Positions 1-40,191 of a DNA stretch of 40,191 bases are shown piece by piece; positions within the stretch are counted from its first letter, which is position 1; every line of letters begins with the position of its first letter. The notes beneath the pieces were generated by a model that was not told the DNA's origin, did not search any database, and worked only from the letters and a program-made list of their open reading frames with translations. Location: positions 1 to 40,191 of the IMG/VR virus record IMGVR_UViG_3300027707_000040, one strand, 5' to 3'. This stretch comes from a virus (lineage: Duplodnaviria > Caudoviricetes). A program made the translations under genes and the position numbers.

Positions 1-150
1 CGGTTGCTCCTGGCGTACCTGTTGCTCCAGTTGCTCCAGTTGCTCCAGTTGCTCCAGTTGCTCCAGTTGCTCCTGGCGTACCTGTTGCTCCTGGCGTACC
101 AGTTGCTCCTGGCGTCCCACTAGCGCCACTTGCTCCGCTTGCTCCGCTTC
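1..150 (-). repeat. 9-bp/18-bp coding tandem repeats (GAT / GTP collagen triplets)
   Basis: Repeated gttgctcca(g) and gttgctcctggcgtacc units on the + strand encode Gly-Ala-Thr and Gly-Thr-Pro on the - strand. Confidence 0.9.
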
Positions 151-316
151 CTGTTACTCCGCCAGCGTTTAGCAATACAACAGCATTTGATGTATTTTTA
201 TAATAGAGTTTTCCGTCTTTATAATTTAATGCAACTTCACCATATTCGAGATCGGTTACCAATGGTACTTTATTCTCGACATCTGAGCGTTTAAGAAGTA
301 TTGTGTCAGTTATCAT
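1..316 (-). CDS. Collagen-like tail/whisker fibre protein, N-terminal part (runs off the left end of the window; not in ORF track)
   Basis: Manual translation from ATG at 316: [90 protein letters not shown]... The IxLKRS..KVP...L..GE.A.N..DGKLY head motif is typical of phage fibre N-termini and is followed by Gly-X-Y triplets. Confidence 0.85.
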
Positions 317-317
317 T

Positions 318-710
318 TTAATAAACTCCTCCGTCAATGAGTGGCTCATCAAGTGTATTGGACGGTGTGATTACACTTGTTACACTAGGACTAAAATCAA
401 TTTGACCTTCAAGCACACGCGTAACTTTAAGTGTTGATGTTTGTATAATTTCAATGTCATACAAGTAACGCCCTGGCTTGATAGCTTGTGTCTCGGCCGA
501 GGATAGAGAAACCAGCAGTTGCCCAAGCGTGGTAGGGCTTGCGACGGTTACCGTAAAACTGTATGCACCAGTGGAAGCGTATGATTTGCGAATCTTGCCG
601 CGTGCGGTGTATCCGCTTAAATTTGTGTCAAAGGCGTTGCCGGTGCCTACACTAACAACGGTGCTAAAGTGCGATCCTTGATCGGCATATAAGTCTGCGT
701 ACATTGCCAT
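318..710 (-). CDS. Small virion structural protein (Ig/BppU-like), conserved in T4-like phages
   Basis: DQGSxF...[14 protein letters not shown]...GRYLYDIEI...RVLEG pattern and C-terminal IDGGVY; preceded by a TATAAATA late promoter. Confidence 0.7.
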
Positions 711-716
711 ATACGG

Positions 717-724
717 TATTTATA
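717..724 (-). promoter_or_regulatory. T4-type late promoter TATAAATA
   Basis: + strand tatttata at 717-724, 6 nt upstream of the ATG at 710. Confidence 0.8.
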
Positions 725-784
725 ATAAACTTTTTTCTATATATAAATTATGCATATTCAAAACCGATTTTTAAGTTAAATGAT

Positions 785-1378
785 ATGAACAAGAAAAAAA
801 TGGCGATAATTGGAACTGGTGGAGATGTAATTGAAAAAGAAAGAGGAGAATTCTTAAATGAGAATTTTAATGAAATTGTCATTATGAACCAATCTATTTT
901 TAAGATGAACGATTATAACAGATATCTTGGTGATCCTACAATATGGGCCTGCTGTGGATGGTATAACAGTGATCCGATATTTGATCCTACGCTAGAAGAG
1001 CAAAGCAAAATTCATGATATTATAGCACAATCTAAAATCCATGAAACATGGTATAACACAGTATATGATTCTTCTCTATTTAATTTTACTGTCCCACCTT
1101 ATATTAAAACACGTAAAATTAGCAATTATAAATTAGATAATCATTCATATCACTCGCTTGGCTTACAATCATTATTGTATGCAGTTACAGCGGATTATGA
1201 ATTGTATTATTTTGGTATTGATTCATATCGCAAATCATATCATTTTTATAAAAATGATGATAAGCCCGAAAACATGGGAAAAATAGCACTTGAACATTCA
1301 TGCTATCTAGCAGAAAATCGAATTATTAAAAAACTAATAGCAGATGAAAAATTAAAACACATAGATACACTATTATGA
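785..1378 (+). CDS. Glycosyltransferase, GT29/sialyltransferase-like
   Basis: Probable start ATG at 785 (the ORF-track extension overlaps the divergent promoter region). AIIGTGGDV..ERGEFL..F.EIV.MN resembles sialylmotif L, SLGLQSLLYA...LYYFGIDSY resembles sialylmotif S, and HFY resembles motif III. Confidence 0.6.
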   Translation: MNKKKMAIIGTGGDVIEKERGEFLNENFNEIVIMNQSIFKMNDYNRYLGDPTIWACCGWYNSDPIFDPTLEEQSKIHDIIAQSKIHETWYNTVYDSSLFNFTVPPYIKTRKISNYKLDNHSYHSLGLQSLLYAVTADYELYYFGIDSYRKSYHFYKNDDKPENMGKIALEHSCYLAENRIIKKLIADEKLKHIDTLL

Positions 1379-2163
1379 ATATGTTTACTACTCGCATCAA
1401 CTTGGTTGAATTAAATGTCACCGAATTGTGCACGCGTAAATGCTGGTTTTGCCCACGGTATGATAGTAAAGTATATCCTAATCAAAACAAACACATGTCT
1501 CGTGAAACCTTTGACCAGGTTTTGCACTCATTGCAATCTTCAAACTATAAAGGCCAAATATGTTGCAGTGGTTTTTCCGAGCCTCTTATGTGTAAAGATA
1601 TTATGTATGGTTTGGAATTATTGTCAAAGCACTATCAGACAATACTCATAACCAATTTTGATTTGCTGACAATTGATAAATTAAAACTGTTGGATTCATT
1701 TGGACTGTTTGAACTTAAAATTGATCTTTATGACAATGAATCTCAGTATGAAAAGTTATTGGACATGTTGAGTGAAAGTAATTATACTTCTAAAAATTTA
1801 ACAATCAAAAAGGTGTATGAAGCTAAAACATTAGAGTTTTATAATCGAGGAGGTACTGCTCCATTTGATAGCGCTTTTGGTGTAAACCCTAACCGCCCAT
1901 GCCACATTGCGTTTTATAAAGCAATGATTGATTGGAACGGTAATTACTTACTGTGTCATTCGGATTGGCATCGAGAATCTGAAATATCAAAAGCAAGTTT
2001 GAACGTTAAAAACTTAACATTAGAACAATATCTAAAAAGCAATGCATATTTAACATTTGTTAAAAGTATGTTGAATACTCAAAGAAATGGTTTAAACCCA
2101 TGCGCTAAATGTGATATTGGTGGAATTAAAGAAGGTCAACTGTGGAACCATGATGAAGCTTAA
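1375..2163 (+). CDS. Radical SAM protein with SPASM/twitch domain
   Basis: CTRKCWFC (CxxxCxxC), SGFSEPL, and C-terminal PCH...IDWNGNYLLC...PCAKCD. Confidence 0.9.
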   Translation: MNMFTTRINLVELNVTELCTRKCWFCPRYDSKVYPNQNKHMSRETFDQVLHSLQSSNYKGQICCSGFSEPLMCKDIMYGLELLSKHYQTILITNFDLLTIDKLKLLDSFGLFELKIDLYDNESQYEKLLDMLSESNYTSKNLTIKKVYEAKTLEFYNRGGTAPFDSAFGVNPNRPCHIAFYKAMIDWNGNYLLCHSDWHRESEISKASLNVKNLTLEQYLKSNAYLTFVKSMLNTQRNGLNPCAKCDIGGIKEGQLWNHDEA

Positions 2164-3115
2164 AAATAAAGAAGTTCGTATGGAACCAACAAATTTGTGC
2201 AACTATCATTGCACGATGTGTCCCAGAGAAAAGCATACTCGTAAAAAAGGAATTATGAGTATGCAATTGTATAATGGTATCATTGATCAGGTTATAACAA
2301 TGGGCGCAACCAAAATTACATTAACCAATTTTGGAGAACCTTTTATTGATCCTACACTAGAAGAAAAAATTGCTATAGCTACAAAAAATGGCTTAAAAAC
2401 ATATGTAATAACAAATGCTTCATTGTTACACTCGCCATCACAATATGACGTTGGATTATCCAAAATTGAAAGTGCTGTAAAAAATGGATTAAGTGAATTG
2501 CGTTTAAGCTTTTATGGATTTTCAAAAGGTGAATATGAAAAAACAATGAAAGGAGGCCATTATGAAACCACTCTTCAAAATATAAAACTTCTTAAAGACA
2601 TAAAGAATCGCTATAAAAGCATTGAAGTAAGTCATTTTATACTAGACTTTGATGGTGATGTTGCAATAGATAAATGTCCAGATGTAATACGTGATACGGT
2701 TGATTATTATGAAATATGGAAACCACACAACTTTGGTGATGGGAAGCAATACCGCTCTTTAGATGCTAATGTAGGCAAAAAGTCGTGTGGCCGCCCTCAA
2801 AGTGGCCCATTGCAAATCAACTGGAATGGAATAGTTGTTCCATGCTGCTATGATTATAATGAATCAATTAAACTTGGAGATGCGTCCAAACAAACATTAG
2901 AAGAGATTCTTAAAGGAGATGCTTATAAATCATTGCGCGAATCACACAACGCTAATGAATATAGCAAGCATTCATATTGCAATAATTGTGATCAGCTGTT
3001 GTGCAATAAATCTGAAAACAGTATTGTATATAGTACTAATCCAATTCATTTAAACATGGCGCCAGTTGATATTGTTAACCGAACAAATACCAGCCCAGAG
3101 GTATCTTTAGTTTAA
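2150..3115 (+). CDS. Radical SAM protein with SPASM/twitch domain
   Basis: CNYHCTMC, NFGEPF, ITNASLL, and C-terminal CGRP...INWNGIVVPCCYD...LGD...YCNNCD; likely start ATG at 2150 or 2153. Confidence 0.9.
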   Translation: MMKLKNKEVRMEPTNLCNYHCTMCPREKHTRKKGIMSMQLYNGIIDQVITMGATKITLTNFGEPFIDPTLEEKIAIATKNGLKTYVITNASLLHSPSQYDVGLSKIESAVKNGLSELRLSFYGFSKGEYEKTMKGGHYETTLQNIKLLKDIKNRYKSIEVSHFILDFDGDVAIDKCPDVIRDTVDYYEIWKPHNFGDGKQYRSLDANVGKKSCGRPQSGPLQINWNGIVVPCCYDYNESIKLGDASKQTLEEILKGDAYKSLRESHNANEYSKHSYCNNCDQLLCNKSENSIVYSTNPIHLNMAPVDIVNRTNTSPEVSLV

Positions 3116-3879
3116 TAGTTTCTTATGCATTCCTTTTCATACATAATTTGAAAAGCTTCTAAAATATCAAACTCAAAAGGAGTTTGTTTTGCAATTTGAG
3201 CCACATTATCAGAAACATGGTAATCATTTAATATTTGACTCTGTATTACACGGATATCGCTTCCGTGAATACAATCTATTTTGTCCTTTTGGCCGCATAC
3301 ATTACCATGTAAGTATATGGATGCTTTCTTCCAAGGAATATAGTATTTGCCTTTTCCCCTAAAGTGTTTGTTATAATAATGTTCTATATTACAAGATATA
3401 TGAGGATCATTTAATGTAATTTCAACATTCTTTAACATGGTTCTGGTATTTAATGTATTTCTTAATAACGCAACTCCTGCGTCTGAATTGCCATATGTAA
3501 TTATCTTTTTGTTTAACATATGGTCCTCCACTTCATTAAGCAATTTTAATAATGTATCATTACATAGAAAGGCGTCGGGATCAAGATAAAGTGCGGTCTC
3601 ATTCTCATTTAATCCACTTAAAAAATTTAGCCAACATGCAGGTTGACTGCTCATTGGATTATATTTTATAGGGTTTTTTCCATAAAATGAATCTTCGTAT
3701 CCTATACATTTTACATTTAAGTCCAACTTTTCAAATTCATCTGGTATATTGGTAATGATTGTAAGATCATCACACCACTTTTTGTTTATTTTTATCCATA
3801 GTGGTATTAACTTTTCGATATAAAAAGCGCGGCATTGATTATTATGCGATGTGACGAATGATGTAAATATCTTACTCAT
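3112..3879 (-). CDS. Putative GT-A fold nucleotide-sugar transferase
   Basis: LYLDPDAF (DxD-like), SDAGVALLRNT motif and late His (CIHG) typical of GT-A enzymes; cluster context. Confidence 0.55.
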   Translation of the reverse strand: MSKIFTSFVTSHNNQCRAFYIEKLIPLWIKINKKWCDDLTIITNIPDEFEKLDLNVKCIGYEDSFYGKNPIKYNPMSSQPACWLNFLSGLNENETALYLDPDAFLCNDTLLKLLNEVEDHMLNKKIITYGNSDAGVALLRNTLNTRTMLKNVEITLNDPHISCNIEHYYNKHFRGKGKYYIPWKKASIYLHGNVCGQKDKIDCIHGSDIRVIQSQILNDYHVSDNVAQIAKQTPFEFDILEAFQIMYEKECIRNY

Positions 3880-4790
3880 AATGATGCAAATGTTTCTTGG
3901 TCTGTTAATGTTAATCGGTGAAACAGCTGAGAGCCAAAGAAATATGGTTTAAGCGCATATCCTTTGTATGTTGCTGACTGACAATTTAATAGCGCAAAGT
4001 TTCCAGCTGCAGAGACAATACTATAACCCGATTCCGAAAGACATATCTTAACCTGTTCAAATTCTTTGTAGAGTTTATGTAATAAACTCTGATTTTTAAT
4101 GATGGAATACACCAACTTCAACGTGATTGTGTTTAAAAACATTGGTCTTGTTTGATTCAGTTTGTGTATAACTTCATTATTATTTGATATGCATACCCCA
4201 AACCTCATGCCAGTCAGCCCACCCATTTTACTAAAAGTTCTTACCGTAATACAATTCTCTGGAAGCTGGTGCATTGTTTGCAGCGGATTAATGTATGCTT
4301 CATCAATGATAAGATACTTATAATGATTAGACAATTTCAATATTTCATTTAAGGAAAAAACATGGCCTGTAGGGTTATGCGGACTTACTAAATATAACCC
4401 ATGGTTGCTTTTGTCTGTGGGTATTTCTATATCAAATACTTTGGTGTATACATAATCAACTTTTATTATTTTTTTACCATAATGCTCACAATAGAAACTA
4501 AACAATTCAAATGTTGGATGCTGAACAACCCAGGCTGAAACATCCAATTGTTGTATAAGTTCTTTAAGTATAATTTCTGAGCCATGATTTACATAAAGCA
4601 TATGATCAGAACAACCAACAGCGTCAGCGTACATTCTTTGAGAGTCATATGCAGAAGTATATGTAAAATAATCTTTATGCGTGATGCATGCCAATGTTGT
4701 TATATCCCGTATAAATGATGGACATATACATTCATTACGGTCTAAACGCAAGGCATGATCATCTGCAATTATATTGTCTCTCTTGCTCAA
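3876..4790 (-). CDS. PLP-dependent class I/II aminotransferase (HisC/CobD-like)
   Basis: LRLDRNE, SPHNPTG, LIIDEAY and RTFSKMGGLTGMRFG (PLP-binding Lys); start codon (TTG) uncertain. Confidence 0.88.
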   Translation of the reverse strand: MSKRDNIIADDHALRLDRNECICPSFIRDITTLACITHKDYFTYTSAYDSQRMYADAVGCSDHMLYVNHGSEIILKELIQQLDVSAWVVQHPTFELFSFYCEHYGKKIIKVDYVYTKVFDIEIPTDKSNHGLYLVSPHNPTGHVFSLNEILKLSNHYKYLIIDEAYINPLQTMHQLPENCITVRTFSKMGGLTGMRFGVCISNNNEVIHKLNQTRPMFLNTITLKLVYSIIKNQSLLHKLYKEFEQVKICLSESGYSIVSAAGNFALLNCQSATYKGYALKPYFFGSQLFHRLTLTDQETFASL

Positions 4791-5352
4791 GCTGTTTTAT
4801 TTTAAAAGGATTGCCAACACCAGCATAGTGTAATAAAAATGGATCATCATAATTATGCAAGTTGTATATGGTGTTTACATTATTATTTATGGCTATTCGC
4901 AATGGAAGTGTTTTTATTACTTCATTAAACACAGCTTCTTCTGCAAGAAAACTCATATCACCATCAATCTTAAGCTGTCTTATGCGTTTTAACACATTTA
5001 TAGAGTTTAGTGTATTATACCATATGCTGCATCCAATCAATGTGAAACCATTAGCCAATTCAGCGCAAACACAATCAGACAGCCCTTTATATTTTTCCAA
5101 CAAAGGTCGTATGTTATAATTTGTGTCTATAACAACGCTGTCATAGTCGCATATGATAACAGCATCATACATGCAAATATGTTTTAGTATCAAATCAATT
5201 TTAGACCAACTTGTTTTTTCGTTGGACACCTTAATAGACTCAAAAATAAAATCTATATTATTACTCCTACAAAAATCTATTTTTGATTTTTCAAATGAGG
5301 ATAACACACTTCTAAAATAATAATCAGCGTATGTTATTAGGCAAACCTTCAT
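4759..5352 (-). CDS. Glycosyltransferase, GT34 (galactosyl/mannosyltransferase)-like
   Basis: SWSKIDLI, AVIICDYDSVV (DxD), EEAVF and FLLHYAG motifs. Confidence 0.7.
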   Translation of the reverse strand: MKVCLITYADYYFRSVLSSFEKSKIDFCRSNNIDFIFESIKVSNEKTSWSKIDLILKHICMYDAVIICDYDSVVIDTNYNIRPLLEKYKGLSDCVCAELANGFTLIGCSIWYNTLNSINVLKRIRQLKIDGDMSFLAEEAVFNEVIKTLPLRIAINNNVNTIYNLHNYDDPFLLHYAGVGNPFKIKQLEQERQYNCR

Positions 5353-5935
5353 CAGGAATTATTGAAACTAAAAATGAGTTAAATTGCAATTGCTCTGAAA
5401 ATAGAGCAGGCCAATTTAATAGTATAACTTTTAGCGAATTTGACTTTTTAAGCAATTCTATATAATCATTAAATACTTTACTTATAATCTCTTTAAGATT
5501 GCTCCTTTGTTCATTGGTCAAATCGTCATCTTCATCAATGTACTCAACCTGAGTATTATAGTGTTCTAATACTATCCGATTGATATTCTCTTTTAATAGT
5601 GTTAAATCAATTTCTTCTATACTATTGCATGCCAATCCAAGAGAGCGCAATCCATGCAGCAATTTATATGTTACATGAGGAGCATCCGATTGATCTATTG
5701 TATTTTTATCAGCAGCAGAGAATATTGAATTTTCATTTGCCAATTTAATATAATCCAAATCGCGAGACATGTCGGCCATGCCTTGGTCTATATAACTGGA
5801 AATTACAACAGGCAACACCAAATTTACCTTAACTTTTTTTGAAGTAATGGCGTCACGCAGCACAATGTATGCGTCGGTTTGCTCTATAATCTCGCCTCTA
5901 TAAATCTTATTTTGCGTTGAAAGCTTAATATTCAT
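5324..5935 (-). CDS. Hypothetical protein
   Basis: 203-aa ORF tightly packed between co-oriented neighbours; no recognised motif. Confidence 0.6.
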   Translation of the reverse strand: MNIKLSTQNKIYRGEIIEQTDAYIVLRDAITSKKVKVNLVLPVVISSYIDQGMADMSRDLDYIKLANENSIFSAADKNTIDQSDAPHVTYKLLHGLRSLGLACNSIEEIDLTLLKENINRIVLEHYNTQVEYIDEDDDLTNEQRSNLKEIISKVFNDYIELLKKSNSLKVILLNWPALFSEQLQFNSFLVSIIPDEGLPNNIR

Positions 5936-5941
5936 ATTGTC

Positions 5942-6502
5942 TTACCTTATGGTGACGCTTTGGTTACCGCCACCATAGGTAACGTGTATTTCACGATAAA
6001 CAGCAACACCACTAATACTACATCTTATAGTTATACCATAGTTCTGAGCATTGCGACCGGCAAAATTTCCATACTGATAGGTTATCCACCCATTCACGTA
6101 ATAAACGTCCTGTCTAATCCCTTCAAGCGTCACCGTAAAGGAATAGTTGCCGTACGAGTCAGGTTGTAAATATTTAGTGTAAACCGTGTAATGTATTACG
6201 CCGTTGTCATTCCAGGCATAATTGCTTGTAGTTTCTTGAGTGGAACTTAAGTCCGCCTCAATCGCATAATAGTTTATAGCCTGAAATATGTATCTAAAAT
6301 CGGTGACATCGTGGCCAAACCCGGTATGCCAACCTATTTGATCTTTTGTTTCAAGAGACGGCTGATAGCGAGAAGACACGGTCCCACCCACACCAATATA
6401 GTCGCTATAGTAGGCGAGATCGCCGCGCGCCGCTGTATGGATATGCTTCAGCTTAAATATACTGTCCAAATCGGTTGTTCCAACGGTGAAGCCTGTTGCC
6501 AT
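5942..6502 (-). CDS. Putative tail-fibre-associated protein
   Basis: Directly downstream of the tail fibre gene; Tyr/Gly/Thr-rich beta-type composition; N-terminal MATGFTVGTTDLDSIF. Confidence 0.5.
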   Translation of the reverse strand: MATGFTVGTTDLDSIFKLKHIHTAARGDLAYYSDYIGVGGTVSSRYQPSLETKDQIGWHTGFGHDVTDFRYIFQAINYYAIEADLSSTQETTSNYAWNDNGVIHYTVYTKYLQPDSYGNYSFTVTLEGIRQDVYYVNGWITYQYGNFAGRNAQNYGITIRCSISGVAVYREIHVTYGGGNQSVTIR

Positions 6503-6505
6503 ATA

Positions 6506-8800
6506 TTAATTTTTTAATTTTACCAGCGCGGCCAATTCTTTAACTGCCTCAATAAGAACTGACGTTATTTTGCCATAATCAACTGCCATAATTAGTCCCT
6601 GTTCATCTCTGCATACAAACTCTGGAAGCACTTCATTTACTTGTTCGGCAATAAGACCAATATCGCTCTGCCCAGACTCTTTCCAATCAAATGTTACGCC
6701 TTGCAGTTTTTCAACCAGGCTCAATGCATTGCTTAACGGCTGTACATTTTGTTTGTATCGCAGCGACGAAGTAACATAAAAGCTACTTGCCTGCATTTGA
6801 GAAGGAGTATTGATTACACCTCCAAAAGCCGCATAGCCATCATTAAGATTAATCGATAACGCATAGCGGGCGCCGGGGAAGGGCCCGGGGTTGGCCCAGG
6901 TGGTGGAATTGACGCCAGTCCCTGGCAAAACATAAAACGTGTTTTCGTTCACATGCAGCATTGCGCTGCGGTGATTGGTGTCCTGCATGTAAATGGTAGG
7001 AGAGGCATTGTTTACATAAAGTTGGCCGGTTGTCAGGATTGACCCGTTGTTAAAAGTGACTGTCCCGCCGCCCTGTCCATCTATAAATCTTAAAGTGTTT
7101 CTGTATGAATCAATGGTTTGATTTGGCCAGCTGCCGCTTCCACCCACCAAATCTATTTGGCCGCCTTCGTCAGCGCCGGTATTGCGGTTGATTGTTAACG
7201 AACCTCCACAACTTACCGCGCCACTTGCAGTTAGCGTGGTTACGCCAGTTACTGCACCGCCAGCCACAATGGCGCCATTGCTAGTCAAGCTGCCACAAGT
7301 TACCGCGCCGCTTGCGGCTAATGTGGTTACACCGGTTACTGCACCGCTCACAGCTAATGTGGTTACGCCAGTTACCGCACCGCCCACAGCTAATGTGGTT
7401 ACGCCGCTTACTGCACCGCCAGCCACAATGCCGCCATTGCTAGTCAAGCTGCCACAAGTTACCGCGCCGCTTGCACCCAGTGTGGTTACGCCAGTTACTG
7501 CACCGCCAGCCACAATGCCGCCATTGCTAGTCAAGCTGCCACAAGTTACCGCAGCGCTTGCGGCTAATGTGGTTACGCCAGTTACTGCACCGCCAGCCAC
7601 AATGCCGCCAGTGCTAGTCAAGCCGCCGCAGCTTACCGCGCCGCTTGCACCCAGTGTGGTTACACCAGTTACCGCACCGCCAGCCACAATGCCGCCAGTG
7701 CTAGTCAAGCCGACGCAGCTTACTCTGCCACTTGCGGCTAATGTGGTTACGCCAGTTACTGCACCGGTTGTGCCTACACTAAAGGCGTTGTTTATTTTAA
7801 GGGTGCCTCCGCTAAGCTCACCAGCTGTTCCAAAGTTGGTGCTAGCGTCGAGTGTCAGGCCTGAAATACCACTAATAGCACCAGCATTAGATATCGTAAC
7901 CGCGCCAATTTTCAACGAATTGCCAGTGATCTCACCAGATGCAGTAACCGCGCCAAGCACATCCAACTTAACACCTATAGCAGCAGTCTTTCCAATACCA
8001 ATATTTCCAGCACTGTCAATGCGCATGCGTTCAGTTAACACGGTGCCTGTGTTTGTAGAGAATGTCAAAATGCCAGGCACCGCGGTCGCGTTTACTGTTC
8101 CCTCAGCTTTTGCTTCAATTGCCGCAGCTGTAATATTTAGCGAAGCTGTTGCATACCCTTGCCAATCAATTATTCCAAGCGAATCACCGTTCGTGACAAT
8201 TGCTCTAGAGCCAGCAGTGCCTCTTGACTTGACAAATGCCAACACTCCGCCGTGAGCGTCAGTGTTCGATTGAAATATAGCAACAGACGGTGTAGGTGAA
8301 GCCACGGTGTTGGATCCCATCACTCCAATACGAGGCGATAGCAGACCCTGGGTGTTGGTGGCCCGGTTAGTAAATTGCAATGGCGCAGTGTGGCCAACAA
8401 TTACTCGGCCACTTGATTCTACTATAAAAGGCGAGCCATTGCCAGTATCAGGAATGTATAAAGCGGCGCCGCTGCCAGCTTGGGTAATACGCATTGCGTC
8501 AACGGTGGTATTTGCTTTAACCGTTAAAGCAACGGCACTGGCGACGCCTGGGCCGGTGGCGCCTCCGCTGCCACCCGCAATCATAACAGCACCAGTGCTG
8601 TCCCAATATGGTCGCCCATTGCTTAAATTTGCAGGGCTTAAACCGCCAGTGCCAGTGGCTCCATCAAGAAGAACAATTAAACCGTTGGTTTTCTTTCGCC
8701 AGCTGTCAAATGTATCGGTGATAAGCACGCCAGCAGCAGCAGGCAACTGGGTGTTTGCATACGTTGCGAATGCTGTATAATCGGTGGAAAAAATGGCCAT
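6506..8800 (-). CDS. Tail fibre protein with C-terminal intramolecular chaperone (peptidase S74)
   Basis: N-terminal TDTFDSWRKKTN motif, ERMRIDSAGNIGIG fibre motif, and C-terminal SSLRYKQNV..L..AL..V..LQGVTFDWK...IGLIAEQV...P..V...VDYGK....LIEAVKEL. Confidence 0.9.
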   Translation of the reverse strand: MAIFSTDYTAFATYANTQLPAAAGVLITDTFDSWRKKTNGLIVLLDGATGTGGLSPANLSNGRPYWDSTGAVMIAGGSGGATGPGVASAVALTVKANTTVDAMRITQAGSGAALYIPDTGNGSPFIVESSGRVIVGHTAPLQFTNRATNTQGLLSPRIGVMGSNTVASPTPSVAIFQSNTDAHGGVLAFVKSRGTAGSRAIVTNGDSLGIIDWQGYATASLNITAAAIEAKAEGTVNATAVPGILTFSTNTGTVLTERMRIDSAGNIGIGKTAAIGVKLDVLGAVTASGEITGNSLKIGAVTISNAGAISGISGLTLDASTNFGTAGELSGGTLKINNAFSVGTTGAVTGVTTLAASGRVSCVGLTSTGGIVAGGAVTGVTTLGASGAVSCGGLTSTGGIVAGGAVTGVTTLAASAAVTCGSLTSNGGIVAGGAVTGVTTLGASGAVTCGSLTSNGGIVAGGAVSGVTTLAVGGAVTGVTTLAVSGAVTGVTTLAASGAVTCGSLTSNGAIVAGGAVTGVTTLTASGAVSCGGSLTINRNTGADEGGQIDLVGGSGSWPNQTIDSYRNTLRFIDGQGGGTVTFNNGSILTTGQLYVNNASPTIYMQDTNHRSAMLHVNENTFYVLPGTGVNSTTWANPGPFPGARYALSINLNDGYAAFGGVINTPSQMQASSFYVTSSLRYKQNVQPLSNALSLVEKLQGVTFDWKESGQSDIGLIAEQVNEVLPEFVCRDEQGLIMAVDYGKITSVLIEAVKELAALVKLKN
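7205..7770 (-). repeat. Coding tandem repeats in the tail fibre (about 87-bp/29-aa units plus about 39-bp/13-aa sub-units)
   Basis: Near-identical copies of gccattgctagtcaagctgccacaagttaccgc; protein unit GAVTGVTTLAASGAVTCGSLTSNGGIVAG. Confidence 0.9.
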
Positions 8801-9048
8801 TATATTGTAGAATTATTAATGTTATTTATTGTGATAAGCTTTTCAATTTGCGCTTGCATTGCAGCATGCTGTGTTTGCAACGTTTCAACACTAGTTTGCA
8901 ATGCTGCTATTTGCACATCTTTTTTTAAAAATGCTGCACGTCGCAGTATGGCTGTTTCATATGATGAAACATCAGTATTAATAATTGCATTTGTAGAAAC
9001 ATCACGTTCCAGCTTTAAATTGTCTTTTACTTTTAAGCGCGTGCTCAT
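8800..9048 (-). CDS. Small conserved T4-like coiled-coil protein
   Basis: KVKDN..LERDV.TNAIINTD motif, typically found after the large DUF4815 structural gene. Confidence 0.65.
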   Translation of the reverse strand: MSTRLKVKDNLKLERDVSTNAIINTDVSSYETAILRRAAFLKKDVQIAALQTSVETLQTQHAAMQAQIEKLITINNINNSTI

Positions 9049-12000
9049 TATAATCCAGTTGTTGCAACCACCTTAAGATTGGCCAAACTTACCACCTCAT
9101 ATGTATTGCTTGAAAGAAATACAATCTTAACAGCAAATGCTAAGAAATCATTTTGAGACGAATTGATTTCATATTCACATTCTGAAAAATCTTCATATGA
9201 CGATGAAATATTAATTAAATTTATTGGTTTTTGCAAAACCCAGCCGCTCGGAATATTTTCGTTGCCATCATATATGAGTTTGGTGAAAACCGCAATGTCG
9301 GCTGCGGCTGATGGACGATTTACATCCATATATACATTTAATTGATTGGCCGGTTTGTCAAGTTTAATAAGCTTTGTAAGATAGCGCGATGTTGCGGCAC
9401 CAGCATCAAATATTGTTTCGCCAACAAGTGAATTGTTCACTTCATTCTTGATGGCCAGCAGTGAAACGCGATCCAAGTCAACAACCGGGCTTACATAATC
9501 GCTGCTTGTGGTAACTGCAGTTGTCAATATGGTATTGGGCGCGCTTGCGCTGTCTATGGTGTAAAGCATATTCAAATCATAGTTTTCATATGCTTCAACT
9601 GGCGAAGTAACTGCAGTAACACCAGTTCCCAGTGTTAGGATGTTATCAATTGTTGTGCTTGGAATATTTAAGTTACTTTGTGTAAGATTTAATGACGATA
9701 ACGTAGCGCTGTCAAGACTTACCGTAAAGTTGCTTAGCAACGTATTGTTTGACGTGCTGCCATTGCTTGTCCAGGTAGTTTGTGTGTTAAACCGCGCTTG
9801 TGTATCATTGCTCCCATATCCTTTGCCACGATCTGTAATGTTTACCGCAAGCACCGCGCCTGTTGAAGGGTCAACCGTAAGAGTTGCGGTTGCTCTCCTA
9901 TAATTGGCGGTGTTTGCGCCGGCTAGCGTACTATCAGCAGGCGCTGGCAATATTACGGTGGCGGTTGGTGTGAATCCGGTATTAACAGCAGACGTTTGTG
10001 CATTGACAACAATGCTTGCCACGCCATCATCAAGAACTGGCTTAAATGATAGTACGCCAGCCGGCACAAACACCGCACGATTTATTTTAAACTTAAGGTC
10101 ACGTGTTTGGTCTGCACTCCATGTGCTGCCATTTTGACTCTTAAAGAATACACCAGCATAAACATTCTTATTGATAGGTTTTTGAGGAGAGCCATATGTT
10201 ACATCAAACCCGTTGTTGTCAGCAACCCAAACTTGATATTTTGGATCGTTTGACATAATCACAATAGCATATTCAGTGTTTGCTTTAAGATATACCGGGT
10301 CACTAAACCTAAAGTTTGTTGCAACTGTAGAATCAGCTGATACACTTATAAGTGGCGTTGCGGTAACACCAGCAGCTGGATAAGGATTCTTTGTGACAAC
10401 CGAAAAAGGAACAATCTTTTGTGTAGGATAGCCATTTTCCATTGTGACAATGTGAATGGTAACTGGGCTTGTGGAACTTATTGCCCTAAAATACAAGTCA
10501 ATGCTTGTAATATATGCGCCAGTTGGTATATTGCTAAGCATAAAGCTTTGTGCCAACGGGTCGTCCCACGTTACTTGAGTGTCCACCAGCGCCAATGATT
10601 CTGAATTCACAATGGTTCTAACCTGCGGAACGCGTGTTGTTATAATATTGGTTTGGTGTGTTTCAGAAATACCAGTTGCGGTATAATCAGTGTTCACAAA
10701 AGTGGTTGCATCAGCTTCAATGTTGCGCGGGCTATCAGTAAGCTTAAATACACGAGAGCCAACCTTAAATTTTAGTGAATTGTTGTTTGGCACCAAGAAA
10801 GCGCCTTCAACTTCACCATAGTCATTGGTAATTAAAGCGCTAGCCGTAAAATCAAGTGCTGGCGCAACTGCTCCTTTGTAATCACGAACCAGAGTAGAGT
10901 CTCTAAAAGGTACAAATGTTGTTGACATTGTGTATGCACCAATATCAATACCGTCAAAGAAAGGGTATACCCGTGTATTTGGCTTTAGTCGCTTAGCGCG
11001 GAAATATACTCTGCGTGACCGCATAAATGGTATAAAGCTAACATCAATTATGCGATCTTCTTTACGTTCAACAATATCGGTAAATGCAAGTGTAGTAAAG
11101 GTGCCTCTTCTACCTATGATACGATCATTAGATGCAACGCGTTGCCGCATTTTAAAGCCGGCCGCCGGATTAAATACGCTGTGAAATCCGCTTTGCCATA
11201 CGCGCGTGGCGCCAGTCCAAGTGGTTGTCCAATTGTTCCATACTTGCCCAAGCACTGTATTTTTAACGGCATTATCAAATGCGGCGGTGCTCAAAACGAT
11301 TTTTTCTTGCAGTGTTGTTACATCTTTCCATTCATCACTGCTAGGACTAAGTTCAATGCTCCCGTTGTAAGTGGTAATTTCATATGGATTAACACTTTCA
11401 TAACTGCTTGCATATGGCTGATTAATCAACACCTCTTCCGTATAATTTAACGTAGCAATATTTTCACCAACGCGAATACCTATTTGTGACGCGATGTCAC
11501 GCTTAAAATCAACACGACGCGTTGAAAATGATGGGCGCGCTATACCTTGCTGTGGATCTATTGAACAATTATATGCAGCATTAAGGTTATCGCCAACATT
11601 ATGATTTACAAAGCCATCAGTTAGCACTGCGTTTTTAAATCGTGAGCCAAGTATATCAGTAATTACTTTATTTTGGGCAGCCATTTCAAGCTTTGACAAT
11701 TCAGTATATGTCTCAAGGCTTATCATTCTTGACTCAAGCGCACCAATATCACGCATGGTATACCGGCGATTATCAATGTAATGTATTTTAATGTCAGCGG
11801 TGTCATACGTATATGCAGGAATTTCTAACTTGTATAGCGTCATGCTGTTGGCCAGAGGCTTGGGATCAACAGGCGCTATTGCAGGTGTTCCTTTTTGAAT
11901 TTTAAATGTCGCGTCACTGCACACCACCAGTTGGTCAATACGCGAATAATAAACTACGCTTTTTGACAATAGCGCGCTGCCAGGATCAATTTGTTGCTTT

Positions 12001-14624
12001 GTGCTAGTTGCACTTGCACCGGACAATATGATTGGGCGAAAATCAATCACGTCTGATAGACGCGTTCCAGCAAATGAAGGAATGGTATCATATGTTAATC
12101 CGCCCGCAATATTTGTGCTGCTGTTGTAACTATCAACTGTAGTAAATCCATTGATATCGGCTCCATTGCGGCTCAAGTAACTATATGTAAATATTATGGT
12201 ATCGGTAGAAACAAACACGCGCGTACCATTATACTTTACTTTAACATTTGTATAATAGTTTGAACGCTGCCCATCATCACTAATTGTACAATCGGACAAA
12301 ATATCAATTGGCGTGGCCACGCCACTTTTTGTTAATGTAACAGCCGTAAGTTTAAATACATCAGCTTGGCTTAATGTAAATTCTGTGACAGCTTGTGTTA
12401 CTGTTCCAGTTCCAGAACCGCTGGTGCCTGAAGTTGTTGCAACAAATACCGTGCCAGCAGTGCTATTGATTGCTCCAAAATTGGTAAAAATGGTTGAGCC
12501 TGGAGCTAAAATTTGATAACGGTTACCTGCAATAATAGCAGTTGCATTTACTGTACTTGAAATAGCATTTGCTGTAAATGATTGACTTGCGCTAACCAAT
12601 GTTTTTGTAATTGCTGTTTCACCATTATCGTCCGCGCCATCCATCAGAACTGGTATAACCGCACTCCATGCACCGGTTGCACCGCCTGATCCCACCGGAA
12701 TACCACTTGTTGTGATATTCGCAGATGGCACAACAAAAGATCCATTGATATTTAAAATTACATTGCCTGGGCTGCCATCAACAATTGCGCCACCGCTTGG
12801 TATGTCAAGCGGGAGAGTTGTCATACTAGTTGTTCTGACACCGCTTGCGACATGTCTTAAGATATACTTAACACCAGTTACACTTTTCACTGCGGTGTAT
12901 GGTAGTGGGAAAATTGCAGTATCACTTGTGGTTTCAGAGAGTGCTTTAGTTATGCTAAAATTAAATGTGTCAGCCGTTAAATATAAACGATTAAGTTGTG
13001 CTATATTTGCCGTTGTACCAGCCGCCATTTGAATGTCATATAGGTATATACGATATGTAGTTCCTCCTTCCAATTCAACTGTCTTTATCTTGCATGTGGC
13101 TGGTACAGTTGTTAATGACCCAAATGTAAGAATTGGCGTAGTAACCCCTCCACCACTTCCTGTACTTCCTGTTACTGTAATTGTGTTTGCTGAGGCATTG
13201 ATTGATGCAATGGTGCAACCAATAGAATTTACTGTAACAGGCATGCCAACCACAAGTCCTGCGGTTCCAGATAATATGTAAATTGATGCAGAGCCAGCTG
13301 TAACAGTTGCTTGCTTGGTTACCGACAATACATTTAAGTTAAATCGTTTTGTAATGTCTGTTGTATTTGGCAACAGTGAGCTGGCATCAAATGTGCCCAA
13401 CACATAATTACCCGTTGCAGCTGAAGTATTTGATAACAATGCCGATGGACTGGTGTCACGCGCTTTTGTTGCATTAATGTCATACTTGGCATTAAGAACA
13501 ACACGATGCCCTTCAACATATGCAGTTGACTTGTCAACTTCTAATGAATAGCGTGCTTTTGCGTCGGTTACCCAACCGGTTAAACTTTCACCTGGCAATA
13601 GCGACGTGCCATACCCAGCTTTATCGAGATTTTCAGCTGTAAAGCGCCCAATATTGGATCCGTCGTCATACAATTCGCGCACATTTATTTTAAACGGGTC
13701 AAGTACATAATTTCCGCTTTCTTCAAATGTACGCTCTGCTAATTTTTTATCAAAGCTTGAGGTGCGCTCATCAACAGTTGCGGTTGGAACACTGTTTACA
13801 ATATTCTTTAATACAATTTTTGCAACGCTATCTTCAGTTACAACGTCGGTGGCATCAAAGCCCAATACCAAATCTATAGAATAGCGGTCTGCTCCTGGCG
13901 CACTAGCATTTGGAGAGTCTGCCGCGTTGTCAAGCAATGTAGAATCCTCATATGATGTTATATATTGTTCCAGCACGGTCAATACCGCGTTGCCAACCAC
14001 AGTTTGATTTTGTGATGCTAGCGTAAAGAAATATTCTTGCGCGGGCGATGCAACAAAACTCCCTTTGGTAAAGAATATACCAGCTGCCATATATATGGCG
14101 CATGCATAACCAGTGGTGTTTAATGCTACGTTTGTATTAGCGTTTGTGGATAGTGTTGCAACACCGGTAAAGTTGGATATGTTTGTTTGGCCAGCGCTAG
14201 AAATAGCTGAGGTGCGGTATCTTATATAAAATCTGTACCTAAAGCCCAACACCAATTCATATTTTAAAACGTCAGCTGTTATGGTGGTGTTTCCTACTGC
14301 CGTATATGATAAAGTTAAAATGCCTGCCAATGCAGCTGCGCTAGGAGCAGTTGTAAACGTAACTTCAACATATTGTATATCTTTTGAAAATGTTGTTTCG
14401 CCACCAGTAACAGCAACATTATCATTCCATATGCTGCGGCCAAATTTATCAATTTGACTCTGCAGCATACTCTGCATTTGATTTAACTCTCTAGCCTGAA
14501 CACTATAAGCAGGTTTAAAGAGTATGCGCAAATAGTTTTTATCATTTGGCGTTAACGCAGGCGTATTGCTATCAGGCGTATTAAAATCGTCGTGATAGGT
14601 GGAATTGTTTGTGGTAATTGCCAT
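9048..14624 (-). CDS. Large virion structural protein (DUF4815 / VrlC-like)
   Basis: YHDDF...KNYLRILFKP..SVQARELNQMQS.LQ.QI, APGADRY, RTFEESGNY, RRYTMRDIG.LE.R, DPLAQSF and FFKSQNGSTW motifs. Confidence 0.88.
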   Translation of the reverse strand: MAITTNNSTYHDDFNTPDSNTPALTPNDKNYLRILFKPAYSVQARELNQMQSMLQSQIDKFGRSIWNDNVAVTGGETTFSKDIQYVEVTFTTAPSAAALAGILTLSYTAVGNTTITADVLKYELVLGFRYRFYIRYRTSAISSAGQTNISNFTGVATLSTNANTNVALNTTGYACAIYMAAGIFFTKGSFVASPAQEYFFTLASQNQTVVGNAVLTVLEQYITSYEDSTLLDNAADSPNASAPGADRYSIDLVLGFDATDVVTEDSVAKIVLKNIVNSVPTATVDERTSSFDKKLAERTFEESGNYVLDPFKINVRELYDDGSNIGRFTAENLDKAGYGTSLLPGESLTGWVTDAKARYSLEVDKSTAYVEGHRVVLNAKYDINATKARDTSPSALLSNTSAATGNYVLGTFDASSLLPNTTDITKRFNLNVLSVTKQATVTAGSASIYILSGTAGLVVGMPVTVNSIGCTIASINASANTITVTGSTGSGGGVTTPILTFGSLTTVPATCKIKTVELEGGTTYRIYLYDIQMAAGTTANIAQLNRLYLTADTFNFSITKALSETTSDTAIFPLPYTAVKSVTGVKYILRHVASGVRTTSMTTLPLDIPSGGAIVDGSPGNVILNINGSFVVPSANITTSGIPVGSGGATGAWSAVIPVLMDGADDNGETAITKTLVSASQSFTANAISSTVNATAIIAGNRYQILAPGSTIFTNFGAINSTAGTVFVATTSGTSGSGTGTVTQAVTEFTLSQADVFKLTAVTLTKSGVATPIDILSDCTISDDGQRSNYYTNVKVKYNGTRVFVSTDTIIFTYSYLSRNGADINGFTTVDSYNSSTNIAGGLTYDTIPSFAGTRLSDVIDFRPIILSGASATSTKQQIDPGSALLSKSVVYYSRIDQLVVCSDATFKIQKGTPAIAPVDPKPLANSMTLYKLEIPAYTYDTADIKIHYIDNRRYTMRDIGALESRMISLETYTELSKLEMAAQNKVITDILGSRFKNAVLTDGFVNHNVGDNLNAAYNCSIDPQQGIARPSFSTRRVDFKRDIASQIGIRVGENIATLNYTEEVLINQPYASSYESVNPYEITTYNGSIELSPSSDEWKDVTTLQEKIVLSTAAFDNAVKNTVLGQVWNNWTTTWTGATRVWQSGFHSVFNPAAGFKMRQRVASNDRIIGRRGTFTTLAFTDIVERKEDRIIDVSFIPFMRSRRVYFRAKRLKPNTRVYPFFDGIDIGAYTMSTTFVPFRDSTLVRDYKGAVAPALDFTASALITNDYGEVEGAFLVPNNNSLKFKVGSRVFKLTDSPRNIEADATTFVNTDYTATGISETHQTNIITTRVPQVRTIVNSESLALVDTQVTWDDPLAQSFMLSNIPTGAYITSIDLYFRAISSTSPVTIHIVTMENGYPTQKIVPFSVVTKNPYPAAGVTATPLISVSADSTVATNFRFSDPVYLKANTEYAIVIMSNDPKYQVWVADNNGFDVTYGSPQKPINKNVYAGVFFKSQNGSTWSADQTRDLKFKINRAVFVPAGVLSFKPVLDDGVASIVVNAQTSAVNTGFTPTATVILPAPADSTLAGANTANYRRATATLTVDPSTGAVLAVNITDRGKGYGSNDTQARFNTQTTWTSNGSTSNNTLLSNFTVSLDSATLSSLNLTQSNLNIPSTTIDNILTLGTGVTAVTSPVEAYENYDLNMLYTIDSASAPNTILTTAVTTSSDYVSPVVDLDRVSLLAIKNEVNNSLVGETIFDAGAATSRYLTKLIKLDKPANQLNVYMDVNRPSAAADIAVFTKLIYDGNENIPSGWVLQKPINLINISSSYEDFSECEYEINSSQNDFLAFAVKIVFLSSNTYEVVSLANLKVVATTGL

Positions 14625-16144
14625 TAGAATTGAATGATAATTTTAATATTTTCAGTTTGTGTATTACTGCGTGTAATTTTTCTGCGGTTTTCAACAAAAA
14701 GAACATCGCCGCGGCTAAATGTAGCCGCAGAGTCGGTTATTTCTGCATTGTCAAGCGAAGCGACCGTATTGCTGTATGATACGGTTGTATTTCCTAGAGA
14801 AATTACGCCGCGCGCATCCATTGACCCAACCGACACACTTTTGATGGTAGTACTCAATTCACTAAACCCGCTCCAATAGTTTTGGTGATAATATAATTTA
14901 TCGTTGTCGGGGTCATACTTATCAACAACGCCAACCACTGTGAGTCGGCCGCTAAGATTATCGCTGATCGTCCCGCCGGTTCCTGTGCGTGTTTGACAAA
15001 GTAATGCACCTTCAACGAGCTCGGCGGCTAACCCATTTGTTAAATCCGTGCCTGCCAAATACTTTAATGCATTGTATGTTGAATCAATTGCCGTCGCGTT
15101 TGGATTTTTAATAACCGAAATTTGTCGGTAGCCATTATAAAAAGTGTCGTTGCCTATTGCACTTAATGTTGCTTGCAAACTGGCAAACCATGATGGCATT
15201 ACATCAAACGGGTTGTAACCAAACCCGCTGCTTGGCGCAACAATTGGCGCAACTATTGCCGGATAGTCGCCAGGCACCACCGCGGCGGTTGATATGATTC
15301 GCACGCTCCCTTTGATTATTCCTTTGTACGCACCAACACCAACTGGTAATGTTACGCTCGTGATTACTTTGTACCCACCCACTATGCTCCAGCTAATGTT
15401 GCTTGAAGTAATCGCTATGACGGTGTCTCCAACATTTGTGACGATGCCGTCGTCGCTCAAATACAAATATCCAGTTAATGTCGCGGCTTGCGGATAGCGT
15501 CCACCGTTAATTACATGTAAACCAGTAAGTGCACCACCACTGCCACCTTTTACGGTTGCGGCAGCGGGTGTGGTGATTGCGGTTAGCGCCGTGGTTCTTA
15601 TTTCCACAAACAAATCAGAGGATGGCGAAGTGATTTCCTGTACCAGCACCCAGTAACTAGCGGTGGCACCGGCGCCAACGGTAGCGATGCCGTAGGTGAC
15701 GTCGGTTGGCACACTGGCCAGTGTGGTGGTGGATGTGGCTTTGCCAACACACACATACAAAAATGAGCTGACGGCACTAACAATTCGTAAACCATAGCAG
15801 GGCAATAAACTGTTTGCGGTGTCAGGCAAAAAGCATGACGAATCATGCGAGTTGTATGTCTTGTATTCCGCGCCAACCGTAAGCGCAACACTTGGTATAA
15901 CAATTTTTGCAGTGTCGGCGCCACTCCCTAATTTTTGCAATGCCTGCAAATTGTTTAACACTTCAAGAGAATCAGAATATCCTCCAGTTGAAGAAGGGAC
16001 GGGGTATGAAGTATCTTCATAGGCATCCCACCGGTCAGACCGCCCAATGCCTATGAAATATTTGTTGGTCGCGCCGCCGACAATATCATCAACAAAAGCT
16101 TTTGCGTTTGATCTGCGGAATGTATCTGTAATAATTGCTGACAT
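14624..16144 (-). CDS. gp8: Baseplate wedge subunit gp8
   Basis: MSAIITDTFR..NA..F start, YRQISVIKNP, and C-terminal GDVLFVENRRKITR...QTENIKIIIQF. Confidence 0.85.
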   Translation of the reverse strand: MSAIITDTFRRSNAKAFVDDIVGGATNKYFIGIGRSDRWDAYEDTSYPVPSSTGGYSDSLEVLNNLQALQKLGSGADTAKIVIPSVALTVGAEYKTYNSHDSSCFLPDTANSLLPCYGLRIVSAVSSFLYVCVGKATSTTTLASVPTDVTYGIATVGAGATASYWVLVQEITSPSSDLFVEIRTTALTAITTPAAATVKGGSGGALTGLHVINGGRYPQAATLTGYLYLSDDGIVTNVGDTVIAITSSNISWSIVGGYKVITSVTLPVGVGAYKGIIKGSVRIISTAAVVPGDYPAIVAPIVAPSSGFGYNPFDVMPSWFASLQATLSAIGNDTFYNGYRQISVIKNPNATAIDSTYNALKYLAGTDLTNGLAAELVEGALLCQTRTGTGGTISDNLSGRLTVVGVVDKYDPDNDKLYYHQNYWSGFSELSTTIKSVSVGSMDARGVISLGNTTVSYSNTVASLDNAEITDSAATFSRGDVLFVENRRKITRSNTQTENIKIIIQF

Positions 16145-16163
16145 ATTTTATTTTTATTAAATC

Positions 16164-16171
16164 TATTTATA
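16164..16171 (-). promoter_or_regulatory. T4-type late promoter TATAAATA
   Basis: tatttata at 16164-16171 in the gp7-gp8 intergenic gap. Confidence 0.75.
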
Positions 16172-16194
16172 TGAGTGCGGTTGGCGTTGTGCTG

Positions 16195-17859
16195 TTATGT
16201 CGTCGGTTTTTGAATTACATATGACGAAAGATTGCGCCTGATGCCATATTGCGAAGCTGAATAATACGGCTCGGTAAACTGCTCGATGGTGCTGTTTAAA
16301 ACAGCACTATCCAAACTAGCGGGGTCGCGAAACTTTAATGCGCTATCATACGCTGCAGCATTCATGGTGCGCTCATTTTGCGGTGTGCCATTTGCGTTTT
16401 CTATTAATCTTATATTTAGCGCAACATATCCGGCGTGTGCAAAAACTTTAGCAGCGGTGCTGTTGTTGTCCAAATTGCTATTTACTAGTGTGGTGAATGA
16501 TAGCTGTTTATTGCGATTCCATCCCGGCTGATATTTTGGCGAATGCTGGTGATTTTGTGCTTTATCCCAAATTAGAGAAGATAACCATGAATTGGGATCA
16601 GACGCCGTTTGTAAAAAATAATAATCTTCAATTGGATTATTCCATTCATTGGCGCTAAACACTTGCAAAAAAAGCTGTGCAAACAATTTTAATCCGGCCG
16701 GGTGAACAAATCTTAAATACTGATCAAGCCAAACTGATGAATCAATTGGCGAATTGATAGCGTATGAATGCAATTGCCAATAATAGCTGTCCTGAATTTT
16801 ATCAGTGTTTGAAGGCATACCTCGCACGTTTTCATACTGCCATTCCTGAAACGGCTCCCACACTATACTGCGGCCAACCGCAGTGCCAGCATCTGTACAT
16901 TTGTATACAACGCGCCGATGGCCGGATCCAACAGCTGCATACATATTACCATTGATTGGCACCGTGGCTGGAGGTGATGCATCGCCAGTGACAAATGAAA
17001 TAACCGGTGTACCTGTAGCGCTTCCTTGCGCGGTCCATAGCGAACTGGCCGTCGGCGCTTGAGCCTCACCCTCGCCTGTGGTGTTCCACCACTTTGCTAT
17101 ACTGGCACCAGCACTGGTTTTTTTTTCCAATACCCACCTTAGGCTGTCATAATACATTGCATCAGTATATGTAGCAGTGGCAGAAATTACACCGCCGTTG
17201 GTATATGCCATTTTGCCGTTATAAAAGCCAACAAAACTCAATGTATCAAAAGTAACCACTGTGGAACCATTGCTTGTTAATGGCACAGCTATTGTTAAAA
17301 TTTGATTGACAGCGCCCGCAGTAAATACCTCGTTGGTAAAATTAAGAACCTGTTCAATAGTAAATACGTTTATTTTATCAGGAATACCGTTGACCGGTGC
17401 ACTTGTCAATTGCGTTGGCTCCACAGCGTAGGTTATTCGTTTAAACTTACCTGATGAAGGCGTAAACAGCTGATCTTTAGGGTATGATACACTTACAATT
17501 ATATTTAAAAATATTTTAAAGAAGGCCGCAATACTTTCTTCTGAACCGCGCGTATTGTAATATTTTACAATTATCTTATAGAGCGATACCTTATCCAACA
17601 CCGTGCTGTTGGGTATATTTAGTGCAATAAGTTCACGTATATTGTCAAGATAAAGATTTGATGGTGTATCAATATCTTTATCTGTTATAATGCCGCCAAT
17701 TTCGCTTGAAGGCAATCCAACAGTGTTAATGTATTCATAATACTTTTCTATGAAAGCAATCAAGTTTGCTGCGCTACCTTGAATATTAGATGGCAACAGA
17801 GATTGTGTACGCGCACTTTCCAAGTTGCGCGGGCGGCCGTCAGCAATACTTAATAACAT
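16195..17859 (-). CDS. gp7: Baseplate wedge initiator gp7-like
   Basis: FIEKYYEY, YNTRGSEESI..FFKIF, KIQDSYYWQLHSYAI and FVHPAGLKLF motifs; located between gp6 and gp8. Confidence 0.8.
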   Translation of the reverse strand: MLLSIADGRPRNLESARTQSLLPSNIQGSAANLIAFIEKYYEYINTVGLPSSEIGGIITDKDIDTPSNLYLDNIRELIALNIPNSTVLDKVSLYKIIVKYYNTRGSEESIAAFFKIFLNIIVSVSYPKDQLFTPSSGKFKRITYAVEPTQLTSAPVNGIPDKINVFTIEQVLNFTNEVFTAGAVNQILTIAVPLTSNGSTVVTFDTLSFVGFYNGKMAYTNGGVISATATYTDAMYYDSLRWVLEKKTSAGASIAKWWNTTGEGEAQAPTASSLWTAQGSATGTPVISFVTGDASPPATVPINGNMYAAVGSGHRRVVYKCTDAGTAVGRSIVWEPFQEWQYENVRGMPSNTDKIQDSYYWQLHSYAINSPIDSSVWLDQYLRFVHPAGLKLFAQLFLQVFSANEWNNPIEDYYFLQTASDPNSWLSSLIWDKAQNHQHSPKYQPGWNRNKQLSFTTLVNSNLDNNSTAAKVFAHAGYVALNIRLIENANGTPQNERTMNAAAYDSALKFRDPASLDSAVLNSTIEQFTEPYYSASQYGIRRNLSSYVIQKPTT

Positions 17860-17864
17860 ACACT

Positions 17865-19742
17865 TTATCGGTCTCGTTTGAATGTGGTATAATCAGCGTT
17901 GCGGCTGCTGCCGCCCACTGCAATGCTATCATTTTCTGCATAAACACTAAGCTTTGCTGCGTTGATTGTAATAAGTTGATTGCGCTTTGGCGCAATATCA
18001 TTGCTAGCTGGTATAATATCCAAAATAATGTCATAGTACTCGTCCGCATAAATAGAATCAATTTCAAATTTGCCAGTAACAACATTTATATTTCCAGCAT
18101 TAGCATTTATTTTTATTCGGCTATTTGTATTTTGATCTATATAGTAAGTATACAATCTGCGATATGTAGAGTCGCCAGTTATTGATTCGTCACCCAAAAA
18201 GCATTCGGTAGACTTTATTTTAAATCCCGTACAATTGACAATGGTATGACCAGATTGGTCATTGCTTAGTGGCATGTTAAATTGCAGCACCGTGCGCTGT
18301 TGATTTTGTGGGTCAATTGCAAAAGTGCCTGACAAATTGCTAACATATACTCTTACCATCGAATTTAAAACGGCCGGACTATAATTGTCAATTGCTCTTA
18401 AGAGAGAGGAATGCCTGAATACGCCGTCAAATTGTTCCAGGTATGTGGTATTAAACTTTATTATGGTTTGTCGTATTTCGTTTTCAATTTCTCCTTTTGA
18501 AAGATTTGTTTTGCTATCATTATATTTAAAGAACACATCAAGCGTCAAATTTATATAAGTAGGATCGACAAATTCTATTCCTATGCTTAGCACTTTCTTA
18601 GGTCTAAGAATAGCGCGAATGGCGTCTTCCTGAATATCTGAGAGTGTTAAAGATTCTGTTGGTTTTATACACAAAAAGGTTTTGCCATATTGAGGAGGAT
18701 CATTGTCTTCTCCTCCCCATACCGCTACACTTTGTGCCGCAGCAAAAGATGCTAAAATAAGTGTTTTATAATCATCAGCCGTCACTGCGCGGTTTTGACT
18801 AACAAATGATGCTGGTGCGTTGAATCTTACGCTTTCAATATCTTCTTTGTCCGATCCACTGCCAGATGCGCTAACTAAGGTTATTGTGTTTTGACTATAA
18901 TTATTATTTAGCACACTTACATTGTCTACTAAAGAAAATACGTTTGCGCCATTTGAATCAGCACCGCTAGTTGTTAGATATTCAATTTCAACAACACTTA
19001 AATTGTTGGGCCTTTTCCCAAATACGTCATTGCCAAAAGAAATTTGATATTTGCCATAAATATTTTCATCAGCAAAATAAATTTGTGAATTGCTGCCAGT
19101 TTCACCAATATTTGCCTCAGTGTATTTGGTATATGTAGTTGCGCTAGTTGATGACACCGAATCATACACACGAACAATTAGTGTGGACATGTCTATATTG
19201 GCATCGTCAATTTGATAAACAAGGCGTTCAGTAACACTGTTTACTTGATAGCGTTTTGTATCAACCGTGCCTTGATGTATATCAATGTTTTTTGTATACT
19301 GATTTGAGCCGCTAACATGTGGCAGTACGGTTTCATCAAGATTTACAAAATAATATGTGTTATCGTTTAGAACTGTTTTAAATCGCGTGCCGCGGGGCAA
19401 AAGTATACCACTGCTTTGAATGGGTACACTAGCTGCATATGTTAATGTTAATGTTAATCTGGCGGTTGCTGCTGATTTGCTGCGAGGTATATAACCAACC
19501 AATTTGGCATTTGAAACAACACTGCTGCGCAATTGCGCGCTATCAATAAATGTTTCGTTTAATGCCATGTGCGCTAGCAATGCATTGTAATGTGTATTGT
19601 ACGCAAGAATATCAATAAGCTGATTAAGACCGCTTCCACTATAATTCCAATCTTTAAATTGAGAATCGGATGTAGAAAAATACGAAATTAAATTTGCTTT
19701 GATTGCATCAAAATCCAATTCGGTTACATTAAGTGTTTGCAT
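17865..19742 (-). CDS. gp6: Baseplate wedge subunit gp6
   Basis: LDFDAIK.NL..Y...FKDWNY.GSGL..LIDILAYNTHYNA, QNRAVTADDY and VWGGEDNDPPQYGK. Confidence 0.95.
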   Translation of the reverse strand: MQTLNVTELDFDAIKANLISYFSTSDSQFKDWNYSGSGLNQLIDILAYNTHYNALLAHMALNETFIDSAQLRSSVVSNAKLVGYIPRSKSAATARLTLTLTYAASVPIQSSGILLPRGTRFKTVLNDNTYYFVNLDETVLPHVSGSNQYTKNIDIHQGTVDTKRYQVNSVTERLVYQIDDANIDMSTLIVRVYDSVSSTSATTYTKYTEANIGETGSNSQIYFADENIYGKYQISFGNDVFGKRPNNLSVVEIEYLTTSGADSNGANVFSLVDNVSVLNNNYSQNTITLVSASGSGSDKEDIESVRFNAPASFVSQNRAVTADDYKTLILASFAAAQSVAVWGGEDNDPPQYGKTFLCIKPTESLTLSDIQEDAIRAILRPKKVLSIGIEFVDPTYINLTLDVFFKYNDSKTNLSKGEIENEIRQTIIKFNTTYLEQFDGVFRHSSLLRAIDNYSPAVLNSMVRVYVSNLSGTFAIDPQNQQRTVLQFNMPLSNDQSGHTIVNCTGFKIKSTECFLGDESITGDSTYRRLYTYYIDQNTNSRIKINANAGNINVVTGKFEIDSIYADEYYDIILDIIPASNDIAPKRNQLITINAAKLSVYAENDSIAVGGSSRNADYTTFKRDR

Positions 19743-19758
19743 TGTTTTGGTTTTGGTG

Positions 19759-20193
19759 TTAGCGTAAGCGGTCTAGATAAAATTGTACTTCTATTTTTTG
19801 ATCATACAATACAGTAAATTCTATGTTTATTGCATACGCATTTTGAAAGCTATCATCAATAATTTCAACTCCAATATTTTTAATTCTTGGCTCGTCATTA
19901 AGCGCGCGCAAAATGGCGTCTCTTAAAGATATTATAGTAAACGCGTTGACCGGTTCAAACAGCAAGGTATTTACGCCGCCACCCAGCTCTGGATGAAATG
20001 GCCGTTCATACATGCCAGCTAGCACTAAGTTTTTAACACTTGCTCTGACTGCGTCAATATCAGTAATAGGGCGAATATCTTTTAATGTCGGATGAATTAA
20101 AAACGTCAAGTCCAAATCGGAATATAATCCAGTTTTTGCTACAACTGACGCTGCAATTGGTGAAGAATTGTAATCCGATAAACCTTTACTCAT
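19759..20193 (-). CDS. gp25: Baseplate wedge subunit gp25
   Basis: YSDLDLTF..HP...DI....DIDAVRASVKNLV....ERPFHPELG....LLFEP...EPRI. Confidence 0.92.
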   Translation of the reverse strand: MSKGLSDYNSSPIAASVVAKTGLYSDLDLTFLIHPTLKDIRPITDIDAVRASVKNLVLAGMYERPFHPELGGGVNTLLFEPVNAFTIISLRDAILRALNDEPRIKNIGVEIIDDSFQNAYAINIEFTVLYDQKIEVQFYLDRLR

Positions 20194-20200
20194 TACCTTA

Positions 20201-20208
20201 TATTTATA
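20201..20208 (-). promoter_or_regulatory. T4-type late promoter TATAAATA
   Basis: tatttata at 20201-20208, 7 nt upstream of the gp25 ATG. Confidence 0.8.
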
Positions 20209-22152
20209 TCATACCGTCTTGCCTGCTTTGGGGCCACCGCTTACTACACGCACTTCGATTGCTGTAGCATAACTTGGTTTGGTTTTCCCACCATTGTTTG
20301 TGCCAGATTTGCTAATTGAATCGTACAATGCTTTGTCGTCTCCGCAATAATAGTCAATAACATTGTTTGACATGCCGCCCGTGTCATGAATCGTAACACG
20401 ACCACTTCCCACTGGGCTCTGGTCTTTAGCATAGCGTATTTCAAGTACAGTTTTGCCTTTCCAATAGTTGCTTGCAACACTAGTGCCTTGCACCAGCGGA
20501 ACGTTATATGCTCCATTAAACTGATCAGAATTTTGAAGTTTTCCAGTCGCAATTTCATTCTTTGTGGTAACATCAATTGCTGCATTACCATATGCTGTCA
20601 TATACATTGGTACCCAATCACCAGATGCTGCGCCATTGCGCGAGTAATAAGCACGAATCACAGCTGTGTTGCGTGTTATTTCATTTTCAATAACAGATGT
20701 GCGACCATTATAGTCAACCTTTAAATCACCGTTCCATTCTGGGTGTTTACTCAATTCGTCTTGTACCAATTTTAGGTATGTTGCTTTATATTCGGCATCT
20801 TTAGCATCGTCGGCTGTGCGTGAAATGTTATCATGGTAAGAGTATGCAAGCGTATTGCATATGCCTAGCATGCGTATGTAATTTTCCAAATCTGTTGCGG
20901 CTAGTGCAGCAACTTTCTGCGGATCTTTAACAAGATGTTCTTTTAATTGAAATATAAATGCGTCATACCTGTCTTTTGGCTCCGAATCATATGTCATGTT
21001 TGCAACTGGAGAAGCTACACCTTCAACTGGTGGAGGTGGCGAGCCCAACGGTATTTTTGTTGGGCTTGGACGCACCGCACCGTTGGCACCATAGTTGGTA
21101 ATTTCACACAAGTTTAATTGCTGCAAATTGTTAATAAGATCACCAATACCAACAACATCACCAAACTTATTGAGAATATCATTGGTTTTATCAACAAGAT
21201 CTACACCAGTTAGCGTCTTGGCTAGAAACAGCGCTTCAGCTAGTGTTTCTTCTTTTGTTAATTTTATATTGACCAATTCACTAATGCGCTTGATGTTTGC
21301 ATAGAGTGCCTCAAGCGCGCTAAGCTGCGCCATAATATCTTGTGCCAACGGGTTATTTAGTATCAATTGCTCGGCCTTTTGTATAGCTAGTTCCATAAGA
21401 CGGTATGGAAGATTTTTGGCACAATCTGCTAATGCTTGCACCTGTGAAACAACCGTCAATTCACGAAGCGCAAAATCTTTAAGCACTTGTGTATAGCTGC
21501 TTTCGCTCTGTGTGCTAAAACTGCTTAGGCCGCTTTGCCCGCCTATTGCATATATTTTGTTGTTGATCAACTCAATGTTGTCCTCAATATCCGCTCTAGT
21601 AACTGCTATATTATATGTTGCAATGCTAATATCATCCTCGGCCGTACACGTTATGACTATATTATTGGCGCCAACACGCAAATCAAGTGTGCGGCTGTTG
21701 CTAGCTGTTCCTTCTATAATAATTTTTGCATTTTCATTTGTAGCAGCTGCCGTCAAAGTGGTTGCAATGCCATCATACGCTACATTTGCGGTGTAATTGT
21801 ATATGTTAGGCGAAAAAGATGGAGTTAATGCGCCAACTGATATACCAAGAGCCGAAAGAGTATTGACCGCTGATGGCGCAGCGCGCACAACCGTAAGAGT
21901 ATATGTAGCTCCTGCCACAGCTATTGTAAACACCGTGTTGCCAACATTTATAAAAGTAGCTGCACACGCTGAACCGGACGCCACCGCAACACCATTAATC
22001 GTAATTGTTTCACCGTTCGTAGTTGCTGTTACAGTGCGTGTTGGAGTTTCATATGACGTGTATGGCATATCTACCGTATATGCAAGCACACCTACATTAA
22101 AAGCTGGTGTTAATAACGCGCCAGCTGTGCTGGTTAAATTTGATAGTGGCAT
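20209..22152 (-). CDS. Virion protein with two cadherin-like beta-sandwich domains, a helical middle region and a C-terminal 3D (MltA-like) domain
   Basis: Two LTP.F....Y.Y...V...GxN...I.V....TY.L.V.RA repeats; C-terminal MTAYG...VASN...HDTGG....IDYY. Confidence 0.65.
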   Translation of the reverse strand: MPLSNLTSTAGALLTPAFNVGVLAYTVDMPYTSYETPTRTVTATTNGETITINGVAVASGSACAATFINVGNTVFTIAVAGATYTLTVVRAAPSAVNTLSALGISVGALTPSFSPNIYNYTANVAYDGIATTLTAAATNENAKIIIEGTASNSRTLDLRVGANNIVITCTAEDDISIATYNIAVTRADIEDNIELINNKIYAIGGQSGLSSFSTQSESSYTQVLKDFALRELTVVSQVQALADCAKNLPYRLMELAIQKAEQLILNNPLAQDIMAQLSALEALYANIKRISELVNIKLTKEETLAEALFLAKTLTGVDLVDKTNDILNKFGDVVGIGDLINNLQQLNLCEITNYGANGAVRPSPTKIPLGSPPPPVEGVASPVANMTYDSEPKDRYDAFIFQLKEHLVKDPQKVAALAATDLENYIRMLGICNTLAYSYHDNISRTADDAKDAEYKATYLKLVQDELSKHPEWNGDLKVDYNGRTSVIENEITRNTAVIRAYYSRNGAASGDWVPMYMTAYGNAAIDVTTKNEIATGKLQNSDQFNGAYNVPLVQGTSVASNYWKGKTVLEIRYAKDQSPVGSGRVTIHDTGGMSNNVIDYYCGDDKALYDSISKSGTNNGGKTKPSYATAIEVRVVSGGPKAGKTV

Positions 22153-22153
22153 A

Positions 22154-22936
22154 TTAGTTTAGTTTAATTTTGCTACCTTTGATTACCGCATCACCGCTGC
22201 TTACAACATTAATTCCTTTGCCTTCAACACTAGTGACACCTGTTGAAGAGTATGTTGAACCAGCACTTGAAGTTACGCTGATGCCTTTGGCCGAAATGGC
22301 GGTAGGCCCGCTAGATGCAATATCAATGGACGGCGCAGCAATGGTGCTCTTGCCAGTTGACACTGTTTTATTTTCGCCAAGCACGGTGGTCAAGTTGATT
22401 CCATGAATGGTACTTGTATTGGTGCTATACACATCGCACCGGTTTTCACCGCCAACAAAAAGAGTATTCTTACCGCTTACATGCAATGAATAGTCAGTGT
22501 GCACAGTTACCTTAGCGCTAGCGCCAATGTTCATTGCATATTCATCAGCAATTTCCATTACATATTGACCGCCCACTTTAGTACGGCGTACGCCTTTTAC
22601 GGTTTCATTGTAATCGCCATTAACCTCAAGATTATAATTGCCATTGACAATGGTATTGCAGTTGCCCACCACGGTTATATTAACATTGCCTTCAACAGTA
22701 ATGTTGTCTTCGCCATGAACCACTTTATAGCCGTTGCCATATACGCTAATTGTGCGATCGCCAGTGGAGTTAACCTCTTCACTGGTTCCACTCTTGTGTT
22801 GTCTTAGGAGCCGCTCATTGCCAAGAGTATCATCAACTTCAAAAATATGGCCTCCGCGTGTTTGCGTAACATTGTTAAATGGATATGTTGAACCATCAGT
22901 TGGCTGCGGCGGGCCCCATGTTTCATTGTTTGCCAT
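22154..22936 (-). CDS. gp5: Baseplate spike gp5 C-terminal part (beta-helix needle)
   Basis: YPFNNVTQTRGGHIFEVDDT.GNERL...HKSGT followed by VxGN 8-residue repeats; likely start ATG at 22936. Confidence 0.85.
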   Translation of the reverse strand: MANNETWGPPQPTDGSTYPFNNVTQTRGGHIFEVDDTLGNERLLRQHKSGTSEEVNSTGDRTISVYGNGYKVVHGEDNITVEGNVNITVVGNCNTIVNGNYNLEVNGDYNETVKGVRRTKVGGQYVMEIADEYAMNIGASAKVTVHTDYSLHVSGKNTLFVGGENRCDVYSTNTSTIHGINLTTVLGENKTVSTGKSTIAAPSIDIASSGPTAISAKGISVTSSAGSTYSSTGVTSVEGKGINVVSSGDAVIKGSKIKLN

Positions 22937-22941
22937 AGGTG

Positions 22942-22949
22942 TATTTATT
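22942..22949 (-). promoter_or_regulatory. Late-promoter-like AATAAATA ahead of the gp5C gene
   Basis: One mismatch to TATAAATA, overlapping the upstream stop codon, 5 nt before ATG 22936. Confidence 0.5.
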
Positions 22950-23952
22950 AAGCAATTATGGTACAAGTACTGCGAACCAGTGATATTTTGCGTGTCTTTG
23001 CATAACAGCCATTGCCTTCACGGCTGCCAGCCGCATTTGTATTGCCTTCAATGGTAGAAAAAGAACCGTTGGCATCGCTGTCGCTTGTGGCTATGCCAAT
23101 ATGACTAAACCCAAAAATCACAAGATCGCCAGCATATACTTTAGATGGGTTGGTAGTCAATTTGACAACACTGCTTTTGCTGCGTGCCCATGCTTCATAG
23201 CCGCCATTTTTAAATGCGCTTGCGCTTTTTGGGCGATCAGCTTCGCTAAACACACCGCTCTGTTGTATACACCAACAAACAAATGCTGCACACCATGGCG
23301 CGCGCGCATTGTATCCATCTGAATAACTTGTGGCTTTCCACATTTCAGCTATACCAGGTCCTTGGTTTTCTGTTGTCTCATATGTATTGCCAACCTTACT
23401 TTGCGCGGCTTGTATAATTGCTGTTTTGGCTGCGCTGTTGACAACTATTGGCGGCCCAGCTTGTTCAAGGCTGCTGCACGCGCCTCCAGTGCCTACCGCG
23501 CAGCCATTAAAGGTTTGTGCGCCAGTTGCTTGTGCAGCATAGCCTGGGCCGCTTCTAGCATTTATTGTTGCACCGGCTGGTGTATCGCTGCCAGCTCTGC
23601 TTGGAAATACACCGTGTGGATCGCCAAAACCTTGGCCAACTGTGCCCAATCCGTTGTCATAACCAGTGGCGCTTGGTATACTCCCAGTTACAACAGGATC
23701 TTGCAATTCGGTGCCATCTCTAAAGAAACCAAATACCCACGAGCCGGCAACAAGGCCAGTTGCGCTTTGGCCAATGCCGCTAACACACGGGCTGGTAACT
23801 GGCATTATACAGGTGGCCCATGGCAAATCTTCTTTAGGCAATTCGGCTGTGTCATCGGTGTGATAACCAAGACATCTTACACGAACGCGACCTTGTTGCA
23901 ACGGGTCTCCTACATCTTCAACCACAGCCGTAAACCAATTGGTAATATTCAT
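22948..23952 (-). CDS. gp5: Baseplate spike gp5 N-terminal OB-fold fused to a CHAP amidase/peptidase domain
   Basis: WFTAVVEDV.DPL..GRVRVRCLGYH...LPWA...GSWVFGFFRDG...Q.PVV.GSI (gp5 OB); PWCAAFVCWC...GDLVIF..SHIGI...TIEGNT (CHAP Cys/His). Confidence 0.88.
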   Translation of the reverse strand: MNITNWFTAVVEDVGDPLQQGRVRVRCLGYHTDDTAELPKEDLPWATCIMPVTSPCVSGIGQSATGLVAGSWVFGFFRDGTELQDPVVTGSIPSATGYDNGLGTVGQGFGDPHGVFPSRAGSDTPAGATINARSGPGYAAQATGAQTFNGCAVGTGGACSSLEQAGPPIVVNSAAKTAIIQAAQSKVGNTYETTENQGPGIAEMWKATSYSDGYNARAPWCAAFVCWCIQQSGVFSEADRPKSASAFKNGGYEAWARSKSSVVKLTTNPSKVYAGDLVIFGFSHIGIATSDSDANGSFSTIEGNTNAAGSREGNGCYAKTRKISLVRSTCTIIA

Positions 23953-25334
23953 TATGCGCTATCTTTAATTATTTTTAGCCGAGTTGTATATACGCCTTCT
24001 TTAAACGAATGCACCGCTACCGCCACTATATATTCTCCGCTCAACGACAGGTCAAGTTCTTCAGTATTTCCTTTGTTTATATTTAAATTGTATTCGTTTA
24101 TATTTGTTGATTTGGGTATTTCAATTTTTATTTTGCGGCCAGGATTGAGTATAAAGTCGCCAAATACTTCAATTTCGTGATTCATGCTTTCAAGATTGGC
24201 AAGATAAGATTTGGCGCGGCCGATGTTTTCGCTTATTATTTGCGCGGAACTTGGTTTGCCATTGCTGTTTGCACTGCTGTTTGTTGATAGCAGAGTGCGG
24301 CTAGCATCAGGAGAAGTTGTTAAATTCTCAGGTTTGGCTGTTTTGCCATTTGTAAAAAAGTTCATTGCTTCTCCATATCCGCTTTTGAGTGATATTCTAT
24401 TTGCAGACACATTCTTATCTTTACCCAAATTAAATATCTTTGATAAAAACGATTTTTTTGCATAGTCAGTAATCACAGTTTTGTTTGCAAATCCGCCTTC
24501 GGTAGCTTGCTTTAATTTATCCAACTTGATGTTGCTGCGCATTTTTAAAATCTTACCCATAGCTTCTGCGTATGACTCTGGATTTTCTGGGCTATTTTTT
24601 AAAAACTGATGATAGCGATATGTAGAATATACCGGTGATTTAATCATGTTTGACAGCGACTTGATTAGCACAATGCCGTTGGAAATGGTATTGTAAACAA
24701 AAAAAGGAGCACCGTCGGCATCATAGGCTTTTTGTCGTAACCATTCTACTGCTTTAAGCGGGCTTTGAATGGTTATGACGCCGTCAAAGGACGTTGTACA
24801 CTTGCCTACATTGAGTACGCGCGTTACATTTAAATCCTTTTCAAAAATGCGCTGAATATTTTCAACTACATTTCCTTTGACACTGCGGCTAATGCGTTTA
24901 AGCATACTTAGATAGCTATAATCGCTTACAGCTATCAAATTGTATTCTTGCACTGATATGCTGTTGGGTGTCTTTTCGTAATTGGGATATTCTTTTACTG
25001 TAAAATTTAAATTTACTAGCCGATCCGAGCCATTTCTCGTATCAATCTTTTGCAGTTTGACATTTATAATTTCTTGTCCGCTAATCGCAAAGTCTTCAAA
25101 GAAATTTACATTGTCGCGTATACGTGCGTTAAATATAATAACAGGAGAAAAGAGTTCTTCAGTAATGGTAAACGAAGTTATTAAACTCTGCATATCAACC
25201 GTCTTGCCTTTTGAATTTTTAATGCTTAACGTCTTTACCAAGTATGCACTTGGTATGGTTGCACTATTGTCGGCACTAGAAATACCTTTTGGTGTATTTC
25301 GCGTAACTGGTCCATTAATTTGATATTCGGCCAT
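23952..25334 (-). CDS. Putative baseplate hub protein (gp27-like)
   Basis: Position between gp53 and gp5; ITEELFSP...ISGQE N-terminus and V.GDF.L.PG..I.I...LSG.YIV.AV.H.F C-terminus typical of hub proteins. Confidence 0.65.
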   Translation of the reverse strand: MAEYQINGPVTRNTPKGISSADNSATIPSAYLVKTLSIKNSKGKTVDMQSLITSFTITEELFSPVIIFNARIRDNVNFFEDFAISGQEIINVKLQKIDTRNGSDRLVNLNFTVKEYPNYEKTPNSISVQEYNLIAVSDYSYLSMLKRISRSVKGNVVENIQRIFEKDLNVTRVLNVGKCTTSFDGVITIQSPLKAVEWLRQKAYDADGAPFFVYNTISNGIVLIKSLSNMIKSPVYSTYRYHQFLKNSPENPESYAEAMGKILKMRSNIKLDKLKQATEGGFANKTVITDYAKKSFLSKIFNLGKDKNVSANRISLKSGYGEAMNFFTNGKTAKPENLTTSPDASRTLLSTNSSANSNGKPSSAQIISENIGRAKSYLANLESMNHEIEVFGDFILNPGRKIKIEIPKSTNINEYNLNINKGNTEELDLSLSGEYIVAVAVHSFKEGVYTTRLKIIKDSA

Positions 25335-25337
25335 ACT

Positions 25338-27413
25338 TTAAGATGCCAACACGGCAAAATACGTTTTTTCAAAATTGCGTATAAGATCTGGACGAACCAC
25401 TTTTATTTTTCTTTTGGCGTCATTGTCGAGCTGTTCTTTTTCATAATAGCTGATATTAGGAATATATTGCCTAGCAACAACCGGTGTATCAGTATTATCA
25501 TCATAGGTAGTGTATGTTAAGGCCGATGGCCATATTGAATTTGATGTATAATCTGATGTGGCCTGAAATATAACGGTTGCAAACCCGCTGTTTGCGGCAA
25601 ATGTAACCAAATCCCAGTAGATGCCGTTGTAATACAAGTAGGTGACGGCATATGGTACATATACGTCGGGCCCGGAGGATTCGTAAAAAGCGGCATCAAC
25701 CCATGCACGAGTAGCATTAGTAAACAAGCTGTTTAATCCATCGCTGGTTGTCACACGCGTTAACGTGTTATTTACACCTGGCGTTGTAACGCCAGATATA
25801 TAGACCATGTCTGGTGTGTTGGCGGTAATTATACCAAATGCACTGTCCGGGCGTGTGACGGTTGAATCAAGTTCATCACGTTTAAAATATTCATAAGGAG
25901 CATACTTGTAATATTCCCATGAACAAAACTCCAAATGCGATGCTTTATGGTATGTTTTATTGCTAACATACGCATCCTTTGACAGGACGCCACTTAAAAC
26001 CTGATCGTACGCACTGCCCGTTATGCCATTTTTAAAGCCATCAATTTTATCATATTGCGCAATTATACGATTTACCCATTCAATTTCAGCAGCTGCCACT
26101 GTGGCATAAAGTGCTAGTTGTGTTGGGTCGGTGGGTACAGCATCAAGACCGCCTGACAATGACGTTTTGCGCATATCCGCAACAGCTCTATCGGACATGT
26201 CAAGATTGCCCTCGCCTGTCGGAAATAACGGCAATATGGTTTCGGCTTTTAAGTAGCTGCTAATAACAGTGTGGCTATTAATTGCGGCTACAATTGCTAC
26301 GTTATTGTAATCAAGTGGATAAATGTAAAAAGGATTAGCAAGTGCTTGCGTTGAGACTCTATCATAACGTGAGAAATTAAAAGTGACGTTATAGAGGCTT
26401 GAATAAAAATCATATGCTATACCGGCGTCACTCCCAGAAAGCTCCCAACGGTAATTATTTGGTGTTCCGATGGCTTGCAGAACCCATGTGTTTCCTGGGT
26501 CGCCTAGACTACCAGTTGTTGTGAATATCTCCTGGCCGATGTTTAGCGAAGGGACCCCATTTGTGTCAATTACTTTAACTAAAAATATACTTTTGTTGTC
26601 GTTCAAGTCAAAAACAACAGATTCATACAGCTCTGGATTTATAACAATGCTTCTTAGGCCGTTGATATTGCTGTGTGTTATTTGGGAAGAGGAAGCGCTG
26701 TCATATGTTATACTAATATTATTACCGTTGCTTCCAGCCTCAAGAGCTGTGTATAATATTTGGTTGTTTGTGACAGCATCTCCAGTGGTCAATGTAGCTG
26801 CAACAGGCGTCACCGCCGCATGGTTAACCCAATTTAATTTAAACTCCTCGCAATTCAAAAATGCATTTTTGATTGCGCTTGATGTTTTTCCGGTGGAAAT
26901 TTCAACAATATTATAAACCACCAATTGCATCATGGCATAGTCATACTTTAATATGCTTGCAGTGTATGTGTTGCTGATATCAGTTATTTTTATTGATGGC
27001 GCATATTTAGAATCAAGGGGAATCACCGAAAAATCGCCGCGGCCTTGAACTAGAGAGCCAGCATATGCAAGTTCAGGCTTAAAGATTATTGCACTATAGT
27101 CATCATATTCATTGCTAATCATTTTTTCAAAATTGGCAGCTGAAGATGGCCAAGAATTGTTAATTCCAGTTTTTAGCTGGTCATTTAGAATGAAAAACGT
27201 CCAATAGTAATTGGGAGTGCCATATAATTTTTGAGATATGATGTCTGGGCGATCGCCATCTTGTATATCATAAAATGTATAGTATGAAACGGAGTCCTCA
27301 TTGATATTACTAATGTCAACCGTTCGTGATATATCGGTTAGAGTGACAAAATTGCCTTCTCCAGATATATCATATTGTAGACTTGGAAACTTTGAAAAAA
27401 AAGGATTAGCCAT
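25338..27413 (-). CDS. gp53: Baseplate wedge gp53 with a large internal insertion
   Basis: FFSKFP.L.YD...YDIQDGDRPDIISQKLYG.PNYYWTFFILN N-terminus and ISYYEKE..DND.KRKIKVVRP C-terminus. Confidence 0.82.
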   Translation of the reverse strand: MANPFFSKFPSLQYDISGEGNFVTLTDISRTVDISNINEDSVSYYTFYDIQDGDRPDIISQKLYGTPNYYWTFFILNDQLKTGINNSWPSSAANFEKMISNEYDDYSAIIFKPELAYAGSLVQGRGDFSVIPLDSKYAPSIKITDISNTYTASILKYDYAMMQLVVYNIVEISTGKTSSAIKNAFLNCEEFKLNWVNHAAVTPVAATLTTGDAVTNNQILYTALEAGSNGNNISITYDSASSSQITHSNINGLRSIVINPELYESVVFDLNDNKSIFLVKVIDTNGVPSLNIGQEIFTTTGSLGDPGNTWVLQAIGTPNNYRWELSGSDAGIAYDFYSSLYNVTFNFSRYDRVSTQALANPFYIYPLDYNNVAIVAAINSHTVISSYLKAETILPLFPTGEGNLDMSDRAVADMRKTSLSGGLDAVPTDPTQLALYATVAAAEIEWVNRIIAQYDKIDGFKNGITGSAYDQVLSGVLSKDAYVSNKTYHKASHLEFCSWEYYKYAPYEYFKRDELDSTVTRPDSAFGIITANTPDMVYISGVTTPGVNNTLTRVTTSDGLNSLFTNATRAWVDAAFYESSGPDVYVPYAVTYLYYNGIYWDLVTFAANSGFATVIFQATSDYTSNSIWPSALTYTTYDDNTDTPVVARQYIPNISYYEKEQLDNDAKRKIKVVRPDLIRNFEKTYFAVLAS

Positions 27414-27417
27414 ATTA

Positions 27418-28290
27418 TTAACCTAATGTTGCTTGCACGAGTGTTTGCGTTGCGGTGGAAGATGCCGTACTATCATTGCTTATATCACTTTCGTTGGATG
27501 GCATATTGTATGTAGCCACAAAATCTTGAGCTAGCGTCTCCTGTCTCCCAGGTGTCACAACAAGTTTTTGTATATCATCCTGTGTAAGCGCACGCGATTC
27601 AATGAATGTTAATGTCATTGATGTATCAAGAGGCGATCCGTCTACTCTCCACATGTTGGCAATACTGTTATATGTGCTTGTCATTGTGGTAAGATAACAG
27701 CCTGGAAATATTTTTGGCAAAAACGAAATTTCACGCCCGTCACTAGCGCCGTTAATAAATTTTATGTTCCATGTTGGAGGGTATTGCAACTGATACTGTG
27801 TGCCTTTAGGATACAGTCCAAGACGAAATGTTTTTAAAATGTCGGCTATCAATTTACTTTCGGCCGCGGTGCTAGCAATAAATTTAAATTCAAATTGATA
27901 TTGGCGTGTAGCTGTACCAGTAAATTGAGTTGTTATATTTTTGTTTAGCGTTGCACCAATGCCAATGCTAACACCGGCTTTAATTTCCGTGGGCGCGCCG
28001 CTAAGCTCAGCTAAGCCTTGAGCCAAGTTTCCCAAGCTTTTGGGCATAGAAGCAACCGCGGCTTTAGCTGCGCCCACCGCTCCATCTTGTCCAAGTTTTG
28101 CAATTGAAGCTCCAACAAAGCCAAGCTCAACGTCATTGTATGTAGCGCCATCCGCAAACGAAATATTCATTGGAACTGGCATATAAATATATGAAGTGAC
28201 TGATGGCGTGCCATACGTGCTACTAAATTGTATCATTGGGCGATTGGTTGAACTGGCCAATTCCATTGGATATATTAAAGGTGTGGGCAT
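27418..28290 (-). CDS. gp48: Baseplate tail-tube cap gp48-like
   Basis: LIYP...IYMP...F.DG..YN, F.G...RQYQFEFKF...ES..I..I...FR...YP, YPP.W.I.F and F.E.RALT motifs; likely start ATG at 28290. Confidence 0.78.
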   Translation of the reverse strand: MPTPLIYPMELASSTNRPMIQFSSTYGTPSVTSYIYMPVPMNISFADGATYNDVELGFVGASIAKLGQDGAVGAAKAAVASMPKSLGNLAQGLAELSGAPTEIKAGVSIGIGATLNKNITTQFTGTATRQYQFEFKFIASTAAESKLIADILKTFRLGLYPKGTQYQLQYPPTWNIKFINGASDGREISFLPKIFPGCYLTTMTSTYNSIANMWRVDGSPLDTSMTLTFIESRALTQDDIQKLVVTPGRQETLAQDFVATYNMPSNESDISNDSTASSTATQTLVQATLG

Positions 28291-28314
28291 ATAAATACTA
28301 TAACTATTTATATG
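28288..28314. promoter_or_regulatory. Pair of opposed T4 late promoters (TATAAATA + at 28290-28297; - at 28312-28305)
   Basis: catataaata-ctataac-tatttatatg is a perfect 10-bp inverted repeat that includes both start codons. Confidence 0.82.
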
Positions 28315-28761
28315 GCTTACCGCGGCAAATTTAATCCTAAAAATCTTGCAAAATATCAAGGGGATTTTCACCGTATAGAATACCGCTCATCATGGGAGCG
28401 TGCCGTGTTTAAATGGTGCGACAACAATGATGCAATTGTGCAATGGAGTAGCGAAGAAGTAGTTGTGCCATACCGCTGCAAAACAGACAATCGCATCCAT
28501 CGCTATTTTGTGGATCTTAAAATTACATTTAAGAATGGTGACACATATCTGGTTGAAATCAAGCCAAAGAAAGAAACGATTGAGCCAAAGAAAAAAACAC
28601 GCGCCAGCAGAGGTTATCTTACCGAAGTATTAAAGTATGTAAAGAACATAAGCAAATGGGAAGCTGCGGCCGCATATGCGCAGCAGCGTGGATGGAAATT
28701 TGAAGTTTGGCATGAAGATACGCTAAAAGCACTGGGTATACGCTTATTGCTTAAAGGCTAA
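28312..28761 (+). CDS. gp4: Head completion protein gp4 (TnsA-like nuclease fold)
   Basis: YRGKF.PKN..KY.GD...I.YRSSWER..FKWCD.N..I..WSSEE.VVPY...HRYFVD...EIKP...N..KWEAA. Confidence 0.92.
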   Translation: MAYRGKFNPKNLAKYQGDFHRIEYRSSWERAVFKWCDNNDAIVQWSSEEVVVPYRCKTDNRIHRYFVDLKITFKNGDTYLVEIKPKKETIEPKKKTRASRGYLTEVLKYVKNISKWEAAAAYAQQRGWKFEVWHEDTLKALGIRLLLKG

Positions 28762-28765
28762 GCCA

Positions 28766-28773
28766 TATAAATA
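28766..28773 (+). promoter_or_regulatory. T4-type late promoter TATAAATA
   Basis: Exact match 11 nt upstream of the gp2 ATG. Confidence 0.78.
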
Positions 28774-28784
28774 TACCTGAGTAT

Positions 28785-29390
28785 ATGGCCATCAACACTC
28801 CAGGAACCAGCTTTACTTTTGAAAAGTATCATGATAAGTTATCAGCGAGTGGTATAGCTGCGCGCACAGATGCGTCTCGAGCGTGGTTCTTTGACAAGCT
28901 AAAGACGCTAAGCAATATTAATCGCCGAAAGTTGCTTAAAGACCAGGCTCTACACAGTGCGCCACGCCCATTGCCTGGGCGCATGTTTATGTTTTTTTAT
29001 GACCCAAAAGGCAAAGAACAATTGCCATACTATGACCGCTTTCCGCTAGTGATTATGGTAGGCAAAGCCAAAGGCGGTTTTTACGGTCTTAACCTGCATT
29101 ACCTACCCAATCGTTTGCGTGCAATATTTTTTGACAAGTTGCTATCATTTGCCAACAACAATAAGTATGATCAAAGCACCAAGTTTAAGTTAACATACAA
29201 TATGTTGAGCGCTGCAAGCAGTCTTAAATACTTTGCGCCGTGCTTTAAACATTACCTGTTTTCACACCTGCAAAGTGTGCCTGTTGAAGTGCCATCCACA
29301 GATTGGGAGATTGCGGTATGCTTACCAACATGGCAATTTGTTGGCGCCGATAAGACCAGTGTATGGAAAGAATCTCTTAAACAATTTTAA
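28785..29390 (+). CDS. gp2: DNA end protector protein gp2
   Basis: GRMFMFFYDPK.K..LPYYDRFPL...GFYGLNLHYLP...PCFKHYL. Confidence 0.92.
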   Translation: MAINTPGTSFTFEKYHDKLSASGIAARTDASRAWFFDKLKTLSNINRRKLLKDQALHSAPRPLPGRMFMFFYDPKGKEQLPYYDRFPLVIMVGKAKGGFYGLNLHYLPNRLRAIFFDKLLSFANNNKYDQSTKFKLTYNMLSAASSLKYFAPCFKHYLFSHLQSVPVEVPSTDWEIAVCLPTWQFVGADKTSVWKESLKQF

Positions 29391-29392
29391 CC

Positions 29393-29920
29393 ATGCCATC
29401 AACATCAATTCAAGACCTGCAAAGCACCATCAAACGTCATGCAGGATTGTCGCGTGACAATCGGTTTCGTGTTATAATATCAAACCCAATTGATGGCGAA
29501 GATGGCAAAGACCTGTCTTTGCTCTGTGAGAGTTGTACACTGCCCGGACGGCAAATAGTAACCACGGACTTTTCAGTGTGGCGCAACGAAAACAAAATTC
29601 CCACTGGCTATACTGATGAGGATGTTACTTGTGTATTTTATTTGACAAACGACTATTATGTTAAAAATCTTTTTGACAAATGGCTGCTAAAAATAATAAA
29701 TCCTGACACATACTTCGCTAATTATACAAATACTTTTGCAAAGACCATTTTGTTGCAGCAGTTGAATGAAGCCGATCAACCGGTGTATCAAGTTACTCTG
29801 CCATATGCATGGCCAGTTGGTGTTAACTCTATTGAATTGGACAACTCATCAGAAAATAGTGTTCAAAAGTTAACGGTGGTGTTTACATACAACACCTGGT
29901 CATCACAAAAACTACCTTAA
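29393..29920 (+). CDS. Tail tube-like protein (gp19/gp54 family)
   Basis: GL.R.NRFRV, LCESCTLPGR, FDKW and WP..V..IEL.......QKLTVVF.Y..W motifs. Confidence 0.75.
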   Translation: MPSTSIQDLQSTIKRHAGLSRDNRFRVIISNPIDGEDGKDLSLLCESCTLPGRQIVTTDFSVWRNENKIPTGYTDEDVTCVFYLTNDYYVKNLFDKWLLKIINPDTYFANYTNTFAKTILLQQLNEADQPVYQVTLPYAWPVGVNSIELDNSSENSVQKLTVVFTYNTWSSQKLP

Positions 29921-29941
29921 AATTATATTATAAATTAAATT

Positions 29942-30649
29942 ATGGCATTACCAATCCTAGAATCCCCAAAGTATACTGTTGAAATTCCTTCCACAAAGAA
30001 GGCTATTGAATATCGTCCTTTTCTTGTAAAAGAAGAAAAGATCTTGCTTATGGCGCAAGAGTCACAAGAGTCGCGTGAAATGTTAAATGCAATGAAAGAT
30101 ATTATTCGTGCATGTACATTTGAAAAAGTCGATGTTAATGTGTTAACATCGTTTGACCTTGAATATATTTTCTTAAAACTTCGCAGCAAAAGCGTTGGAG
30201 AAATTAGCAGTGTCAACATCAAGTGCAGCGCTTGTGAAGTGCCAAACCCAGTTGATATTAACCTTGATGAAGTGGTTGTAAAATTTGATGACAGCGTATC
30301 CAAGACAATTATGATAACCGATAGTGTTGGCGTCAATATGCGTTACATTCGCGTTAAAGATATGGGAGCGCTAACCGATGACAAAAAGAGCCAAAGCGAT
30401 CTTATCAATGAAGTTGTTATTGCAAGTATTGAAAGTATCTTTGATGCTGATAAAGTATACCCAAGTGAAAATTCATCCAAGGCTGAATTGATTGTTTTCA
30501 TCAACAGCCTTAATCGCTCACAAATGCAAAAGATTGAAGCATTTATTGCGGCCGTCCCATCGCTTAAAGAAACTGTAAAATTTAAATGCAAAGGCTGCGG
30601 CCATGACAACACATTGGAACTGTCTGGCACACAATCTTTTTTCGATTAG
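29942..30649 (+). CDS. gp26: Baseplate hub assembly protein gp26
   Basis: MALP.L..PKY...IPST...I.YRPFLVKEEKILLMA, FDLEYIFLKLRSKSVGE, two CxxC motifs, ends SFFD. Confidence 0.9.
   Translation: MALPILESPKYTVEIPSTKKAIEYRPFLVKEEKILLMAQESQESREMLNAMKDIIRACTFEKVDVNVLTSFDLEYIFLKLRSKSVGEISSVNIKCSACEVPNPVDINLDEVVVKFDDSVSKTIMITDSVGVNMRYIRVKDMGALTDDKKSQSDLINEVVIASIESIFDADKVYPSENSSKAELIVFINSLNRSQMQKIEAFIAAVPSLKETVKFKCKGCGHDNTLELSGTQSFFD
30637..30643 (+). promoter_or_regulatory. Candidate -1 ribosomal frameshift slippery heptamer T TTT TTC
   Basis: X XXY YYZ in the gp26 frame, one sense codon before the stop; the -1 frame is open into gp51. Confidence 0.65.
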
Positions 30650-30825
30650 CCCTCTCGCATGAATCACTGGTTAATTATTTCCAAACTAACTTTGCACTAA
30701 TGCAGCACCACAAATACTCATTGAGCGAATTGGATATGATGATACCATGGGAGAGGGAAATATACATTTCAATGCTTGTTTCACATCTTAAAGAAGAAGA
30801 ACAAAAGCGCAAAAATAGCAACTAA
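30643..30825 (+). CDS. gp51: Baseplate hub assembly protein gp51-like (not in ORF track; first ATG at 30700, probably also or instead made as a gp26 frameshift fusion)
   Basis: Manual translation: RLALSHESLVNYFQTNFALMQHHKYSLSELDMMIPWEREIYISMLVSHLKEEEQKRKNSN*, with the MQHHKYSL.EL..M.PWERE.Y motif. Confidence 0.85.
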   Translation, partial: RLALSHESLVNYFQTNFALMQHHKYSLSELDMMIPWEREIYISMLVSHLKEEEQKRKNSN

Positions 30826-30829
30826 AACA

Positions 30830-33208
30830 ATGGCCAATACTGAAACCAGTCAATTAGCAGAAGTAATCGCACAGCTTAAAAGTTTAAACCTTTCGCATCG
30901 CGTGTTGTCCGATACCATAGACGACAACAATAAATTGCTTGTTCGCAGTCTTTTGATTGATTCACAGGCCGAAGGTGAGCGTGTTGACAATGGTGGGCAG
31001 TTGTTATCTGTTGTCACCAGTTTGCGCCGTATGGTATCCGATATCAGCCGCACCAATAAAGAGTTGTTAGAATTTTTTACCAGCAATGATATGCAGCAAG
31101 AAGAAAACCGTAAAGATCTTCTTGCTGCATTGCGTGGGCGTGATAAGGAAGATATAAAGCCTAAAGCAAAACCAAAGAAAGATAAAAAAAATAGCGAAAG
31201 CGGCCTTGGCGGCATTCTTGCTTTTGCGGCCAGTTTAATTGCTGGCGCCGTTGTAGGATTTGTTACTGAAACCGCAACTATGTTTGCAGCTCTAATTAGA
31301 GACCCCAAAATATATAAAAATATAAGTTTGGGTGTCTCTAAAATAGGCAACATTTTAAAAGGTTTTGGGCAATACATTTCACGCATTGCTACGGCAGCCT
31401 CTAAGTTTTTGGCCAATACCAAAATAGGAACGGCTATAATTAAAGGATTTAATAGCATACGCACTATACTATCTTTATTATTTACTGGTGTAAAACTTAT
31501 TGGTGAAGGTTTAGTTGGTTTAGCCATGGAATCTGCACTTGTCAAATCTGTAACAAATACAATATCTCAAATAACCGCAGCATGGGCTAGATTCACTGGT
31601 GCATTGCGCGCTGTAAGCGATATAATTCGTCCACTGTTTGGCGCGGCTGAGGAAGGTGTCACCATAGGTACGCGTGTGGCCAAGGTGTTTCCAAATATTG
31701 CAAAATTTTTTACAACGGTAGGCAATATATTTGGAGTATTTGCTCGAGGATTTAAAACCGGAGTTTCAATAGGTAAAGCAATAGCTCGTGTATTGCCAGC
31801 TGTGTTTGGCTTGCTTAAAGCTCTTGCCAAACCATTGGTTTTAATTACTGCAATATATGAAACGGTAATGGGCGCATTTGAAGGATATAAAGAAAGCGGC
31901 GTTCTTGGCGCAATCAAAGGAGCAATTAGTGGATTGTTAATTGGTCTTGTTGGAGGTCTTGTTGATTTGGTAAAAGATATAGTTTCGTGGATTGCTAATA
32001 AGTTAGGCTTTGAAAATTTTTCAAAGTTGCTTGACAGCTTCTCCTTTTCGCAACTACTTAAAGATGGTGTAGATGCAATCTTTGATACAGTCATATACGC
32101 ATTTGACTGGTTTAAATCAATCTTTTCGTTTGAAAAATTCTCCAAAGCCTTTGAAAATTTTAACGTGGCTGGCATATGGGCAACTTTTGTTGGTGGTATG
32201 CTGGATACGTTAAAAGGAGGAGTATCATGGATTGCTACTATGCTTGGCGCATTTGACATTGCAAATGCTTTGGATAATTTTTCGTTTACTGACTCTATCA
32301 ATAAAGGTTTAGAAATGGTTTTTGCTTTACATGCAAAGATTTTGAATTGGATTACCAATATGTTTTCATGGGAAAACATATCTAGACTGTTTGAAAATTT
32401 TTCGGTAACTGGCATATGGTCAGGTTTTTATGGAGGAATTCTTGATACGGTCAAAGGAGCGGTTTCTTGGATGGCCGCACTATTTGGCTTTGACACCATA
32501 AGCAAATATTTAGATAGCTTTTCTTTTGCTGATATATACAAAACTGTATTTGATGCTGTAGGCGAAGCAATTGATGGCTTCATTGATTGGATAATGAAGC
32601 TACCGCAATTAATTACCAATCTTGGTGCTCAAATGGAAGCTATGACTAGCAGCGCATTAAGTGGCATTGGCAATCTCGCTGAAGGGTTTGCAAAAAGTGT
32701 ATTAGCGAGTGTGTTGCCTAAACAATCTGACACTAGCGTGTTTAATCCAATGCATTGGGTTGCAAAAGCAATACCTGACAGCATTTATGAATATGCCGGC
32801 CTTAAGGCTGCTGGAAAAGAAGCTGGCGGGGCGGCGCCTGCGGCAAGTGGCGGCACACCCATGACTGGCGCCCAATCATTAACCGATGGCGAAAAATCGT
32901 CAAAAGCTAAAGAAGCGGGATATGAATCATGGAATGATTATGAGGCCTCTGGGTGGAAATATAAAACACCCGCACCGGATTCTGCGGCATCATTAACACC
33001 AGCAGCAGGTACGGCATCCATAACAAATACGGCAAATACCACTGGCGCCCAACTGATGAGCAGCGGTAGTAATATATCAGTATCACCGGTAATTGTTAAT
33101 AATTATGGTGGCAACATTAGCAATACAACACAAAGCTCAGTAAACAATACCAACAGCTCATACGATCCAATAATGACTGGCAGTGCAATGGGTTTTGCAA
33201 GCGTATAA
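30830..33208 (+). CDS. Tail tape measure protein (gp29-like)
   Basis: About 790 aa, helical and Ala/Gly/hydrophobic-rich with periodic Trp/Phe; follows gp26/gp51; likely start ATG at 30830. Confidence 0.75.
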   Translation: MANTETSQLAEVIAQLKSLNLSHRVLSDTIDDNNKLLVRSLLIDSQAEGERVDNGGQLLSVVTSLRRMVSDISRTNKELLEFFTSNDMQQEENRKDLLAALRGRDKEDIKPKAKPKKDKKNSESGLGGILAFAASLIAGAVVGFVTETATMFAALIRDPKIYKNISLGVSKIGNILKGFGQYISRIATAASKFLANTKIGTAIIKGFNSIRTILSLLFTGVKLIGEGLVGLAMESALVKSVTNTISQITAAWARFTGALRAVSDIIRPLFGAAEEGVTIGTRVAKVFPNIAKFFTTVGNIFGVFARGFKTGVSIGKAIARVLPAVFGLLKALAKPLVLITAIYETVMGAFEGYKESGVLGAIKGAISGLLIGLVGGLVDLVKDIVSWIANKLGFENFSKLLDSFSFSQLLKDGVDAIFDTVIYAFDWFKSIFSFEKFSKAFENFNVAGIWATFVGGMLDTLKGGVSWIATMLGAFDIANALDNFSFTDSINKGLEMVFALHAKILNWITNMFSWENISRLFENFSVTGIWSGFYGGILDTVKGAVSWMAALFGFDTISKYLDSFSFADIYKTVFDAVGEAIDGFIDWIMKLPQLITNLGAQMEAMTSSALSGIGNLAEGFAKSVLASVLPKQSDTSVFNPMHWVAKAIPDSIYEYAGLKAAGKEAGGAAPAASGGTPMTGAQSLTDGEKSSKAKEAGYESWNDYEASGWKYKTPAPDSAASLTPAAGTASITNTANTTGAQLMSSGSNISVSPVIVNNYGGNISNTTQSSVNNTNSSYDPIMTGSAMGFASV
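31940..32600 (+). repeat. Three 80-aa (240-bp) repeats in the tape measure
   Basis: The D(S/N)FSF motif starts at 32033, 32273 and 32513; the GG..D.VK..VSW(I/M)A..(L/F)G units recur. Confidence 0.85.
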
Positions 33209-33210
33209 TT

Positions 33211-33510
33211 ATGGGTAAGAGTATTGCAAGATGCGGAGCTGATTATGCTAGCACACACACGCCAGTTGACGGAGGCACGCCTCATACCAATTCGCCATAT
33301 GCTAGCAACGCCAACACTGTATACATAGGTGGGTATCAAGCAGTAGCTGTTGGTGATGCCACCGTATGTGGCGAAAAGGCTAAAATTGGCAGTGCCACGG
33401 TGTTTGTAAATGGACGCGCGGTGCACTGCAACGGCGACTTGCTTGACAGCCACGCCAACACTTTTACAGCCTCAGTGTGTGTTGCTGGCGGAAACGTATA
33501 TGCTGGCTAG
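33211..33510 (+). CDS. PAAR-family spike tip protein (gp5.4-like)
   Basis: IARCGAD...H...TVYIGG...AVGD...CG....GSATVFVNGRAV...GD...G..NVYAG. Confidence 0.85.
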   Translation: MGKSIARCGADYASTHTPVDGGTPHTNSPYASNANTVYIGGYQAVAVGDATVCGEKAKIGSATVFVNGRAVHCNGDLLDSHANTFTASVCVAGGNVYAG

Positions 33511-33770
33511 GCTTTGTAGATTTGTTCAATCATTGCCTCAAATGATTTTATTTTGTCCGTACGTTTAGGCCAAAAGATATAGTCCTTTTCAGGATTCTTT
33601 TTAAGATTGTCTAGCAATGGAAGTATTGCTTTATAAAGCTTGTCCAATTTGGTTTGCGTTGTTGCTGCCAGTGCGCTGCACTCAGCCGCATCCTGTACAC
33701 TTTTTAGTTCATCTTCATGGACAGCCGTAAAACCAAAATCAAAAGAAGTTTCTTCAAATACCATATACAA
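33507..33770 (-). CDS. Conserved T4-like hypothetical protein
   Basis: FDFGFTAV.EDEL...LY.AILPLL.NLKKNPEKDYI.WP.R motif. Confidence 0.7.
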   Translation of the reverse strand: MYMVFEETSFDFGFTAVHEDELKSVQDAAECSALAATTQTKLDKLYKAILPLLDNLKKNPEKDYIFWPKRTDKIKSFEAMIEQIYKA

Positions 33771-34023
33771 GTTGAGTTAGTTGTTGTTTTGTTAATATCT
33801 CACCAGCCTGCTTTAACAGGGTGCCGTTTTTAAATACAAGTGTTGATGGTATATATAGCAGCTTGCGTGCTAGTATCTCATGCAAATTTTCTTCGCGATC
33901 AACGTCTATAATGTCATACTCAACAGAGTATTCATCGCAAAAATCATGCACGGTTTGATGATAGATTGCACAATCTTTGCAGGTGCCTATACTAAATACT
34001 TTGATGTATGGTTTAACAGTCAT
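33754..34023 (-). CDS. Thioredoxin/glutaredoxin-like protein
   Basis: CKDC active-site-like motif, IDVD, and IPSTLVFKNG (cis-Pro region). Confidence 0.78.
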   Translation of the reverse strand: MTVKPYIKVFSIGTCKDCAIYHQTVHDFCDEYSVEYDIIDVDREENLHEILARKLLYIPSTLVFKNGTLLKQAGEILTKQQLTQLVYGI

Positions 34024-34029
34024 ACACTA

Positions 34030-34037
34030 TATTTATA
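34030..34037 (-). promoter_or_regulatory. T4-type late promoter TATAAATA
   Basis: tatttata at 34030-34037, 6 nt upstream of the ATG at 34023. Confidence 0.78.
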
Positions 34038-34040
34038 TGA

Positions 34041-34078
34041 AAATGCGCAAAGGCCGCGTTAGAAGCCTTTGCGCATTT
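34041..34078 (-). terminator. Intrinsic terminator hairpin downstream of gp32
   Basis: Perfect 14-bp inverted repeat aaatgcgcaaaggc / gcctttgcgcattt with a 10-nt loop, 12 nt after the gp32 stop; U-tract short. Confidence 0.78.
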
Positions 34079-34090
34079 GTGTTTTAACAA

Positions 34091-35023
34091 TTAGCTTTGT
34101 GCCAGCTTGGCAAAGTAGCTAAGGCTGTCGTCATCGTCGTCATCAGACACTGTTGAGGACGGCACAGTTGTTTCATAACTGCTTTGCACGGTGCGCTGTG
34201 GTTCCGCCGCTTCAACTGTACGACCAACAACACTACGTGATGGAGCTTCAACACTTTCACTCTCGTGACTAGCGCCAGCAGCTTCTGCGCCAAGAACTTC
34301 AACAAGCTTGCGCTTTAATTCAGCATATGACTTGTAATTGCTCGGGTCAGTAAAGTCGCTTAACTTATAGAGTTTGCCATAGGTTTCCTCAAGTTGTGCT
34401 TCATCACCATTAAACAATTCACTTGTCTTGTCAAATTCGCTCTTATCATAGTTGCGGTATCCTTCAAAGTTGCGAATCTTTAAACGGAAGTTTGCACCAG
34501 CCCAAAAATCAAATGGATTAACCGGAGTCTCATCTTGAAATTGAGGCTGCATAATATCCATAATCTTATCAAAGATTTTCTTTCCATACTTATAGAGGAA
34601 AACCTTACCTTCATTTGCTGGATTTGCAGGATCGCTAACCACAAGAATGTTTGACACATAATGCAAACGACGCTTGCGGTCACGTGCAATTTCCTTATCC
34701 TTTTCATTGCCACTGTTCCACAGTACGCTGTTGATTTCGCTGCAAGGATCGGCTTGGCCAATGCTTGTCAAGCTGTTTTCAATATACCAGCGACCAGTTG
34801 GTCCTTTAAATCCATGGTCCCAAAAGCGAGCCCATGGCAGGTCATCGCCTTCTTTTGCTGGCAGGAAACGAATGATGGCATAACCATTGCCTGCTTTATC
34901 AACGGCTGGCGACCATAGGCGATCATCACCATAAGTTTTGGTAGCTCCTCCGACTTTTTCAGCAGCATTAACAAGTTTGTTAATTGCGTCTGACCGATTT
35001 TGTTTTAGTTTTTCAAATGACAT
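34091..35023 (-). CDS. gp32: Single-stranded DNA-binding protein gp32
   Basis: DDRLW.P..DKAGNGYA.IRFLPA, HGFKGP.G.WYIENSLTS, GKVFLYKYGKKIFDKI, PFDFW.GANF.LKIR and an acidic tail DDDDDSLSYFAKLA. Confidence 0.97.
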   Translation of the reverse strand: MSFEKLKQNRSDAINKLVNAAEKVGGATKTYGDDRLWSPAVDKAGNGYAIIRFLPAKEGDDLPWARFWDHGFKGPTGRWYIENSLTSIGQADPCSEINSVLWNSGNEKDKEIARDRKRRLHYVSNILVVSDPANPANEGKVFLYKYGKKIFDKIMDIMQPQFQDETPVNPFDFWAGANFRLKIRNFEGYRNYDKSEFDKTSELFNGDEAQLEETYGKLYKLSDFTDPSNYKSYAELKRKLVEVLGAEAAGASHESESVEAPSRSVVGRTVEAAEPQRTVQSSYETTVPSSTVSDDDDDDSLSYFAKLAQS

Positions 35024-35070
35024 ATTATTTTTTTTTACAGTGTGTTGTTGTTGTATTGCGTTGTGTAATT

Positions 35071-35099
35071 ATTATAACCTATTTGCTTACACTTGTAAA
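35071..35099 (-). promoter_or_regulatory. Sigma70/T4-early-type promoter for gp32
   Basis: (G)TTTACA at 35099-35094, 17-nt spacer, TATAAT at 35076-35071. Confidence 0.8.
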
Positions 35100-35726
35100 C
35101 AAATTAATTACAATATTTTTGTGTTTTTCTACATTCATTTCTGAGCGTAGGAAAGGTTTATACTTAATGATGCGGTGAGATATATCTGACGATATTTCAA
35201 GCGGATCGCTAAGATTTTTATTTATACTCTTGGTATAGTGTAGCAGATTGTCAAGTATGGCCAGTGACTCAAGGCTTACTCTTTCGGCTTGATATAGTTT
35301 ATAGATTGCGGGTACATCGCTTTTGTCGCGTGGATTAAAGAGTTGGTCAAATGAATAACCATTGCGCTCTGCAACAGCTGCAGCATCACTCATTTCAGCC
35401 TTAAAGCTATAGTCCAACGCTTGAATCTTTGCAAGCCATTGATTGTATGCTGTGTCATTCATGTTGTTGATCCATGCATTGCCCGCAACTACATTGCTCA
35501 TAAAATAGCAAATCAAGTCATTCTTTTTGGGATATGTGCGCGCTAGTTTTTCAAAAGAGTAACGGTTGCGATTTGCCATAAAGCTTTCGCGCTTTAGGCG
35601 CGGGCCTTTAAAGTTAAACTTAAATGCGTCATAGCTGCCACCTTTTTTAAAATGCAAATTTATTGATGTATAGATACTCCATACATCAAATGGTGCAATG
35701 CCAGTTTCGGTGGAAAGACAAATCAC
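35079..35726 (-). CDS. gp59: Helicase loader gp59
   Basis: Y..I.LHF...YDAFKF.FK.....SF...RNRY.FEKLA, ISLESL.IL and KYKPFL motifs; GTG start overlaps the gp33 stop; upstream of gp32. Confidence 0.85.
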   Translation of the reverse strand: MICLSTETGIAPFDVWSIYTSINLHFKKGGSYDAFKFNFKGPRLKRESFMANRNRYSFEKLARTYPKKNDLICYFMSNVVAGNAWINNMNDTAYNQWLAKIQALDYSFKAEMSDAAAVAERNGYSFDQLFNPRDKSDVPAIYKLYQAERVSLESLAILDNLLHYTKSINKNLSDPLEISSDISHRIIKYKPFLRSEMNVEKHKNIVINLFTSVSK

Positions 35727-35965
35727 ACAAATGCACCTGTTGACGTTTTGGGTAATAGATTATTGCGCTGTGCTTCAGCTTCAAGTTTTTCCTTAAGGCT
35801 TCCAACAACCAACTTGTATATGTCATCGGCCTCAAACCCGTGATCATCACAATAGTCAATAATGGCTTCCAGGTAACCCATTTCTTTGCGCTGGACGCGC
35901 CTTTCAATTTGCATTGCAAACTCCTGTTTGCTCAATACTTTAATAGGCAATTCTTCTGTTGTCAT
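35723..35965 (-). CDS. gp33: Late transcription co-activator gp33
   Basis: F...IE..V.....YLEAIIDYC......DI.KLV..SLKEKLEAEA...NLLPK. Confidence 0.88.
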   Translation of the reverse strand: MTTEELPIKVLSKQEFAMQIERRVQRKEMGYLEAIIDYCDDHGFEADDIYKLVVGSLKEKLEAEAQRNNLLPKTSTGAFV

Positions 35966-37185
35966 TATAGTTTGTTTTCAATTACTTTAAGTAAGATGGT
36001 GTGTTCGTTAAACCGGCCGTTTGCTGGTTTTTTATTAAGCTTAGAGTTGTCAAGTGTTTTATCCAATACTTTAGGCGTGCTGCTCAACACTGCATTAAGC
36101 AAGTCTTTAGGTTTGCGCAATGTTGCAGTGTAACTTGTGCTCTCGTCATAGCCTTTGATGCTGGTGCCTTTCACTTCAAATCCTGCACTGCCTTTTGCAC
36201 AGTAAACACCCAGTTGACGTGTCTTGGTATTAAACACATAGAGTCTTTGTGCCGTAGGGATACGCGATGGGCTAATGCTGTCTATGTTGTATTCGCTGCT
36301 GTTGGTTTGATACTTAAGACGTGCAACCTGTTTGCCTGCGTCCTTAACTTTTTTGGTGCGCGGCTTGCGCATACTCACCTTAATTTTGGCATGTGAATTG
36401 ACGTCGCCAATCATGGTTTCAAGGTTCTTAACAATCTTGCGAAGATCAGCTCTAGGAATATAGTCATATCCTTCAACGAGTTGTGGGTCTTCTTTAGAGT
36501 AAGCGCCATTAAATTCAGCATGCACTGCATTTAGCCATTCAAGGATAAACTTGCACCCTTGAGTTGGCACCTTGCCATCGCGCAAGTAACTTACAAGATT
36601 GACAGTTGCAACCTCTGCACGCGTATCGCACCATGCATCAAGTAGTGGCTCAAGTAGTGCACCAACAATTTCCTTTTCAACTTTAGTTTTGATACGTTCC
36701 AATGGTGATGGTGCATATGCTTTAGGCGTAGCGTTTTCCAGCGCAGCAACATACTTGACATTGCTCAATACTGCAAGAGCATTGTTAATTTCACCTTTGG
36801 CTGTACTGCGGTCATCCTTAGGAGTTGGTGGATGTTCATGCCCAGGGAGTGCCGCAAAGTAGCTGTGCGCTTCAGGGTGAAGACTTGGCATGCCGCGTTC
36901 AAGACAACGCACAAGTTTACCCACAGTGGTTGGCAATACATTTGCGTTGGCATCTTTAATTACGGCAATCTCGGTTTGAGAATAGCCTTCCTTCTTCATC
37001 CATGCTAATACCATCGGCTTCATTGCTGCGGCGTCAAGGTAATAGTTATAGAATTGCAGTGCGCGTTGACGCGTGCGATAGAACTTTTCTGTGTCCCACT
37101 TTTCCCATCCATGCCAATCTGGTTCCTCACCAGTCCATTTGGAATCAGGCGCAATTACGCGCCCTGCTTTAAATTGTGTACTCAT
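35965..37185 (-). CDS. Conserved T4-like hypothetical protein
   Basis: 406-aa ORF with L.EGY, RKPR.KK, LYVFNTKTR.L..Y, VKGTSI.GYD, TLRKP and NGRFNEHTILLKV motifs; upstream of gp33. Confidence 0.7.
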   Translation of the reverse strand: MSTQFKAGRVIAPDSKWTGEEPDWHGWEKWDTEKFYRTRQRALQFYNYYLDAAAMKPMVLAWMKKEGYSQTEIAVIKDANANVLPTTVGKLVRCLERGMPSLHPEAHSYFAALPGHEHPPTPKDDRSTAKGEINNALAVLSNVKYVAALENATPKAYAPSPLERIKTKVEKEIVGALLEPLLDAWCDTRAEVATVNLVSYLRDGKVPTQGCKFILEWLNAVHAEFNGAYSKEDPQLVEGYDYIPRADLRKIVKNLETMIGDVNSHAKIKVSMRKPRTKKVKDAGKQVARLKYQTNSSEYNIDSISPSRIPTAQRLYVFNTKTRQLGVYCAKGSAGFEVKGTSIKGYDESTSYTATLRKPKDLLNAVLSSTPKVLDKTLDNSKLNKKPANGRFNEHTILLKVIENKL

Positions 37186-37187
37186 GA

Positions 37188-37457
37188 TTAGCCGTTATTG
37201 AATGGAATCACGCTGGTGACCGTGCTAACATTGATACTACGCCAGCCATCATTGGCAATGTCATATGCGCGCAGCGGTGCATCAGCAGCATCACTAATAA
37301 GACCGGTTCCTTTGGGTGTATGCTCACTTGGGATATCAGAGGCATGCAAAGTAGCAATCATTTCACGAACTGATCCGTCCTTCTTTGTAAATGTTACGGC
37401 GTGGGCACCCACTTGAAGCGCGGCTTTTAAAGTTTCTTTTGTATATTTGTTTTTCAT
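37188..37457 (-). CDS. Small Sm/SH3-like (WYL_2-type) phage protein
   Basis: VTFTKKDGSVREM.ATL ... YDI...GWRS motif. Confidence 0.72.
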   Translation of the reverse strand: MKNKYTKETLKAALQVGAHAVTFTKKDGSVREMIATLHASDIPSEHTPKGTGLISDAADAPLRAYDIANDGWRSINVSTVTSVIPFNNG

Positions 37458-37465
37458 TACAGTTT

Positions 37466-37494
37466 ATTATACAATATTTTTAGGCAAATGTAAA
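37466..37494 (-). promoter_or_regulatory. Sigma70/T4-early-type promoter
   Basis: TTTACA at 37494-37489, 17-nt spacer, TATAAT at 37471-37466; ATG lies 8 nt downstream. Confidence 0.8.
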
Positions 37495-37524
37495 GGACTT
37501 TATGATAGTATTTTCGTAATAATT

Positions 37525-37935
37525 TCACAAAAGAGACCTTTTATTTTCTTCATAAGCCTCAATTAAGCTTTCTTTATAATTGTCAAAGTCATCATCAAAT
37601 GTATCATAGCTTACTACTATTTCTTCATTGGGGTAAATATCTTTAGCGGCTATCATTTCATTCTTGCCTGTTGCTATAGAGTTAGGATTACTACTATGAT
37701 TTTGAAAAACTGAATGGTCACAGGAAGAATACAAATAATCTCCTTCTGCCCAAAAATATTTATTTACAAACTTCTTTTGGATTTCCGATAAAGATTTGTA
37801 TTTTTGCTTATCAACTTTTATATCAAATCCTTCCGCAAATTTCCATATGATGGTACCTTTTGCAACTAAGTTTTTAGAAAATAAGCCAAGGCCCATACCA
37901 GGAGATTGCGCTAAATATGTTTCTATTAAAAGCAT
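37525..37935 (-). CDS. SET-domain protein (putative lysine methyltransferase)
   Basis: GLGLFS...V.KGT.IW, FQNHS.NPN and AAKDI.PNEEI.VSY motifs. Confidence 0.85.
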   Translation of the reverse strand: MLLIETYLAQSPGMGLGLFSKNLVAKGTIIWKFAEGFDIKVDKQKYKSLSEIQKKFVNKYFWAEGDYLYSSCDHSVFQNHSSNPNSIATGKNEMIAAKDIYPNEEIVVSYDTFDDDFDNYKESLIEAYEENKRSLL

Positions 37936-37941
37936 AGCAAG

Positions 37942-38601
37942 TTATTCATCATAATTAAATTTGGTAGCGTTGGCGGCTGTCCATCTGTCCTGATTTTCGC
38001 ATATCCAGGTTTTTGTTGAAAAGTTAAAGTATGGAATTTTTAAACTGGTAGACGGTGTTTGCGACTGGTGCTTCCATATTATACGATTATTGGGTTGAGC
38101 CGCAAACTGCCCATTGTCTAACTTTATGATATTAAATGATTTGTGTTCGTTTGGTGTTTCGGCCCAAGACACGTCCAATTCATTTGGCTCAGATGAACAT
38201 GAATCTATAGTAAACAAATAATAGCCAGGCGCTCTACTCTTATCTTTCATTACCACTTCGCATCTTGCATTTCGCAATCTCTGTTTTTTAATAACGGCAA
38301 TATTATATGAAAAACAATCCCAAAGCTGCAACCAATTTAAAGGATACAATTTATTTTTATCTACATCTGTTTTCCACACATAAGCATGTAAAGGTAATTT
38401 ATCATATAGCGCACCATAATTGTGTATCAGCGATTCAAAATATAATGCTTGATTTGGTATAGACTTTGTTGTTATCCAATGCGCCGATTCAAACTCTCCT
38501 TCGCCAAGTAATTGTTTATTGGCGTCATAATTAAAATCATAAAGAAATTCTTTTCTTATAAAGACCTCTATTGGTGGTGTGTTTGCTACCAAATATGGCA
38601 T
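37942..38601 (-). CDS. Conserved phage hypothetical protein
   Basis: Likely start ATG at 38601 (MPYLVANTPP); RKEFLYD, LYDKLPL, LQLWDCFSY and EHKSFNII.LDNGQFAAQPNNR motifs. Confidence 0.72.
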   Translation of the reverse strand: MPYLVANTPPIEVFIRKEFLYDFNYDANKQLLGEGEFESAHWITTKSIPNQALYFESLIHNYGALYDKLPLHAYVWKTDVDKNKLYPLNWLQLWDCFSYNIAVIKKQRLRNARCEVVMKDKSRAPGYYLFTIDSCSSEPNELDVSWAETPNEHKSFNIIKLDNGQFAAQPNNRIIWKHQSQTPSTSLKIPYFNFSTKTWICENQDRWTAANATKFNYDE

Positions 38602-38605
38602 AAAA

Positions 38606-39277
38606 TTAAACGTAAACCAATTCAAAATCTCCGTAATCATCAATAATACAATAAGAACATGACTCAGCACAAAAGCTCCCGGTATTGATGTATGTACATC
38701 TCGCAAAGTGCCGTATCTCCGGATAATGCGTATGTCCTGCCATGAGTATCTCTGCTGTTTTTTGATGCTTCAAGACAAACTTTGAACGAACAATATCTTT
38801 AGCTCTTATCCACGATTTGGATAGTCTTTTAATGTGTCGCGTAAGAGTGTGCGAAGGATCAAACTTTTGAAACCAGTAATATAAGCCGGTAAAGAACCAA
38901 GTGGCTAACGGACGCTCGCTGGTCCACCTATCATATTGATGACCGTGCTCTAAATAAAAACTTCTGTTGTTTATCACCATGCTATGGTTCTCAACAAAAT
39001 GCATTCCTGTAACTCCAGTAATAAACTCACAATCTTCATCATGGTTTCCGTGTACAAGAACAACACTGTGGGTCTTGGTTAGCTTTCTTATCTTTGATAA
39101 AATCTTCCAATCTTTTTTATCATACCGATGAAAACTATAATTATCAAAAAGATCTCCATTGATAATTAGAGTTTTAAAATTAAGATCAAGGACATTTAGA
39201 AACTTATCTTTCTGCGAGACACTTGTTCCTAAATGTATATCACTTACAACTAGTGTATTAATTTCTTCTCTATTCAT
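38606..39277 (-). CDS. Calcineurin-like metallophosphoesterase, LpxH/UDP-2,3-diacylglucosamine diphosphatase-like
   Basis: SDIHLG, NGDLFD, HGNHD, EHGH.YD, GHTH and YINTGSF motifs. Confidence 0.82.
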   Translation of the reverse strand: MNREEINTLVVSDIHLGTSVSQKDKFLNVLDLNFKTLIINGDLFDNYSFHRYDKKDWKILSKIRKLTKTHSVVLVHGNHDEDCEFITGVTGMHFVENHSMVINNRSFYLEHGHQYDRWTSERPLATWFFTGLYYWFQKFDPSHTLTRHIKRLSKSWIRAKDIVRSKFVLKHQKTAEILMAGHTHYPEIRHFARCTYINTGSFCAESCSYCIIDDYGDFELVYV

Positions 39278-40083
39278 CGCAAGCGTGTTATGTTTTTAAG
39301 ATACAAATTCTTTGGTCCGTTAGGCTTAGGCAAACTAACCATATCAGTTATCACAGCTATTTCAGCCGCGGCCATCTGTGTACCGCTAGTTGGATCGCTA
39401 AGACCTTTTAAGATAACATACCTCGCCATAACAGCAGGAAAATAAACTGTTTTTAATGTACGGTCAACTGCAAATGTTCCGCTGGCAACTGCAAGTCCTC
39501 TGTCTAATCGGCTAACGGACGCATAAAACTCGTATTGTCCAAGCGTACCGTTTAGCCAAGCGTCTTGACGAGGCAGATAGGTAAATCCTTTTATTGTTTG
39601 CGCTCCACCCAAGTCAATTTGAATTTCGTGCGGAAAAGGAGGTTTAGATTGCCTCCATGCAGTATGCCAAAAAGTGTTTGGGTTTTTATCAATTGCAAAA
39701 AAAGCATCATAGCCATTAACTTCCTCACTATCCACATACACCACTGCCGTTGTATATGTCACAGGCCAATCAGTATCGTTGGTAGGAATCACATAAGATA
39801 TTTCATCACTGTCTAAACTTTCCAGGCCTTCATCGGTAAAAGCACTGACCGCAAAGAAATACTGTGTGCCTTCAACCATATTTGGTATGGTTATTTCGGT
39901 CACTTTACCTGTAGGCACAACTACAGAATATAACTTTGAGGCAAGACCATATTTGAGTTTATAACCCGCGATGTTAGCTTCAGGATTGGCATCCCATGCA
40001 AGGGTCACCGCACTAGTACAGTGACCCGTAATACCTGTTAACCATAAACAAACCAATGCATACAACAAACAGGAGCGTCTCAT
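39274..40083 (-). CDS. Secreted/surface protein: signal peptide + FN3 domain + F5/8 type C (discoidin/CBM32) domain
   Basis: MRR plus hydrophobic leader; VTLAWDANPE.NIAGYKL.YG...YFFAVSA...GLES..S.E (FN3); AIDKNPNTFWHT.W....FPHEIQIDLG...GFTYLPRQ...NG...ARYV.L (discoidin). Confidence 0.82.
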   Translation of the reverse strand: MRRSCLLYALVCLWLTGITGHCTSAVTLAWDANPEANIAGYKLKYGLASKLYSVVVPTGKVTEITIPNMVEGTQYFFAVSAFTDEGLESLDSDEISYVIPTNDTDWPVTYTTAVVYVDSEEVNGYDAFFAIDKNPNTFWHTAWRQSKPPFPHEIQIDLGGAQTIKGFTYLPRQDAWLNGTLGQYEFYASVSRLDRGLAVASGTFAVDRTLKTVYFPAVMARYVILKGLSDPTSGTQMAAAEIAVITDMVSLPKPNGPKNLYLKNITRLR

Positions 40084-40084
40084 A

Positions 40085-40191
40085 TTATTTCCCTATAACT
40101 GAGGTAGTAGTAGTGGTTGTGACGCGTACAACACGCTTCACAAATACACCCTTCGGACTGAGCGGTGCAGCGGGAATAAGCAGTGTCGGGG
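40085..40191 (-). CDS. 3' end of an upstream gene entering from the right edge (partial)
   Basis: Open frame ...PTLLIPAAPLSPKGVFVKRVVRVTTTTTTSVIGK* stops 1 nt before the next ATG. Confidence 0.55.
   Translation of the reverse strand, partial: PTLLIPAAPLSPKGVFVKRVVRVTTTTTTSVIGK

What the first reader, a model, noticed from the sequence alone, without database searches (positions are those of the whole stretch)
30600..30832. Candidate programmed -1 frameshift fusing gp26 to gp51 just upstream of the tape measure (lambda G/GT-like)
Seen: gp26 ends TCT TTT TTC GAT TAG, giving the heptamer T TTT TTC (30637-30643). The -1 frame reads RLALSHESLVNYFQTNFALMQHHKYSL...*, and between its upstream stop (TGA 30604) and ATG 30700 it has no ATG, GTG or TTG. 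The stretch before that ATG (LSHESL.NY..TNFAL) looks like sequence I recall as conserved in gp51 homologues. Established: many long-tailed phages make tail-assembly chaperones as a G/GT -1 frameshift pair immediately before the tape measure gene. Inference: 'gp26' and 'gp51' here are a G/GT-type pair giving 235-aa and about 294-aa products. I am not aware of this being annotated in T4-like phages but could not check.
Basis: partly seen in the sequence, partly recalled or inferred. Interest (0 to 1): 0.82.

Follow-up and report, generated by a model that had tools for sequence, protein, structure and literature searches.

The report
T4-like tail-chaperone frameshift, already published
One tail-assembly gene of this freshwater T4-like phage likely makes a short (235-residue) and a long (294-residue) chaperone because some ribosomes would slip back one base on a strictly conserved run of T's; the idea was published for T4-like phages in 2022, and the only extra seen here is a predicted RNA stem just behind the slip site that likely helps the slip.

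Summary
Observation confirmed. gp26 ends on the in-frame heptamer T TTT TTC. The -1 frame runs on for 60 codons into a gp51-like domain whose first ATG lies 19 codons inside the conserved part. All 80 of 80 related viral loci carry T TTT TTY; in 78 of 78 with enough DNA the gp51-like frame is in -1 phase. T4 gp51 is the fused form, T4 gp26 the short form. The top three of 48,161 PDB chains matching the gp26 model are tail assembly chaperones. A -1 ribosomal frameshift is very likely but not shown experimentally.

It is not new. Vladimirov, Gautam and Davidson (Virology 2022) identified these genes. I could not read that paper, but two citing papers credit it with poly-T -1 sites in T4-like chaperone genes and the two-gene T4 variant. 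This scan has noted the frameshift before (614 findings, at least 545 genomes).

Extra detail: a long-range stem (30650-30661 with 30746-30757) starts 6 nt after the heptamer and covaries at synonymous positions. Many relatives also have an upstream SD-like motif, which this phage lacks. Two earlier scan notes report such a stem. The 'tape measure' label downstream is plausible but unconfirmed.

The parts
29929..29936 (+). T4 late-promoter-like site (one mismatch to the recalled consensus), 5 nt before the gp26 start; weak
   Evidence: one-mismatch matches are not above chance window-wide (113 found, 98 expected)
29942..30649 (+). gp26-like gene, 235 aa; predicted short chaperone (TAC-N)
   Evidence: PF12322 E 1e-57; phrog_150 positions 5-232 of 282; residues 1-95 of the model match 3FGX, 2OB9, 3KLU
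30637..30643 (+). slippery heptamer T TTT TTC, one codon before the gp26 stop
   Evidence: T TTT TTY in 80 of 80 loci and T TTT TTC in 11 of 14 cultured phages
30643..30825 (+). -1 frame, 60 codons: gp51-like C-terminal domain (TAC-C)
   Evidence: phrog_634 E 2e-28 and phrog_150 positions 231-281; profile matches T4 gp51 residues 207-245; H6, L9, N11, N16, F17 conserved upstream of Met20
30650..30661 (+). 5' arm of a predicted long-range RNA stem, starting 6 nt after the heptamer; candidate frameshift stimulator
30746..30757 (+). 3' arm of that stem (11 of 12 positions can pair)
30830..33208 (+). 792-aa Ala/Gly/Ser-rich ORF directly downstream; likely tape measure, by position and size only
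   Evidence: family hits weak and not diagnostic (phrog_27688, phrog_315)
29393..29920 (+). tail-tube-family gene directly upstream of gp26
   Evidence: phrog_3629 and phrog_45 'tail tube'; PF06841 just below its cut-off

Best explanation
This is likely a programmed -1 ribosomal frameshift: most ribosomes would stop at the gp26 TAG and make a 235-residue chaperone, while a minority would slip back one base on U UUU UUC and add the 60-residue gp51-like domain, giving a predicted 294-residue protein. Both Phe tRNAs can re-pair with UUU UUU after the slip (follows from the sequence). A stem that starts 6 nt downstream likely pauses the ribosome on the site (inferred from folding and covariation). 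By analogy with lambda gpG/gpGT, the short form would coat the tape measure protein and the long form would link it to the tail tube (inferred; not tested). Phage T4 makes the same short/long pair from two genes, 26 and 51. Shown: sequence, phase, conservation, homology to T4 gp26/gp51, fold resemblance. Inferred: the slip itself, its rate, the role of the stem, the binding partners.
For: (1) T TTT TTY in frame near the gp26 stop in 80 of 80 loci, fetched with peptide patterns that do not include the junction. (2) Silent-site constraint in 69 distinct junctions: first Phe is TTT in 69 of 69 (background 66%); the base before it is T in 69 of 69 (38 expected). (3) gp51-like frame in -1 phase in 78 of 78 loci with enough DNA; 2 of 80 are cut by the contig end. 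(4) Over the 19 codons after the site the -1 frame is open in 65 of 65, the +1 frame in 5 of 65, the 0 frame in 0 of 65. H6 (64/65), L9 (63/65), N11 (60/65), N16 (60/65) and F17 (65/65) lie upstream of Met20 (56/65) in an ungapped register from the slip site. (5) 39 of 65 loci have no ATG, GTG or TTG at or before codon 6; the window has none before codon 20. (6) T4 gp51 matches phrog_150 over positions 14-280, T4 gp26 over 14-235. The -1-frame profile hits gp51 residues 207-245 (E 3.6e-7 in a 9-protein set) and not gp26. T4 gene 26 ends GAG TTC TTT, without the slippery run. (7) Top three of 48,161 chains: 3FGX (Z 8.0, rmsd 3.6, 85 aligned), 2OB9 (Z 6.8, 4.4, 84), 3KLU (Z 6.8, 4.2, 85); PMC9603447 calls all three tail assembly chaperones. 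(8) Stem: window -31.1 kcal/mol, z -2.6. Positions 7-18 pair at 0.79 against 0.57 under synonymous resampling, above own null in 43 of 47 loci; other stretches do not differ. In 15 loci picked on non-silent positions only, third-position pairs are Watson-Crick in 35 of 60 (permutation mean 22.6, 0 of 5000). Pair 11-110 is C-G 6 times, T-A 6 times, C-A once; off-register controls are null.
Against: No protein, ribosome-profiling or reporter data. The -1 phase alone does not discriminate, because stop/start overlaps give the same phase. 14 of 65 loci have an ATG at or before codon 6, and several GenBank records start 'gp51' there. 3 of 14 cultured phages have imperfect heptamers (phiM9 T TTT TTG, T751 G ATT TTC, VPALA A CTT TTC). 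No single RNA structure is common to all loci: the alifold consensus over 80 nt is empty, and the long-range register is the best one in only 14 of 47. The window lacks the upstream SD-like motif of its relatives. Fold Z-scores of 6.8-8.0 are middling and cover only residues 1-95. Related loci are not independent, so the p-values overstate the evidence. U UUU UUU-type sites are weak shifters in E. coli (PMC5009743).
Confidence: 0.9

Rival explanations
1. The small gp51-like ORF is a separate gene, translated by coupling or re-initiation after the gp26 stop, or from ATG 30700.
For: Many GenBank records annotate it so. 14 of 65 loci have an early ATG and 26 of 65 some early start codon. Many relatives have an SD-like motif near the end of gp26.
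Against: No start codon before codon 20 in the window and none early in 39 of 65 loci. A start at 30700 would drop the conserved H6-F17 stretch, which T4 gp51 keeps. It does not explain the silent-site constraint on the T run. The SD-like motif ends about 9 nt before the heptamer, too far from the early ATGs for initiation and near the 9-14 nt reported for -1 stimulators.
Confidence: 0.05
2. The long form arises by transcriptional slippage: RNA polymerase adds a U in the T run.
For: The site is a homopolymer run; 9 of 69 junctions have 8 T.
Against: The run is only 6 T in 31 of 69 (including this phage), 7 in 29, and never above 8; efficient polymerase slippage usually needs longer runs (recalled). 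A stem at ribosome spacing and an SD-like motif fit a ribosome, not a polymerase. The one RNA-library contig over the site shows no gap (cannot show minor variants).
Confidence: 0.04
3. The heptamer is a by-product of a conserved Phe-Phe C-terminus in AT-rich genomes and the -1 frame is a relic.
For: T4 gp26 also ends with FF, so the residues may matter to the protein.
Against: T4 codes them TTC TTT without a run, whereas 69 of 69 junctions here use T TTT; the -1 frame is open and conserved in 65 of 65.
Confidence: 0.01

Closest known systems
TAC-N / TAC-NC genes of T4-like phages (Vladimirov, Gautam and Davidson 2022, Virology 566:9-15, PMID 34826709; seen only as a title in reference lists and through passages of PMC10885494 and PMC12846349)
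   Same: Same claim. PMC12846349 section 3.8.3 cites it for polyT -1 frameshift signals in TAC-N genes of T4-like phages. PMC10885494 cites it for some T4-like phages carrying a short gene plus a fused long gene instead of a frameshift. That the abstract names genes 26 and 51 is my recall.
   Different: This is one more, uncultured genome. Whether the paper describes the downstream stem or the SD-like motif I could not see.
Phage lambda gpG/gpGT and the conserved tail-chaperone -1 frameshift (Atkins et al. 2016, PMC5009743, passages; primary papers seen only in its reference list)
   Same: Short and long product from one gene by a -1 slip near the stop; between a tail-tube-family gene and a long ORF; N-terminal domain with the chaperone fold.
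   Different: gp26 is 235 aa, with about 140 further residues and Cys pairs beyond the roughly 95-residue chaperone fold; the heptamer is U UUU UUY; contractile tail. The 2016 review still lists T4 as the exception.
Phage T4 gp26 (208 aa) and gp51 (249 aa), 'hub assembly chaperones' (Leiman et al. 2010, PMC3004832, passages)
   Same: Same family (PF12322 / phrog_150); gp26 equals the short form, gp51 the fused long form.
   Different: T4 has two divergently oriented genes and no slippery site.

Membership tests
lambda G/GT-type frameshifted tail assembly chaperone | In-frame XXXYYYZ heptamer at the end of the first ORF, with an open -1 frame behind it | tested here: met
lambda G/GT-type frameshifted tail assembly chaperone | Site and phase conserved across diverged relatives | tested here: met
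   80 of 80 and 78 of 78 loci, most at 37-50% identity; T TTT TTC in 11 of 14 cultured phages
lambda G/GT-type frameshifted tail assembly chaperone | First ORF has the tail-assembly-chaperone fold | tested here: met
   Model pLDDT 88.9; top three VIA-align rows 3FGX, 2OB9, 3KLU, Z 8.0/6.8/6.8, residues 1-95 only; middling Z
lambda G/GT-type frameshifted tail assembly chaperone | Lies between the tail tube gene and the tape measure gene | tested here: inconclusive
   Tube-family gene upstream. Downstream 792-aa ORF not named by any family. A long ORF follows in 23 of 40 loci; gp5 or UvsW is the next annotated gene in T751, VPALA and phiW-14
lambda G/GT-type frameshifted tail assembly chaperone | Frameshifted product is made at a low ratio | not testable with these tools
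   needs a reporter, ribosome profiling or mass spectrometry
lambda G/GT-type frameshifted tail assembly chaperone | Short form binds the tape measure, long form binds the tube protein, both absent from virions | not tested
   no complex prediction was run; virion content cannot be tested here
T4 gp26/gp51 family (PF12322, phrog_150, phrog_634) | Profile match of both parts | tested here: met
T4-type two-gene arrangement (separate gene 26 and fused gene 51) | A second, fused copy elsewhere in the genome | tested here: inconclusive
   one match only in the record, which is about 23% complete

The most novel reading that the evidence does not exclude
T4-like phages tune the short/long chaperone ratio with a modular, undescribed set of stimulators: a stem whose 5' arm always starts 6 nt after U UUU UUY but whose 3' partner has been swapped between lineages (about 25, 45 or 95 nt further on, all inside coding sequence), plus an optional upstream SD-like motif. 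In this phage the long-range stem would work without the SD motif.
Probability: 0.45. Interest if true: 0.5.

Novelty: new member of a known kind. Interest (0 to 1): 0.25.

Why it matters
For annotation: the 40-60-codon 'gp51' or 'hypothetical' ORF after gp26 in cyanophages and other T4-like phages is likely not a gene but the tail of a frameshifted protein, and 'baseplate hub subunit gp26' is likely a tail assembly chaperone. That reading is already in print. The 2022 work appears from its citations to be computational (my recall of the abstract), so the slip still seems to lack an experiment. The stem and SD-like signals found here give exact mutations for a cheap reporter test and would explain how a weak U-run shifts at a useful rate.

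Tried and rejected
Folding 40-80 nt after the site showed only weak hairpins, and an 80-nt consensus fold over 65 loci was empty; the stem appeared only with 130 nt. Sequence search of the gp26 profile against the PDB: 0 hits at E up to 5. Foldseek against the PDB: nothing at E 0.001 or better; against viral models only gp26-family and unnamed proteins among the rows shown. A +1 shift was rejected: that frame closes 5 codons on in the window and is open in 5 of 65 loci. An SD-like stimulator in this phage was rejected (-3.3 kcal/mol, weaker than the null mean of -4.5). A trade-off between SD strength and the long-range stem was not significant (p 0.19). RNA-library runs held only small shares of the stretch and only as contigs, so they say nothing on expression or minor indels; run X1, a possible source of this DNA, was left out. 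Sigma-70 and terminator scans added nothing at the junction. The 2022 paper is not held under DOI or PubMed id. Searches for papers; none lists a paper on a stimulator at this site, but subscription journals are missing and no supplements were seen.

Full report
Setting. The window is the whole held record, a 40,191-base linear fragment about 23% complete. Its best-matching sequencing runs are freshwater or lake metagenomes. It carries T4-like tail, baseplate and replication genes. Around the finding the order is head closure, DNA end protector, tail-tube-family gene, gp26-like gene (29942-30649), small gp51-like frame, 792-aa ORF, PAAR gene.

Observation. Alone this is weak: 64 of 12,661 codon positions in 34 window ORFs carry such a heptamer, and 2 of 34 ORFs end on one. 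The site is not an assembly error.

Conservation. One search kept the best 80 of 593 IMG/VR stretches, found with six peptide patterns that do not touch the junction; five are close to the window, the rest are 37-50% identical. All 80 have T TTT TTT (44) or T TTT TTC (36). The gp51-like frame is in -1 phase in 78 of 78; L019 and L024 end too soon. After removing identical junctions 69 remain. The first Phe codon is TTT in 69 of 69 (background 66%), and the silent base before it is T in 69 of 69 (38 expected). Where gp26 runs 3, 8 or 14 codons past the site (7 of 69), the -1 frame still joins at the site, not at the stop. In the 65 with at least 200 nt downstream, the -1 frame is open over the next 19 codons in 65, the +1 frame in 5. 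H6, L9, N11, N16 and F17 are nearly invariant upstream of the Met that gene callers use. 39 of 65 have no usable start codon at or before codon 6; 14 of 65 do have an ATG there. Relatives share ancestry, so these counts are not independent trials. Among cultured phages, 718 records match gp26. I picked 15 of the 60 rows shown, by hand for taxonomic spread, and added T4. One of the 15 is T4-type. The other 14 all have an open -1 frame of gp51-like size. 11 of them have T TTT TTC and three have imperfect sites. None of the 14 records annotates a joined gene in the stretch shown.

T4. phrog_150 has 282 positions. The window's gp26 covers 5-232 and the -1 frame covers 231-281. T4 gp26 covers 14-235 and T4 gp51 covers 14-280. 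Profiles built from the loci agree: the N-part profile hits T4 gp26 (E 1e-20) and weakly gp51 (2e-5); the -1-frame profile hits gp51 residues 207-245 only (9 proteins searched). T4 gene 26 has lost the run. So T4 hard-codes in gene 51 what this phage would make by a slip.

Fold. The gp26 model is confident (pLDDT 88.9, 57 sequences). Of 48,161 chains the best three are 3FGX, 2OB9 and 3KLU (Z 8.0, 6.8, 6.8; residues 1-95), all described as phage tail assembly chaperones in PMC9603447 (passages). The scores are middling, but three of three at the top is unlikely to be a common-arrangement effect. Foldseek and a sequence profile found nothing in the PDB.

Stimulators. Folding 30644-30775 gives -31.1 kcal/mol (z -2.6; 2 of 200 shuffles as good), closed by a stem of 30650-30661 with 30746-30757 that starts 6 nt after the heptamer. 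The usual spacer is 5-9 nt (PMC5009743). In 47 loci under 90% identity, positions 7-18 pair as a 5' arm at 0.79 against 0.57 under synonymous resampling, above own null in 43 of 47. Five stretches further downstream show no excess. The partner varies: about positions 103-114 in 32 of 65, 50-63 in 14, 32-44 in 15, none in 4. For the long-range class I picked 15 of 47 loci on the eight non-silent pairs alone (58-78% identical to each other). At the four third-position pairs they are Watson-Crick in 35 of 60, against 17 from codon usage and 22.6 from permutation (0 of 5000 each). Pair 11-110 covaries (Fisher p 0.004), 8-113 (0.04) and 17-104 (0.07) less so, and nine off-register controls do not. 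The fourth position (14-107) is a tolerated mismatch, also in this phage. An SD-like stretch 9-14 nt upstream is stronger than its synonymous null in 39 of 47 loci, against 12-22 of 47 at five control positions. This phage lacks it. That these signals stimulate the slip is inference.

Mechanism. Two Phe tRNAs on UUU UUC slip back onto UUU UUU while the ribosome is held by the stem; the fraction that slips bypasses UAG and adds the gp51-like domain. By analogy with lambda, where gpG binds the tape measure and the T part binds the tube protein (PMC5009743, passages), the pair would chaperone the tape measure during hub and tail assembly. T4 gp26 and gp51 are listed as hub assembly chaperones, and gp51 is absent from the particle (PMC3004832, passages; that paper also notes genetic support for gp26 being in the hub). 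Rivals are a separate small gene (0.05) and transcriptional slippage (0.04).

Prior art. [quoted passage not shown] I saw its title in five reference lists. PMC12846349 (section 3.8.3, read whole) cites it for polyT -1 signals in TAC-N genes of T4-like phages. PMC10885494 (passages) cites it for the short-gene plus fused-gene arrangement. That it names genes 26 and 51 and reports the frameshift in several T4-like groups is my recall of the abstract, echoed by earlier scan notes. Seven paper searches showed no paper on a stimulator at this site; the 2022 text and its supplements may hold one. This scan has 614 earlier findings with these words in at least 545 genomes, 40 that name the paper, and two notes on the long-range stem, which I saw after my own analysis.

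Verdict. Real, very likely a programmed -1 frameshift (0.9), one more member of a published kind. Interest 0.25; the stem is the only part that may be unpublished.

Noticed in passing
window 22154-23952 (- strand): The gp5 spike is split into two genes: Gp5 OB domain plus a CHAP domain (22948-23952), then a separate Gp5 C-terminal trimerisation gene with its own ATG just after two stops. A CHAP domain stands where T4 has lysozyme (recalled), and the split lies near where T4 gp5 is cut after folding (recalled).
   Followed up: partly
window 37525-37935 (- strand): Stand-alone 136-aa SET-domain protein (PF00856, E 2e-8), with no PHROG match; unusual in a bacteriophage.
   Followed up: no
window 704-6502: Cluster with two radical-SAM genes (1375-2163 with a weak SPASM hit, 2111-3115) and several unnamed ORFs next to tail fibre genes; possibly modification enzymes.
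   Followed up: no
L086 (Klebsiella phage T751) and L093 (Vibrio phage VPALA), end of gp26: Imperfect sites G ATT TTC and A CTT TTC with an open, unannotated -1 frame; the next annotated gene is gp5, not a tape measure. Suggests single-tRNA slippage and a relocated chaperone gene in Ackermannviridae-like phages.
   Followed up: partly
L044, L053, L063, end of gp26: The short form runs 8-14 codons past the slippery site before stopping, so the stop codon is not needed right behind the site.
   Followed up: partly
window 6506-8800 (- strand), end of ORF: This tail fibre ORF also ends on an in-frame heptamer (AAAAAAT); probably chance in an AT-rich genome.
   Followed up: no
window 30896-30916: Related contigs in runs X2 and X14 differ by clustered substitutions and balanced small indels near the start of the 792-aa ORF, while the junction 250 nt upstream is nearly invariant.
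   Followed up: no
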